This document shows positions 1 to 64,000 of a stretch of DNA of 64,000 nt, piece by piece. This DNA is from an uncultured Verrucomicrobiae bacterium. GTDB lineage: Bacteria > Verrucomicrobiota > Verrucomicrobiia > Palsa-1439. A program made the translations under genes and the position numbers. The DNA lies in the NCBI GenBank assembly GCA_963812605.1, contig CAWEWF010000004.1, positions 352,001-416,000 of the forward strand, in the 5' to 3' direction. The notes below the pieces were generated by a model. That model saw only the letters and a list, made by a program, of their open reading frames with translations. It made no database searches and was not told where the DNA came from. How positions within the stretch are numbered: position 1 is the first letter of the stretch; each line of letters starts with the position of its first letter.

Positions 1-904
1 TGCGATTTTTGCCATCTGCCGCGCCAGCCGCATGCGCCGTCACAAACCCGCCGTGGTTCACGGCGTCTGGGCGACCGGACCCGCCACGGCCGCCGCGATC
101 CTGGGCCGGCTCTGCGGCATTCCGTTCAGCTTCGGCGGTCACGCCCATGATATTTACCGCCATGGCGGCGACGCATTTCTCGAACCCAAGCTCCGCGCCG
201 CGAGTTTCGTGCACACAACCACCGCGGCCGGCGCCACGTATTTGCGAGAACACGCGCGTGGCGCGGCAGTGAAGATCATTCTCGCGCGCCGCGGTCTGGA
301 TCGGCTTCCCCGAAAATCCGCTCGCGATACCGCAACGCGACCAATCCACCTGCTTTCCGTCGGCCGTCTCGTCCCGAAGAAGGGACACGACCACCAACTC
401 GCTGCTTGCGCCTTGTTGAAGTCGCGGGGCGTGCCATTCGCCTTGAGAATTGTTGGTGACGGCCCATTGCGGGACGAATTACAACGACGGATCGACCACG
501 ATGAACTCGGCAGTTTGGTCACGCTCTGCGGTGCGCTGTCTCCCGAACACGTCGAAGAAGAGTACCGGTGGGCGGACATTTTTTGGCACACCGGGGTGAT
601 CGACCCGCAAGGTGACCGCGATGGTATTCCAAATGTGATCCCCGAAGCGTTCGCTCATTGCCTGCCCGTGATCTCCAGCCGTACAGCGGGACCGATGGAA
701 GCGGTAGAACACGAAACGACCGGGCTGGTCGTGGATGTATCCGACGCCACGGAATTGGCGGGCGCGGTGAAACGTCTCGCCGGCGACCCGGCACTGCGCC
801 AGCGGCTTGGTGAAAATGGCCGGCGCTGGGTCGAGGAGCATTTCTTGATTGCCCAAAACGCCGCAACATTGGCACGCGCTTTCCATGATGTTTCCCAACG
901 ATAA
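1..904 (+). CDS. GT4 glycosyltransferase, 5' end outside window
   Basis: VGRLVPKKG, DRDGIPNVIPEAFA GT-B motifs. Confidence 0.9.
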   Translation, partial: AIFAICRASRMRRHKPAVVHGVWATGPATAAAILGRLCGIPFSFGGHAHDIYRHGGDAFLEPKLRAASFVHTTTAAGATYLREHARGAAVKIILARRGLDRLPRKSARDTATRPIHLLSVGRLVPKKGHDHQLAACALLKSRGVPFALRIVGDGPLRDELQRRIDHDELGSLVTLCGALSPEHVEEEYRWADIFWHTGVIDPQGDRDGIPNVIPEAFAHCLPVISSRTAGPMEAVEHETTGLVVDVSDATELAGAVKRLAGDPALRQRLGENGRRWVEEHFLIAQNAATLARAFHDVSQR

Positions 905-1562
905 ACACGCCGCGATCTCGTTTACCTTCGACGATGGCAGTCGCGAGCACTTCGACATGGCCGTGCCGCTGCTGAATGAATTCGGCTTCAAGGCAACGTT
1001 CTTCGTGATCGCCGGCCTGACTCGCGAGAATAAGAGCGATCCGCTCGTGGCCAATCGCCGCCGCGATTGGTGGGCGGAGGTAAGCTGGCAGGAATGGCGC
1101 AGCGCCGCGAACCAGGGCCATGAGATCGGCAATCACTCCCTGACCCATCCCGTTTTGACCCGCTTACGGGAAACGCAACGGTTGGGCGCGGAAGTCGTCG
1201 AAAGCGCGCGCCTCATCGAAGAAAAAATCGGGCAATGGCCGGCGAGCTTCGCATATCCGTACAACAAATCGAACACGACTGTGCGCGAATTGGTTCTCCA
1301 GCATCATCAGGCCGTGAGGGAAGAGCGGATTCGTTACGGCAGCCCCGGCTTTACCCTGGCCAAAGCGAATCGTCTGATTGACCGCGCCATTCGCAAAGGA
1401 GTTTGGGTTGTCTCCATGATTCACGGGATCGGTCGCGGTTACGATCCGCTCGATCCCGACCTGCTTCGCCAGCATCTCCAATACATAAAGGCCCGCGAAG
1501 CTGAAGTTTTGGTTGATACGTTCGGCGCTGTCAGCGCCTGGGTCAAACGGACTTCGGCTTGA
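885..1562 (+). CDS. polysaccharide deacetylase (CE4/NodB)
   Basis: TFDDG, HEIGNHSLTH, FAYPY motifs; ATG at 885/888. Confidence 0.9.
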   Translation: MMFPNDKHAAISFTFDDGSREHFDMAVPLLNEFGFKATFFVIAGLTRENKSDPLVANRRRDWWAEVSWQEWRSAANQGHEIGNHSLTHPVLTRLRETQRLGAEVVESARLIEEKIGQWPASFAYPYNKSNTTVRELVLQHHQAVREERIRYGSPGFTLAKANRLIDRAIRKGVWVVSMIHGIGRGYDPLDPDLLRQHLQYIKAREAEVLVDTFGAVSAWVKRTSA

Positions 1563-2760
1563 GTCCCGCCTTCTTCATGGCCAACTTGAGCGCTTCGCCA
1601 AAGCGGTCGAGTTGTTCCCGGGTATGCAGCGCCGTCGCTGCGGCGCGAATCAGGTCTTTGCCGGGCGGCACGCCCGGGGCAATCGACATCACCGTGAAAA
1701 AACCCTCGTCCCACAGCGCCTTCCACATCCAATAACACTTCTCCTTGTCGCCGACGACGATCGGCAACGCCGGCGTCGGGCTCTGCCAGTAATCGAGACC
1801 CAGGCCTTCCACGATGTCGCGCAAATAATGATGGTTGGCCCACAATCGCTCCCGATGCTCCGGTTCTTCCTGGATCACCTGCAACGCCGCGAGGGCGCTT
1901 GCCGCCGCCGGGGGACTGATGGCCGCGCTGAAAATAATCTGTCGCGAACTGCTGCGCAGATACTCGATCAACGCCTTGCTTCCCGCCACGAATCCCCCGG
2001 TGCTCGCCAGCGACTTCGAAAAACTGCCCGCAATCAAATCCACGCGCTCCGTCACTCCGAGTTGATCGCACACGCCGCGCCCGTCACGGCCGAGAATCCC
2101 AAAGCCGTGGGCATCGTCCACGACCATCGCCGCGCCGTATTGCCCGGCCAGGTCGCACAATCGCGGGAGTGACGCGATATGCCCCTCCATCGAGTACACG
2201 CCGTCCACCGCGATGGCCTTGGCCTGTTTCGCGTCGAGATGTTCGAGCAGTTGCGCCAGCGAGTCCATGTCCTCGTGCGCGAACCGTTCGATCTTTGCGC
2301 CGCTCAGCAATGCGCCGTCCCACAGCGATGAATGAATGCTGGGATCGACGATCAGGACGTCGTCGCGCTGGACCAAAGAACTTAAACTGCACATGCAAGC
2401 CAGATAACCCGCCGAAGTGACGTGGCACGCCTCCTTGCCGAGGAATGCCGCCAGCGCTTCCTCCAATTCAATGTGGTACGCGCGGCTGCCGTTGGCCAGT
2501 CGCGAACCGCACGAGCTGGCACCCCAGACGTCGAGCGCCTTCTTCGCCGCGGCCACGACCTTCGGATGACGGATCAGGCCGAGGTACTCGTTGGTGGACA
2601 TCATCACCATCGGCCGGCCCTCGACCATGATGTTCACGCCGTCGGCGGAATCGATGACGCGGTAATATGGCGCATACTTCAGCCGCAACCGCGTATTCAC
2701 GTCCGACTCGCACCGCTCAATGATGGGTTTGGACTTGCGAGAAAACAAAACTCGACACAC
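1543..2760 (-). CDS. PLP-dependent alpha-oxoamine synthase (serine palmitoyltransferase/BioF-like)
   Basis: NEYLGL, GSRLANG, DGVYSMEG, DDAHG, SFSKS. Confidence 0.85.
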   Translation of the reverse strand: MCRVLFSRKSKPIIERCESDVNTRLRLKYAPYYRVIDSADGVNIMVEGRPMVMMSTNEYLGLIRHPKVVAAAKKALDVWGASSCGSRLANGSRAYHIELEEALAAFLGKEACHVTSAGYLACMCSLSSLVQRDDVLIVDPSIHSSLWDGALLSGAKIERFAHEDMDSLAQLLEHLDAKQAKAIAVDGVYSMEGHIASLPRLCDLAGQYGAAMVVDDAHGFGILGRDGRGVCDQLGVTERVDLIAGSFSKSLASTGGFVAGSKALIEYLRSSSRQIIFSAAISPPAAASALAALQVIQEEPEHRERLWANHHYLRDIVEGLGLDYWQSPTPALPIVVGDKEKCYWMWKALWDEGFFTVMSIAPGVPPGKDLIRAAATALHTREQLDRFGEALKLAMKKAGLKPKSV

Positions 2761-3138
2761 TCCTTTGCCTTCGCGCGAAGCTAATAGAACGTCCCCCGCC
2801 AGTCAAGTCAGGCGGAGGTCGGTAGTGGGCCGGTCAAATATGTGCCCCTCCAAGGAAGGGACGAAGGGCTGGGGCTTCTTGTCCTCGGTAGCTTTAGCAG
2901 AGAGGAGTGCTTCTCTTCCCAGATCTCCCATCCGGAGTCCATGTAGCCGCAGGCTTTAGCCTGCGTTCGCACGCTTCCTGGAATTGTTGGACTCTATTCG
3001 GCTCGTGTGCTATTTGAGTGTGTTGCATACTGGTTCTTGCGGCCGTCCACTCGATGAAAGAAGATCCAGTCGATTGCTGCGTGTCTCGCTCTGGCGGGTC
3101 ACTGACTTTAGGCGCTAGGCCACAAACGCTTTTTTGGT

Positions 3139-3382
3139 TATGAAAGATCACATTGTTGCCGATGGAGCGGAGAGGTCGCGGAAAAGCCCGGAGTTTCAGG
3201 GACGCCTGCGGGAATTGCACAAATCTATTCGAGCGCGACACGCCGCGGAGTTGGCCACGGCTGGTTTTTTTCGCCGTCTTGTTTTACGCTGGCGCATCGC
3301 TTCGGAGTATCGTCGAGAGCGCCGGAGGGTTGTTCCGTCACCTCATTCACTTTACGCCGGACATCTTTTAGGGAGGTTTTGA
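3139..3382 (+). CDS. small basic hypothetical protein
   Basis: ORF directly upstream of the YdeI-like gene. Confidence 0.5.
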
Positions 3383-3610
3383 GTGATGAACGATTCGTGG
3401 CCTATTCCCCAGGATTTTTCCGATGCCCTGAAAGAAAGCGGGCTGGATGAGTTCTTTTCGGCCTACGCGGTTTCACACCGTCGAGAATATCTGAAGTGGA
3501 TTACCGAAGCCAAACGACCGGAGACGCGAAAGCAAAGAATCCAGAAAGCGGTGAAAATGCTTTCCGCCAAGCGCGTCGAAAAGGCTGCTCGCTCGAAGAA
3601 AAAAGCCTGA
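3383..3610 (+). CDS. YdeI/OmpD-associated domain protein
   Basis: P.D...AL...F...SHRREYLKWITEAKRPETRKQRI. Confidence 0.85.
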   Translation: MMNDSWPIPQDFSDALKESGLDEFFSAYAVSHRREYLKWITEAKRPETRKQRIQKAVKMLSAKRVEKAARSKKKA

Positions 3611-3700
3611 CATCGCACTGGTTGCGCCTTTCGTTCCACTACCGCAGGCTTGCCTTCGACTACGGCATGGTTTAGCTTTGAGCCGTTGGACGGAAGAAGC

Positions 3701-4234
3701 ATGAATACGGACAAGATTCCGTTGTCACTAAAGGTTGTTGCGTGGCTCTCCATTCTTTCGGGCATGGTCGGCATCGTCGAGATGATAATCATGCTCGCAC
3801 ATGGTCATTTCGTAATTAGTTGGGGCATTCTTCTAGTTTTAGCTGGCAGAGGACTGCTTCATTTGCAGCGTGGATGGCGAACGTTCACTTTGGTGCTCGC
3901 GTGGCTTTCCCTGCTTGTCTGGCCCTTCGCAGGCATTTGGTTCGCTTTGCATCCTAGCGCCGTCCGCGAGGAGATTCCAATGATGTTCGCCGGCCAGACC
4001 GTGGGTCACGTTCACTTTGCCGCCTATGCGTTATCTGTCATATTTTTCGCAGCCTATTCATTTTGGCAGCTGTGGGTGCTCACACGACCGCGTATCAAAG
4101 AGTTGTTTTTTGAAGGAAGCTTCCAGCAATTCGCTGCAGCAAATCCGGCGGCAGCCGAGATACAGGCGGACGTGAATGCAGGGCGACACGATCTCGCGCG
4201 AACCAAGCTCCAAGCATTCATGGATACGTGGTAG
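3701..4234 (+). CDS. membrane hypothetical protein (~4 TM)
   Basis: hydrophobic segments in ORF 3650..4234; ATG at 3701. Confidence 0.65.
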   Translation: MNTDKIPLSLKVVAWLSILSGMVGIVEMIIMLAHGHFVISWGILLVLAGRGLLHLQRGWRTFTLVLAWLSLLVWPFAGIWFALHPSAVREEIPMMFAGQTVGHVHFAAYALSVIFFAAYSFWQLWVLTRPRIKELFFEGSFQQFAAANPAAAEIQADVNAGRHDLARTKLQAFMDTW

Positions 4235-4237
4235 GGT

Positions 4238-5692
4238 TTGACCCACTCTCCAGCGCAGGCCGTGCGAAAGTCGTTGGCAAAGGGGCGGTTTGTCATTAAA
4301 ACTGCAACCACTTTGTCGCTGCGAGGAACCATCCTGTGGTTGATCGGCGCGCTGGCGTGCGCGCTGGGCGCCTTCGCGGAGAATGAGATCGTCTCCAACG
4401 TGGTGTCGCTCAACCAGCGTCCGCGCTACACGTTGCCGCAGTGCATCGACCGCGCGCTGGAGGACAATTCCGACATCCTGGTGGCGAAGAAGCATCTCGA
4501 AGAGGCCGCGGGCGCGATCATTGAAGCGCGCGCGGGTTACCTGCCGGCGCTCACCACCTACGCCAATTTCGAATGGCTCGAAGCCAACTACGCGACGCTG
4601 AATGGATCGGTGAGCAATCGGTCGGACATCTGGAACGTCAACATCCGCCTGACCGAAACCGTTTATGCGGGCGGCGCGGTGCGCGCCGGGATGGACATCG
4701 CGCGGTTGCAACAGCACTCGCGCACGCTCGACTACGAGGGCACGGTGAATCAGGTCATCATGGACGTGCGCATCGCCTTCTATGACATTCTGCGCAATCA
4801 ATCCGATGCCGCCGTCCACGAACAGGCCGTGAGTTTTCTATCCGAACAGGCCAAAAACGAACGCTCGCGGATGGAAGTCGGGACGGGCCAGAAGCTCAAC
4901 GTCCTCCGCGCCGAGGTGAATCTGGCCCTGGAACAGTCGGCGCTCGTCGATGCCCGCAATCGCCTGCGCAATTCCTATTTGCGACTCAGCCAACTCTTGT
5001 CGATCCCCTATTCCATCGATCAGGACGAAATCCCCTTTGATATCGAGGGGACGCTGGCTTACGAGAAAACCGCGCTCGAACTGGACGATTGTCTTTCGCG
5101 CGCGCTCGCGCAACGCCCCGAACTCACCGCCCGGGAAAACGACATCAACGTCCAGAAGAAACAACTGATCGTCGATCGCAGCGCGGTGCTGCCGCACGTC
5201 AGCCTGTTTGCCGGTTACGATGTCGTCAGCGAACCTGACCGCACGCAGTCAGCGGACCATTACGACGGTTATCTGGCGGGTGTCTCGGTCAGTTGGCAGT
5301 TGTTCGACGGTTTCGCCGCGCGGGGCCGCATGAACGCCACCCGCGCCCGCGTCGAAGCCGCCGAGATTTCCCATGACGCGGTTTATCGCAACATCGAGAC
5401 CGATGTGTTGCTCGCTTATCGCGACCTGCAACGGTCCGAGGAAAACATCCAGACGCAAACGGCCAACGTGCAACTCGCCACCGATTCCCTGAAACTTGCC
5501 ACGGCGAACTTTGGCCTCGGGCTGACAAGCCAATTGGAACTCCTGCAGAGCCAGTTGGACCTGACGCGTGCGCAGGTAGCGGAATTGTCGGCGCGATACG
5601 AATACAACGCCGCGCTGGCGCGGTTGGAGCGCGCCATGGGCACCCACTTTCAAATCACCGACGCCCGTTCCACGGGTAAAGGCGGCCCATGA
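4238..5692 (+). CDS. TolC-family outer membrane efflux protein
   Basis: two OEP helical repeats, signal-like segment; true start probably downstream. Confidence 0.88.
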   Translation: MTHSPAQAVRKSLAKGRFVIKTATTLSLRGTILWLIGALACALGAFAENEIVSNVVSLNQRPRYTLPQCIDRALEDNSDILVAKKHLEEAAGAIIEARAGYLPALTTYANFEWLEANYATLNGSVSNRSDIWNVNIRLTETVYAGGAVRAGMDIARLQQHSRTLDYEGTVNQVIMDVRIAFYDILRNQSDAAVHEQAVSFLSEQAKNERSRMEVGTGQKLNVLRAEVNLALEQSALVDARNRLRNSYLRLSQLLSIPYSIDQDEIPFDIEGTLAYEKTALELDDCLSRALAQRPELTARENDINVQKKQLIVDRSAVLPHVSLFAGYDVVSEPDRTQSADHYDGYLAGVSVSWQLFDGFAARGRMNATRARVEAAEISHDAVYRNIETDVLLAYRDLQRSEENIQTQTANVQLATDSLKLATANFGLGLTSQLELLQSQLDLTRAQVAELSARYEYNAALARLERAMGTHFQITDARSTGKGGP

Positions 5693-7053
5693 GATGCGGA
5701 TGCTACAAAACTTGCATTCTGCTTCTCGTGCTTTGCGTCGCACAAACCTCGCTGGCGCAAATCGAGAAACAGGCGGAGACATATGACCTGACCTTGGAAG
5801 ACTGCCTGGTGTCAACGCTGACGGGGAACCCGGAGATCCAGCAGTTGCGGGTGGATGTCGAACGCGCGGCGGGCACCAGGCTCATATTTCGTTCGCGCGC
5901 GCTGCCGCAACTGGCTGCGCAAACCGAGGATGGCTGGCGGGGAGACCCGTTATACCCTCCCGCGGGCCTGTTCAGCATTGTCACCGCGCAGTTTTCCCAA
6001 CCACTCTTCGACGCGGGGATTCCGCCGTCACTTCGTCGCGGCCGATTGGAAGTCACCCTCGCCCAACAAAATCTCAATCGCGCAGTGACGGATCGCTTGC
6101 ACGAAGCCCGTCTTCTTTTTTTGCAAGCGCTGTATTTCCGCGATCTCGTCGCCGTGCATGAGGAACTCGGCAAGCATCTCCAGGCCAACGTGCAGAGCGA
6201 GCAACAGCGCCGCGACGTCGGTGCCGGTAATGAAGCGGCCTTGAAATGGGCGAAGATCCAACAACTGAACCTGGAATTTGCTCTCGCCAATCTGCGAAAT
6301 GCCCACTTTTCCACGGTGACGCGGATCGCCGAGGTATGCGGACGCGATTCGAGCCAGGGCACGAATGGCACACGGCGGTTATGGCTGCCAAAACCGGTCG
6401 GGGCCCTGCGCTACGAACCAGTGAAGATGGATCTGGCGCAGGAATCCGCCGACGCGCTGCAGCAGCGTGCCGACCTGAAATTGTTGCAGGCGCTTGTCGA
6501 CGCGACCGCCGCCGACAAGCAGACTGTTCGAGCGCAGTATCTTCCTGTGGTATCACTCGTGGCGTCGGGGTTGTTCGTTCCCCAGAACCTCCTGGTGAGC
6601 AAGCAGACCGATATCGTGCCCGGGCAGGACACACGCACAAGCGAACTGGAAGCCGGGGTGGCGTTGACCTGGCGTGTCATCGACAACGGACAGGTCATTG
6701 GCGCGAGCCACCGGCTGGAAGCCACGCAAGAGGCGTACGAGACCCTGCTGTTCAAGCTGGAGCAAAACATCCCGCGCGAACTCGCGACCATCCAGGGCGC
6801 CTGGCAAAGCGCGGACGCGCGCCGCGAAGCATTCCTCAAGTCCGTTGAGTCCGCCGAGGAGAATCTCCGGTTGATCGAAGCACAGGTTTCGCTGGGCCAG
6901 GCCACGCAGTTTGATTTTTTGAAGGCGCAAAGCAACCTGCTGGCCGTGCGCGCCGGCCTCCTGGAGGCAACGTACGCCTGCGAAGGGGCTCGGGCTGAAT
7001 TGGACCATGCCACCGGCCGCTATTTGCAATACGTCGCCGCCCCCGCGCCATGA
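5689..7053 (+). CDS. second TolC-family protein
   Basis: OEP pattern; ATGA overlap with previous gene. Confidence 0.85.
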   Translation: MRCGCYKTCILLLVLCVAQTSLAQIEKQAETYDLTLEDCLVSTLTGNPEIQQLRVDVERAAGTRLIFRSRALPQLAAQTEDGWRGDPLYPPAGLFSIVTAQFSQPLFDAGIPPSLRRGRLEVTLAQQNLNRAVTDRLHEARLLFLQALYFRDLVAVHEELGKHLQANVQSEQQRRDVGAGNEAALKWAKIQQLNLEFALANLRNAHFSTVTRIAEVCGRDSSQGTNGTRRLWLPKPVGALRYEPVKMDLAQESADALQQRADLKLLQALVDATAADKQTVRAQYLPVVSLVASGLFVPQNLLVSKQTDIVPGQDTRTSELEAGVALTWRVIDNGQVIGASHRLEATQEAYETLLFKLEQNIPRELATIQGAWQSADARREAFLKSVESAEENLRLIEAQVSLGQATQFDFLKAQSNLLAVRAGLLEATYACEGARAELDHATGRYLQYVAAPAP

Positions 7054-7106
7054 GGGCACTTGCGTTGTCAGAGAGGCGTGATTAGTATCCCTCCGTCGTT
7101 TTCACG

Positions 7107-8225
7107 ATGAAAAAAATTGTCATTCTGGCGGCGCTCATCGTTTCGGCTACAGCCGTAATCCTCTACGGCATGTGGGCTTCCCGCCCGGCCGCGGAGGTGT
7201 ATGTCGCGCAACGCGGCACGGCTATTTCCGCGGTGTATGGCACGGTGAAAGTCGTGGCCTCCCTGACCATGAATGTTCGCGCGCGCAATAGCGGTACGAT
7301 CCGTTTTTCCGATCGCATCGCCACGAATACGATTGTTGGGCTGGTGGTTACGCAAGGTGAATTGCTCGCCACCATTGCCAACGAAGACCTCGACCGCGAA
7401 GTCGCCAAGGCCGAGTCGGATTTGAAGGCCGCCGAGGAGCGACGGAGAATCGGCCCGTCCGGTCAGCCGCCGCTTAATACACAAGAGGCCTTGCTGACGC
7501 GGTTGGAAAAACTGGCGCAAATGCAAAACGTGCCCGCAGCGGATCTCGAGCGGACCCGCAATGAGGTGCAAGCCCTGCGCGAACGCGTGCGCGTTGAGCA
7601 ACTGGAACTCGACCAGCAGGTGGCGGTCTATCGTGACCAGGCCGGGGTGTTGCACGACCGCAAAGCGCACTGCCTGATCACGTCGCCGATCGAAGGCTAT
7701 CTCAATAACGTCAACTGCCTCAACGGTGAGTTCATCGGCGACGGCAGCACGCCGTTCGTCGTCGCAACCGTGGCCACGTATCTCGAGGGCCAGATCAACG
7801 AAGAGGACGTCGGCCAGGTGGCGCCGGGGATGAAGGCCGCCGTGCGGCTCTACTCCTACGCCAATCAGGATTTTGCCGCCACCGTTGCCCAGATTCTTCC
7901 CACGGCGAACAACCAGCGCTATACGATCACCCTGACACTGGACAAGGCGCCGCCCAATCTGATGTCGGGCATGACGGGTGAGATGAACATCGTCGCCGGC
8001 AAACGCGAGGATGCGCTGATCATCCCATCGCGGGCGGTACTGGCTGACCACGTGTTCGTCGTCAAGGACAACGTGGTAAAGCCGCGCGCCGTGAAGATCG
8101 GTTTTCGCAATCTCGAACGCACGGAGATCCTGGAGGGATTGAAGGAAGGCGAGCAGGTGGTCGTCGCCGACCAGGATTTGTTCCGACCCGGCCAGCGCGT
8201 CCGCGCCATCACCACCAACCGGTAG
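7107..8225 (+). CDS. membrane fusion protein (MacA/HlyD-like)
   Basis: N-terminal anchor, lipoyl halves (ITSPIEG), GMT, GLKEGEQVV. Confidence 0.9.
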   Translation: MKKIVILAALIVSATAVILYGMWASRPAAEVYVAQRGTAISAVYGTVKVVASLTMNVRARNSGTIRFSDRIATNTIVGLVVTQGELLATIANEDLDREVAKAESDLKAAEERRRIGPSGQPPLNTQEALLTRLEKLAQMQNVPAADLERTRNEVQALRERVRVEQLELDQQVAVYRDQAGVLHDRKAHCLITSPIEGYLNNVNCLNGEFIGDGSTPFVVATVATYLEGQINEEDVGQVAPGMKAAVRLYSYANQDFAATVAQILPTANNQRYTITLTLDKAPPNLMSGMTGEMNIVAGKREDALIIPSRAVLADHVFVVKDNVVKPRAVKIGFRNLERTEILEGLKEGEQVVVADQDLFRPGQRVRAITTNR

Positions 8226-8232
8226 CTTTCGC

Positions 8233-9480
8233 ATGCCTTCCCCGCTGTATATCGCGCTGCGTTTCATCGGTCATCGCAAGAAGGCGATCATTCTCAGCCT
8301 CGGCGGGATTATTCTCGGTGTGGCGTTTTTCATTTGCACCCAGGCGCAGACCCAGGGTTTCGAACGATTTTACATTCAAACGGTCCTGGGCACGACTGGC
8401 TCGATCATGGTGCAGGACCGGTTTCAGGACCGGTTTTCGGGCATTTTGCAGCCACAGGGCAACGCCGTTGTCAGCATCCAGAACGAAAAGCCGCGCAAAT
8501 ACTACGAGGGGATCACGGACTCGGACGAGGTCATGCGCGTGATTCGCACTTTCTCCAACGTCCTCGCCTGCGCGCCCGTCCTGGAAGGCAATGCGACGGT
8601 GGACACCGATTTTACCAGCGACGTTTTTCGGCCGCAAGGCATCGACCTGGACTCGCAACTGCAAGCCACCGATCTGCGCCGTTATATGACCGCCGGCGAT
8701 CTCGGCGATTTTCGCCAGAAATCCTCGGGACTGCTCCTCGGCGTGGCGCTCGCGCAGAAGCTGCGCGTCCAGGTGGGCAACACGGTCACGATCATGGGAC
8801 CGAGCGGCGAGCGGCGCAGTTTTGAAGTTTGCGGGATCTTCCGCACTGGCGACAATTTGATCGACGAGAAGCGCGGGTTCATCCATCTGCGCGTCGCGCA
8901 AAGTTTATTGAACAAGCCGTCTGAGGTTTCGTTTATTCTCGTCAAGCTGCGCGATCCCGACCGCGCGCCGCAACTGGCCGCGCACCTCGAGTCCCTGCTC
9001 CAGCATCGCTCGCGCAGTTGGCAGGAACGCGAGCATGGGAACCTGCAAATCTTCAAGGCCATCCGCTACTCCGCCGCTATCACGGTCTCGACGATCATCG
9101 TGCTCGCCGGCTTCGGCATTTTCAACATCCTCACGCTGATGGTCCTGGAGAAAGTGCGCGAGATCGCAATCCTTCGCTCCATGGGCTACCGCCGGGGCGA
9201 CATCAGCGCGATTTTTCTCTGGCAGGGCTTGCTGGTCGCCGTCATCGGCTCCCTGGCGGGCTGCGTGCTCGGGGCGGTGCTGACGTGGGGCGTGTCGCGG
9301 ATTCCGATCAAGATGCGCGGCTTCTTCGCGACGGAACATTTCCTCGTTTATTGGAGTTGGTACCACTATGCGGCGGCCATTGGCATCGCGTTCGTCGGCG
9401 TATTCCTGGCGAGCTACTTCCCGGCGCGGCGCGCGGCCAGGCTGGCCCCGGTAACCATTCTTCGGGGTTCCGGACAATGA
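8233..9480 (+). CDS. ABC permease, LolC/E-MacB-FtsX type
   Basis: EKVREIAILRSMG, PARRAARLAP. Confidence 0.9.
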   Translation: MPSPLYIALRFIGHRKKAIILSLGGIILGVAFFICTQAQTQGFERFYIQTVLGTTGSIMVQDRFQDRFSGILQPQGNAVVSIQNEKPRKYYEGITDSDEVMRVIRTFSNVLACAPVLEGNATVDTDFTSDVFRPQGIDLDSQLQATDLRRYMTAGDLGDFRQKSSGLLLGVALAQKLRVQVGNTVTIMGPSGERRSFEVCGIFRTGDNLIDEKRGFIHLRVAQSLLNKPSEVSFILVKLRDPDRAPQLAAHLESLLQHRSRSWQEREHGNLQIFKAIRYSAAITVSTIIVLAGFGIFNILTLMVLEKVREIAILRSMGYRRGDISAIFLWQGLLVAVIGSLAGCVLGAVLTWGVSRIPIKMRGFFATEHFLVYWSWYHYAAAIGIAFVGVFLASYFPARRAARLAPVTILRGSGQ

Positions 9481-10217
9481 CGAACAGCGCCACATCCGCG
9501 GTCAAAGCCGACGCCAGAAGCACGCCGGTCGCGGCGTTGTCCTGCCATGGATTACAGCGCTATCTCGGCGAATTCGAATCGCGCGTGCATGTGCTGCGCG
9601 GAATCACACTGGACGTCCAAATCGGCTCGGTTCACTCGATTGTCGGCCCGTCCGGTTGCGGCAAGAGCACGCTGCTGTACGTATTGGGATTGCTCGACCT
9701 CCCCGACGAGGGGCGGATCATCATCGGCGGCCAGGACGTGTCGGGATTGTCCGACAATGATTTGTCGCAGAAGCGCAGCGAGTTGATCGGGTTCGTTTTT
9801 CAGTTTCATTTCCTGATGCACGAGTTCACCGCGCTGGAGAACGTGACCATCCCGATGCGGCGGCTGGCCAAATTAAGTCCCCGTGAAATGCGCGACCGGG
9901 CAGCGATGCTGCTCGATGCCGTGGGACTGGGCAGCAAACTGGAGCGGCCCGCCAATCATCTTTCCGGCGGGGAACAACAACGCGTCGCCATCGCTCGTTC
10001 GCTGGCCAACGACCCGAAAATCCTCCTCGCCGACGAGCCCACCGGCAATCTCGACGCCGAAAACTCCGAGCGCATCTTCAACCTGCTGACCGAACTGGTG
10101 AAACGCGAGCAAAAGGCCCTCCTGCTGGCCACCCACAACCCCCAAATCGCCCGAGCCGGCGATTTCATCCACGAAATGAAAGACGGCGTCGTGGTGCGCA
10201 GCGGCCCGCCGGGTTAG
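9477..10217 (+). CDS. ABC ATPase, LolD-like
   Basis: GPSGCGKST, LSGGEQQR, ADEPTGNLD; ATGA overlap at 9477. Confidence 0.92.
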   Translation: MTNSATSAVKADARSTPVAALSCHGLQRYLGEFESRVHVLRGITLDVQIGSVHSIVGPSGCGKSTLLYVLGLLDLPDEGRIIIGGQDVSGLSDNDLSQKRSELIGFVFQFHFLMHEFTALENVTIPMRRLAKLSPREMRDRAAMLLDAVGLGSKLERPANHLSGGEQQRVAIARSLANDPKILLADEPTGNLDAENSERIFNLLTELVKREQKALLLATHNPQIARAGDFIHEMKDGVVVRSGPPG

Positions 10218-10247
10218 AGATGCCTACGAGACCTATTAGGGATTCTA

Positions 10248-10283
10248 AATCCTGATTGACAGGATTCTAAATTGGCGTATGTT
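10248..10283 (+). promoter_or_regulatory. vapBC promoter/operator
   Basis: TTGACA (10256)-16 bp-TATGTT; inverted repeat AATCCTG-N5-CAGGATT over the -35. Confidence 0.6.
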
Positions 10284-10289
10284 GGAAGC

Positions 10290-10514
10290 ATGAAAACGAC
10301 CATTGATATTCCAGAAGAACTGCTTCGGGAAACCATCAAACGCACCCGCGCCAAGACGAAACGCGACGCGGTCGTTACCGCCCTTGAAAAATTCAACCGC
10401 CTCCAACGCCTTCGCGAATTGAATGCGAAATTGCGGGGAACATTCGTTGACTTCATGACCCAAGACGACCTCAAGATCATGCGCGAAGATGCGAAATGGA
10501 CGAGGACCTCGTGA
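10290..10514 (+). CDS. vapB: VapB-type antitoxin
   Basis: MKTTIDIPEELL...TKRDAV..AL ribbon-helix-helix pattern, upstream of PIN gene. Confidence 0.85.
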   Translation: MKTTIDIPEELLRETIKRTRAKTKRDAVVTALEKFNRLQRLRELNAKLRGTFVDFMTQDDLKIMREDAKWTRTS

Positions 10515-10888
10515 AACTTGTGGACACATCCGCGTGGGTGGAATACTTGCGCTCCGGGCACGGGGAGGTTGCTGAGAATGTAGAGTCGCTGATCCTGTCC
10601 GACGACGCTGCCTGGTGCGACATGGTGATGCTTGAGCTTTGGAACGGCGCACGCGGACAGGAAGAAAGACGAAAGCTGGCGGAATTGTCAGCCGCCGCTC
10701 CGCGCTTCGAAACCAATTCCGAAGTCTGGAAACTGGCGCATCGGTTGGCCACTCGCTGCCGCGACAAGGGTAAGACCATTCCGGCGACCGACATTTTGAT
10801 TGCCGCCTGCGCCACTCACCACGAGGTCGAGTTGGAGCACAAGGACGACCATTTTGACATAATTCTGCCGCTGGCAAAATCATTATGA
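10496..10888 (+). CDS. vapC: VapC PIN-domain toxin
   Basis: LVDTSAW, EL, DILIAACA, DDHF; likely start GTG 10511. Confidence 0.9.
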   Translation: MDEDLVKLVDTSAWVEYLRSGHGEVAENVESLILSDDAAWCDMVMLELWNGARGQEERRKLAELSAAAPRFETNSEVWKLAHRLATRCRDKGKTIPATDILIAACATHHEVELEHKDDHFDIILPLAKSL

Positions 10889-11011
10889 ATCCGAACGCCG
10901 CCCTGCTCCGCTGCGGCAATCTGCCGGCGCTCAGATGGACGATTGAACCGAACACTGGCATTTCTGTCGCGAATGCGGAATTGACCCCGACAGCCGGCTG
11001 CCGTCACCGAT

Positions 11012-11359
11012 TCAGTCCTTCTTCCGTGCGGCACAAATACCACACCGAATGCGCGTGCCGATTCTGTCTTCGCTCAGGATTAGACTGACGAGTTTCCGGT
11101 CTGCATCCCAGCACGTGAGGCAATATGGCCGCTCCTTATTTTTGTCGTCGTCCAAGAAGTAACTGTTGCCGTCACGACGCAAGCGTGTTGTGATGTCGCT
11201 GGCTTCCTTCAGCGACTTAACCTGCTCGCGTAGTTCCAAATTCTCCTCGCGTAGTTGGAGAATTTCCTCGCGTAGTCCCACAATACGTTCGTAGAGATCT
11301 TGGTCGTTGTATTTCTTGACCAACTCTGCAATTTCTTTGGCGTGGTCCAGTATGCTCAT
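11012..11359 (-). CDS. coiled-coil + Zn-ribbon hypothetical protein
   Basis: heptad region, CLTC...CGIC; AGGAG RBS. Confidence 0.75.
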   Translation of the reverse strand: MSILDHAKEIAELVKKYNDQDLYERIVGLREEILQLREENLELREQVKSLKEASDITTRLRRDGNSYFLDDDKNKERPYCLTCWDADRKLVSLILSEDRIGTRIRCGICAARKKD

Positions 11360-11392
11360 GATTTCTCCTAGACGGGCGTGATAAACCTAACG

Positions 11393-12250
11393 TCAGGCTG
11401 AGGAATCACCTTCAGAGATTTGCCTGCCCGACTCGTCCTTGAATTTTCCATTTTCAAACTCGACCAAGCTGGAGATGAAACGGACATCGTCCTCTGAAAG
11501 TTCAAACCACTCGCCATGAACCCTTTTCTTGGTAAACCAGCCGTGGAGTATCTTCTCAGCTTTGTAGCTATCATCTGCGCCGATCTCGTGCATGACTAGA
11601 ACTGTGAATGGAAGCAGGGTATTGACACCTTTGGATCGCGTCTTAGGTTCTCCGCTTACACCGATTTTGTATATGCGTCGTTCTTTGTTTCCTAGCAAAT
11701 ACACAAAGCCATCATACTCCTTATTGGTCGCTCTATTAGGATGCTGCCCGCACCGTTCTTTACATGGCCAACAAGCCTTTTTGCCTTCTATGTCAATGCA
11801 AACAGATTTCCTACCTTCTTTACCCTCGCAACGCTTGCTTGCTTGCAATTCACACACTGCCCATGTGTTAACACGGTGTATGCCAGGGAGAAGCACCTCG
11901 ATAAGTTCCTCAACGTCGCTGTGAAACAACTCCAGCTTAATGGGAGGCTTTCGACCAAAATAAAGTTCGAAGGGGTCCCGTGGAGAGCTAAACTCCAGGT
12001 TGTCTAAACGGTGGTCCCGTAGCCGTAGCTGTATACGGATACGAATGCCATTCCAATCCACCCATTCATACTCCAAGGCGGAGCCTTGGAAATGGTCACC
12101 GAAAGGTATAGCGCCACGTTCCTTGCTGGTGTCGAGTAGTCCTGAGATGAAGCCGAAATGCCAGACTGCATCAAAGAGCCAGTCGATGACCTTCCTCTGG
12201 ACGAGTTCTCTCGCCTGCTGCGAATCGCCAGTGTCATCTGTGTGAGACAT
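11393..12250 (-). CDS. GIY-YIG (T5orf172/MUG113-like) domain protein
   Basis: GFVYL...YKIG.S..P..R...EKILH....KRVHGEWF. Confidence 0.8.
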   Translation of the reverse strand: MSHTDDTGDSQQARELVQRKVIDWLFDAVWHFGFISGLLDTSKERGAIPFGDHFQGSALEYEWVDWNGIRIRIQLRLRDHRLDNLEFSSPRDPFELYFGRKPPIKLELFHSDVEELIEVLLPGIHRVNTWAVCELQASKRCEGKEGRKSVCIDIEGKKACWPCKERCGQHPNRATNKEYDGFVYLLGNKERRIYKIGVSGEPKTRSKGVNTLLPFTVLVMHEIGADDSYKAEKILHGWFTKKRVHGEWFELSEDDVRFISSLVEFENGKFKDESGRQISEGDSSA

Positions 12251-12265
12251 TGCCGCGATGTGTGG

Positions 12266-12610
12266 TTACCTCTTCCGTTTTGCGCGGTACTTGGCTCGTG
12301 CCTCAGCGATTGTCGTGGACGGTGCTGGCGGCAGTTCACGAATGAACGACCAGGAGACTTCGGCGACTTCGTCGGTGTCGTAGGTGACTTTGAAATGGCT
12401 GCCCAGATCGTTGTCTACCTCTACACTCACCGGGATGGCTTTGGCGGAAATCCGGTTGGCCTTCTTGATGGCGGATTGCGGCTCAAGAAAGCAGAGGCCG
12501 TCCGCAAACTCCACTTCGAAGGCGTCTTCCCAGCCCAAATACCGGGCCCTGCGGACGCGGGCAAAGACCGCCTGGCCGTACGGTTTCTTAAGTTGAACGT
12601 GTGTCTTCAC
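12266..12610 (-). CDS. DUF2442-like protein
   Basis: ARYL...FEVEFADG and ..VSWSFIR pattern (by eye). Confidence 0.5.
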   Translation of the reverse strand: MKTHVQLKKPYGQAVFARVRRARYLGWEDAFEVEFADGLCFLEPQSAIKKANRISAKAIPVSVEVDNDLGSHFKVTYDTDEVAEVSWSFIRELPPAPSTTIAEARAKYRAKRKR

Positions 12611-12699
12611 AGGCGACCTTCGTTTTTCAATTCCGTGATCAGCTTAATCAGTTTGTCGTCCGGCGTCCAGCAAGCACCGTGTGGCTGTGTTTTAAAATT

Positions 12700-13178
12700 T
12701 GGCCGGCGGGCGTTGGGGTGGGTGAGATGCTCCAAGCGGTTGTGCTCGGCCACGCGCAGCGCCAGGACTTGTTGGCGACGGGTGACCAACTCCGCCAGTT
12801 GACTCTGGGCGGCGCTCAACGCGGCGGTGCCGGCCGGGTGTACGGCGGCGCCGTAAGCCGCCAGCACGGCGGCATCCAGTTGGTCAGTCTTGGCCAGCCG
12901 ACCGGTGGCGCGGGCGAAGTCGCGCACGTGACGCGCGTTGACTACCGAAACCACTACACCGGCGCGTGCAGGGCGGCCACGACGGCGCGTTCATAGCCGC
13001 CTGTGGCTTCGCCGATGACGTGCACGGATCCCAGAGCTTGCAGCCAACGCACCAAGGCGCGGTGGCCCTGAGGGTGGTTGGGAAACTGACGGAACTGCGC
13101 GCGGGATCCGCTGGCGGCGTGCAGATCCAGGGTGAGTTTGGCGACATCCATTCCGACGTAGACGATCGATGGCAACAT
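12700..13178 (-). pseudogene. IS110 transposase, frameshifted (~12955), lacking C-terminal domain
   Basis: YVGMDVAK, GEATGGYE, VVNAR, AKTDQLDA. Confidence 0.88.
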
Positions 13179-13187
13179 GGTTAGACT

Positions 13188-13370
13188 CCTCCTTGCAATG
13201 CGAGCTGGTGGTGGCGCGGATGGGCGCGACCGCCGCTCTGGCAACTGTTCGAGCGTACCGACAGGCAACGCGGATGGATCCAGCTCCAAACGGACAGGTC
13301 TGAACCGAACCGAGGGCCACGACGATCACTTCCGCGCGCCCTTGGGGGGCATGCCCCCCAAGGGCCATCC
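13188..13370 (-). ncRNA. IS110 bridge RNA (predicted)
   Basis: 5' hairpin 13338-13365; target guides CGTGGCCCT/TTTGGAG; donor guides ACAGTTGCC/CATTGCAAG in IS621-like layout. Confidence 0.75.
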
Positions 13371-13426
13371 TGTCGCTCCCACACGGTGGGAAACCAAGCC
13401 AGAGAGTACCAAAAATTCTAGATACA

Positions 13427-13488
13427 AGGGCCACGCTCCGTCGCGTCGCGTTCATTCAATGCGGCCACGACGGAGCGTGTCCCTCCAA
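13427..13488. repeat. REP-like palindrome (IS110 target)
   Basis: arms agggccacgctccgtcg / cgacggagcgtgtccct. Confidence 0.75.
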
Positions 13489-13557
13489 GCCGCAGATCAG
13501 GACGTTACCCACCGTATTGTAATAATCCCGAGGCGGGACACCACGAGGAAGACCGGA

Positions 13558-14671
13558 CTACAGCGTCCGGCGAAACAGCAGCGTGGCGGCGGTCATGGCC
13601 AGGACGGTGAAAACCAACAGAAAAAGCAGGTCGCCGCTGACGGCCACAAGCCGGTGTTTTTCAAGACGAAGCTGTTTGAACCCGTGCACGGCGTAGGTGA
13701 ACGGGTCGACGACCGCGATGGCTTTCATCCAGGCCGGAAAGGATTGCGTGGGATAGACCGCGCCGCTGGGGAAATACAACACCGTGTTCAACATCCCGAA
13801 AATGGCGCGCGGCACCAGCGGGTCGCTCACGCGCACCATGATCAGAAACATCATGCTGATCAGCGCCAGCGCCGTCGCCACCACCAGCAACAGCATCTTC
13901 GCCAGTCGCAGCGGGATTCAACGGATCGGGAATTCCCGCGATGAGCGAGCCGAGAGTGATCAAAACCACCCCGGCGATGATGGCCTTGGCCGCGCCGGCG
14001 AGCGTGAAACCCAGAATCAATTCAAATTTGCGGATCGGCGTGACGAGATAGCCCTCGTGCAGGCCGCGCGCCTTGTCGTCGATGAAAATGATGCCGCCGC
14101 CGATCATGGCCGAAACAAAGATCGCCAGCACGATCGTGCCGGGCAGCAGGTACTGGATGTAAGGCACGTACGGATAAATCTCCACGACGGAGAGCGTCGC
14201 CGCCGCGGTCGTGCGCGGCGGAACGGCGGGTCCATTGTAGGGCGCAAGCATGCCATTGAGGCTGCCTTCGAGCGCGGACGCGGAGAATTGTCGGTGTTGT
14301 CTTCGACCAGCGCGATGCGCGGATTCGCTCCGGCGAGGACCTTGCGCGAAAACTCCGGCGGAATGTCAGCACGCCGTTGATTTTGCCGTTGCGCAGATCG
14401 CGCAGCGCGGCCGCCTTGGTCGCTGTAAGCAATCGGTGTCGAAGGTGCGCGCGTTGGCGGCGACGGCCTGGCACATTTCCTTCAGTTTGATCGCCGGCAC
14501 GCCGTGGTCCTGGTCGACGACGCCGACTTTCAGGTGCTTGACGTTGCCGCCGAACGCGTAGCCCGAGCACGACCAGCTGCACCAGCGGCATGACGATGGA
14601 GACGATGACCAGAACCGGGCTGCGCCGGAACCGGCGCAGGTCGCGTTCGATGATGGCCCAGATGCGGTGCA
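13558..14671 (-). CDS. ABC-2 permease, several frameshifts
   Basis: fragments MHRIWAIIERDLRR, YLLPG, GYLVTPI, FPSGAVYP in different frames. Confidence 0.8.
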
Positions 14672-14701
14672 TATCGTCTTGTCCTCTTATCCTCGCTGCA
14701 T

Positions 14702-15677
14702 CAGAAACGGGCTGTTGGCAGCCGCCGGGCGCCTGCAACGCGTCGCGCAGTTGATGGCCGGTGTAATGCACGAACACGTCGTCGAGCGTCGTGCTCTGCA
14801 CCGAAAGCGAAGTCACCGTGACGTTCGCGTTGCGCGCCGCTTCCATCAATGCCACCGTCGTGCGCGGGCCGTTGTTCGACGAAATCCGGAAGATGTTGTC
14901 CTCCGCCTTCACTTCGGCCACGTCGGGCAGGTGTTTTCACGTCTCCAGCCAGTGTTGCGGACGTTCGAGAAACTGACCTCCAGAATGTTCTTGCCGGGAA
15001 TCGAGGCCTTCAATTTCAGCGGCGAATCCAGCGCCACCAGTTTTCCGTGATCCACGATCGCGATGCGGTCGCAGAGCTTGTCGGCTTCGTCCATGTAATG
15101 CGTGGTGACGAGGATCGTCAGGTCGCGCTCGCGTTTCAGCCGCGAGAGCATCTCCCAGACCGCGACGCGCGAAACGGGGTCGAGGCCGGTGGTCGGCTCA
15201 TCGAGGAAGAAAAGCTTGGGCTCATGCACCAGGCCGCGCGCGATTTCCAGCCGGCGCCGCATTCCGCCGGAAAACATTTTCACCGGCTTGTCCGCCCATT
15301 GTTCAGGTCCACTGCCTTCAGCAACTGGTCGGATGGTGCGCAGCCGCTTTTCGCGCGGAATGCCGTAGAGCTTGGCGAAGATGCTCATGTTCTCCTCCGC
15401 GCTCAGATCGAGATCGGACGTCATCGCCTGCGGAATGACGCCGATGGACTGGCGCACGTCGTTGGCCTGCGCGGACGATGTCGAAGCCGTTGACGCGCGC
15501 CGTGCCGGAAGTCGGCGGCACCAGCGTCGTCAACATGCGGATGAGCGTGGATTTGCCCGCGCCGTTTGGCCCGAGCAGACCGAACACCTCGCCGTGCTCG
15601 ACGGAGAAGTTCAGCGCGTCCACGGCCGTAAAATCGCCGAAGCGCTTGGTCAAATTTTCAACGTCGATGTCAGCCAT
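14702..15677 (-). CDS. ABC ATPase (DrrA-like), frameshifted
   Basis: [32 protein letters not shown] in different frames. Confidence 0.85.
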
Positions 15678-16544
15678 GGCCTCACGGGCCTTTCAACGGC
15701 AACGTAACGTAAGCGGTCATGCCGACCGCGAGGCGCGGTCGCGGTTGTCACAGCGCAGGCGGATTTCAAACGTCTTGATGTCGCGCTTGGTGCGGCTCAC
15801 GTCGCGTTGCGTGGCGTAATCCGCGTCCACGCCGCGATAGAACACCGTGCCTTCGCGCACTGCGCCGGAAGGCAGTCTCACCGGCAATTTGTCGCCGAGA
15901 CGAATGCGGTCGATGTACGTCTCCTCGACGTCGGCGCGCACCCAGAGATCGTCCGGGTTGATCAGGGTGACGATCGCCTGGCCGGGATTCACGACTTCGC
16001 CCTGCAGCGCCGCGCGCGTGTCCACGATGCCGTCGATCGGCGCGAGAATCCGGGTGTAACCCAGTTGCACCGTCGCCTTCGTGCTCTGGGCGCCCGCCGC
16101 TTGGGTTTGTTTGTTGACGGATTCGACCCGTGCTTTCGCGGCGTCGTAAGCCGTTCGCGCCTGATCGTAAGCCTGGGCGGACTCGGCGCCCTGGCGGTAT
16201 AAGGCCTCCTCGCGCTGATAGGTCAGGCGGGCATTTTCCAGATCGGCTTTTGCCTGCGTAATCTGCGCGGCGTACTGTTGTTCACTGCTCGCGTAAAACG
16301 CAACGTCAGCCTGCTGTTCCTGGGGTTGGATGACGCCGAGCAATTCGCCATTGGTGACCACGTCGCCTTCTTTGACGAAGAGTTGCTGCAAACGGCCCTG
16401 GATTTCAGGGCCAACAATCACCTCATCCGTCGTCACAATGCCGGTCAAAACGATTGCGACAGGTGGCCGGGTGCTGGCGTAATAAATGACAGCCGCGACA
16501 ACGGCGAGAATCACGATTAAAACAAGGATTTTGGGTTTGTTCAT
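15674..16544 (-). CDS. HlyD-family adaptor (3' frameshift near 15720)
   Basis: N-terminal anchor, lipoyl motifs, ILAPIDG. Confidence 0.85.
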
Positions 16545-17200
16545 GGTAGGCGAGATTTTGGATCCGTAAATAAACCGTGGCGGACGAAATCGAGCACCTC
16601 TTGTTTGCGCCGCTTCAAATTGCGCGCGCTATAAGCGTCCGGGTGTCCCAGCAATTGCAAGACCCGTGCGGCGGAGAAATAAAACACGATCAGGGACACG
16701 ATCGACACGGAGGTCTGGAAGGCATCCGCGTGGCGAAATTCTCTGTTGCGCATCCCGCGTTCGATCAACTTGCCAAGGGCCTCGCCGCGCGGCGCGAAAT
16801 ATTTATGGATCAGCCGCTCCAGAAAATCGCCGCCGGTCATCATCACCTGCTGGAACAACGGCGCGGATTGATGGCTGGCGCTGATGAAGTCAAAGTGCAG
16901 GCTCACATAACGAAGCAAGACCACTCGCGCTGGTCCCGGCGCATTGAGTGCTTCCAGTGCCTGGCGGTTGAATTCACGGAAATGGTCCTCAACCACCGCT
17001 TCATACAGACCTTCCTTGCTCTTGAAGTAGTAGTAAAGGAGCGCCTTGTTCACCCCGGCCGCGGCGGCAATGGCATCGGTGCGCGCTCCCGCCAGGCCGG
17101 ACTGCGCAAAGATGCGTCCGGCGGCGGCCAGAATCGCGGCGCGTGTCTCCGCGCTACGCCCTTGCCGTCCGGCCGGCTTGCCTGTTTTTGAAAGGCTCAT
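16541..17200 (-). CDS. TetR-family regulator
   Basis: IAAAAGVNKALLYYYFKSKEGLY. Confidence 0.93.
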   Translation of the reverse strand: MSLSKTGKPAGRQGRSAETRAAILAAAGRIFAQSGLAGARTDAIAAAAGVNKALLYYYFKSKEGLYEAVVEDHFREFNRQALEALNAPGPARVVLLRYVSLHFDFISASHQSAPLFQQVMMTGGDFLERLIHKYFAPRGEALGKLIERGMRNREFRHADAFQTSVSIVSLIVFYFSAARVLQLLGHPDAYSARNLKRRKQEVLDFVRHGLFTDPKSRLP

Positions 17201-17201
17201 G

Positions 17202-17225
17202 ATTTAACTAACCAGATAGTTAAAT
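17202..17225. promoter_or_regulatory. putative TetR operator
   Basis: perfect palindrome ATTTAACTA-N6-TAGTTAAAT at the tetR start. Confidence 0.75.
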
Positions 17226-17375
17226 TTTATCATTAGTTGAATTTCTGTCAAGCCGTACCCCTTCCCAGGCCGACGAAAGCCGGCTTGACTCAAACGGCCT
17301 GTTAGAGCCTAATCTAGCCGTTGTTCTGGGTTATGCCGGTGTTTGCCCTCTGGGGTTGTTTGAATGGGAATTCAA

Positions 17376-20284
17376 TGGTGAAGCCAGTTTTATTCTTCGG
17401 GATGGTTTTTTCCATCCTCGCTCTCGCATTCGCAGCCCCTGCCCAAGTGACGGAAAGGCAGGTTTTGCGGGGTCATGTGCCAAGGGCCGTTGCGGAGTTC
17501 AACTTGCAGCCGGTGGAGAAGCTTGCGAGTTCAACGAACCTGAATTTAGTGATCGGACTGCCGTTGCGCAATCAAGGCGCACTGACGAATCTGTTGCAAC
17601 AGCAATACACGCCAACAAGCTCCCAGTACCATCACTGGCTGACCCCAAAGGAATTCACGGCCAAGTTCGGACCGACGGAGGAGGATTACCAGGCAGTCAT
17701 CGCGTTTGCCAAGGCGAACGGGTTCACCATTACCGCAACACACCGCAATCGTACCCTGGTGGATGTGCGCGGCTCCGTGGCGGACATCGAGAGGACGTTC
17801 CGGGTGACACTGCGCACGTATCAACACCCGACGCAAGCCCGCAAGTTCTACGCGCCAGACGTTGAGCCGTCTGTCGACCTGACGGCCCCGGTATTGCACG
17901 TCGCCGGCTTGAACAATTACAAATTGCCGCATCCCTTAAGTGTCCGGGCGACTCCGGAAAGCAAGGTGGCGCCCGCCTCCGGTTCGGGGCCATCGGGCAG
18001 CTATATGGGGAACGATTTCAGGTCCGCTTATGCGCCGGGGGTTGCGCTCGATGGTTCCGGGCAAATGGTCGGCTTGGTGGAGCTGGATGGCTATGACGCC
18101 AGCGATATCACCAGTTACGAGAATCAAGGCGGCTTGCCGCATGTGCCGTTGAAGAATGTCTTGTTGGGCGGGTTCAGCGGAACCCCCACGGCCGATGCCG
18201 ACCAGGTGCAGGAAGTGTCCCTGGACATCGAGATGGCGGTTTCCATGGCACCGGGGCTGTCCCAGGTCATCGTCTATGAGGCCCCGAATGATTCAGCATT
18301 TACTGGTGATGTTTTGAACCAAATCGCGATGGACAACCTGGCCAAGCAAATCAGCTGTTCCTGGGAAATCGGCGACGACCCGACTTTTGACCAGATCTAT
18401 CAACAATATGCCGCGCAGGGCCAGTCGTTCTTCCAGGCCTCCGGGGACAACGGAGCGTTTACCTCACTTTGGTTCGGTCAGCAGCAAGCGGACAGCCCCT
18501 ATATCACCCTGGTTGGCGGAACGACCTTGACAACCGGGCCAGCAGGAAGCTGGCAGTCTGAAACTGTTTGGAACTGGAACGTAGGCACCGGAGTGGACGC
18601 GACGGACGGCGCCAGTGGCGGCGGGATCAGCGTCAATTACCCTATCCCGACTTGGCAACAGGGGATCGCCACGGGCTCAAACCAGGGATCGTCGTCCTCG
18701 CGAAACGTTCCGGACGTTGCCATGGTGGCAGACAGCGTGTACGTCATCTCCGACAACGGTAACGTAGCAACAGATATCGGCGGCACCAGTTGCGCCGCGC
18801 CGCTTTGGGCCGGCTTTACGGCGCTGGTCAACCAACAAGGCGAAGCCGGCGGTCTACCTACAGTCGGCTTTATCAACCCCGCGATTTATGCGATCGGCGA
18901 GGGGGTAACCTATGCCAGTTGTTTCCACGATATCACCAGCGGCAACAACGAAACCCATTTCAGTCCCTCCCAGTTTTCCGCCGCTTCCGGTTACGATCTC
19001 TGCACCGGCTGGGGCACGCCCAATGGCAGCGGCTTGATCAACGCCCTCACCCGCTCTGCGTGCACGAACGAGATCACGACAACCCCCGCGCCATCGGGCG
19101 GTGGCAGCACGAGCGGCGGCGGCACCGTGATCTGCGGATCGAGCGTCATTGTGATTGCGACGCCGAGTCCCTGTTATGCCTTCGTCAATTGGACCGAAAG
19201 CGGCGTTTCCGTGAGCACATCGCCGAACTATACGTTCACTGCGGCCAGCGATAGGACGCTGGTGGCCAACTTCACGCCCGTTACCACGGTACTGATCAAC
19301 TCGGACAGTTCACCTCCTGCTGGAGGGACCACCAGCGGCGGCGGCTCCGTAACTTGCGGGTCGAGCGTAATGCTCTCAGCCACTTCCTCCGCGGACTACA
19401 GTTTTGTAGATTGGACAGAAGGCGGGGTGGAGGTCAGCACCTCGCCGGATTACACGTTCACCGCGGCGGCTGACAGCACGCTGGTGGCCAACTTCACCTG
19501 TACCACCGCAATCCTGTCGACAAACGCATCTTACGACGGGACTGGCGGCCAGGGGACTGTCAATGTTTCAGCGGCATCTGATTGTGATTGGACAGCGAGC
19601 AGCCATGCATTTTGGATTACGATCACGTCGGGCATCAGCGGTTCCGGCACCGGGACGGTCAGCTACACGGTTGCTGCCAACATGAGAATCAGCGGGCGCA
19701 CCGGCACCATGATGATCGGAGGGCAAACGTTTACGGTCGACCAGGGTCCGCGCGTAAACTGCATCTTCGGTTTGAAAGGGTCGAGTATCACACTCCCGGC
19801 GAAAGGCGGCTCCAAGACGGTGAAGGTGGAGGCGTTTGGCACCACTTGCAATTGGACCGCTGTCAGCAATGATCCGTTTATCACGATCACCGAGGGCGCC
19901 ACCGGCACGGGTAATGGGACGGTTGGTTTCACCGTCCCCGGCAATACCAATACCGCGCCCTTGACCGGCACGATAACGATTGCTGACCAGACGTTCACGG
20001 TCAACCAGGCCGCGGGAGGATGCGCTTTCTCGCTGAGTCCGAAGGGCGCCAAATACAAGGCTACCGGCGGTTCCAAGGCGATCAAGGTAAAGCCCAAGCT
20101 GAACGATTGCGTTTGGACGGCAATCAGCAACGATCCGTTTATCACGCTCACCGGAGCTACCAGTGGCGTCGGGGCAGGAACGGTCAGTTACAGTGTCGCG
20201 GAGAACACGAATAGCACGCCGCTCACCGGCTCGATCACCATTGCCGGCGAAACCTTCACGATAACCGAGTCGGGCGCACCGTAG
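17376..20284 (+). CDS. secreted S53 (sedolisin) protease with prodomain, two InlB-B-like repeats and three BACON-like domains
   Basis: EVSLD, SGDNG, GGTSCAAP, YDLCTGWGTP; repeated C.WTA.S...ITIT. Confidence 0.88.
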
Positions 20285-20310
20285 GCCGGACAGAAGACCT
20301 CCCCTGCCGG

Positions 20311-21165
20311 TTAAATCACGTCCGCGAAAGCGGCTTTGGTGCGCATGAAGAAGGCGTAGCCGAGCGTCATGGCGACGAAACAGGCGAGCAGCACAATCAG
20401 ATAGCGGTCCCACACCGGCGCGATGCCCCAGAGCACGGCGTTGCGCGCCTGGTCAATCACCAGCGCGAGGGGGTTATACCGCACTATCGGCAACAAGTTG
20501 GGCGGAACCTTGCTGATCGAATAAAAGATCGCGCTGGCGTACATGATAATGACCATTATTACCGGCACGGCGGCATTGATGTCGCGCACGAACACGCCGA
20601 GGCTGGCCAGAAACCACGACAGGCCAAGACACAACAAGATCAGCGGCAACAGAATCAATGGCAGATAAAGCGCCGTAAGCGGAATCGAACCATGCGCCAC
20701 CCACAAGCCGATGAATAGCGGCAACAAACTGATGAGCAGATGCGTGAACGCGGCGGCAATGGCGGACACGGAGAGAATTTCCAGCGGAAACACCACCTTG
20801 GTAACGTAATTGGAATTCGACAGGACCAGCGTCGGCGCGCGGCTGAGGCATTCGGCAAAAAAATCGAACAGCACCAGCCCGCAGAACAGCGCGAGCGTGA
20901 AATCCAGTTTGCTTTCGTTGGGATGGTTGCCCAGCTTCGACTCGAAAATGTAGCCGAAGACGACGGTATACACGGCCAGCATGAACAGCGGCCGCAATAG
21001 CGACCAAAAGATACCGAGAAACGATCCGCGATAGCGGGAGAGCACATCGCGCCTGGTGAGCTGCCGGATCAGGTCGCCGCGCTGCCGCAACTGGCGGATG
21101 ATTTGCCACGGCAGCAGCAACTGCAGCCAAGGAATTTTCTTGTTGGCGGAATAGGTCGCGTGCAA
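20311..21165 (-). CDS. wzm: polysaccharide ABC permease
   Basis: RYRGSFLGIFW, KVVFPLEIL, FADVI. Confidence 0.92.
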   Translation of the reverse strand: MHATYSANKKIPWLQLLLPWQIIRQLRQRGDLIRQLTRRDVLSRYRGSFLGIFWSLLRPLFMLAVYTVVFGYIFESKLGNHPNESKLDFTLALFCGLVLFDFFAECLSRAPTLVLSNSNYVTKVVFPLEILSVSAIAAAFTHLLISLLPLFIGLWVAHGSIPLTALYLPLILLPLILLCLGLSWFLASLGVFVRDINAAVPVIMVIIMYASAIFYSISKVPPNLLPIVRYNPLALVIDQARNAVLWGIAPVWDRYLIVLLACFVAMTLGYAFFMRTKAAFADVI

Positions 21166-21252
21166 GATTAGCCAATAGACCAGTCAATTTTTCGGGGGAA
21201 TGCAAGCTGGAAATTGTCCCGCTGTCAGGTCGCGTGGCGGGAATAAATATTC

Positions 21253-22647
21253 ATGAGCGCCGAAGTCGCCATCCGGGTCGAAAACGTATCCAAGAGCTAC
21301 GCCATCTGGTCGTCACCGGCGGCGCGGCTCCATGGGCCCGTCCTCGGCCAACTCGGGCAGATTCCCTTCCTGCCGGCTCGCGCGCGCGATTTTTGCAAAC
21401 GAGTTTCGCATGAGTCGTTCAAGAACTTCTTCGCGCTGCAGGACGTGTCCTTTGAAGTGCGCAAAGGGGAGAGCATCGGAATTCTGGGCCGCAATGGCGC
21501 GGGCAAATCGACGCTGCTGCAAATCGTCGTGGGCACCCTGCAACCGACCACTGGCTCGGTCACGGTCGACGGCCGGGTCGCGGCGCTGCTGGAATTGGGA
21601 TCGGGCTTCAACCCCGAATTCACCGGCCGCGAAAATGTTTACCTTAACGCGACCATCCTGGGATTGACCAAGGCCGAGATCGACGAGAAGTTTGACGATA
21701 TCGCCGCGTTCGCGGACATCGGCGAGTTTATCGAACAACCGGTAAAGACCTACAGCAGCGGCATGCTCGTGCGGCTGGCGTTCGCGGTGCAGGTGCAGAT
21801 CCAGCCGGACATCCTGATTGTGGACGAAGCCCTGGCGGTCGGTGATTCGCTGTTTCAGAAGCGCTGCTTCCAACAGATGGAAAAGCTCATCGCCAACGGC
21901 ACGACCTTGATGTTTGTCTCCCACGATCAGGAAGCGGTCCGCACGCTCACGAGTCGGGCAATCCTCTTGAAGGAAGGCCGCATGAAATCCCACGGTAACT
22001 CCGCGGAAGTGATCCTCGATTACCGCCGGCTCCTGCACGAGGAGGAAAAGGCGTATTTCAATCACGTTACGGAACACCTGAAAGCGAAGGCGGACGCGCG
22101 GAAAGTCGTCACTGCGACCGGTGCACGCAGTGACGCACTCTCGTTCGGCGATCTGGATGGAGAGGTCGTGGACGTTAAAGTCCTCGATGCCAATGACGAG
22201 GCAGTCTCGCTCCTGTATCCGCGCGATCTCCTGCGAATTCTCATCGTGTGCAAGGTCCACAAGCCCCTGACCCACCTGAACGTGGGCGTGCGCCTCCGCA
22301 ACAAGGAAGGAATCAAGATTTATTCCTGGGGAACGTTGAACCAGGACATTGCGATCTGGGCCGGACTGACGACGGGAGAAGTGTTTTGGGACCGGCACTT
22401 CGACGCGGGCGAAGAAATCCGCGTCGTCCTCGAAGGCGCCTGCACGCTGGCGCCGAATCTGTATGAAATCCAGGCCCACATCAGCGAAGAGAACGACCGT
22501 TACTACGGGTCGCAGCGCATCCTCCAGTGGCGCGACGAGGCGGCGTTTTTCCAGGTCAACATGCGTTACCGCGAATACTTTTTTGGCGGAATCTGCGATT
22601 TGCAAATGAAGGCCATTACCGATGCATCCATCTCCGGAAAAGTCTAA
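21253..22647 (+). CDS. wzt: polysaccharide ABC ATPase with C-terminal Wzt_C extension
   Basis: GRNGAGKST, YSSGMLVRLAF, DEALAVGD. Confidence 0.92.
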   Translation: MSAEVAIRVENVSKSYAIWSSPAARLHGPVLGQLGQIPFLPARARDFCKRVSHESFKNFFALQDVSFEVRKGESIGILGRNGAGKSTLLQIVVGTLQPTTGSVTVDGRVAALLELGSGFNPEFTGRENVYLNATILGLTKAEIDEKFDDIAAFADIGEFIEQPVKTYSSGMLVRLAFAVQVQIQPDILIVDEALAVGDSLFQKRCFQQMEKLIANGTTLMFVSHDQEAVRTLTSRAILLKEGRMKSHGNSAEVILDYRRLLHEEEKAYFNHVTEHLKAKADARKVVTATGARSDALSFGDLDGEVVDVKVLDANDEAVSLLYPRDLLRILIVCKVHKPLTHLNVGVRLRNKEGIKIYSWGTLNQDIAIWAGLTTGEVFWDRHFDAGEEIRVVLEGACTLAPNLYEIQAHISEENDRYYGSQRILQWRDEAAFFQVNMRYREYFFGGICDLQMKAITDASISGKV

Positions 22648-25394
22648 CCTGACCAGGCGGCAGGCCGATGATCTGGTTTCGCAGTCCTTTTCCGATACCC
22701 AACCGATCATCGAACAGGTGCTGGCCACGTGCGGCCTCGGCAAGATGCTCGATGTTGGTTGCGGCACGGGTTCGCTGGTGCGCCGTCTTCTCGAGCACGG
22801 CGTGGATGCTTACGGAGTGGATGCGGAGGAGGCGGCCGTTGCCCGGGCCAATGGAGGGGTGGCTGGCCGCTACCGGGTCGGATCGGTGCTGCACTTGCCG
22901 TATGAACCGGAGTCGTTCGATACGATCATTAGCATTGCCTGCCTGGAGCATCTTGCCGAGGCGGACATTGCGCCAGCAGCGTCGGAGTTGTACCGTGTCA
23001 CCAAACGCTTTTTATATCTTCAGTTGACGGCACACGATCGAGCCTGGTGGGAAAACCACTTCTTTGCGGCGGGTTTTCGGCGACACCCACTTCTCCTGAT
23101 GGCCGTGGGACTTCAATCGCTGAACACGAAAGCCGGGCCAATCACACTGCTGTTTGAGAAGATTCCCCAAGCGGCCTTGCAGAAATACCCACTTGCCGCT
23201 CTCCAGACCGAAGGCAACTCGCCGATGGACGCGCTACGGCGGTCCGATCCTCGTTCCCACGCAGCGATTGCGCGCTACAGCCTCGCGAAGGATTACATCC
23301 GCCCGAATGATGTGGTCCTCGATCTTGACTGCGGGTTCGGCTACGGCTCGGCGATCTTGTGGGACGGGTCGGAAGCGGCCAGGGTGATTGGCTTCGACCC
23401 GGGCCTGTCCGCCGTCGAATACGCGCAGGCAAATTTCTGCCCGCAACGACCAACGCTTGAATTCCGTCACGGCGACGCCGGCCAGTTGTCCGATTTCGCC
23501 GATGAGTCGGCGGACCTTGCCGTTTGCCTGGGAACGATCGAGAACCTGAAGGAAATCCGCCGCCTGCTCAAGCCGGGTGGTCGTTTGATCTGTTCCGCCT
23601 CGAAGGCGCAGTTTGATCTGCCCAAACTAACAGCGTTCGTCGGTAAACACCTATTGGTCGAACAGATCTTTGCGCAGATCGGCCAGCGCCTCGTCGAGGT
23701 CACGGCCAGCGCTCCTTTGCCCGATTCGGGAGGCGAGCAATGGCTGTTGATCGCGATGAAGGATCCCGTCGCAGGCCACAAGGCAAATTACGTGGAAACG
23801 GCTTTCCCGAGCGGCTTGAAACAGGAACTTAACATCACGGCTTTCGCGCGCGATTACCGCAACCCCTGGCTGGTGCGGTCGATGGTGACCATAGGGCAAC
23901 GTTGCCGTTCGGCAGTATTGTTGCGGGACATCGCCCGCCGCGTGCTGGAAAGCGCGCCTTTCAGTTCGGCCGACGCCGGCGCTGCCCTGTGCGTTTCCGG
24001 TTACCTGCAACTTGAATCGCAGACCCCCGACGCGCAGGAGCGTGAACGGCTGGTCGACCAACTTCGCCGCTATGCCGATTCGAATGGGAAGACCGCCCAC
24101 GCCGCGCGTTGGAGAATTTCCAATCGGTACCTGCTTGCGAAACTGCTCCTGAGCGCTGGACACATTGCCCAAGCGCGCGAAGAATTCTGGAAATGCGCCC
24201 AGATGGACTGCCTCGTTTTCAGTCCCCTGCTGGCGACAAAGACTGTCGACGCCGCATTTTGGGCGGGTTGGCTGTCCTCGCTCCAAGAACAACCGGATGA
24301 GGCGCGGATTGCCTGGCAGCAGGGCCTGAACGAAGCGCGCCGCGTGCTAAGCGGCAGTTGGGAAGAGATCGTGGGAAATCCCGACCGACCCGTCCTGTTT
24401 GGACTCCGCGAAGCGACCCTCGTGATGGATGCCGCGACGCATTGCGCGAACGGACTTTATGCGCTGGAAAACCTGCCCCAGCGCCCCGGCTGATTCGGCG
24501 TCGCAGGTGCTTTACTCTTTGTCGAGCGAACTGAAGCGGCAGCAAGCGATTGGCTCGCAGATCAGGTCGTGGATTGGCGATCTCGAGCAGGCCCGCGACT
24601 GGCTGGAAAAGCAGCGAGTCAACTGGCAACAGGCAGCCCAGGAACAGGAAAAAATCGTCCGCGACCAGGGTACGCAGGCGAAGTCCCTGGAAGAAGCCAT
24701 GCGCTGGCTCGAACAGCAACGCGCCGAATGGCAACGGGTCGCGGAGAACCGCGACAAACTGCTTAAAGAGCAAACGGCCTGGATCGAGAAGCGCGATCAG
24801 GCCGTGCGCTGGCTCGAACAACAACGCTCTGAATGGCAGCGCGTCGCGGAGAGCAATGACAAATTGCTCAAGGAACAAGCCGCTTGGATCGAGAAGCGCG
24901 ATCAGGCCGTGCGCTGGCTCGAACAACAGCGCACTGAATGGCAGCGCGTCGCGGAGAGCAATGACAAATTGCTCAAGGAACAAGCCGCTTGGATCGAGAA
25001 TCGCGATCAGGCCGTGCGCTGGCTCGAACAGCAACGCTCTGAATGGCAACGGGCCGCGGAGAACCGCGACAAATTGCTCCAAGAGCAAACGGCCTGGATT
25101 GAGAACCGCAACCAGGGCATGCGCTGGCTTGAACAACAGCGGGCCGATTGGCAGCGCGTCGCGGAAAGCCGCGACAAATTGCTGAAAGAACAAGCGGCTT
25201 GGATCGAGAATCGCAACCAGGGTGTACGCTGGCTGGAACAGCAACGTGCCGAATGGGAGAGACTGGCCACGGATCGCAATTTGACGATCCAGGAGCAAGA
25301 GAAAACATTGGCGGAATTGCGCGAGAAGACCGTCCTCTTGGAGCAGCAACTTGCCGTGCATCCGTTGAAACGCTGGCTCAGGCGGTGGCGTTGA
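22622..25394 (+). CDS. double SAM-methyltransferase + helical region + coiled-coil repeat tail (probably one gene, frameshift near 24490)
   Basis: LDVGCGTG and LDLDCGFGYG; overlapping ORF 24429..25394 has no convincing start of its own. Confidence 0.7.
24702..25260 (+). repeat. 105-bp (35-aa) tandem repeat, ~5.3 copies
   Basis: units start at 24702, 24807, 24912, 25017, 25122, 25227. Confidence 0.95.
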
Positions 25395-25447
25395 AGCCGG
25401 ATCGACCCAACAACCCGAATGCGTGAGGCACCGAAGAGAAACCAACG

Positions 25448-26488
25448 ATGCATGTGAGCATGCGGTCCATTCTGAATCTGTGGTTGTTGCCCCGAGAGGC
25501 GCGATCGCGCGTGGCGGTCCTCATCGATACCCACACCGGCGTGACCTCCGCCGAATACCTGGAGTTCCTCCATCCCTGGCGCTCGTGGTTGAACCTGGAA
25601 GCCGTGCTGGCCCTCAGCAAGCCTTTGGAGCCAGATGGTTTGAAGGGCTCGATGTCGCCCACCTGTCAGGCGGTCGTCATCGTGTCGGAGAGAGACGATT
25701 TTGTCAACGCAGCGCAACGAGAATGCCGGACACTCCATCTCCCTTCGGTGACCAGTGCCTACCCGTCGCAAGGCACACGGGCCGCTGCAATGCAGGCGGA
25801 GGTCGCCCATCACGACTACGAAACGGGAGGCCTCAATGAATGGGATGGCACTCCCGCGCAGTTCTCACCGTTTGTCCTCCAACACCTGAGCCCGGTTCAT
25901 TGCGTCCGGCTTTTTCCCAGTTATGCGCTGCCATATATCCGCCGGTTGCTTCAGGAACAGCGTGGAAACCCGCTGCTGGCGATCGATATCGGTTGCGGTC
26001 CGATCTCACGTCTGCGGTGGGGAGCGCTGCAGGGACTACTGACGATCACGGGTGTTGATCCGCTTTTGGAGATGTATCAAATCATCCTGCAGCGTCATGG
26101 AATCGCGGGGTTGCCGAAAATTTCCTGCGACCGGGAACTGTCCATCCTGGCGGAGGAACTGACCAAGTTCATGGCGCCGGGCGCGGTTGATTTTGTCTTT
26201 ACCAACAATGCCCTGGACCACGTCGAGGATCCGCGCATCGTGGTCGAGCAAGTCGCGACCTGTCTCCGGGCGGGAGGCGTATTTGCCCTCGCGTGTAATA
26301 CCCGCGAAGGCACCGCCCAAAAATGGTCGCAGATGCACCAATTCGACATCTACCTTGACAAGAGCGGGCAACTCGTTTGCGAAACCCAGCAAGGGAAAGT
26401 GCGCTCCCTGATCCCACCGACACTGGCCCTGCGACAGGTTGTGGCCAACACGGGGACAGCAACGGTTGTCATCCTGGAACGGCAATGA
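25448..26488 (+). CDS. SAM-dependent methyltransferase
   Basis: IDIGCGP, NALDH. Confidence 0.8.
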   Translation: MHVSMRSILNLWLLPREARSRVAVLIDTHTGVTSAEYLEFLHPWRSWLNLEAVLALSKPLEPDGLKGSMSPTCQAVVIVSERDDFVNAAQRECRTLHLPSVTSAYPSQGTRAAAMQAEVAHHDYETGGLNEWDGTPAQFSPFVLQHLSPVHCVRLFPSYALPYIRRLLQEQRGNPLLAIDIGCGPISRLRWGALQGLLTITGVDPLLEMYQIILQRHGIAGLPKISCDRELSILAEELTKFMAPGAVDFVFTNNALDHVEDPRIVVEQVATCLRAGGVFALACNTREGTAQKWSQMHQFDIYLDKSGQLVCETQQGKVRSLIPPTLALRQVVANTGTATVVILERQ

Positions 26489-26638
26489 GACCGGGCATAG
26501 ATGGCGAAGGCAAGGCGCTATTCACGCTCCACCGCCAGGCCACGGCGGCCTTGTGTCTGGGGCGCGATCTGTTACAGTTGCGCGAGCGCAGAAACATCGT
26601 TTTGAGAACATTGGTTGCCGACATGAAGAGGCGAAGCC

Positions 26639-27328
26639 ATGCAGCATTTTTCTGATTTACGCGATGAGTACATCGCCAGGGTTGTCTCCGGTAAGACCTT
26701 TGCGGAAGTCGGCGGACTTTGGGGCACCATCAACGAGAAAGTGTCGGTGGCGCACCAGAACGGCGCCACCTCGCTGACCATGATCGATATTCAACCGGAA
26801 GGCGGCGAATTGTGGCAAAAGTTTCACGAGCGAGCAGCGGATTTGGGAATTACGAAGAATATCCAATGTCTGAGCCGGGATATCTGCCAGGTGGCTGAAC
26901 GCGACGGAGTCGGCCCCTTTGATGTGGTGCATTGCTCGGGCGTACTCTATCACCATCCGAATCCCATGCACATGCTGGCGGTATTGCGCGGCATCACGCG
27001 CGAATACCTCGTGTTGACCTCGGCCATCACGCAAACCTTGATCGAGAACGAGCAAGGGCGCTACGAAATCCCGTCTTCCGGCGTGCTTTTCGTCCCGGCA
27101 CTCACCGATCACGAACGCTCGATCATGAAAACCTACTGGGAAAGCCAGGGGGCCAAGGGCCAGGGACTTACCGAGAAGTGCGCCTACGACATGGCCGACA
27201 CGGCGCCGTGGTGGTGGCTGCCAACTTCAACCGCCCTGACGGCAATGTGTGAAGCCGCCGGCTTCAAGGTGCGCGCCGCCGCCCCAACGTGGAACGGCAA
27301 CTCCTACACGCTCTTGTTGGCGGCCTAG
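26639..27328 (+). CDS. methyltransferase-like protein
   Basis: FAEVGG, FDVVHCSGVLYH. Confidence 0.75.
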   Translation: MQHFSDLRDEYIARVVSGKTFAEVGGLWGTINEKVSVAHQNGATSLTMIDIQPEGGELWQKFHERAADLGITKNIQCLSRDICQVAERDGVGPFDVVHCSGVLYHHPNPMHMLAVLRGITREYLVLTSAITQTLIENEQGRYEIPSSGVLFVPALTDHERSIMKTYWESQGAKGQGLTEKCAYDMADTAPWWWLPTSTALTAMCEAAGFKVRAAAPTWNGNSYTLLLAA

Positions 27329-27334
27329 AGATCC

Positions 27335-29551
27335 GTGACGAACGGCAGCGAAATGAATCCTCATTCGTCAAACTCCCCTGAAATTCCCCGGTCAACCCCG
27401 CCAGCGGTCACCATTCTCACCCGCTTCGACGAGGACGATTCGACGTTTGCCGAGACCGCGCAGTCCATTCTTGACCAGTCGCTGCTGGATTGGGAGTGGC
27501 TGATCCTGCGGCTGGCTGTTAACCCCACTGATTCGCGATCACGGGAGGTCATTGATCGGTACCGGAACATGGACGCCCGGATCCGCATCATCGATATTCC
27601 AGGAAAGAATGGTGGCGCGGTATGGAACCGTGGCTTTCAGGAAGCGCGTGCACCATACGTGCTGCGGGCGAGCGATGGTGTTCAGCTGGATCGAACCTGC
27701 GCAGAGAAGTTCCTTTGGTACCTGGAATCGCATCCCGAATCCAGCTTCGTGGATGCACAGACGACAAGCGCGGATTCCGATCAGCCGCTTCTCATTGACG
27801 GGTTTTCCCAGGGACAACGGTTTCTCGAGCAACCGGTCCCGGTGGCGAGCGCGCTCATCCGTGTTAGCGTCCATCGGGCCGTCGGGGGTTACGATGAGAC
27901 GCTGCCTGACGAATTTGTCGATGGAGACTTTTGGCTGGCATGCGCGGATCGTGGATATTGGGGTGCGACGATTCCGGAAGTGCTCAGCCGTTGCCGTGGC
28001 GTGGCGCAGGATGGAAACGTCGGCTCCAATGGTAACCGCGAGTTCCGCCAGCGTGCGGAAATGAAGTACCCCCGCCTTTTCAAAACTGGTATTCCCGCGA
28101 TTGCGGAAGCCGGACACCCGGCTTTTGCGAGCGTGCCGGTGACCCTCCCCTGCTCGAACCGCCTTCCCAAAACCAAACCGCGATTGCTTATCATCCTGCC
28201 CTGGCTGAACGTGGGCGGCGCCGACAAATTCAACCTGGATTTGGTGGAGCAAGTGACGAAACGCGGTTGGGAAGTCACGATCGCCACGACGTTGCCAAGT
28301 GATCACCCATGGCTGGGCGAATTCATGCGTTTCACGACCGACATTTTTCTATTGTCGCGATTTCTGCGTTTGACCGACCAGCCGAGATTTCTTCGCTACC
28401 TCATCGAATCGCGCCAACCCGAGGTCGTGCTGCTGACGCACAGCGAATTCGCTCAACTGCTGTTACCATTTCTGCGCGCCTACTGTCCCCAGCCCGTGTA
28501 CCTCGACTATTGTCACATAGAAGAAGAGTCCTGGAAGAGCGGCGGACACGCCCGCGGCGCGGTGGATTACCAGGAACAACTCGATCTGGCGATTGTGACT
28601 AGCGAACATCTCAAGCAATGGATGGTGCGGCACGGCGCTGAACCGGACCGAGTCGAAGTCTGCTACATCAATGTGGATCCGGATCGTTGGCGCCCCGATC
28701 CGGCCCTGCGCGCGGAAGTCCGACGTGAAATGGGGATTGGGGACACGATCCCGGTTCTCTTATACGCTGGACGACTCTGCGAACAGAAGCAGCCAAAAGT
28801 ATTTGCGAGCGTGATGAAGAACCTGCGGCAACATGGGCTGGGCTTTCTGGCCCTGGTGGCCGGCGACGGCGGGGATTGGCCGTGGCTGGAACAGTTTGTC
28901 GGGCAACACCACCTCGGCGAGTGCATCTGGATGTTAGGGGCGGTCTCCAGCGCGCAGATGCAGCGATTGATGACAGCGAGCGATCTCTTCTTCCTGCCCT
29001 CGAAATGGGAAGGTATCGCGCTCTCGGCGTACGAGGCGATGGCTTCGGGATTGGTCGTGGTGGGGGCGGATGTAGGCGGCCAGCGGGAATTGATTACGGA
29101 AGACTCCGGGGTCCTCCTGCCAAAAGCGGAAACCGCTGTGGAAGTCGATCGCTATACGACCGCCATCGCCTGCTTGCTCGCGGAGCCACAACGCCGCGCG
29201 GAGATGGGGCAACATGCGCGCGCGCGCATCTGTCAGCACTTTCGTCTGGACGCCATGGGCGATCGGATGTTGGCGTTGTTCGACAAGGCGCGGTCCCTAC
29301 AGGCGACGCAGCCCCGTCCCCCGGTCAGCCGCGGGTTGGGTCGGGCTTGCGCGATTCAAGCCGTGGAATACACGCGACTGGATCGCCATGGCGACTGGAT
29401 GTGGCAACAACTGAATCGGAAATCTTCCTCCGCCAAAGACGATGAAACTCGGCCGGGAAGCGACGGCGGTAAGATTTGGACGAAACTTGGGCTTCGCGTC
29501 CTACCGCGACGGCGGCCGGGGCAAACCGCTCCGATTCCGCGACGCGGATAA
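27335..29551 (+). CDS. GT2 (degenerate) + GT4 glycosyltransferase
   Basis: GGADKF, GRLCEQKQP, PSKWEG..EAMASG. Confidence 0.85.
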   Translation: MTNGSEMNPHSSNSPEIPRSTPPAVTILTRFDEDDSTFAETAQSILDQSLLDWEWLILRLAVNPTDSRSREVIDRYRNMDARIRIIDIPGKNGGAVWNRGFQEARAPYVLRASDGVQLDRTCAEKFLWYLESHPESSFVDAQTTSADSDQPLLIDGFSQGQRFLEQPVPVASALIRVSVHRAVGGYDETLPDEFVDGDFWLACADRGYWGATIPEVLSRCRGVAQDGNVGSNGNREFRQRAEMKYPRLFKTGIPAIAEAGHPAFASVPVTLPCSNRLPKTKPRLLIILPWLNVGGADKFNLDLVEQVTKRGWEVTIATTLPSDHPWLGEFMRFTTDIFLLSRFLRLTDQPRFLRYLIESRQPEVVLLTHSEFAQLLLPFLRAYCPQPVYLDYCHIEEESWKSGGHARGAVDYQEQLDLAIVTSEHLKQWMVRHGAEPDRVEVCYINVDPDRWRPDPALRAEVRREMGIGDTIPVLLYAGRLCEQKQPKVFASVMKNLRQHGLGFLALVAGDGGDWPWLEQFVGQHHLGECIWMLGAVSSAQMQRLMTASDLFFLPSKWEGIALSAYEAMASGLVVVGADVGGQRELITEDSGVLLPKAETAVEVDRYTTAIACLLAEPQRRAEMGQHARARICQHFRLDAMGDRMLALFDKARSLQATQPRPPVSRGLGRACAIQAVEYTRLDRHGDWMWQQLNRKSSSAKDDETRPGSDGGKIWTKLGLRVLPRRRPGQTAPIPRRG

Positions 29552-29622
29552 GGTCGCGGGTCCGCCCGAAAGATTTTGCTTCCCTAATCATCGGGGATTT
29601 TGTTGAGTGACTTGAGAATACA

Positions 29623-31017
29623 GTGAAAGTGAAAGCACAACGCAACGGTCAACCGATGGTGTCAGTAGTGATTCTGTCCCACAATTACGGACATGATCTC
29701 GCCCGTGCCTCCCGCAGCGTTTTCGAGCAAACATATGCGCCCATCGAGATCGTCATCCTCGATGTGGGCAGCGACGATAATACCTGGGAAGTTGCGCAGC
29801 AGATGGCCGGCGAGAACACGGGCATCCCCGTGCTCATGGAGCGATTGCCGAATGTCGGCCCCTCTCTTGCGCGCAACCGCGGCGTGGCGATGACCCGCGG
29901 TGAGTTTCTGTTGTTCCTCGACGCGGACGACTACCTGTCCCCCGAATACCTTGAGAAGACCGTGCCGATACTCGCCGCCAATCCCCGTGCTTCCTTGGTG
30001 TACGTGGACAGCCAGATGTTCGGCGATCAGACCGGTCGTTGGTCGCTTGGTCCCTACGATTTCAAGCGATTGTGTCGCGAGAACATGTTCCATTACTGCG
30101 CGCTGCTGCGGCGCGAGGCGTTCGATCAGGTCGGCGGCTTCGATGAGGAGAACTTTGGTTACTACGAGGACTGGGAACTGTGGATCCGCCTTGGCAAACA
30201 CGGATGGGACGCGATCCAGTTGCATGAGCCGTTGTTCTTCTATCAAAGCCATTACAACACCTCGTTGATGTCCTACTCGAAGCGGCTCAACAAAATTTAC
30301 CGCGCGTACGTCGTCAATCGGCACCCGGATCTCTACACCCGCGAAGAGTCGCAGGCGGCGCAGTCAACCCTCGCGGAGGCCCCCTCCGGTTGGCACAAAC
30401 GCCCCCCGATGAAGGGCGTCGAAAACATGAAACTCCTGGTCGCGCAATTTCCTGACAACCGCCACGCACTCTATTTTCTCGGGCTGGCCTTCCTCCAGGA
30501 ATGCCGGCCTCACGAGGCAGTCGCGATACTGGAGCACCTCTTGCAACTCCACCCGCAGGATGCCGACGCAAAGGTCGCGCTCCACAAGGCGCGACGGCTC
30601 GCTCCGTATTCCCGCGATCTGTCCGCGCTGGCCGTTGCGTACATGAAACGCACGAAACAATGCATCAACCGCAACGATTCCGAAGCCGCGCGCGATGAGT
30701 TGGCCCGGTACATTGGTGAACTGTTCGAGATTCCGGAAGACGACCCGCGCTTGATGCAGGCTGCCGACGTTGCCACGAATCACATACTCGATGTCGCGGA
30801 TGATTGGCAGCGGCTGGCGGAAGATCGTGAACGCCTCATCCATGAATTGCGCAATTGGATCGAAGAATTGCATAAGGGCAACGTCTGGCTTGAGGAACAG
30901 CGGAAGTTTTGGGAGCGCAAAGCCAAGGACGACAAGGTCCGCTGGTGGCGAACTCCCTCCAAGTCGGTCACTCGTTTTCTTAAGAACGAACGTCCCGCCA
31001 GCAAGACGACGAACTGA
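29623..31017 (+). CDS. GT2 glycosyltransferase with TPR and coiled-coil tail
   Basis: FLDADD, EDWELW, TPR-like ALYFLG. Confidence 0.85.
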   Translation: MKVKAQRNGQPMVSVVILSHNYGHDLARASRSVFEQTYAPIEIVILDVGSDDNTWEVAQQMAGENTGIPVLMERLPNVGPSLARNRGVAMTRGEFLLFLDADDYLSPEYLEKTVPILAANPRASLVYVDSQMFGDQTGRWSLGPYDFKRLCRENMFHYCALLRREAFDQVGGFDEENFGYYEDWELWIRLGKHGWDAIQLHEPLFFYQSHYNTSLMSYSKRLNKIYRAYVVNRHPDLYTREESQAAQSTLAEAPSGWHKRPPMKGVENMKLLVAQFPDNRHALYFLGLAFLQECRPHEAVAILEHLLQLHPQDADAKVALHKARRLAPYSRDLSALAVAYMKRTKQCINRNDSEAARDELARYIGELFEIPEDDPRLMQAADVATNHILDVADDWQRLAEDRERLIHELRNWIEELHKGNVWLEEQRKFWERKAKDDKVRWWRTPSKSVTRFLKNERPASKTTN

Positions 31018-31045
31018 CTCTGCGCCATCTCGCCCGGGGCAATGA

Positions 31046-32563
31046 ATGAATGATCCCTTTTTCAGCCGATGGAGACCCGGTCACGCAGATTATGAACCAT
31101 CTTCGGTTCGTTTGACCGACCTGCTTTTTTTGTTGTCTTGCGTGATCCTGGTCTACCTTCCCGTTATTGTGGCCACGTACGCCTTCCAGGACGATTACAT
31201 GTATCTTGAGACTACGCGCGGAGGTTTCCACTGGATATGGACGGAGTTTGCAGCGGGTGGCCGGCCCTTGTTGATCATCCCAAACTTCCTGTCTTTTTCG
31301 ATGGTGTCCACGGTCCACGGCCTGAGTTTTGTGCGCGCCGCCACCGTTGCGGCCCTATGCCCGCTTGCGGTGGTGATTTATTTGGCCCTGTTCAGGGCCG
31401 GCTTTTCCACCAGACTGTCCGCGCTGCTGGCCTTCATACTTGTTACCCTGCCGGCTTTCCAAGTGGTCGCCGCCGTGTCGGGATGTGCCGTGTTTCCGTT
31501 GGTGGCAGCCACCACCGGCGTTTCTGCCTTTCTGGTCATGCAATCCACTGGAGACGCCAAAGCATTCGTGAGACTTGGAAGACTGGGTCTGGCTTGTTTG
31601 CTTTTACTGGCCGGAATGATGGTCTACCAGCCCGATGTCATGTTCTTCTGGGTCTTTGTTGCGATCCTCGCGTTGAGCCCGCGGGAGGGCATTCCCTTGG
31701 TGGCGCGGAAGGTATTCTACTGTCTGTTTGTTGGTGCCGTTGCCTGCATCATGGAGTTCCTTGTCGCGAAACTTGGAGTCGCGGTTTATGGACCTGTCGC
31801 GGGCTCGGCCCGATCCGGCATAACCCATGATGTGGTCGGGAAAATCCATTGGTTTCTCAAAGAGCCCCTCAAGAACGCGTTGAACCTGAATTCGATTGAC
31901 CCCACGGGGCGGTTCGCCGTCGCGAGCGCTATTTTCATCGTGGTCGGACTGTTCCTCTACTTCGGCGGTTCCCTGCGGTATCGGCTAACCATGTTGGCCA
32001 TGGCGCTGATACTGGTCCCGCTTTCCTACCTGCCGAATCTTGTTGTTTTGGAAAGCTGGGCCACCTACCGGACACTGGCGGCCCTGGGTGCACTCTTCGT
32101 GTTTTACGTTTTTCTCGCCCTGCACGGGTACCTGCGGGCATTGCGGATGTTCTCCGCTCAGTCTTGCCAGCGGTTGCTTCTCGGTGTGCTTGTGTCCTGG
32201 GCGGTCCTCTCGGGGTTTGACGCCTCGCGCAATCTGGTCAGGTACTTTATCGAGCCCCAGGTGACCGAGTACCATCTGTTGAAGGGGCAACTGAAAAAGA
32301 TCGATCTCGCCGCGGTGCAGACGATTTACGTCATTCGTGCCCGATGGTACGACGGGGTGACCTCCTTCATGTGCTATGATGAGTTTGGCCTCCCTTCCTC
32401 GTGCGAGCCATGGGTACCCGGGCCAATGGTGAAATGCGCCATTCGGGAAATCGGCGGCGATTCTGACCGAATTACAGTCATCTCGTTTGGTGACGACGAA
32501 GTCAAGAAGGTCCCTCCAGGCGCCACCGTAATCGATATGCGAACCCTCAGGCAGTTTCGCTGA
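31046..32563 (+). CDS. GtrII-like polytopic glycosyltransferase (GT-C)
   Basis: DDY...GRP motif, YQP, ~11 TM. Confidence 0.7.
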   Translation: MNDPFFSRWRPGHADYEPSSVRLTDLLFLLSCVILVYLPVIVATYAFQDDYMYLETTRGGFHWIWTEFAAGGRPLLIIPNFLSFSMVSTVHGLSFVRAATVAALCPLAVVIYLALFRAGFSTRLSALLAFILVTLPAFQVVAAVSGCAVFPLVAATTGVSAFLVMQSTGDAKAFVRLGRLGLACLLLLAGMMVYQPDVMFFWVFVAILALSPREGIPLVARKVFYCLFVGAVACIMEFLVAKLGVAVYGPVAGSARSGITHDVVGKIHWFLKEPLKNALNLNSIDPTGRFAVASAIFIVVGLFLYFGGSLRYRLTMLAMALILVPLSYLPNLVVLESWATYRTLAALGALFVFYVFLALHGYLRALRMFSAQSCQRLLLGVLVSWAVLSGFDASRNLVRYFIEPQVTEYHLLKGQLKKIDLAAVQTIYVIRARWYDGVTSFMCYDEFGLPSSCEPWVPGPMVKCAIREIGGDSDRITVISFGDDEVKKVPPGATVIDMRTLRQFR

Positions 32564-32586
32564 ACCGGGGTTACCATCGTTTTTTT

Positions 32587-34748
32587 ATGAGAACTTGCAT
32601 TGTCACCTCGGACCTTGTCGGCCCGATTAAGAACGGGGGGATCGGGACACACTGCTATTACCTCGCCCGGTTCCTGCGCCAGGAGTTGGGCCATGAAGTC
32701 ACGGTTCTTTTCACCTCGTCGATCTCGGAAGCCGCCTTGCGCCCGTGGAAAAAACGGTACTCCAAGGAATGGGGAATCCGCCTTGTCGGCCTCAAGAGCA
32801 CCGTGAACTGGCCGCAAATCAAGCAGAGCCCGTCGTATCCCGTTCTGCGCCGGTCGCGCCAGGTGTACGACTGGCTCAAGGAACAGGACTTTGATTATTG
32901 TCACTTTGAGGACTGGCAACCTGAAGGTTTTATGGCGATCCAAGCCAAGCGCACGGGGCAGGCGTTCGACAGAACCAAGCTGATCTTCGGTCTGCATGGC
33001 AATGCGGAGTGGTCCCGCGAAGGCATGCTCGCCTACGAGGACAACTGGACACTCGGGCTCGCGACCGAATACATGGCCCGCTATTCCGCGGAACACGCCG
33101 ATCTCCTGTTGAGCCCCAGCCAGCACATGTTCGACTGGGCGCAGGCACACCGCTGGACGTTCCGGCAAATCGGCGCGTTATTCCCTACCTTTTTGAATTG
33201 CCGTTTGCGCCGCAGCCCAAACCATTCGCGCGCCGCCACTTGATTTTCTTTGGCCGCCTCGAGACCCGCAAAGGATTGGTCGTGTTCGCCAGGGCCTTGC
33301 AGGCGCTCGCGCCGCGTTTGCCGGATTCGCGGGAGCCGATACGGGTGACGTTTCTGGGCCGAAACTATTTTGTGGGGAAACAACTCGCGGCCGATTATCT
33401 CGCGGAAGCCATGAAGCCAGGCGGCCAGGCGTTCGACTGGGAGGTGGTCAGCGATTTGGGCCAGCCCGAGGCGTTGCGCTTCGTCACGGACCATGCTGAC
33501 GCGCTGGTGGTGCTGCCGTCATTAGTGGATAACCTGCCCTTCACGGTCATCGAATGTTTGCAGCTTCGCTTGAACCTGATCGCTTCGCGGGTGGGTGGCA
33601 TTCCCGAGCTGATCGACACGCCCGAATGCCTTTTCGATCCGACCCCGCAAGCCTTGAGCCAAAAACTGCTTGAATGCCTGCGTGATGGCGTTCCCGCAGC
33701 CCGCTCCCGGTACAATACGGACGACGCGCGGGCGGCCTGGCGAAAGGTGCACGAGCCCGACTCCTGGCCATCGCGACCCGCAAAGGAGTTGCGCACGCCG
33801 AAAGTCTCGGTATGTGTTCCGCACCACAATTACGGCGAATTCCTGCCGCTGGCCCTGGACACCCTGGCGAGCCAAACCTACAAGAATTTCGAGGTGATCG
33901 TCGTTGACGACGGGTCGACGGATCCAGAATCCCTCGCGACATTCCGATCCCTGCGGAAGAAATACCCGCAACCCGAATGGAAGTTTCTGGAAAAGGAGAA
34001 CGGTTTTACCGGACAAACACGCAACTTCGCCGCGCGACAGGCGACGGGTGAATACCTGGTGTTTGCAGATTCCGATAATGTGAGCACGCCGCAGATGCTC
34101 GAACGCCTGGTGCAGGGCATCGAAACTTCGGGCGCGGATTGCCTGAGCTGCCACAATCTGGGATTCAGCAACGACCTCTCGCGGCGGTTGGGACAATGGC
34201 GACACCGCTATGTGCCGCTGGGGCCGTGCCTGGAACTTGCGATGTACCAGAATACCCTCGGCGACGTGAATTTCATCATCCGCCGCGAGGTCTTCGAGAA
34301 GCTCGCGGGATTCCATGAAGAGCGCATCGGCCTGGAGGATTGGGATTTTTTGCTGCGGTTGGCGATGAATGGTTACGCGCTCGATGTCGTTCCGGAAGTA
34401 TTGTTCTATTATCGCCAATCCCACACGAGCGTGACGGGCGTTGTCGATCACTACACCAGCCACCAACGATTGCTCCGCAATGTGATGTCAGGAATGCCCC
34501 CCTGGCAGCAGCGATTTCTCACCAATGCCGTCGGCGCGTTCTGGACCAATCTCCCCATGCCGCGCGCGGCGGATGTCGAACTCGATAGTGACATCCCGGT
34601 GTTGCCCGACGACTCGGAATCGCTTCGTCGTGAACTCGCGCAACTAAATGCGCGTCTCGAACGGCTCAAGGCGTCACCGCTCTACGCCATTGGTCGCTGG
34701 TGGTATTATCTTACGCTCCGGTTCAAGAAGAAGCCGCCCACCGGCTGA
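32587..34748 (+). CDS. GT4+GT2 glycosyltransferase, frameshift near 33160
   Basis: KNGGIGT; FFGRLETRKG; VVDDGS, DSDN, EDW. Confidence 0.82.
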
Positions 34749-34764
34749 GCCAGGTTGCGCCAGT

Positions 34765-35667
34765 ATGAGCCAACCCCGTCCCGAGCCGCGCATCTCCTTC
34801 ATCATCCCGGTCTTTAACGGGCTGCCCCGTACCCGGGCGTGCCTCGACAGCTTGCGGGAGACGGTGGATCTCTCGGAGCACGAGGTCATCGTTGTCGACG
34901 ATTTCAGCGCGGACGGAACGCGCGAGGTTCTCGCCGGACTGCCCGCGCCGCCATTCCATATCATTCGGAATGAAACCCGGCGCTGCTACGCCGCGAACAA
35001 CAATGCCGCCGCCGCTGTCGCCCGCGCCGAATTCCTCTGCCTGCTCAACAACGATCTGGTTCTCACGCCCGGCTGGTTGGCCCCGCTGTTGCGCGCCTTC
35101 GATCAATTCCCCAACGCGGGTATCGTCGGCAACGTCCAGCGCAATCCCAACACAGGGCGATACGATCACATGGGCTTCGTCTTCGGCGACAACGGCGTGC
35201 CGTGGCATTTCGGGAAATACTTTCCCTTTCGACCCTACCGCGGCTATACCGAGTGGCGCGCAGTCACGACGGCTTGTTGTCTCATCAAGAAATCGGTCTT
35301 CCTCGAAGCCGGTGGTTTTGACGAGCAATACATCAACGGAAGCGAAGACGTGGATTTGTGCCTGCGCCTCGGACGCATCGGTCGCCGGCATTACGTCGCG
35401 AATGAAAGCATCGTCTTTCACCACGTTAGTTCCTCGTTGGGCCGTCACGAGTTCAACGAGGCGAACGAACAGCGGCTGTTGGCGCGCTGGCAGGCGGAAA
35501 TTCAGCGTTCGCTTACGCCGCGCGACCGGCGCCTCGCCGCCGCGAACTACCTGCTGCGTTTCGCCACGCAACCCTGGCGCTACAACCTCCGCCGTCTCTG
35601 GCACGCCCTGCTCTCCCTGATCTCCGGGGGACAACTTACCCATGCGACCGCTCACACTCAACGCTGA
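34765..35667 (+). CDS. GT2 glycosyltransferase
   Basis: VVDDFS, LLNND, EDVDLCLR. Confidence 0.88.
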   Translation: MSQPRPEPRISFIIPVFNGLPRTRACLDSLRETVDLSEHEVIVVDDFSADGTREVLAGLPAPPFHIIRNETRRCYAANNNAAAAVARAEFLCLLNNDLVLTPGWLAPLLRAFDQFPNAGIVGNVQRNPNTGRYDHMGFVFGDNGVPWHFGKYFPFRPYRGYTEWRAVTTACCLIKKSVFLEAGGFDEQYINGSEDVDLCLRLGRIGRRHYVANESIVFHHVSSSLGRHEFNEANEQRLLARWQAEIQRSLTPRDRRLAAANYLLRFATQPWRYNLRRLWHALLSLISGGQLTHATAHTQR

Positions 35668-36643
35668 CGCCCGCCTGCTGATCGCGCGTCCCGACCGCGT
35701 GGGCGACGTGATTATCTCCACCTCATGCCTCGCGCCCCTGCGCCAGGCGTTTCCACGCGGCGAACTTTTTTTCCTCGCAGCGGAGCGGATGCGGCCGTTG
35801 CTGGACAATCATCCCGATTTGAGCGGCTTCATCTCCGACGCGGCGCAGATCGCGCGCCTCGCGCCAGACGCCATCGTGCATCTGCATCCTGACAAGGAAG
35901 TTTATCTGGCCGCACAGCGCGCCGCTGTTCCCATCCGCATCGGCTACCGTCACAAATCGTTGGGCAGGTATCTCACGCATTCGCTTGCCGACCGGCGCGC
36001 GGAGGGACTGAAACATGAAGCCGCCAACAATTTCGATCTGCTGCAGTTGATCGGCGTCGATCCGCCGAGTCGTTTGGAACCAAATGTGCATCTTCCCGAG
36101 TCGGCCCTCGGCTTGCTCCGTGCAAAATTGCCGTGGCCATTGGAATCCACGCCGTTCGCCGTGCTGAATCCCTCGGCGCACTCGCCGGTGGCCCGCTGGC
36201 CGGTCGAATCCTTTTTGCGCCTGGCCGACAGACTGGAGAGCGAAGGCGGCTTGCGGTCGGTCTTTATCGGCGCGGACGCCGAGGATTGTCTTCCGGGCGG
36301 TGCCTCCCGGTTCCTGGATCTCGCGGGCAAAACGGACCTGGCCGAATTGGGCTGGCTCCTGAAACACGCGCGCGTGCTGGTCACGCGGGACACGGGACCG
36401 AGCCATCTCGCGGCGGCGGTTGGTTGCCCCGTGGTGGTGATCTTTGGCCGCACCACGCCGACGTACGGACCGACCCGCTGGCGCCCCCTGACGGAACGAG
36501 CGGTCATCGTGGCGAAGTCCGTCCCACGAAAGCGCTGGGAATCACAGGAGAAGTACTGGCGGCGGAGTTTTGCGGCGATTCACGTTGACGAGGTCGAGAC
36601 CGCGGTTCGACAAGCCCTGTCGATACCGCACCGTGCGCCGTGA
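35642..36643 (+). CDS. GT9 heptosyltransferase-like
   Basis: DRVGDV, DTGPSHLAAA. Confidence 0.88.
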   Translation: MRPLTLNADARLLIARPDRVGDVIISTSCLAPLRQAFPRGELFFLAAERMRPLLDNHPDLSGFISDAAQIARLAPDAIVHLHPDKEVYLAAQRAAVPIRIGYRHKSLGRYLTHSLADRRAEGLKHEAANNFDLLQLIGVDPPSRLEPNVHLPESALGLLRAKLPWPLESTPFAVLNPSAHSPVARWPVESFLRLADRLESEGGLRSVFIGADAEDCLPGGASRFLDLAGKTDLAELGWLLKHARVLVTRDTGPSHLAAAVGCPVVVIFGRTTPTYGPTRWRPLTERAVIVAKSVPRKRWESQEKYWRRSFAAIHVDEVETAVRQALSIPHRAP

Positions 36644-36647
36644 ACCG

Positions 36648-37403
36648 TTATTTGGGCAGGGTAAAGACGACACTCATCGGCGCGTTCGCGCTGGCCGCCG
36701 TGCCAATCCACGACACCAAGGGAGCCGCATCGATCGACACCGTGGCGGCTTTGTCCGGAATGCTGCGGATGATCACGCTGCCGGACGGCAGCCTGACCGC
36801 GCGCGCGTAAACTGCGTTCGGTGTGCGCGGGAAACGTCCCAGCCCGGCCTGTAGTTTTCCGTCCTTGCCAATCGTGACCGGAGCGCGCCGCCATTCCACG
36901 CGCGCCACGAATTGCGTCGCCCCGGGCGCAACGGTTTTATCGAGATGCAACGTCACCGGCGGATTTCGCGACCGTGCTTTCACCCATACGATTGTAAAGG
37001 GAATCGGCTCGCCCGCGGTCGTGTAAAAACCGACGAACCCTTTCCCATCGCCCCCCAGGGAAGACTGCGCATTCTGGAGAGGATTGAATCCCTGGTTCAC
37101 CACCGTCTGGGTCACGATGGAGACCGCATCGGTGCCGCTCTTTTCGAGCGCGAAAAGTGAAACGGTTCCCAAGGGCAGTTGTCGTTGCACGGCTTCGTTG
37201 CGGGCCGATCCCAGGAGATCGCTGAATTTTTCCCAAGCGGCCTTCAACCGATCATCCTTGCTGAGCGTCGACCCAATGCGGTCTTCCTGTCGGATCCAAT
37301 CGGGAGGGCCGCCGTGAAAGGCGACATAGGCGCGCCGGGCGCAGAACGCCAGGACGACCACACAGGCGAGTGCCGCCAACCAGAGTTTCCAGTCTTGTTT
37401 CAT
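36648..37403 (-). CDS. exported hypothetical protein
   Basis: N-terminal hydrophobic segment. Confidence 0.6.
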   Translation of the reverse strand: MKQDWKLWLAALACVVVLAFCARRAYVAFHGGPPDWIRQEDRIGSTLSKDDRLKAAWEKFSDLLGSARNEAVQRQLPLGTVSLFALEKSGTDAVSIVTQTVVNQGFNPLQNAQSSLGGDGKGFVGFYTTAGEPIPFTIVWVKARSRNPPVTLHLDKTVAPGATQFVARVEWRRAPVTIGKDGKLQAGLGRFPRTPNAVYARAVRLPSGSVIIRSIPDKAATVSIDAAPLVSWIGTAASANAPMSVVFTLPK

Positions 37404-37469
37404 GAGGGCGAGCTTTGTCCCGTTCTCGGGATCCCGCCAGTGCGGGACCGCGGGAGAAGAATCACGTCA

Positions 37470-38151
37470 TCACTGCCAATTGGCCATCTTGTCGTACCAG
37501 TAGGTCATCTGGGTCACGTCGAAATGATTGAAAGGCGCGACATGCCCGTCCGCGAACAGAAAATTGGCGTAGCCCAGGTGCGGGGGCGGATAATTCCCCG
37601 AGGTTGTGCTGAATCCGGTGCGGTCGGCCGTCTCATTGGTCGGGTCAATCTCCTGTATCGGGCTGATGAAGAGGTCCTCGCTCATCAGGATGAACGCCGA
37701 AGGATTGCTGATCTGCCGGAAATCGATGGCATAAATTCCCGTGCCGGGAGATCCGGCCTCGACATACGCCGGCAGGAGGTTCAGGTAATACGCCACCGGC
37801 AAGATCCGGCATCCACGGAGGACGGTCGGGATCGAGGTAAACTTTCGTGGTCTTCAGATAGGGAAACAGAAGCTGGCTCCAGGCCTGGGTGCCGCTGCCC
37901 GAGGAAGTCCACGTCGGAAAAATCCCGCTCAAGGCGGCGAGTTGGCCGCCCGAATCATCGGTGTACATTTGGGCCGCGATGCCGAGTTGGCGCAGGTTGT
38001 TGATGCAACCGGCCGCCCGCGCTTTCTTGCGGGCAATTCCCAATGACGGCATCAAAAGCGCCGCCAGCAGCCCGATAATGGCGATGACGACGAGCAATTC
38101 CACCAAGGTGAAGCCCTGCGCCGCCTGCCTTTGCCGTGGATTTGTTTTCAT
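37470..38151 (-). CDS. prepilin-type N-terminal / H-X9-DG protein, frameshift near 37800
   Basis: [35 protein letters not shown]. Confidence 0.88.
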
Positions 38152-40146
38152 TTCTTCACCTCACTCGGATTTATTGCGGGAACCGCCGCCGGTCCATTGG
38201 TCGTGGCAGCCGCGGCGTTTGCCACCGGTGGCGGTAATTTTTTTGGTGTGGCCTTTTTTAACTTTTCGCGCAGATCACGCAAATCGTGCTCCGTGTCCTG
38301 CACTTTCGTCCAGGCCGCCTGCCCGCCTGGAAAACGCGCGTCGAAATCCGCACGCTCGTCCCGCAGCTTGGCGTCCAAATCATCAATCTGTTGTTCCAAA
38401 TCAGCCACGCTCGTGGGTTTTGGCGTCCGGGGTTTAATTCGGTACAGCGCCCATGCAGTATAGCTCAAGTCATTGTCCCTTGCGCCGTAACGGATCTCCG
38501 TCCATTCGGTCAGGGGTCGAATTCGAACTCGTCCCCCAGCCGTCCTCGCGCGCGACGATAAGAGTCCTTGGGCAGGATCATCGCCACTTTCACGGCCAGC
38601 CGTCAGTTGTTGGTTGATGAGATCGCGTTGTTCCTGCGTAAGCTCCGAATCGCTTTTCTTGCCCTGGGTCTCAGCCAGTTTCTCCGCTTTGCGGCGCTGA
38701 AACGGGCGCGGATCATTGTCCTTGAGAATCTTGATCCGATTCTGGATGGCCCCGCGGTCGAACGTCTCCTGGGCATAGAGGCGATAGTCGCCCGCGAACT
38801 CGAGGAAATTCAGCAGGCGATCATTGGCCACGATCACCGCGCCATCTTTCAGTTTGTCTTGCACTCTCTCGGTCGTTTCTTTGGCAAACAGCAGGCGGTC
38901 CCTCTGGCGATCAAGCTGGCGCATGGCTTCGCGCAAATTCGCCGTCGCCACCACGATCACAAACATCCCCAATCCCACCTCCCACCACCACGGTCGCGCC
39001 CGCACCGCGTAACACAACAGCGCCAGCGCGCTCAGGATCAAGGGCGGAAATACGCTGACGAAAAAACGCACGTATCCCGGTCCGTCACCTTGCGGCGCCC
39101 AGTAGTACGCGCTGTATAAAAATAATCCCGGCACCGCCCACAACCCGAGCAACAGACCGCGTTTCGCGTCGTGCGTGGCCAGGTACGCCAGCCCCACGAG
39201 TCCCAGCGGGAACAGCAAGATCAGGCCGCCCGTGTCCATGCGGGTCAACATCAACCACCAGTTTTCCTTGAAGAACTTCCAGCCGAAACCCGTCGACTCG
39301 CCGCACAACGAGTAACCCGTGACCCACGGCGCGCCGAACGCCTTCCAATGATGAATCAGCAGCGGCGTCACGGCCATAATCGCCGCCGCGGTCATCACGG
39401 CAAATTCCCTCAAGACTTTCTTCCGGGCGACCGGTCGCTGATCGGCGGGCGTTTCCATCCTGAAATATCGCCACAAGACCATGGCCACAATCGGCAGGAT
39501 CAACAGGCCGTCCGTATAGCGCACCGTGCTCGCATAGGCCGACAGCGCGCCCGCAAGGAACGCGTTCCCTATTCCGCCTGACTCTGTCCACCGCCACAAG
39601 GAAAAACATTCCCCAGACCGCAAAGCAGATCGAGCCGGAATGGCTCTGCGCGGAGACGCCGAAATAGGCATGCAGCGGATTCGTGGCGAGGAGGATCGCC
39701 GCCAGCGCGCCGGCAAATTCACCCAGCATCGCTCGTCCCAGAAAAAAAGTTCCCAGGACCGCGAGCGCGGCGAGGATCGGGTTCACCAGAAAGACTGCCG
39801 TCGGGCCGCCGAGTTTGTAGGCAAGCGCACACAGGGCCGGATAGCCGAGGGGATATTTTCCGTAATAATTCCCGTTGTCCGCGAGCACATAGTTGCCGCT
39901 GACAAACTCGTTCGGGTCATCCAGGACTTTTCCCGAGTCCCCCTTCGTCGCGAGGCTCTTGGCGGTAATCAGGTAGCCGTTTTCGTCGATCCCTTCATAG
40001 GACGCGACGTAATAGCCCGATAGCAGCGCGCAGAACAACGCCACGATGGCCAGGGCCACCGGCGCACTCGACAGACTGGCACGGTTCCATACAGTCACGA
40101 GGTTTGTCCCATTGATGTAACAACGACGACGCTGGAAAGTTACCAC
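38148..40146 (-). CDS. GT-C (PMT/ArnT-like) membrane glycosyltransferase, frameshifted
   Basis: DENGY, KYPLGYP, multi-TM, split ORFs. Confidence 0.7.
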
Positions 40147-40165
40147 AAGCGGGCGTTGCGGGCAG

Positions 40166-41165
40166 CTACAGTCCCAGCCGTTGGATGAGAAAGAAAATTA
40201 CCGGCACGGTAAGCAAACTGAAGAGCGTACTGTAGAAAATCCCCTGCGCGCTGAGCGACACGTCGCCACCAAAACGTTCGGTGAACATGCTGCAAGAAAT
40301 CGCCACGGGCATCGTCGCGATGAGGTAGCCGACCATTCGCGGGATTTCCGGCACGATCACGCCGGTTCTGAGCACGGCCCAACCGACCGCTATCGTGAGT
40401 AACGGCCCAACGATCAACCGGGCGAGCAGCACGCCCCAAAGCGCCCGCGAAGGCCGATGCATATGGAGTTCGAGATCGCCAAGTTGCGCGCCGATTGCCA
40501 GCAACGACACTGGGATGGTCATGCTGCCCACCATGCCCAGCGCCTGCACCACGGCGCTCGCGGCCAGATGCGGCGGCGATCCCGAGAAAATCGTCGCCGC
40601 TTCCCAGTTATGTGAGGAAGGCACAAGCAACGCGACAACAATCCCCGCGGCGGTCGCGATCAGATCCGGGATTTTTCACGATATGGCTTGTCGCTTCACG
40701 CGCGGTCACGCCGCCACGCAGGAGCCAAACGCCAAACGACCAGAGCATGAGTTGCGCGCCGACATTATCGAGCAGGAGGGTCCGCACGCCCGCGTCGCCG
40801 TACATGGCCTCGACGATCGGCAGCGGCAGGAAGATCCAATTCGGTATCGCCGCGAGAAAGACGAAGGTGTTTTTCTGTTCGGCGCGACAGAAGAACGGCG
40901 CGATGAGCAAGCCCGCTCCGTAGGCGATGATGATCAATAGGCACATGAGCAACGGCGCAAACCAGCTCTCCCGCAAAGCCCCCGGCGTGACCGTACGCAG
41001 CATTTGCGTGAAGACCAGCGCAGGGAATGCAATATCCACAACAAACCGGCTCAGGATTTTTGTCGTTTCCGCGGGTAGGTAGCCGCGCCGGCGCACCAAC
41101 CAGCCGACAACAATCACCAGGAACATCGCGGCGATTTTCACCAGGACGATTTGCCAGTCAACCAT
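40166..41165 (-). CDS. AEC-family transporter, frameshift near 40660
   Basis: FPALVF, LPLP, KNP, MPVA, STLFSLLTVP. Confidence 0.85.
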
Positions 41166-41478
41166 GCGCTCCTCAAGCGCAGCACTCTAGGGAATCCAGC
41201 AGAGGAAGTCACATCGCAATTTCACCAGCGAGACGCAGAGGACACGGGGCGCATAAAACGGGCGTCCCTGTCCGCCGTAGCTTTATCGAAGGCTGATCGC
41301 CTGTTTTGCCGTTTGCTTCACCACGAAGTCACGAAGAGCACGAAGTCGTTGCAGGCGGACCAAAAGCAAATGCAGTTGAAGGAAACGGCGGGGGGGCATC
41401 CCGACGGACAGGTAGAATTGCGTAAGGCCAAGCGCGCGGCCGCGCCTAATAATTTGGCGGTGTAACCCGCCGACAACC

Positions 41479-42522
41479 TCATTCTGTTTCTGACACCAAG
41501 ATGCTCGACTTCCCATTCCCGTTGACCAACGCGCCCTCGTCAAAACGGTAGCGACTGCCAATCAGGTATTCTTCGACATTTTCACTCGCAAGCCATCGCC
41601 GCCCAAGGCGCTCCGCTACAGCGCCGCAGGTATTGGAGCCCGCAAAGGGGTCATATACGAGATCACCCTCGGTCGTGAGGAGTTTAATGAAGAATTCTGG
41701 AAGTGCGGCAGGAAATCGCGCTGGATGAATCTTAACTCCATGCTGCTTGCAACACTTCGTGTAATAATCGTTCGCCGAGTTGTTGCCTAGCCGAAGCATC
41801 GACTCAGCGTCTGAGTCGTCTATCACGTTTGGCGGGATCGACCCTCCAGACGAAATATCGGTGAACCCGGATTTGATGCTGTGTCCAGAAGGTCGGATGG
41901 TTTCAAGCACACCGCGTTTGTTCAAACGAATCATGTCAGCGCTGTATGGCCTAAGCACATTCCTGTTGTTGGCTTTCGGGTGCGGTGTTTTAGAAAACCA
42001 CCAAAGATATTCGACGGAGTCCTTGATCCGTACCCGCCTCACTGTCACCCACTCGGCTGGCATGGGCATTTTCGCTGGGTTATACCAAAAGGCTTCTTGC
42101 GCTAAATGGAAACCAACTTCCTCTACCAAAGCCACGAGCAGCTTAAAGTGATAGATGGACCGTGTAGGACTTCCCTGATTGTAGCTTCCGCCGATGTTTA
42201 GAACAAAACTACCATCGTCAGTGAGCACTCGCTTAAATTCTTTGGCGAAGCGTACAAACCACTCAACGTACTTGTGCTTCTCAACATTCCCGTATGCCTT
42301 TTTGAAATGCAGTGCATAGGGGGGGGACGTAAAGATCAGGTTGGCGCTATGGTCCGGCATGTCGGCGAGCATACACTCGGAATCACATAGATAGGCCGCA
42401 CCGAAATCCGTTTCGTGGAACGGCTCCAGGCTTTTCACAAGTGCCGAGGGATGGACGCCCTTGCCGAAATGCAAATCCCTCTGCCTCTTCACGGTCGTTT
42501 TCACACTGGCTTCTGTTGACAA
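41479..42522 (-). CDS. beta-class amino DNA methyltransferase (probably m4C)
   Basis: [20 protein letters not shown]. Confidence 0.92.
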
Positions 42523-42629
42523 AACAAGTTTCCTTTAGTGTCAGAGTTTACTACACTCTTGACCAAATGCACACTTCGGAATGTAGCCCACCCCGAAGTT
42601 TATCAGGAGACTAGTGGTTTAGGTTTACA

Positions 42630-42851
42630 ATGTCAACCAAAAAAGAAATCGCTATTTCGCCCTCCGATTGGGTCTCTCCGGCTGAGGCTGCCAGGATTCG
42701 CGGGGTTTCGCGGCAAGCGATCACGAAACTCATCAAGGGAGGTCGCATTGAAACGGTTGAAATTGCCGGACGAAAGCTCGTTCGGTTGTCCGCTGTCGAG
42801 GCTTTCAAAGCGAACCCACCGGGCCGAAAGAAGCAGAGCAAGAGAAAATGA
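42630..42851 (+). CDS. HTH_17/excisionase-like protein, putative R-M controller
   Basis: [25 protein letters not shown]. Confidence 0.75.
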
Positions 42852-43540
42852 GTAGACTCGACGAGATTCACAAGTTGCTCTTGCAGTGCACCCCAGAGGA
42901 GCGGCAGCAAGTATTTAAGATTCTTCGGTCGGAATTCCACATCCATCCGTTTGAGAAAGCGCTTAATACGCGAGCCGAGGTCATCTTGGAGGCGATCAGC
43001 AAAGCACCAGATCTGACTATTCGTGGTGTCAGAGGCATTATCGCAGAGGCTAGTTTTATCGTGGATGTGATTGGCCCTCTTCTCGAATCAGGGTGGCGTG
43101 ACGCCACACCGAAAGGAGACCTGCCATACGACTGCCTGATCGAAGACAATAAGGGTGGCGTCCGAGTACAGGTCAAAATGCAACGGCTCAAGGATCATCG
43201 TCCAATGATGGCATCAGAAGGATTTCGCCGCCTCTCCAAGGACAAGTTTGTCGTTGAAACTCAGCGAACTCGCGGAGGCAAGGACGGCGCTGGAGGAAAC
43301 ACCCGCCCTTACAAATTCGGAGAGTTTGACATCTTGGCTGTTTCCTTGCACCCATCCACAAATGATTGGCGTGAATTCAGATACACAGTTGCCAGCTGGC
43401 TGCTGCCAGAGCCCGATGCTTCCTCGAACATTCTTAAATTCCAGCCGGTTTCGCAAATCCCGAACGCGGATTGGACTTCAAAATTCCTTGAGGCTATCGC
43501 CTGGTATCGCAGCGGCAAACGGAAACGTATCGCAGTCTGA
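42848..43540 (+). CDS. putative type II restriction endonuclease, PD-(D/E/Q)xK
   Basis: G..AE, PYD...RVQVK, FDILAV; divergent from MTase. Confidence 0.75.
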
Positions 43541-43662
43541 TTTGAGTTTTTCTACCGCGATGTGTATTCCCTAATCGGCTCATTACTGTGCAGTTTGTTC
43601 AGTTGTTTGATCGCGATCACACTCTGGCCGTCTCCTAAAGGGAATCTCCGGTTCCGCCATGC

Positions 43663-43815
43663 GGCCTCTCTGATGGCACGCTAAAGTCCCTGCTGTGCCG
43701 CGCAAGCAGAACATCGGTTCCCCCTGAAGGTTTCCCCTAATTCGCTTTCGGAAAACGAACCTGCCGCGTGTCAGTCGCGTCAGGGACTTCACTGGCGCTG
43801 TGACCAACTGGCCGG
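43663..43815 (-). ncRNA. candidate rod-like structured RNA (6S-like?)
   Basis: TGAAGTCCCTG/CAGGGACTTTA plus further stems; upstream TTCACG-17-TAAAAA. Confidence 0.4.
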
Positions 43816-43949
43816 GGCTTTTTTTACCGGATTCGGCTTGTGCCGTGAACGGACGCGCAGGAGCGCGCCCCTCCGACTGCGCGGCAAGCGGAGTGCTTGC
43901 CCCGATCTCAAAATCGGGGCAGGCCCTGCAAATTGTGAATGTTAAACAG

Positions 43950-44590
43950 GCGACCCGCCTTCGCCAAGGCTACGGCGGGACAGGGACGCCTGTTCTACGC
44001 GTCAAATGAAGTTTGATGGGCGCCCGGAGATCATCAATCCAGTATCGGTAATCGATAATTTTTCTCGACAGCGGGTGGTGGGATGGGTATAGTCGGCGCA
44101 GTTCTTTGACATCCGCCTTCGCTAAAGCTTCGGCGTGACACGTCCGCCGTCGCACTTGGGGCTTCCGCCTTCGCGAGACCGCGGCGAGAGGCCACGGGCG
44201 GGACGCCCGCGCCACTACCGAGAGAAGGGGGGGGCCTCAAAAACATGTGGTTGCCGCAGACGACAGCGGTGTCTCGTCGGACTCGGCTCCGTCCGAGTCG
44301 GCTACAGCGGCGGGAGATTAACAGGCGGGACGCCTGTTCAACTCGAAGGGGACCACGGGCGGGACGCCCGCGCCACTACCGAGAGAAGGGGGGCCTGTTC
44401 AACTCGAAGGGGACCACGGGCGGGACGCCCGCGCCACTAGCGGACGAGGGGACTCGAAAACATGCGTTTCTGCGAAACGAACCCCCAAGTTAACTACCCA
44501 TTTTGCAAGTACTTAGGCGGGCGGCTCTCGGAAAGTGGCCGGGTTCGTCGCTCGCGGTTGAAAACCGCTCCTACGGGAAAACGAAGCGCT
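43950..44590. repeat. cluster of REP-like short palindromes
   Basis: ccacgggcgggacgcccgcgccacta x3, ccgccttcgcNaaNgctNcggcg x2, others ending in CTAC. Confidence 0.8.
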
Positions 44591-44591
44591 A

Positions 44592-45335
44592 CTACGAGAT
44601 CTTCGACTTGACGATGAGGGTGAGGGCTTTCAGGCCTAGTTCGGTGGCGAGGAAGGGTTTGGCGATGACGTCGGTGCCGCCGCTGCGGCACATTTGGGCG
44701 CGATTCTCGAAACCGCTGGCGCTGGTGACGAAGAGGATCGGGGTCTTTTTGTAGTTCGGCAATGCGCGCAACTTCGTGCAGAGTTCCGTGCCGGTCATGC
44801 CGGGCATTTCGAGATCGAGCACGATGAGGTCGAACTGCCATTCCTGCGCCACGCTGAGCGCGGCCGAGGGATCGGACAACGCCTGTGACTTCAGGTTGGC
44901 TTTTTCCAGGGCGTTCATGACGGAGCGCAAGGCGATTTGCTGGTCATCGACTGCCAACGCCCGCGCGGTGGCCAGGTCCACCTCATGTCCGTCACCCTCG
45001 AACAGGGTGCAGAGCAGATCGACGGTTTGCGCCATCGTGCGGCGAACGGACTGCGTGACGCTATCGGGTTTTTCGACGAGTTGTTTGAGCATCGAATCGA
45101 AGGCGCCCACAATCCGCGCGATGGTCAGGAGCCGCGTCACGCTCGCATTTCCCGCCAGCGCGTGCACCTCGCTGTAGAGTTCCTGCAACTTCGTGACATC
45201 CGCCGGGTTTTTGGCGATGGCCTGCATGGCCTGGCGAATTAAGGCCGCGGCGCCCCCGCATTCCTTCAAACACGCCTCGCGCAGTTCGGCGCGCAATTCA
45301 TCATTTCGGGTCAGGGATGGCTCGACGACGCTCAT
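44592..45335 (-). CDS. Hpt + receiver domain protein
   Basis: HALAG; AVDD, LDLEMP, KPF. Confidence 0.85.
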   Translation of the reverse strand: MSVVEPSLTRNDELRAELREACLKECGGAAALIRQAMQAIAKNPADVTKLQELYSEVHALAGNASVTRLLTIARIVGAFDSMLKQLVEKPDSVTQSVRRTMAQTVDLLCTLFEGDGHEVDLATARALAVDDQQIALRSVMNALEKANLKSQALSDPSAALSVAQEWQFDLIVLDLEMPGMTGTELCTKLRALPNYKKTPILFVTSASGFENRAQMCRSGGTDVIAKPFLATELGLKALTLIVKSKIS

Positions 45336-45825
45336 AAGTCCGCTCCTGTACTGGTAATTTGTCCGCGCTCGGCCAGGGGAAACTTACCGCAGACGGTTCG
45401 GGGTGAAGGGACACGGCGGGCGCGAGTTTCGGTCAGGCTGCGGGCTGCGTCGCTAGGGTTGTCAGGGTCGACGTGTATGCCGCAGATACGTCTATCGCGC
45501 GCGCGACCGTGTGGGATTGCTTCGCTACCGAACCGTCCACGAGAGGGGTCCTTGAAAATTGAATTGTTCCTTATTATTCATACTGACCGCAGCCATCTTC
45601 CGCATCCCGCGTGCCGGTTTTTTGCGACGTGCGATAACCTGCTGTCTGCGCCGCTTTTGCGAAGGCAGATTTGCGTCCAAGAACCCTTTTGGCCGGGTGA
45701 ATGAACAATTCTGTCAAAGAACCGCTGCTGGGTTGCCGTTTCGGAAGGTCTTTCTTGACGAAGCTGCGGTAACACCGCTAAGGAAGACTGGTTGGGATCG
45801 AACGAATTTCGCAAGACTGAAAAAA

Positions 45826-46750
45826 ATGCAGCCGACTCTTCTGGTCATGGCCGCGGGCATGGGCAGCCGTTATGGCGGGCTGAAGCAAATCGACGCCGTC
45901 GGCCCCAACGGCGAAGCGATCATCGACTACTCAATTTACGACGCCTTGCGGGCGGGGTTCGAGCGGCTGGTGTTTGTCATCCGCCGCGACATCGAAGCGG
46001 CCTTTCGGGAGGCGATTGGCGGAAAGTTCGAGAAGCGGATCGCGGTCGATTACGTCTTCCAGGAACTCGACAACCTTCCGCCTGGATTTTCCGTCCCGCC
46101 CGGTCGCACCAAACCGTGGGGCACGACGCAGGCGATCCTCATGGCCAAGGAAGCCATACATGAGCCGTTCGCCGCGATCAATGCCGATGATTTTTATGGA
46201 CACGAGTCGTTTCAGGTCATGGCGGATTTTCTGCGGGCGAGCGGCGCTGACTACGCGATGATCGGCTACACCTTGCGAAACACCTTGTCCCAACACGGCA
46301 GCGTGTCGCGCGCGGTTTGCGAATGCGATCCGGCTGGTTTTCTGCGGGCCGTCGTGGAGTTGCCCAAAGTCGAGAAGCGGGATCGCGGCTGCGCAAGCGG
46401 AAGACCGCGCGCTCAGCGGCGACGAATTGGTGTCGATGAATTTCTGGGGTTTTACGCCCGCGTTGTTCCCGCAATTGCGGGAACAGTTCAATGCCTTTCT
46501 GCGACGCAGCGGGCAGGAATTGAAAAGCGAATCCTACATTCCCACAACGGTGAACGAACTGGTGGCGTCGGGCGCGGCCCGCGTAAAAGTCCTGCGCACC
46601 CCCGCTTCGTGGTTCGGCATCACGTACAAGGAAGACAAACCGCAGGTTGTCGCCAGCATTCTCCGGCTCGTGGAAGCCGGCGAATATCCGTCGAAGACTT
46701 TGGACGTGAAGTCGCGGCGCAAATCGATCGAGCGACCTAGGAAGGTGTGA
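45826..46750 (+). CDS. NTP-transferase family protein, frameshift near 46400
   Basis: MAAGMGSRYGGLKQ, INADDFYG, VSMNFWGF. Confidence 0.88.
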
Positions 46751-48683
46751 GGTCGGCTTTCAGGGCGGGCTTCAATTCGTTCACACGCGCGGCGGCTTGC
46801 TCCCAGTCGGCGGTCGCGCGGGCGAGGTCTTCCGTGACGGTGCTCAACTCGCGATTGACGGCGACGGCGCGGCCGGGTTTGTCGTAGGTCTCGGGCTTTT
46901 CCAGTTCGGCGGCCAATTCCTTCTGCTTCTGTTCCAGGCGGGCGATTTCTTTTTCCAGAGTACCCACGAGTTGTTCCTGTTCGCGACGCTCGCGCGACCG
47001 GACATTACGCGCCTCGGCTTCTGACCGCTTTTGTTCCTTGCCCTTGGGACGCGAAGAATTCACCGGCGGCGCGACCGGGACCGCTGACGCCGCGATCGCC
47101 GCGGCGATGGCCGCGGATTTTTCGAGATAGTATTGGTAATCGCCGTGGTAATGCATCAGCTCGCCGTTGTTCACGTGCAAGACGTACTTGGCGAGCTTGC
47201 GGATGAAATACACGTCATGGCTGATGAAAATCAGTGTGCCTTCGTAGGATTCCAGCGCGCCGATCAGCGCATCGATGCTCGCCATGTCGAGGTGCGTGGT
47301 GGGCTCGTCCATCAAGAGCAGGTTCGGCGGATCGAGCAGAAGTTTGACCAGCGCCAGACGGCTTTTCTCGCCGCCGCTGAGCACGCCGACCGATTTGAAG
47401 ACATCGTCGCCGCGAAATAGAAACGAGCCGAGGACGGTGCGGACGGTTTGCTCGGAGATGCGTTGGGGGGTGTCCAGCGCTTCCTCGACGACCGTGCGTT
47501 CGGCGTTCAGCATCTCGACGCGATACTGGGCGTAGTAACCGACCTTTACGTTCAAGCCCAACTCGCGCGTGCCGCCCTGGACGGGGAGCACGCCCGCCAG
47601 CAGTTTGAGCAGCGTGGATTTGCCCGCGCCGTTCGGGCCGACCAGCACGATGCGCTGGCCGCGCTCGGCCTCGAAGTTCATGCCGCGATAAACGACCGTG
47701 CTGCCATAGGCGTGGTTGATGTTCTTCAGCGTGATCACTTTCAACCCGCTGCGCTGCGGCTGCGGAAAACGGAATTTGATCTTGCGCGATTCGTTCACGG
47801 GCGCTTCGATCTTGTCCATGCGCTCGATCTGCTTGAGTTTGGCCTGCGCCTGCGACGCCTTGCTGGCCTTCGCGCGAAAACGGTCGGCGAACTCCTGCAA
47901 GCGCTGGATGTCGCGCTGCTGGTTCTTGTAAGCCGCCAGCAATTGTTCCGATTGCGCCTCGCGTTGCACGAGATATTCGTCGTAGTTGCCGCGATAGCGG
48001 AGCAACTGGCTCTGGCGAATCTCGACGATGCTGCCGACCAGCTGATTCAGGAATTCGCGGTCGTGCGAGATCAGCAACACGCCGCCCGGATAGGTTTTCA
48101 GGTACTCTTGAAACCACTGCAACGCTTCGAGGTCGAGATGGTTGGTTGGCTCGTCGAGCAGGAGCAGGTCGGGCTGTTGCACGAGCAACCGCGCGAGATG
48201 CGCGCGCATGACCCAGCCGCCGCTCATCGCTTTCAGTTGCCGATCGAAATCGCGCTCGCGGAACGCCAGCCCGCGCAGGATCGTCTTGGCCTGGGGTTCG
48301 AGCTGATAACCGCCGAGTTCGTCGAACCGCGCCTGCACTTCGTGGAAATCGTGCGACTCGGTGTCGTGACCCGCTTCGAACAACTTCAGCCGCCGCTGCA
48401 ATTCGGCGATCTCGGGCGTGATGGCCGTCGCCAACTCCAGCACCGTCTCCTCCCCCACGGGCGCGGTCTCCTGCGGCAAATGGCCCATCGTCCCATTGCG
48501 TTCGATGGTCACCTCGCCCTCGTCCGGCGAGTCGTAGCCGAGGACGAGCGAGAACAGCGTGGACTTGCCCGCGCCGTTCGGCCCGACCAGCCCGATGCGG
48601 TCGCCGCGATTGACCTGCAGCGACGCGTCCTCGAAGAGTACGTGCGCCCCAAAGGCCTTGGTCATTCCCGAAATCGTCATCAT
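46737..48683 (-). CDS. ABC-F ATPase (YheS/Uup-like)
   Basis: two NBDs, linker, C-terminal coiled coil. Confidence 0.93.
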   Translation of the reverse strand: MMTISGMTKAFGAHVLFEDASLQVNRGDRIGLVGPNGAGKSTLFSLVLGYDSPDEGEVTIERNGTMGHLPQETAPVGEETVLELATAITPEIAELQRRLKLFEAGHDTESHDFHEVQARFDELGGYQLEPQAKTILRGLAFRERDFDRQLKAMSGGWVMRAHLARLLVQQPDLLLLDEPTNHLDLEALQWFQEYLKTYPGGVLLISHDREFLNQLVGSIVEIRQSQLLRYRGNYDEYLVQREAQSEQLLAAYKNQQRDIQRLQEFADRFRAKASKASQAQAKLKQIERMDKIEAPVNESRKIKFRFPQPQRSGLKVITLKNINHAYGSTVVYRGMNFEAERGQRIVLVGPNGAGKSTLLKLLAGVLPVQGGTRELGLNVKVGYYAQYRVEMLNAERTVVEEALDTPQRISEQTVRTVLGSFLFRGDDVFKSVGVLSGGEKSRLALVKLLLDPPNLLLMDEPTTHLDMASIDALIGALESYEGTLIFISHDVYFIRKLAKYVLHVNNGELMHYHGDYQYYLEKSAAIAAAIAASAVPVAPPVNSSRPKGKEQKRSEAEARNVRSRERREQEQLVGTLEKEIARLEQKQKELAAELEKPETYDKPGRAVAVNRELSTVTEDLARATADWEQAAARVNELKPALKADLTPS

Positions 48684-48777
48684 ATCGAACCGCGAAGCCT
48701 ACTACCGAAAGCGGAGGTGAACAAGGTGGAATTCACCACGAAGAGCACGAAGAAGACACGAAGAACACGGAAGCGCT

Positions 48778-49272
48778 TTAACTTCCACAATCAGCGCACG
48801 ACCCCAGATTTAAGTCATTCCTGATCCAATCGTGAAGCTCACAACAGATTGTATCAGTGTTGTCGAGATCAACACTTTTATAAATATGACCAACTAGGTC
48901 AGTTGGCATGTGTTCAATAGAACGATCTTTCAGTAGCGCACAACGTCGCCCCGTGATGAGCATGCTACCAACCTCAATTGTGAGGTTGTAATTTAGTCCT
49001 TCCTTTTGACGATCTTCGAAGAAGGCGACTCCATATTGGCTAGCCCACATATGAGCCGCAGTGTTTGCCCAGAGTGTATCGTCAATTAACCGGTCCGACG
49101 CCAGGTGAAATTCAAGACCATGCATTGCGCACACTTTGCGGGCGGCTGCTAGAGCCGGTCCTACCGGATCATCAGCGCGTCCTGATTCACTCGGATCTGG
49201 AAAACGCGTCATCCCAAATACATTTCTTTCAAATGGATGCGCCGCTAAGAATCGCCCAAGACTAGCCACCAA
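48778..49272 (-). CDS. TIR-like/nucleoside deoxyribosyltransferase-like protein
   Basis: NVFGMTRF, NYNLTIEVG, LLKD...MPTDL.G; start uncertain. Confidence 0.65.
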   Translation of the reverse strand: MVASLGRFLAAHPFERNVFGMTRFPDPSESGRADDPVGPALAAARKVCAMHGLEFHLASDRLIDDTLWANTAAHMWASQYGVAFFEDRQKEGLNYNLTIEVGSMLITGRRCALLKDRSIEHMPTDLVGHIYKSVDLDNTDTICCELHDWIRNDLNLGSCADCGS

Positions 49273-49347
49273 TTGAGGTGGCGTGAATGTTGGTGGAACG
49301 ATGGTATGAGCAATCTCTCCTAAGGCGTGCTGACTTGCACAAATACT

Positions 49348-49863
49348 TCATTCTGCTTGTTTGTCATTATCTACGGGCTTGTTTTTCGTTCCTTTATTGA
49401 CTTGATAGGTTTTTTTGAAGAACAGCTCGCCATGTACGGTGGGTCGGAAGCCGTTGCCAGAACGGCGGAATAGACTCTTACCTTCCCGTTGAGCGTTTTT
49501 ATAGGTCATATCGACACGCTCAGGGACTGTAATGCCCACTTGATCCGCTATGTCTCTGATCTCGTCAGCAGTAAACTCTTCAGACCCATATAGGCTGTAG
49601 TGGAACCCTGCCACAGCCAACGCATTATCAGAGGGCTTGCCTTGTTTCAGTTTCGAGAAGAAGCCATCAAGGTTAACAGTTTCTGTCTTCTGTTCAATCG
49701 AGTCGGCATCCCGGAGTTCGGGTTCTTCAGCCGCTTGCCTTTTGCCGAACGGTACAATGCCTTCAAGAAGTTTCTCAAAAGCGATTCGTCGCAGACTTTC
49801 GTCTTTAATTACGCCCACTTGTTCTTCTAGGCTCTTCAACTTCTCGGTAAGTTCGTCGTCCAT
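49348..49863 (-). CDS. helical hairpin + putative winged-helix protein
   Basis: LRRIAFEKLL; EFTADEI, P.R, F.PT..G; RBS GGAG before ATG 49863. Confidence 0.7.
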   Translation of the reverse strand: MDDELTEKLKSLEEQVGVIKDESLRRIAFEKLLEGIVPFGKRQAAEEPELRDADSIEQKTETVNLDGFFSKLKQGKPSDNALAVAGFHYSLYGSEEFTADEIRDIADQVGITVPERVDMTYKNAQREGKSLFRRSGNGFRPTVHGELFFKKTYQVNKGTKNKPVDNDKQAE

Positions 49864-49907
49864 TATTTTCTCCAATTAATCCGTATTGTTGTGCGTTGCC
49901 ATTTCTA

Positions 49908-50391
49908 CTACTCCGTATCATTTGTGGTCAGCCAGCCTTCGACCTCCTCCAGCGCACTACCTGTGAGACGATAGTGCTGCACTCCACCGATTTTTTCGGC
50001 TTTCATCAGTCTTCCTGTCCTCTCCAAACCAGCCACTACATCGCTTGGGTTCTTAGGTGATTTTTCACGGCTGACTCAAAGGAGTCTCTTAAGATCCCCG
50101 CTAGAAAAGCTTTCCTTCCCTGCTTGCGTTTCCGCCCAGTACCCAAGGACGATCGCTTTGTCCGTCAGCTTGACTCTTCGACTCTTGCGAATCAGACTCT
50201 TGGGGCGCAAGGTCTCGCTTGGGCGATGTGACTACGTCAGTGCGAACTGCAACAGGAGCGACGTTCTGCGATGTTTCGCGGTAGAGAAGGAATTTAAACG
50301 CTTCGGGCTGTACTGGGCCGGGTAAACTCGCAGTAAATTCACCCAGGGCCTTAAGAATTTCACCGAACTCTTCAATTGACTTTATCTCCAT
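49908..50391 (-). CDS. similar hairpin + winged-helix protein, interrupted by a frameshift and a stop
   Basis: AFKFLL; SFSSGDL, PKNPSD, YRLTGS; AGGAG RBS; breaks near 50195 and 50077. Confidence 0.6.
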
Positions 50392-50498
50392 ATCTCCTCT
50401 TTTCTTGCCCCCATAAAGAAGGGCTCTGGTTTCTGTTTTTTTCCACACCTGTACTAATCATATATAGGAATTCACTTAATGCAAGAATAATTGTGATG

Positions 50499-51345
50499 GC
50501 ACCGAATTGTAGTCTTCGGCTCCGTCGCTGGTTCACACCGACTGCTTGGCGTGCCGGGTCAATGAATGATAAGCGCCGGGTGTTTGCTGCCGCTGCCGCG
50601 CGAATACATGCACCGCCAGGATTGCCTCTTGACATAGCAATTGATGAATGTTTGGCTAGCGGCCCAAAGTCGGAGCTCCATATGATTGCATGGATCTAAA
50701 CGAGGCACCGCCGAACGCAAACCGCTTCTTCCATGCAAGGAGTGGGTTTTTACGGGTCCGTGGTGGTTGTGTAGGCTTGGATAAGCCGATAATAAATCTA
50801 CATGAAAACTAATATATATATCTTACTATTTCTAATATATTCTGTTACAATTACTTACATAATTATATCTACATATCATAAATAGTATTTCACTATAGGA
50901 AAACTGTATACATGCGGCGCCGAATTGAAGTCTTCGGCTCCGTCGCTGGTTCACACCGATTGCTTGGCGTTCCGGACTCGTAGAGATCAGGACAATCGGC
51001 GCGATAGCCTCATTAACCTGTATTTTCGGCAGATTTAAGGATGTGGCCATCGGATTTTTCAAATCCAAGGCGATCACAAATTAGCATACGGTGGCATGAG
51101 AAACATACGGCAACTGCCTAAACACAAGTCGAGTCCGCGATTTAGAGGCCCAATGGATGATAGATGCGGTTGAAAGCACCTGTTCGTGTTTTATTTTTTT
51201 GATGCGTAAATAACACCGGTATAACGCATTCTGTTATATGATTAGAGCATAAGTCGAATTGCATGGCATGCAAGTAGTGAAGTCGCGGTGCCGAATTGTA
51301 GTCTTCGGTTCCGTCGTTGGTTCACACCGACTGCTTGGCATGCCG
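50499..51345. repeat. three 58-bp direct repeats with long unique spacers
   Basis: 50499-50556, 50917-50974, 51288-51345; 4-7 pairwise mismatches. Confidence 0.95.
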
Positions 51346-51669
51346 ATGCGCACTGAGATACAAATTCAGCAGTTTTTCGGGTGGCTTGAGATCAAAGACG
51401 TGCTCGTCTCCTGACGTATCTTCCCACAAAATCAAGGTAGTATTTTAATTAGTGGTGGCGCCAGGAATCCTTTCGCAGATTTATCCCTCGGTGCAAGCGC
51501 GGCAGACTTTTGGGCAGGAGCGGCAGATTCCTCCCGAGAATGGTGAACTTGAGCCCATAAAGGCAAAGGTAGATTGTCGTGTTGATATCGTAAATCGATA
51601 CTTTTTGCTGGACACGGTTTGTGGAGGTCGATATAGTTGGCGGGTGATGTATGAGCAGAAGACCAACAG

Positions 51670-52170
51670 CGGCAAGCGGAGCGCTTGCCCTACAATTCGG
51701 ATCGGCGGGAGGGTGGAATGGAGGGGATTTGGAGACCTACGGTCGAGAAAAGTGCGCGGTCGGGAGACCGGCGCACAACAATACCACTCGAACGCAGAAA
51801 GCTGCGGGCGGGACGCCCACGCCACTAGCAGGGAGATCCAAGGGGGGCCTATATATGTTTCTGCGAAACGAACCCACCGTTTTGGGAGGGCGTTTTTGGT
51901 GTAACCTTCAAGGAACACGGGGGTTGTGACGGAAAGTCCTGGAACATTCGGTGGGTTCGTTTTGGAAAACGAACCCAATTTCGGGGGGTTGGTTGCCGCG
52001 GAAACGGTGCTGCGTCGAAAAACGAACCTAAAATAGGTGCTGTAAATGAAGTCGCCGGCTGGTTTGTGTGTTCTTCGTGCATGCGGGCTAGACCCTTCGC
52101 TTCGCTCAAGGGTGACAACCTTCTGGACGCAGTGGTCCAAAATGAAGAACGACGGCAACCAAGATGGTTG
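51670..52170. repeat. REP-like cluster and AAACGAACCC repeats
   Basis: short palindromes ending CTAC/CAAC; aaacgaacccacc...ggtgggttcgttt inverted pair. Confidence 0.7.
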
Positions 52171-52442
52171 CCCTACAATTCGGAAACGATATTTGCGGTG
52201 CGGAGCAATATCTTGAATCGGGTGGGGCGTGAGATAGGCTGCGCGCTTAGTACTATGCGTTTCATCACGGGAAGGAAATCCGGGGAGCCCGTGCCGTACG
52301 GGCCGCTTTTCGTCGCTTTTCGTGAAATAATCGTTTTACATTTCCGAGATTTCTGTTCTAAGCTAGTGGTTGCTTGGAGAAAGGTTGCCTCGAGCACCTT
52401 CGAGGCCCATCTCGCGTCCGCGAGGCAGGAGACTGGCGAACC

Positions 52443-53849
52443 ATGAACATGACAGACTTACTGGCGAAAACAAAAACTGAATTGCTGAAGATCGCTCACC
52501 GACACGGCCTGCGGGGGGTGTCCACGCTCAAGAAGGAGGAGTTGGCCGACAGGATTCACGAGTCCCAGCAGCGGCCCAAAGGGAGCACCACCAAACAGCC
52601 GCTGGGTCCCAGTGTTGTCGCCCGCAGAATCGCTGACGCTGTCAAACGGCGCGCGGTTCGCAAATACGCCGGGGAACCCGTCGCTCACGCCGCCCCTGTC
52701 AAAGCCCGAACACAGGCTGTCCGGCCGGGACATCGCGCCAAAGTTGCCGCGAAATCCAGGCCCATGGAAATCGAGGCGGAAGAGACCGGCCGCCCATCCG
52801 AAGAACTTTCCGCCCACAAATTCGATGTCACGCCGGCAGCGGCGGCGCCCCGGCAGGTTTTTCAAGAGGAGCACCTGGGCGAATTGCCCGATGCCTACGG
52901 CACCGGCCATCTCTTTCTCACCGCCCGCGATCCGCATTGGCTTTACGTTTATTGGGATCTCAATTGGCAGCAGATGGCCGATTTTCGCGGCCAGGCCGCG
53001 GATGGCCGTTTGTTGCTGCGCGTTTTCGAGAAGAACCACGCGGAACCGTTTCAGGTACTGACGCTCGGCCACGATTCACGCAACTGGTACATCCCCGTCA
53101 ACAAGGCCGCCACCACGTACACTGCCGAGCTGGGTTTCTGGCGGCACGACGGCCATTTCCACGTAATCAGCCGTTCGCGCGAAGCCACGACGCCGCCCGA
53201 TGCGATCTCGCCCGATACCACGGCCCGGTTCGCCACCATCCCGATCGATATTTCGTTCCAGGAACTTTTTGCGATCATTCGCGGCCACATGCGCGACGGC
53301 GAGGCTTTGGCCGAAGCGTTGCATCGCCTGCAACTCGCGGGGTTCCGCTTCCCCTTCAAACTCGGGCTCGAACTCGGCCCGTGGACCACGGACCAGGCTG
53401 CCGAGTTGGAGCGCATTCTCGGCGGCGATCTGTTCCGTCGCATCCAGATGGGGTCGTTCGAAATCACGGAGTGGCTGCGCCGCCGTTTGCAGGAAGAACT
53501 CAGTTCGGGGATGTCCAGCGCGTTCAGTCCGTCGGGTTCGAGTTGGTCGGGCGCGCCGCAGAAGGGGTTCTGGTTCGCCGTGAACGCCGAGTTGATCATT
53601 TACGGCGCAACGGAACCGACGGCCAAGGTCACCATTGACGGCAAGCCCGTGAAATTGCGCAGTGACGGGACCTTCTCGTTCCAATATGCGTTCCCGGATG
53701 GACAGTACAAACTGCCGGTCGTCGCCATCTCGGCAGCCGGTGACGACCAACGCGAAGCGCAACTGACCTTTGAACGCCAAAGCCGCACGAAAGGCGGGGT
53801 GGGCAAGGTCAAACAACCGTCGCACCTCAAAGCGCCTGCCGCCGCGTAA
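52443..53849 (+). CDS. Rho_N + DUF4912 protein
   Basis: KTELLKIA...STLKKEEL; LPDAYG, RDPHWLYVYW. Confidence 0.85.
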   Translation: MNMTDLLAKTKTELLKIAHRHGLRGVSTLKKEELADRIHESQQRPKGSTTKQPLGPSVVARRIADAVKRRAVRKYAGEPVAHAAPVKARTQAVRPGHRAKVAAKSRPMEIEAEETGRPSEELSAHKFDVTPAAAAPRQVFQEEHLGELPDAYGTGHLFLTARDPHWLYVYWDLNWQQMADFRGQAADGRLLLRVFEKNHAEPFQVLTLGHDSRNWYIPVNKAATTYTAELGFWRHDGHFHVISRSREATTPPDAISPDTTARFATIPIDISFQELFAIIRGHMRDGEALAEALHRLQLAGFRFPFKLGLELGPWTTDQAAELERILGGDLFRRIQMGSFEITEWLRRRLQEELSSGMSSAFSPSGSSWSGAPQKGFWFAVNAELIIYGATEPTAKVTIDGKPVKLRSDGTFSFQYAFPDGQYKLPVVAISAAGDDQREAQLTFERQSRTKGGVGKVKQPSHLKAPAAA

Positions 53850-53900
53850 TTCGCGGCGCAACGAAGAACCCCGTTCCGAAACGAAACGCCGAAAGGAATT

Positions 53901-55487
53901 TTGCCAGTGCCACAAGGTTACGTAGCGCTCATCCTGCACGCGCATCTGCCGTTTGTGCGCCATCCTGAGTACGAGGACTTTCTCGAGGAAGACTGGCTGT
54001 ACGAGGCCATCACCGAGACCTACATCCCGCTCATCAAGATGATGGAAGGCCTCGTCCGCGACAACGTGGATTTTCGCCTGACGATGACGCTCACGCCGCC
54101 GCTCTGCTCGATGCTCCTCGATCCGCTGCTGCAGGAGCGCTACATCCGCCACATCACGCGGCTCATCGAACTCACCGAAAAGGAAATCGAACGCACCAAA
54201 TGGGACCGGGCCTTCAATGATCTCGCCTGGTTCTACCACCACCGTTTTCAAGAGGCCCGCGCCACGTTCTGCGACAGCTACGGGCGCAACCTCGTCGGCG
54301 CGTTCCGCAAGTTTCAGGAAATGGGCAAGCTCGAGATCATCACCTGCGGCGCGACCCACGGCTTTCTGCCGTTGATGACGGAGCATCCTGAATCCATTCG
54401 CGCCCAGATCATGATCGCGCGCGACCATTATCGCCAATGTTTCGGCTGCGACCCGCGCGGCATCTGGTTGCCGGAATGCGCCTACGTGCCCGGCATCGAC
54501 AAATTTCTCCAGGAGGCCGAGATCCGCTGGTTCATCATGGACTCGCATGGCCTCATGTTCGGCCATCCACGCCCGCGCTACGGGATTTACGCGCCGGTAT
54601 TCACGCCGACCGGCGTGGCCGCGTTCGGGCGCGACGTCGAATCTTCGAAGCAGGTCTGGAGTTCCGAGGAAGGGTATCCCGGCGACGGCGATTACCGCGA
54701 TTTCTACCGCGACGTCGGTTTCGACCTCGAATACGACTACATCAAGCCGTACATCCACCCCGACGGTATCCGCTGTTTCACCGGCGTGAAGTATTTCCGC
54801 ATCACGGGCAAGACGTCGAACAAGGAGCCCTACAACCGCCACAATGCGATGGAGAAAGCCGCGTCGCACGCCGGCAACTTCATGTTCAACCGCGAAAAAC
54901 AGGTCGAGCATCTCCTCGGCATCATGAAACGCCCGCCGCTGATCATCTCGCCGTACGACGCCGAATTGTACGGCCATTGGTGGTTCGAAGGCCCCGACTT
55001 CATCAACTTTTTCACGCGCAAGGTCGCATTCGACCAGAACGTCTTCAAGCTTACCACGCCGACCGAGTATCTGCGCAGTTTCCCGACCCAACAGATCACG
55101 CAGCCGGGCGCCTCGAGCTGGGGCAACAAGGGTTACTGGGAGGTCTGGCTGGAAGGCTCCAATGCGTGGATTTATCCGCACCTGCACGTTGCCGCGCAAC
55201 GCATGACCGAACTCGCGCGCAACTTCAAGCATGGCGACCATCTCACGCAGCGCGGCCTCAAACAGGCGGCCCGCGAACTCCTTCTCGCGCAATCCAGCGA
55301 CTGGGCATTCATCATGAAAACCGGGACAATGGTGCCCTACGCCGTGAAGCGGACGAAGGACCACATCCTGCGTTTCACGCGTCTCTACGAGCAGATTAAA
55401 GAACATCGCATCGATGAGCCCTGGCTTTCCTCAATTGAATGGCGGGACAACATCTTTCCTGACATCAATTATCATTACTACGCATAA
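53901..55487 (+). CDS. GH57 branching enzyme-like (DUF1957)
   Basis: HAHLP, WLPECAY, DAELYGHWW, QSSDW. Confidence 0.92.
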   Translation: MPVPQGYVALILHAHLPFVRHPEYEDFLEEDWLYEAITETYIPLIKMMEGLVRDNVDFRLTMTLTPPLCSMLLDPLLQERYIRHITRLIELTEKEIERTKWDRAFNDLAWFYHHRFQEARATFCDSYGRNLVGAFRKFQEMGKLEIITCGATHGFLPLMTEHPESIRAQIMIARDHYRQCFGCDPRGIWLPECAYVPGIDKFLQEAEIRWFIMDSHGLMFGHPRPRYGIYAPVFTPTGVAAFGRDVESSKQVWSSEEGYPGDGDYRDFYRDVGFDLEYDYIKPYIHPDGIRCFTGVKYFRITGKTSNKEPYNRHNAMEKAASHAGNFMFNREKQVEHLLGIMKRPPLIISPYDAELYGHWWFEGPDFINFFTRKVAFDQNVFKLTTPTEYLRSFPTQQITQPGASSWGNKGYWEVWLEGSNAWIYPHLHVAAQRMTELARNFKHGDHLTQRGLKQAARELLLAQSSDWAFIMKTGTMVPYAVKRTKDHILRFTRLYEQIKEHRIDEPWLSSIEWRDNIFPDINYHYYA

Positions 55488-55517
55488 GTTGTGTCGGGCT
55501 GGAGGCACTGCCATCAT

Positions 55518-56507
55518 TCAGCCCAGCGCCGCGCGCACCGCGTCGCGAATCTGCTCCAACCGCGCCGCATCGCGGATCTTCCGTCCGTCCGTGCCGGTCA
55601 TGAAGAAAACGTCCGCCGCTTCATCTTCCTCCGTCACGATCATGGCGTGGACGATGTCCACGTCGCACGTCGCAATGGCTTCCAAAATATCGTGCAACAA
55701 ACCCACCCGGTCGTGGGCCTCCACCTGCAGCACCGTGTAATCGTCAAACCGATCGTTATCGAACGTCAACACGGGCGCCTTGCCGCTGGCGGGAGCGTCC
55801 GCCGCGCCGGCGCACTGCATCCAGGTCCGCAGCACCGCGTCGCCGCCTCCATTCGGGCTGAACGCGACGGCCAACAGTTGCTCCATCTGCTTGAGCCGCG
55901 AAATGTCCTCGACGTGCCGCAATTCCTCATCGCAAATCTGGAACACGTCCAGCACCACGTTGTCCGTGCGCGTATAAATGTCCGCCCGCAGGATGTTCAA
56001 CCCGGTCGCCGCAAACGCGCCGGCAATTTTCGCCAGCAAACCCAGACGGTCCCACGTACAAACGACCACTTCAGAGAAACCACGATCGGGGAAGTGCCGC
56101 CAGTGCATAACGGGTGGCGCGAGGAGCACATCGCTGTGCGTGAGACCGTCAATAAATTGATGGATGATTTCCAGGTGCCACCGCAACGACTCGCCGTCCA
56201 CGCGCGGCCAGTACCGCAGCGGCATGCTGGCAAAATGCAGTTCCAGTTCCTCCGACCGGATCCCCAGGTCGGCGTTCACCGTCAGTTCGTACAGCCGGCT
56301 CCGGTGCGTCTCGAAAATCTGCTGCACGGTCTTCGTGCCCCGGTTGAGTTGCGTCGCCACCGCCGGCGCGCCCCGGGCAATACGTTTCCCTCGCCCGGTA
56401 CTGACGTGGACGTTTCCATGTTTGTGTTCATAGCACCGCCCGTGCTGGAATCGCCGAAACCCCTCGCTCCAGATCGGAGGCCAGGAGACGCAAGACGCTG
56501 AAATCAT
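55518..56507 (-). CDS. GlnD C-terminal-like tandem ACT protein
   Basis: DRLGLLAKIAG, DRVGLLHDI, ADVF; start uncertain. Confidence 0.75.
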   Translation of the reverse strand: MISASCVSWPPIWSEGFRRFQHGRCYEHKHGNVHVSTGRGKRIARGAPAVATQLNRGTKTVQQIFETHRSRLYELTVNADLGIRSEELELHFASMPLRYWPRVDGESLRWHLEIIHQFIDGLTHSDVLLAPPVMHWRHFPDRGFSEVVVCTWDRLGLLAKIAGAFAATGLNILRADIYTRTDNVVLDVFQICDEELRHVEDISRLKQMEQLLAVAFSPNGGGDAVLRTWMQCAGAADAPASGKAPVLTFDNDRFDDYTVLQVEAHDRVGLLHDILEAIATCDVDIVHAMIVTEEDEAADVFFMTGTDGRKIRDAARLEQIRDAVRAALG

Positions 56508-56646
56508 TGTAAATACAGGAGAATTTCACCCTCTCGACCAAGCGCCGCGAAACACCAGAAATTTTCCGGAGCCGTGCCGTGCATCGCATACCCTGTCGCC
56601 ATTTGTCCACGCTGGTCAGTTTGCAATCGACATTTGCATCCCGCGG

Positions 56647-59208
56647 TCAGTTGACGAATGTCATTTTGGCCCGCTGTGACATAAGAAAATAGCTCACCCA
56701 GATGAACGCAGAGATTATCTCACGGACGATTGCCGGGCCCCAGTTCGTCGTGGAATGGCGGACAACGGCGTGAATCTGATCGGCAAGAACATGATCGGCA
56801 ACCTGAATTATGGGATGCGCAATCAGAAAGACAATCCAACAAATGACCGCGACGCGCCGCTTTTGAAAAAACATGGCCACCATCAGGATGGCAAACACTA
56901 GTAAGAAAATGTTCGTAAGTAGTTCGCCGGTCAACAGCGGCGCCCACAAGGGGTGATAGGACTCACTGGCTTGGGACGTGAGCGCCGTCCAATGGTCCAT
57001 CCGGAACATGTAGCGAAGCTTGAAACACTGGAATGCGATAACAAATGGATTCACTACCACACCGATTGCCGGCAAAATCAGCCAACCGGCAATGCCGCGC
57101 AGGTTTGGATCGATGCCATCCGTCGATGGCGGAGGCGTGCTGGACCGGTATCGATAGAGCCATACTGCACCACCCACCATCAGGAGCGTAAACAGGGTCG
57201 AAGTCAGGATGAGCTGCCAATTGAGGCCGCCCCCACGGAAACCACTTGTCTCCAACCCCAACACCGGTGTGAATATGTGGGTGTTGAGCACGTGATCCAT
57301 TCGATCCAATGCTTGCAAGTATTCGGCCGTTTGCTCCGCCGGTACGGAGTCAGACAACGTGTCAAACTGATACGTCAGGCGCAGGACGCAGTTGGCATAG
57401 GTCCGTCGAAAACTGAATTCCATAAACTTGCTGGCCACCACAATATTCGTGGGCAGCACGTTCCAGGCGTTTGGCAGCGCTACTTCAATCGTGTGAATTA
57501 CGTTGGCGGGATAATTGACGGCCAATGGCATGGTGCGATGGATCGTGCGCGGTTTCTGCACCTTGCTGACGATTGACCACGGGGCTACATCCTGTGTCCA
57601 CTTGCGCTTGTCATCGCTCAACAACCAAAACCCCGGTACCTGATAGTCCTGGACGGTTTTCAGGATGTTGTGTGCTGTATCGTCATGGATCTGCACATGC
57701 CCTTGCAGAATCAACTGCGGGAACCATCGAGCGTGATAATTTGACAATTCTTTGTCCAGTTGGTCCTGGGTTACCTGCGTGTAATAGAACCGCATCTGCT
57801 CGGCTTCCAGGCCGTGACGCACCGTTTCGATCCGGAGCGTCGCCGGATTGGTAAGGCTCCGGGCATCGTAGTGCTCGTATACCTCAACAATGGGCTCCGC
57901 CAAAAGCGAGCCGGTAACCTTGCTGAGCTTCTCAGTGTCGTCACGCACCACCAGTGCCGCGCCGTACTCCGGCACATAAAAGTCGCGCAACCGCCCGCGT
58001 TGATGCGAGCGCGTGGGATCGATCCAGTATGTTTTGCCGCCAACACTGACCTGCGCGATCGTGTGGTTGAAACACAGCGGGGACGGCAGCCAGTCTTCGA
58101 CCGTTTGCTGCGCCCATGTGCTGACCAACGCCGGATGCGATTCGATTCCCAGCGCATCCAGCAGACTGCATAGCAGGAGCGTCTTGTCCTTGCAGTCTCC
58201 AAACCGCCGCTGCGCCACGACGTTGGGATCGGCCGGCGCGTGGCTGCTGGCGCCGAGTTCGATTCCCAGGTAGCGGATATCGTCCTCCACGAACTCCAGT
58301 GCGGCCAATACCTGGTCCTCCTTGTCCGAAGATTGCGCGCGCCACTCGTTCACTTTTTCCTGTAGCTCGGGCGAAAGCGTCGCGGGTCTCCGGTTCAGGT
58401 GATTCGACCACCGCGCCACGTCTCCCCAATCGGTGAACTCGCTCAGTTGGAGCCACGCGAACGGTTGGTACCAGGTCGGCAGATCGCCTTCGCTCACGAT
58501 GGCCGGCACATGCATTTCGTCCCAGACATACTCCGTCTGGTCCCCAACTTTCCGGATGCTCGGGGCCAGGGTCGATCCGTGGGGCTTGATCTGCAGGGCT
58601 CGATTCGACGGCCAGAGCACGCGCACCCGGTTTCGCCCGACCGGCACCTGCCACTGGGTGGCGATCGCATCCACGTAATGATCGTCGAAGACCGGGTTTG
58701 TCCCGCGCAATGTATAGGAGTACTCGATCACATCGCCCACGCGCACATCTTCGAGAAATTGGACCACCGAGAGCGCGCCGTCGTAGATCTGGCGCTCCAA
58801 ATCACGCTCGCGCTGCAGCACCTTCATATTGCTTCGATCCAGGCGATTGAGAATATTCGTGCCGCGATGAATCTGGATCGTGTGCAGAATCAGCTGCTGG
58901 TAGGACGGGTCCACATCGAACGACAATTCCGCGCCCTCTTGGACGCCTTGATGCGACACGATCTTTTTGGCGACGTGAGCAAAGGCTTCCACTCCCAGAT
59001 CGCCATGGTGCACCTGATGATCAATGAGCAGGTACCGCGTTCCCACCGGTAACTGCGTGGGCGCGTTATCGTCGTCGTCTGGTAACGGAATGCGATCGGC
59101 CCAATCTGGCATGGGACCGACACTCACTGGATCGGCTGTGTCCGCCGCCGCGGAACGCGACAAGGCTACCAACAGCGACAGGGCAAAGAATAGAAAGCGT
59201 CGACTCAC
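56647..59208 (-). CDS. DUF3857/transglutaminase-like protein with DUF2569-like membrane tail
   Basis: GDCKDK, FNH, WIDPT; GIAGWL...RAKMTF. Confidence 0.85.
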   Translation of the reverse strand: MSRRFLFFALSLLVALSRSAAADTADPVSVGPMPDWADRIPLPDDDDNAPTQLPVGTRYLLIDHQVHHGDLGVEAFAHVAKKIVSHQGVQEGAELSFDVDPSYQQLILHTIQIHRGTNILNRLDRSNMKVLQRERDLERQIYDGALSVVQFLEDVRVGDVIEYSYTLRGTNPVFDDHYVDAIATQWQVPVGRNRVRVLWPSNRALQIKPHGSTLAPSIRKVGDQTEYVWDEMHVPAIVSEGDLPTWYQPFAWLQLSEFTDWGDVARWSNHLNRRPATLSPELQEKVNEWRAQSSDKEDQVLAALEFVEDDIRYLGIELGASSHAPADPNVVAQRRFGDCKDKTLLLCSLLDALGIESHPALVSTWAQQTVEDWLPSPLCFNHTIAQVSVGGKTYWIDPTRSHQRGRLRDFYVPEYGAALVVRDDTEKLSKVTGSLLAEPIVEVYEHYDARSLTNPATLRIETVRHGLEAEQMRFYYTQVTQDQLDKELSNYHARWFPQLILQGHVQIHDDTAHNILKTVQDYQVPGFWLLSDDKRKWTQDVAPWSIVSKVQKPRTIHRTMPLAVNYPANVIHTIEVALPNAWNVLPTNIVVASKFMEFSFRRTYANCVLRLTYQFDTLSDSVPAEQTAEYLQALDRMDHVLNTHIFTPVLGLETSGFRGGGLNWQLILTSTLFTLLMVGGAVWLYRYRSSTPPPSTDGIDPNLRGIAGWLILPAIGVVVNPFVIAFQCFKLRYMFRMDHWTALTSQASESYHPLWAPLLTGELLTNIFLLVFAILMVAMFFQKRRVAVICWIVFLIAHPIIQVADHVLADQIHAVVRHSTTNWGPAIVREIISAFIWVSYFLMSQRAKMTFVN

Positions 59209-59560
59209 GCAAGCGCCTTATCGCATGCCGCCGAGGCGATGACAAGTTCCTTCAACTCGGCCCGGTTGCATCCCATGTTGCCCCCCGCCATGCGCTGCTG
59301 TTGGTAGGGACGGCTGGAGCACAGCCTCAGTCACACAAGACCAACTCGTCCTATATGAAACATCGGAAGAATATGCGCACGATTCCGCTCGCTCGTCTCT
59401 GAAAACACAAAGGCGTCACAAATGAAGGAACGGCGAGGTCGCGAAAGAAACGCTCGTTTGGCGTTGCAGTGGACATCGCTATTCTAAAGTGTCAAATTGA
59501 AACGCCAAGGTCTGGCACTCCCTCCGTCTGAGTTGTGACTTACAATCGGCTAGAAATCCC

Positions 59561-60718
59561 CTACCGCAACACCGGCGCGATCAACAATCCGATCCCGTAC
59601 GTCAGCAGCGCTTCGCCGACGCCGACTACGGTCATCTCTGCGCCGCTCTTCAGCCATGACCGGCCCGTCACGATCACCTTCGACGCGCCGACCGCGAAAT
59701 GCGCGACCGTGCTGATGGCGAATGACCAGATCAGGGCCTGAGTTCCCGACAGAAATAAAAACGGGATTACCGGCACGAATGCTCCCGCCGCGGTGCTCAA
59801 CATCGCGCTCACCGCCGAACGCCACGGGTTGGGAAACGCCTTCTCCGACAACCCCAGTTCCTCATGCGCGAGCGTCTTCAGCAACTGCTCGGGCTGCTCC
59901 GCCAGCCGCGCCGCCATCATCTTCGCTTCCTCGACGGAAAATCCTTTCAACTGGTAAAACAGCTCCATCTCCTCGCGTTCCTGGTCCGGGTCCTGCTCAA
60001 TCTCCATCCGCTCGCGTTTCATCTCCGCCTCGTACACCTCGCGCTCCGATTTCGTCGCCAGGTACGCGCCGCTGCCCATCGACAGCGCCGACGCGATGGC
60101 CGTCGCGATGCCACTCAACAACACAAACTTGCCATTCACATTCGTCGCGCCCGCCACGCCGCTCACCACGCCGAACGCCGCGCCCAGTCCGTCGTTCACC
60201 CCGTAAATCGCCTGCCCGATCCACCCCGCCCCGGTCACGTGCCACTTCTCCGAACCCAAAATCTTCTGCAATCTCCGTTGCGCCGGCGGAATCTGCCCCT
60301 CGGTAAACTCACTCAACACCCGGCTGTGGGCGCGTTCCTCCCGCTGCGCCTCCACCAACTGCGTGCGCACCTCTTCGCTCGGCGCGATCTTCGCCAGTTC
60401 ATCGTACATCGCGTCCGCGCCGTTCTCCGCCGCCTCCAGTTTCACCACCGCCCGGTCCGTCCCGCTTTGCAGCAAGGCCCAGCGCCGCGCGCGTTCGACC
60501 AACGTCTCGCGGTATTCGCCCGGCTCCGCGCCGAGTTCCCGCAATCGCGCCGCCCAGTTCGCCGCGTGTTTCTCCTCAGCCTCCGCCAGCCGCAACAAAA
60601 TTTCGCGCCGATCCGGATGCGCCTCCTGTTTCGCCAGCGCCCGGTAATTGCGCGCGCTCCCCATCTCATCGCGCCAGGCCAGCTTCAATCCGCCAACCAG
60701 TTTTTCGCGCTCACTCAT
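59561..60718 (-). CDS. rubrerythrin-like + VIT1/CCC1 fusion
   Basis: EEKH/ERAH; GVNDGL, SMGSGAYL, EELG. Confidence 0.88.
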   Translation of the reverse strand: MSEREKLVGGLKLAWRDEMGSARNYRALAKQEAHPDRREILLRLAEAEEKHAANWAARLRELGAEPGEYRETLVERARRWALLQSGTDRAVVKLEAAENGADAMYDELAKIAPSEEVRTQLVEAQREERAHSRVLSEFTEGQIPPAQRRLQKILGSEKWHVTGAGWIGQAIYGVNDGLGAAFGVVSGVAGATNVNGKFVLLSGIATAIASALSMGSGAYLATKSEREVYEAEMKRERMEIEQDPDQEREEMELFYQLKGFSVEEAKMMAARLAEQPEQLLKTLAHEELGLSEKAFPNPWRSAVSAMLSTAAGAFVPVIPFLFLSGTQALIWSFAISTVAHFAVGASKVIVTGRSWLKSGAEMTVVGVGEALLTYGIGLLIAPVLR

Positions 60719-60868
60719 GACGCCTCTATTCTATCATATCAACTCCGCCATTATTGTAGGGCGCGATGCCTGTCGTCTAGGTATCGCACCGTGTTCCACC
60801 ACATCCGTCATCGCGGCCCGCCTGCCGTCGCCGGATTGACCTTCCGCCCCGTCCTTGCTAGCCTTCCA

Positions 60869-62188
60869 CTGTTGAGACCCCGACGGCAAATATCGCTGAT
60901 TCTATCGCCCTTGTTCGTGATGGCCTGCGGTTTCGCCCCACTGGCGTCCGCTGCGATCATCGGCACCAATCCACCAGCGTTGTCGCTCACGACGAATCGC
61001 ATCGACGCGCTACCGGCGGCGCAGCAACAGGCCTGGAAAGACTATCTCGCAAAATCCGAGCGGCAGAGGCAGGCCGACCAGGCTTTTCTGCAAGCGGAAC
61101 TCAGCGAGCACAAGCTCGCGGAGCCGGTGCTTCCGCCTGCGGGTCGCTCGGCGGATTCTCTGCCCCTTGATAAACCGGCGGACTGGTACGGCGGGACCGA
61201 TGCGGTGCGGATCGCCGATATCGTCGTCTCGTTCCAAACACCTGCGGGAGGATGGAGCAAGAACCTCGATATGTCGCTGCATCCGCGTGCGCCCGGGGAA
61301 GCGTTCGCGCCCGACAACCGTTCACGCTTCCTTGCCCCGGGCGACTTCGATACACCGCACAACGTGAAGTGGAACTATGTCGGCACGTTCGACAATGATG
61401 CCACCATGACCCAACTGCGCTATCTCGCGAAGGTCATCACCGCGGTCGGGCCGGACCGCAGCGCCGCTTATCGCAAGGCGTTCATGCACGGGATCGTGTA
61501 CATCACGGTCGCGCAATATCCCAACGGCGGCTGGCCCCAGGTCTGGCCGCTCGAGGGCGGTTATCATGACACGATCACTTACAACGACGACGCCATGATC
61601 AACCTTCTCGGATTGCTGCGCGACGTTGCCTGGGGTACCAACGAATTCGCTTTCATGCCCCTTTCGGTGCGCGCACAGGCCGGCGATAGCGCCCGGCGCG
61701 GGATCGATTGTCTCGTGGCGACGCAAATTGTCGTGGACGGCCATCGCACGGTCTGGTGCCAGCAACATGACCCGCTCACCTTGCAGCCCGCGTCCGGTCG
61801 GAATTACGAAATGCCGTCACAGGTTTCCAGCGAGAGCGCGGATATCATGTTGTTCCTGATGAGCCTGCCCAAACCCAGCCCGCCGATCATCGCCACCGTC
61901 CATGCCGCCGCCGCATGGTTCGAGAAAACGAAGATTTCCGACATGGCTTACCAGCGTGTCGGCGACGACGGACGGCGCCTCGCAGCCGCTCCTGGCAGCG
62001 GACCGATTTGGGCCCGCTATTACGAAATCGGCACCGACCGCCCGATCTTCGGCGACCGCGACAAGACGATTCATGACAACCTTGAGGAGATTTCCAAGGA
62101 GCGACGGCGCGGGTACGCGTGGTATCGGGATACCCCCAAGCATGCGCTCGAAGTTTACGCCGTGTGGAGCAAAACGCATCCGCAATGA
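60869..62188 (+). CDS. PL10 pectate lyase (PelA-type), start approximate
   Basis: GGWSKN, TFDNDAT, NGGWPQ, ITYNDDAM, WCQQH, ERRRGYAW. Confidence 0.9.
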   Translation: MLRPRRQISLILSPLFVMACGFAPLASAAIIGTNPPALSLTTNRIDALPAAQQQAWKDYLAKSERQRQADQAFLQAELSEHKLAEPVLPPAGRSADSLPLDKPADWYGGTDAVRIADIVVSFQTPAGGWSKNLDMSLHPRAPGEAFAPDNRSRFLAPGDFDTPHNVKWNYVGTFDNDATMTQLRYLAKVITAVGPDRSAAYRKAFMHGIVYITVAQYPNGGWPQVWPLEGGYHDTITYNDDAMINLLGLLRDVAWGTNEFAFMPLSVRAQAGDSARRGIDCLVATQIVVDGHRTVWCQQHDPLTLQPASGRNYEMPSQVSSESADIMLFLMSLPKPSPPIIATVHAAAAWFEKTKISDMAYQRVGDDGRRLAAAPGSGPIWARYYEIGTDRPIFGDRDKTIHDNLEEISKERRRGYAWYRDTPKHALEVYAVWSKTHPQ

Positions 62189-62196
62189 AGTCCGTT

Positions 62197-62318
62197 GTAG
62201 CGGCGGTCTGTGACCGCCGAAATTGCGCGAGAAAGCGATCCCGTCGCGTTTGTAGGCCGACTCTGTGAGTCGGCGAATTTCTTGAAGAATTTCGCCGCTT
62301 CTACGAAGGGGCCTACAG
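62197..62318. repeat. GTAG-type REP-like cluster between convergent genes
   Basis: gtagcggcggtctgtgaccgccg; gtaggccgactctgtgagtcggc. Confidence 0.7.
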
Positions 62319-62328
62319 TTAGACCGCC

Positions 62329-62856
62329 CTACTCCACCAGATAGCTCAAAACGGTGCGAAGTTCGGCGGCATGCGTGGCGGGATTCACTTTCGGGTCCAC
62401 AAAGGCGATTTTGCCGGCCTTGTTGATGACGAACGTGACGCGGCTGGCGACGACACTGTTGGTGTCCGCCACGCCATAGGTCTCGGCCACTTTCTTGTCG
62501 GTGTCCGCCAGCAACACGAACGGCAGCTTGTATTTCTCGATGAACGCCTTGTGCGACTCGACCGAATCGAAGCTCACGCCCAGGACCGTTGCGTCCAATC
62601 CCTTGAATTCCTCCATCGTGTCGCGGATGCCGCAGGCTTCCGTCGTGCACCCCTTCGTGTCATCCTTCGGGTAAAAGTAGAGGATGATGTTGCTCTTGCC
62701 CACGTAATCTTTCAAATGGACAGTTGTCCCGTCGCTGGCCGGCGCGGAAAAATCCGGCGCTTTGTCGCCGACCTTTGGCATGTCGGCGCTGAACGCTAGA
62801 GATTGCGCCAACAGCAAAACGCTCAGGAACAAAATAAATGGTTTCATCAGGATCAC
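62329..62856 (-). CDS. bcp: BCP-type peroxiredoxin with signal peptide
   Basis: FYPKDDTKGCTTEAC. Confidence 0.88.
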   Translation of the reverse strand: MILMKPFILFLSVLLLAQSLAFSADMPKVGDKAPDFSAPASDGTTVHLKDYVGKSNIILYFYPKDDTKGCTTEACGIRDTMEEFKGLDATVLGVSFDSVESHKAFIEKYKLPFVLLADTDKKVAETYGVADTNSVVASRVTFVINKAGKIAFVDPKVNPATHAAELRTVLSYLVE

Positions 62857-64000
62857 TCGTTGTGGGGGATTTTGACCGTACTCTTGCCGACAAATTCGCG
62901 GATGACAGAGTCGCCGGGAATGACCTCGTAGGAATCCACCTGTTCGCGGCTGAATCCCTCGACCGATTCGAGCAGGCGCTTCACGCGGTCGTAGCGAATG
63001 CGGGCGTCGAGGAAGCCGCCATACGGCCCAAAAGTTTCCGCCGGTGGCAGATACCCGTCGGGTCCCGCAAAGAACGGCTTCAGCGCAGCCAGATCGAACG
63101 GCAGGCCGCCGTTGACGATGTGGTCGGCCAGCCCCATCAGTGGGACGATGCTGAACAATTCCCCGGCGCGCACGTAGTGCCAGTGCAACATCGTCGAGAG
63201 CGGACTGTGATTGCGATGTTGCACGTCGCGCAGCATGCGGCGAATCAACCGCACATCCGTAAACTTGGTCAGCCGATTGGTGCTGCCATCGCCTTCATAG
63301 AGGACATTAAGCGTCTCGATGTACAAGCGGAATTGCGTCGTCGGGTCGATCTCCTCGGTGATCGGCGGATAAAAACCGTGGAGGCAATCCAGCAGCAGGA
63401 TCTGCCCCTTCTCCAGCTTGACCGGCTTGGAGGAAACCCGCCGGCCTTCCTTGAAGCTGTACACCGGTTTCTCGATCGTCTTGCCGTCGAGCAAATCCCG
63501 CAAATGCCGATTGAGCAACTGGATGTCGAGCGCCTCGGGCGTTTCGAAATTGCGGTCGTTGATCCAGTCGGACGGATGCTCGATCAGCGCCCAGAAATAA
63601 TCGTCGAGGTTCAACATGAGGAACTGCAGGCCCTGCTTCCGCAGCCGCTCGGTCAGTTTCACGGTCGTCGTGGTCTTGCCCGACGAACTCGGGCCGCTGA
63701 CCCACATCATGCGGAGGTCGTCGCCCGCGTTCAGTCGCGCGATCACCTTGCGCGCCGCTTCATCCAGCGACGCCTCGTACAGGGCGAGCGACTCATCGAT
63801 CAGCGACTTGAATTTGCCGCCGCGCACGACTTCATTCAGGCCCGCCACCGTGTCGCACCCGCGCTGCCGGTTCCACTCCAGCGTCTTTTCCATGCGCTTC
63901 CGCGGAAAACCGTTCCCGACGAATTGCGTTTCGGTGATCGCGCCCTCGCGGAACCAATGGCGGCCCCAGCGATAGCATTCGTAGGCATCCGCCGTGTTCT
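62853..64000 (-). CDS. uridine kinase-like P-loop protein, 5' end outside window
   Basis: GPSSSGKTTT, LDDYF, PEALD; frame open to window edge. Confidence 0.8.
   Translation of the reverse strand, partial: NTADAYECYRWGRHWFREGAITETQFVGNGFPRKRMEKTLEWNRQRGCDTVAGLNEVVRGGKFKSLIDESLALYEASLDEAARKVIARLNAGDDLRMMWVSGPSSSGKTTTTVKLTERLRKQGLQFLMLNLDDYFWALIEHPSDWINDRNFETPEALDIQLLNRHLRDLLDGKTIEKPVYSFKEGRRVSSKPVKLEKGQILLLDCLHGFYPPITEEIDPTTQFRLYIETLNVLYEGDGSTNRLTKFTDVRLIRRMLRDVQHRNHSPLSTMLHWHYVRAGELFSIVPLMGLADHIVNGGLPFDLAALKPFFAGPDGYLPPAETFGPYGGFLDARIRYDRVKRLLESVEGFSREQVDSYEVIPGDSVIREFVGKSTVKIPHNE

Follow-up and report, generated by a model that had tools for sequence, protein, structure and literature searches.

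Three 58-nt direct repeats with promoter-like flanks upstream of a degraded winged-helix operon in a verrucomicrobial genome

Upstream of a small operon of an uncultured Verrucomicrobiae bacterium, a 58-nt sequence occurs three times, each time next to a promoter-like sequence. What does this arrangement represent? A first-pass annotation had offered two readings, a set of separately transcribed RNAs of about 300 nt with a variable 5' part and a constant structured 3' end, or recombination or cassette sites with built-in promoters. The array was analysed in a window of 64 kb, the whole stretch of DNA at hand (both strands scanned, overall GC 0.587), and in 54 loci carrying a homologous enzyme gene (L001 and others, 581 kb). 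Most likely, the array marks old mobile-element junctions stacked at one site rather than a novel system of the RNA or CRISPR type.

The repeats and the surrounding island

The three direct repeats noted in the annotation are present far above chance expectation. R1 (50499 to 50556), R2 (50917 to 50974) and R3 (51288 to 51345) are located on the plus strand and comprise 58 nt each, R1 preceding the first operon gene by 108 nt. A pattern of the 49-nt core with up to three mismatches matched exactly three sites in 64 kb on both strands, compared to a mean of 0.00 in 100 shuffles, and R1 scored with an nhmmer E-value of 2.6e-22 and with 92 bits in the covariance model. In the other 63 kb of the window, the 58-mer was not detected by pattern scan, nhmmer or covariance model. 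Pairwise identities among the copies are 91 to 95%, and all three are found within 850 nt in uniform orientation and roughly regular spacing. Towards the operon their similarity fades, while at the opposite end it stops abruptly; the actual repeated unit is about 105 nt long, the 58-mer plus a weaker flank of about 45 nt towards the operon. The dyad CCGAA-N8-TTCGG is present in all three copies and at no other place in the window (0.15 expected), with a T>A exchange within its 8-nt centre in R2. As the same bases build hairpin 1 of the predicted fold, the dyad is not specific to an attachment core. Terminal inverted repeats or target duplications were not found around single repeat units, and no open reading frame is consistent across R1, R2 and R3. 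A coding reading of the 58-mer was rejected, since every frame is closed in some copy. Self-comparison of the region revealed nothing besides the repeats, and a fourth copy or remnant beyond the operon was detected neither by alignment, with scores no better than shuffles, nor by nhmmer or the covariance model. Direct repeats thus bound both short spacers, and the operon segment itself is unflanked on its far side.

The array is located at one edge of a small, decaying, foreign low-GC island (48690 to 51640, GC about 0.40 to 0.52, edges approximate), which is bordered by an ABC-F gene on one side and repeat-rich DNA of host type on the other. While the GC content of the 58-mers is 0.57 to 0.62, values of only 0.42 and 0.44 were obtained for spacer 1 (50557 to 50916, 360 nt) and spacer 2 (50975 to 51287, 313 nt). 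That these spacers are AT-rich, mutually unrelated and devoid of a convincing ORF was borne out, no Pfam family being detected in any spacer ORF. A derivation of the spacers from decayed genes was discarded, because tblastx likewise showed no similarity to the 581 kb of related loci; with 48600 to 52500 as the query, nothing convincing was obtained right of 50250. Blastn of 50400 to 51420 against phages and plasmids yielded no plasmid match and one 46-nt AT-rich phage match (E 7e-3), which was judged to be due to chance. With these collections, no phage or plasmid origin of the spacers is recognisable. A CRISPR array had been dismissed at the outset, and rightly so, considering spacers of 313 and 360 nt and the lack of Cas families among the 68 ORFs of the window.

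To the right of R3, a last low-GC stretch of the island (51346 to 51664) leads to the first of two inverted partial copies. D2a (51665 to 51707, plus strand) consists of a GC hairpin followed by an 11-mer of the repeat in inverted orientation (18 nt, 83% complementary to 51284-51301), and D2b (52148 to 52188, plus strand) of a second hairpin, which differs from that of D2a by two compensatory pairs, and again the inverted 11-mer behind it. The inverted 11-mers are located at 51690 and 52173. Compared to the 58-mer profile, both sites are not significant (nhmmer E 1.2 and 3.9), but the 11-mer with at most one mismatch occurs seven times in both orientations, with 0.92 occurrences expected. The regions 51650-51880 and 43880-44485 have colinear modules in common, and the hairpin of D2a is found again at 43881-43902. 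A 10-mer match at 54961 within a GH57 gene was regarded as fortuitous, and the heptamer CGAATYG, considered as a common operator, was uninformative with 39 occurrences in the window.

The operon next to the array corresponds to a mobile module that is widespread but unnamed and specifies winged-helix proteins together with a TIR/nucleoside-deoxyribosyltransferase-like enzyme; the copy in the window is degraded. More than 900 relatives of this module with roughly 60 to 76% identity were found across several phyla; the nearest protein relative is only about 71% identical. All three genes are on the minus strand. Gene 1 (49908 to 50391) begins with an ATG (50391) downstream of a GAGGAG-type ribosome site, but is broken: the N-terminal ORF extends from 50391 to 50101, and a winged-helix-like C-terminal part is located in another frame (50204 to 49938) with an in-frame stop. 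Gene 2 (49348 to 49875, 175 amino acids) is intact and specifies N-terminal helices and a winged-helix-like C-terminal domain. Its homologues, which adjoin the enzyme gene in five loci (L001, L002, L003, L005, L007), are 41 to 49% identical over the whole protein or 57 to 65% over the C-terminal part; a fold search with gene 2 gave no significant match (best E 0.27). Gene 3 (48778 to 49272, 164 amino acids) encodes the TIR/nucleoside-deoxyribosyltransferase-like domain and is shortened, lacking an N-terminal winged-helix part of about 115 amino acids present in 48 of the 54 relatives. For this protein, the earlier TIR-like assignment was supported at the fold level (TM about 0.5 to 0.57) and not beyond it, and no solved structure was matched in sequence searches with the enzyme family profile. 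Designation as a defence operon is unproven, as PADLOC, Pfam and NCBIfam gave no matches, full-length relatives included; PADLOC 2.0 recognised none of the window proteins and none of eight full-length relatives (from L001, L050 and L004). Among the loci of the relatives, the only PADLOC match was a HerA-like ATPase neighbouring the operon in L051, and Pfam indicated an OLD-like nuclease in L050.

Promoter-like sequences and RNA structure

The annotation had assigned a promoter to each repeat. On the minus strand, P1 (TTGCAT-16-TATGAT, 50457 to 50484), P2 (TTTCCT-16-TATGAT, 50875 to 50902) and P3 (TTGCAT-16-TATGCT, 51246 to 51273) are indeed present in the same register, with 16-nt spacers and 42 nt between the far edge of the -10 box and the repeat start in all three cases. 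Agreement with the sigma-70 consensus (8/12, 8/12 and 7/12, respectively), on the other hand, is not above background. Between 50392 and 51700, 39 sites of equally loose match were counted versus 35 +/- 7 in block shuffles, and a promoter scan of 48600 to 52600 listed neither P1 nor P2 nor P3. It is only the common register that suggests promoters at these positions, and the register test is post hoc, as the hexamers were chosen by eye. Pairwise identity is 30/36 in the hexamers versus 55/135 across the remainder of the 57-nt flank. P1, the sole promoter candidate between R1 and the start of gene 1, would be the only one with an obvious present-day job; P2 and P3 would give rise to read-through transcripts at most.

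If the array specified small RNAs, these could be minus-strand RNAs reaching from P3 or P2 to the next repeat, or plus-strand RNAs beginning with a repeat and ending at a hairpin and T-run 170 to 240 nt downstream. The shared register of the hexamers is consistent with such an array, as are a terminator-like hairpin on the plus strand of spacer 1 (50722 to 50745) and weaker ones recognised by eye near 51180-51205 and 51582-51606. In addition, a plus-strand transcript may extend from a promoter-like sequence at 51609-51637 to a terminator-like one at 52287-52303, and it would contain two sites complementary to the 11-mer. Spacer 2 also contains a plus-strand promoter-like site (51170 to 51197), but a conserved plus-strand promoter upstream of the repeats is missing. 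Searches with Rfam 15 gave no matches at the gathering score over the whole window and none at E-values up to 10 over 49800-52600. Fold z-scores of the repeats ranged from -1.2 to -1.7 on the plus strand, no better than shuffles, and from -1.4 to -3.5 on the minus strand. With three sequences only, RNAalifold predicted 21 pairs for the plus strand, one covarying and three broken, and 17 for the minus strand, none of them covarying. The pairing of the repeat ends, for which a compensatory change had been put forward, is disrupted by an A opposite a C in copy 1, and the structure is without statistical support. The minus strand shows no T-run after the repeat, and the parts that would be transcribed are not conserved. 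The proposed RNAs of about 300 nt with a constant structured 3' end are therefore unsupported by Rfam, folding, covariation and termination signals. Nor does the layout lend them support, because what is conserved precedes the putative promoters, and the spacers that they would transcribe bear no resemblance to each other. Overall, an array of small RNA genes appears rather improbable.

Homologous loci and the origin of the array

The 54 loci with a homologous enzyme gene were inspected for repeats. In 12 of them, the enzyme gene is flanked by direct repeats of 28 to 212 nt, which overlap a tRNA gene in six of these loci and, via a third copy, in L004. Direct repeats of 42 to 212 nt with the module just inside them represent duplicated integration sites, derived from tRNA genes or gene 3' ends. 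The repeat corresponds to the 3' end of a guaA-like gene in L041, with four copies and spacers of roughly 200 to 900 nt, to a segment of a cpaF-like gene in L026, and to the 3' end of an integrase gene in L019. The distance from the operon-proximal repeat to the first gene is 94 to 464 nt (L041, L042, L050, L004, L009, L016, L030, L019) versus 108 nt in the window. Three repeat copies were found in L004, where units of about 2 kb without integrase lie between the tRNA-derived repeats, and in L042, where an integrase fragment is contained in a spacer of 1.2 kb. In L050 and L032, two 77-nt direct repeats 317 nt apart are located upstream of the operon; their cores are near-identical and evolve in concert, and their flanks are partly similar. 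Together with L041, these loci show direct-repeat pairs 295 to 317 nt apart immediately upstream of the operon. An assignment of the L041 55-mer and the L050 77-mer as tRNA 3' halves was not supported by ARAGORN or Rfam. Long inverted repeats enclose AT-rich promoter regions in L001, with 31-nt inverted repeats, and in L051, and hairpin repeats of 60 to 120 nt were seen in verrucomicrobial relatives. Overall, repeats near the module are as frequent downstream as upstream, and the upstream repeats of the window, L041, L050, L051 and L001 yielded no significant common motif.

Searches for the 58-mer outside the window and for a recombinase within it were negative. The left block of the repeat (23 nt, 21 of them specified bases) had no exact counterpart in 185,579 species genomes; with the nearest protein relative only about 71% identical, close genomes may be missing from this collection. 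In the 54 loci, nhmmer and the covariance model of the repeat detected nothing credible (best E 0.37; 21 bits in L016, far from the operon). ARAGORN did not recognise a tRNA or tmRNA in the repeat at default or 85% thresholds and produced noise at 70%, and with Rfam and ORF analysis included no recognisable target gene was found in it, although a target may have escaped recognition. No integrase, transposase or other recombinase was identified by Pfam among the 68 ORFs, and tblastn with three integrases of relatives revealed no integrase remnants in the window (best E 0.42).

Among the specific explanations, accretion in tandem is tentatively favoured, though it falls short of an even chance: the 58-mer with its promoter would be an end module of mobile elements and the array the relic of their stacking. 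The unit of about 105 nt would form the end of a small AT-rich mobile island carrying the operon, the GC-rich 58-mer would serve as attachment or junction site, its dyad representing a recombinase-core-like element, and the promoter immediately inside it would drive the cargo. R1, R2 and R3 would accordingly represent junctions of related elements, brought together at one chromosomal site by site-specific recombination. Two of these elements may since have been reduced to 313 to 360 nt of non-coding AT-rich DNA, the third retaining the decaying operon. The repeat with its sharp and fading boundaries, the common promoter register, the foreign base composition, the operon decay and the arrangement in relatives are observed; from these we infer that the array was made by recombination and that the 58-mer is a present or former attachment site. 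Attachment cores consist of two inverted half-sites around a centre of 6 to 8 bp, and half-sites with an 8-nt centre are found at R1, R2 and R3. Host-like GC of the 58-mers within AT-rich DNA resembles tRNA-derived attachment repeats in islands, the sharp and fading boundaries and the window-unique dyad were counted for accretion, and the decay of the island fits a loss of recombination genes. Judged from sequence comparison, operons of relatives inside integration repeats at a similar operon distance suggest the same origin, as do triple repeats with short decayed spacers (L004, L042) and the pattern of L050 and L032, which is like that of the window. Of the two readings in the annotation, recombination or cassette sites with built-in promoters is thus the one nearer to the comparative data and to the dyad, although recombinase, target gene and a copy beyond the operon are lacking in the window.

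Several observations are at odds with accretion. Besides the absence from the window of a recombinase, a recognisable target gene and a far-side repeat, finding no exact match in the species genomes is not what one would usually see with part of a conserved host gene, although close genomes may be missing there. In sites that recombine, the core centre should be the same, but the copies are 91 to 95%, not 100%, identical and R2 differs in the centre of the dyad. Accretion also leaves the inverted 11-mers (51690 and 52173) without explanation. Conservation peaking on the hexamers would also be compatible with selection for function, as expected if an old local duplication of the upstream region of the operon had been maintained by selection as a regulatory platform. 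In that case, the 58-mer would be bound by the putative winged-helix proteins of the island at about -50 to -107 of three tandem promoters feeding the operon. Conservation is highest in the 58-mer and the two hexamers against a diverged remainder, two or three winged-helix-like proteins are encoded by operons of this family, and the paired upstream repeats of L050/L032 and L041, which are not tRNA-derived according to ARAGORN and Rfam, the concerted evolution of the L050/L032 cores and the inverted repeats around promoter regions in L001 and L051 point in the same direction. However, the operon to be regulated is broken, repeats of different lineages share no detectable sequence, and nhmmer and the covariance model did not find the 58-mer in the 54 loci even where the gene 2 homologue is 41 to 49% identical over its full length, or 57 to 65% over its C-terminal part. 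Moreover, the repeats of relatives are as often downstream of the module as upstream, and an asymmetric site of 58 nt is unusual for winged-helix operators. A regulatory platform is considered unlikely, if the foremost of the competing explanations.

Somewhat less probable still is a lineage-specific dispersed repeat of the REP or MITE kind which carries a promoter, happens to be clustered here and includes the inverted partial copies in its family. The modules common to 51650-51880 and 43880-44485 indicate that the genome does carry dispersed intergenic repeats, with the D2a hairpin as one recurring part. On the minus strand, D2a and D2b show GTAG followed by a hairpin, which we take to be a REP-like layout; the excess of the 11-mer in both orientations and the hairpin repeats of verrucomicrobial relatives would fit as well. 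Clustering of all three full copies in 850 nt, with no further copy in the remaining 63 kb, speaks against a dispersed element, as do one orientation and near-regular spacing, single units without terminal inverted repeats or target duplications, the lack of an exact match in species genomes and the non-significant nhmmer values of the D2 copies. The 58-mers could also be attC sites of an integron-type cassette array, since their size is in the attC range and they share one orientation, separate short ORF-less cassettes and have imperfect ends that can pair. attC sites carry the inverse core RYYYAAC and the core GTTRRRY at their two ends, and both are missing at the ends of the 58-mer on both strands; pairing of the ends is weak and broken in copy 1, and no integron integrase or tyrosine recombinase is encoded in the 64 kb. 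The verdict of the annotation that canonical attC sites are not present holds on account of the missing core motifs and integron integrase, and the attC reading, already largely refuted, is highly improbable. There is a slim chance, below that of small RNA genes, that the 58-mer with its promoter is the junction of an undescribed cassette platform which is served by a trans-acting recombinase and follows an integron-like logic without IntI and attC. Its short promoter-bearing cassettes, stacked at a chromosomal site, would encode the module or only about 300 nt of non-coding RNA, the 55- to 77-nt pairs of L050/L032 and L041 would be independent cases, and the inverted 11-mers would be secondary sites.

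If accretion is true, the array is a fossil record of how a widespread unnamed module travels and decays. Every arriving element would then carry its own promoter at its extreme end, which would be helpful in locating island boundaries and otherwise unsurprising. Functional repeats, be it a binding platform or RNA, would provide the first handle on the control of an uncharacterised module of TIR/deoxyribosyltransferase-like and winged-helix proteins. The module and its small integrase-less islands beside tRNA genes seem to be a better target for follow-up than one degraded locus.

Comparison with known systems

Tandem paralogous small-RNA genes such as LhrC or Qrr resemble the array in that promoter-bearing units are repeated every few hundred nucleotides. 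In such arrays the transcribed part is the conserved part, whereas here the conserved 58-mer precedes the putative promoters, with unrelated sequences downstream of them. REP/BIME sequences and promoter-bearing MITEs such as the Correia elements of Neisseria are short, GC-rich, structured intergenic repeats, which may bring a promoter to their neighbours. The 58-mer is likewise a short GC-rich repeat with a promoter-like sequence, and GTAG with a hairpin is seen at the D2 sites, but only three local copies are present in the 64-kb window and single units have no terminal inverted repeats. Integrons contain structured sites of about 60 nt in one orientation between short cassettes, some of which have their own promoter. 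In the array, too, same-orientation sites of about 60 nt separate short cassettes; it differs by the lack of IntI, attI and conserved core sites in the window and by poor symmetry between the site ends. Integrase-less cis-mobilizable elements, or CIMEs, are reportedly associated with Pavlovic et al. 2004.

For the tycheposons of Prochlorococcus, sections of 10.1101/2020.12.28.424599 describe repeated integration at the same site, which drives older elements inward, and islands with fragmented integrases and extra partial tRNAs as scattered remnants. The repeats of tycheposons consist of partial tRNAs and a tyrosine recombinase is encoded by the elements, while the 58-mer is not tRNA-like. Accounts of tandem accretion, integrase-less elements with retained attachment sites and scattered partial repeats are given in part of PMC5704250 and in this preprint. 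In comparison with the accreted integrative elements and CIMEs treated there, the window lacks an integrase, a target gene and a far-side repeat, its segments are only 313 to 360 nt long, and each repeat has a promoter-like sequence. The basic arrangement, in which direct repeats of the same orientation part foreign decaying DNA at one site, is the one outlined in that part of PMC5704250, and in relatives of the operon, as in L004, homologues are contained in just such structures.

Three repeats in a low-GC island

Three direct copies of a 58-nt repeat were read directly from the sequence at 50499-50556 (R1, nearest the operon), 50917-50974 (R2) and 51288-51345 (R3), with start-to-start spacings of 418 and 371 nt and pairwise identities of 91-95%. 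A pattern for the 49-nt core, allowing up to three mismatches, matched only these sites on both strands of the 64-kb window and gave no match in 100 shuffles. The repeat is certainly beyond chance, and the array is real and locally unique. GC content is 0.57-0.62 in the repeats, 0.42 in the 360-nt spacer, 0.44 in the 313-nt spacer and 0.587 in the window. No ORF within or across the spacers belongs to a Pfam family, and no reading frame is open through all three copies. Repeats and AT-rich spacers without a convincing ORF are as the first-pass annotation had described them.

On the operon side of each copy a pair of minus-strand hexamers is found, always with a 16-nt spacer and, in all three cases, with 42 nt between the far edge of the -10 hexamer and the repeat start. 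Of the 12 positions of the sigma-70 consensus, the pairs match 8, 8 and 7. Of the promoters proposed earlier, hexamers, spacing and register were recovered, but the match to the consensus does not exceed background: at the loose level met by the three, 39 sites were counted on both strands of 50392-51700 versus 35 +/- 7 in shuffles that preserve local composition. A promoter scan of 48600-52600 listed none of the three and returned only two sites, both on the plus strand (51609-51637 and 51170-51197). What speaks for these putative promoters is their shared register. With the units aligned on the repeat, pairwise identities over 57 nt on the operon side were 30/36 in the hexamers versus 55/135 elsewhere, a contrast which is post hoc because the hexamers were picked by eye. 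The promoters of the array are plausible but unproven. Since a conserved promoter-like stretch lies in register beside the 58-mer, the repeated unit comprises about 105 nt: the highly conserved 58-mer, 14 variable nt, and the moderately conserved promoter-like stretch. Similarity between units breaks off sharply at the operon-distal end of the repeat and fades on the operon side.

The repeats lie in an island of low GC (about 48690-51640; GC about 0.40-0.52, surroundings about 0.6), bordered by a minus-strand ABC-F ATPase gene (46737-48683) and a plus-strand DUF4912/Rho_N gene (from about 52444). Among the 68 ORFs of the window, Pfam searches detected no integrase, transposase, reverse transcriptase or Cas protein. 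Right of the island, 51650-51880 has three colinear modules in common with intergenic 43880-44485, and this DNA is therefore of host type and repeat-rich. The modules, a GC hairpin, a 19-mer and a G-rich box of 23-25 nt (present three times, at 44195, 44356 and 44417), show a dispersed intergenic element in the source genome, part of which is tandemly duplicated at 44324-44429.

The 11-mer at the operon-side end of the repeat has exact inverted copies at 51690-51700 and 52173-52183, and with up to one mismatch it occurs seven times in the window versus 0.92 expected. Each inverted copy is immediately preceded on its 5' side by a GC hairpin, and these hairpins differ from each other in two compensatory pairs; the hairpin recurs at 43881-43902 lacking the 11-mer. 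TACAAT, a -10-like hexamer within the 11-mer, faces the operon in the repeats; in the inverted copies it has the opposite direction. None of the models considered accounts for the inverted 11-mers.

Several other features were noted. A good plus-strand promoter-like site (TGGACA-17-TATAGT, 10/12) at 51609-51637 and a plus-strand terminator-like hairpin ahead of the DUF4912 gene (52287-52303) enclose about 660 nt, poor in ORFs and with a strong G-over-C skew; the plus strand of 51609-52310 may specify a long leader or non-coding RNA, and it has no Rfam match. The motif AAACGAACCC occurs three times within 51859-51977, where it underlies a 21-nt inverted repeat (51859-51879 and 51949-51969, with 86% complementarity and 69 nt between the arms) and a 26-nt palindrome (51952-51977), and again at 43750 and 44470. 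Two more genes are possibly mobile or defence-related, one with a T5orf172/MUG113 domain (11393-12250), the other for a stand-alone N6/N4 DNA methylase (41479-42522).

Genes of the operon

Gene 3 (48778-49272, minus strand) specifies an enzyme of 164 aa from a large, unnamed family: 908 of 957 candidate proteins matched at E <= 1e-3, with identities of 59-76% among the 120 of these matches listed, and a C-terminal CxxC is invariant. Pfam, NCBIfam and PADLOC models gave no match to it. Its AlphaFold model (pLDDT 84, pTM 0.80) resembles nucleoside 2'-deoxyribosyltransferases, the CMP N-glycosidase MilB and TIR domains (TM about 0.5-0.57, E 3e-4 to 5e-3), and protein-atlas leads agree; the predicted fold thus resembles the TIR/nucleoside-deoxyribosyltransferase type. 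Full-length relatives have about 285 aa, including an N-terminal winged-helix-like part matched by tblastn in 48 of 54 related loci. Only about its last 16 residues are left in the window, so that the local gene either has been truncated or represents a short form.

Gene 2 (175 aa) is intact, and homologues adjoin the enzyme gene in five related loci (L001, L002, L003, L005 and L007). In its model the C-terminal domain (residues 80-155, pLDDT about 90) consists of three helices followed by a hairpin. Since a fold search gave only weak matches (best E 0.27), including DNA-binding domains of LysR and MarR, the winged helix is a plausible but putative assignment. Gene 1 is disrupted: the N-terminal ORF (50391-50101) and the C-terminal domain occupy different frames, and the latter resembles the second protein of locus L050 (E 0.007) and holds an in-frame stop. 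Pseudogene calls based on frameshifts need caution in this window, where some of the frameshifts could have arisen in assembly: two overlapping minus-strand ORFs at 40166-41165 each match a different half of a single membrane-transport family (Mem_trans), which points either to a frameshift in the gene or to an indel introduced by the assembly. A defence function, as initially assigned to the operon, is unproven: PADLOC finds nothing for gene 3 or for eight full-length relatives from L001, L004 and L050, and hints come from neighbours only: L051 has a HerA-like ATPase nearby, L050 an OLD-like nuclease.

Integration repeats beside related operons

A scan with the family alignment found 54 loci in Actinomycetota, Verrucomicrobiota, Chloroflexota, Acidobacteriota and other phyla. 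One or two small genes of winged-helix-like type usually precede the enzyme gene, on small islands adjoining tRNA genes, and in Verrucomicrobial and Acidobacterial relatives, too, the operon stands out by its low GC from high-GC surroundings. In 12 of the 54 loci the enzyme gene lies between direct repeats of 28-212 nt. They overlap a tRNA gene in six of these, and likewise in L004 via a third copy; tRNA-derived repeats lie farther out in L022, L047 and L053. Protein genes are also involved. Upstream of the operon, L041 (154-2117) has four copies, the last one incomplete, of the 3' end of a gene which, judging by its C-terminal peptide, we take to be guaA-like; with spacers of roughly 900, 480 and 220 nt, they form a clear stack of integration scars. 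The repeat of L026 is a 212-nt piece of a presumably cpaF-like gene, and that of L019 an integrase gene 3' end. An integrase adjoins the tRNA of L004, and an integrase fragment lies within the 1.2-kb segment between the repeats of L042. In L004 (4754-6709) and L019 (4495-6567) the inter-repeat segment of about 2 kb contains only the two-gene operon and no integrase of its own; these units resemble cis-mobilizable elements or satellite-like cassettes. From the operon-proximal repeat end to the first gene, eight relatives have 94-464 nt versus 108 nt in the window.

In L050 (3896-4289) and its orthologue L032 (3872-4264), two 77-nt direct repeats, 317 nt apart, precede the operon. The cores are identical at 76/77 and 74/77 positions within the respective genome, and copies within either locus are more alike than orthologous copies; four differences common to both copies of one species, seen by eye, point to concerted evolution. 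Near-identical cores with only partly similar flanks are the pattern of the window.

Other arrangements were observed. Just ahead of its first gene, L001, the closest complete relative, has a perfect 31-nt inverted repeat (4335-4365/4524-4554) around 158 nt of AT-rich, promoter-like sequence, a layout resembling an invertible promoter or MITE; two long-hairpin units (4262-4414, 4558-4689) occupy the same position in L051. In the Verrucomicrobial loci L007 (4512-6863) and L040 (372-2781), arrays of 31-68-nt repeats begin at the enzyme gene end and recur about 2 kb downstream. Non-mobilizable Citrobacter plasmids of 3.6 kb (NZ_OW967268.1, 1648-2586) encode distant relatives of the enzyme domain beside a helix-turn-helix gene (identity about 30% across 67% of the query, E 4e-11); plasmid records with such relatives numbered 10 in all, and phages had none.

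Origin of the array

That the copies specify separate small RNAs is very improbable, and that they are integron attC sites can hardly be entertained. Single copies do not clearly fold better than shuffles (z-scores -1.2, -1.2 and -1.7 on the plus strand, -1.4, -1.5 and -3.5 on the minus strand). For the three sequences RNAalifold gave 21 plus-strand pairs, one changed on both sides and three broken, and 17 minus-strand pairs, none covarying. The compensatory end pairing described initially is broken in copy 1 and is an anecdote, because three near-identical sequences give no statistical power. Rfam detected no family in the window at gathering score, nor in 49800-52600 at E up to 10.

A lineage-specific dispersed repeat would agree with the two partial copies in inverted orientation and with the wealth of repeats in the host DNA, but copies are strictly clustered, and this origin is quite improbable. 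Elsewhere, 50400-51420 had no blastn match in 72,556 plasmids and a single 46-nt AT-rich one in 50,697 phage records (E 7e-3). An exact scan with the 23-nt left block was empty in 185,579 species (one genome each, the source genome and close kin evidently outside the set), and nhmmer and a covariance model did not find the 58-mer in the 54 related loci (581 kb). The repeats could also be a regulatory platform for the DNA-binding proteins of the island, as would be suggested by the conservation pattern of the units and by the unexplained pairs of repeats that precede the operon in L050/L032 and L041, in which neither ARAGORN nor Rfam recognised a tRNA; the repeats of the lineages have no motif in common, however, and such a role is considered unlikely.

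Most economically, the array is read as a leftover of mobile elements that came and went at the margin of an island now in decay. By analogy with the relatives, the 58-mer with its promoter would be the end module of a mobile element carrying the operon, R1-R3 would be junctions left after tandem accretion at one site, and two accreted elements would have shrunk to short non-coding relics. This is supported by repeats with host-like GC inside AT-rich DNA, by unit similarity that is sharp-edged on one side only, by the dyad CCGAA-N8-TTCGG, which is confined to R1-R3, and by the decayed cargo operon. Against it, no recombinase or remnant was found in the 64 kb, no target gene of the repeat by Rfam, tRNA scan or ORF check, and no repeat copy beyond the operon; the copies are not identical, R2 differing inside the dyad centre, and the conservation peak on the hexamers would also fit selection. 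Given these missing components and the copy differences, accretion is therefore proposed tentatively, as a possible origin.

The interest of the array itself is modest; the unnamed operon family with its small integrase-less islands is the more promising subject. Without being filed as a member of the site-specific accretion class, the array is proposed to follow its pattern of accretion and decay: in two published accounts, cis-mobilizable elements without integrase retain attachment sites (PMC5704250), and later arrivals push earlier elements inward, leaving fragmented integrases and partial repeats (10.1101/2020.12.28.424599).
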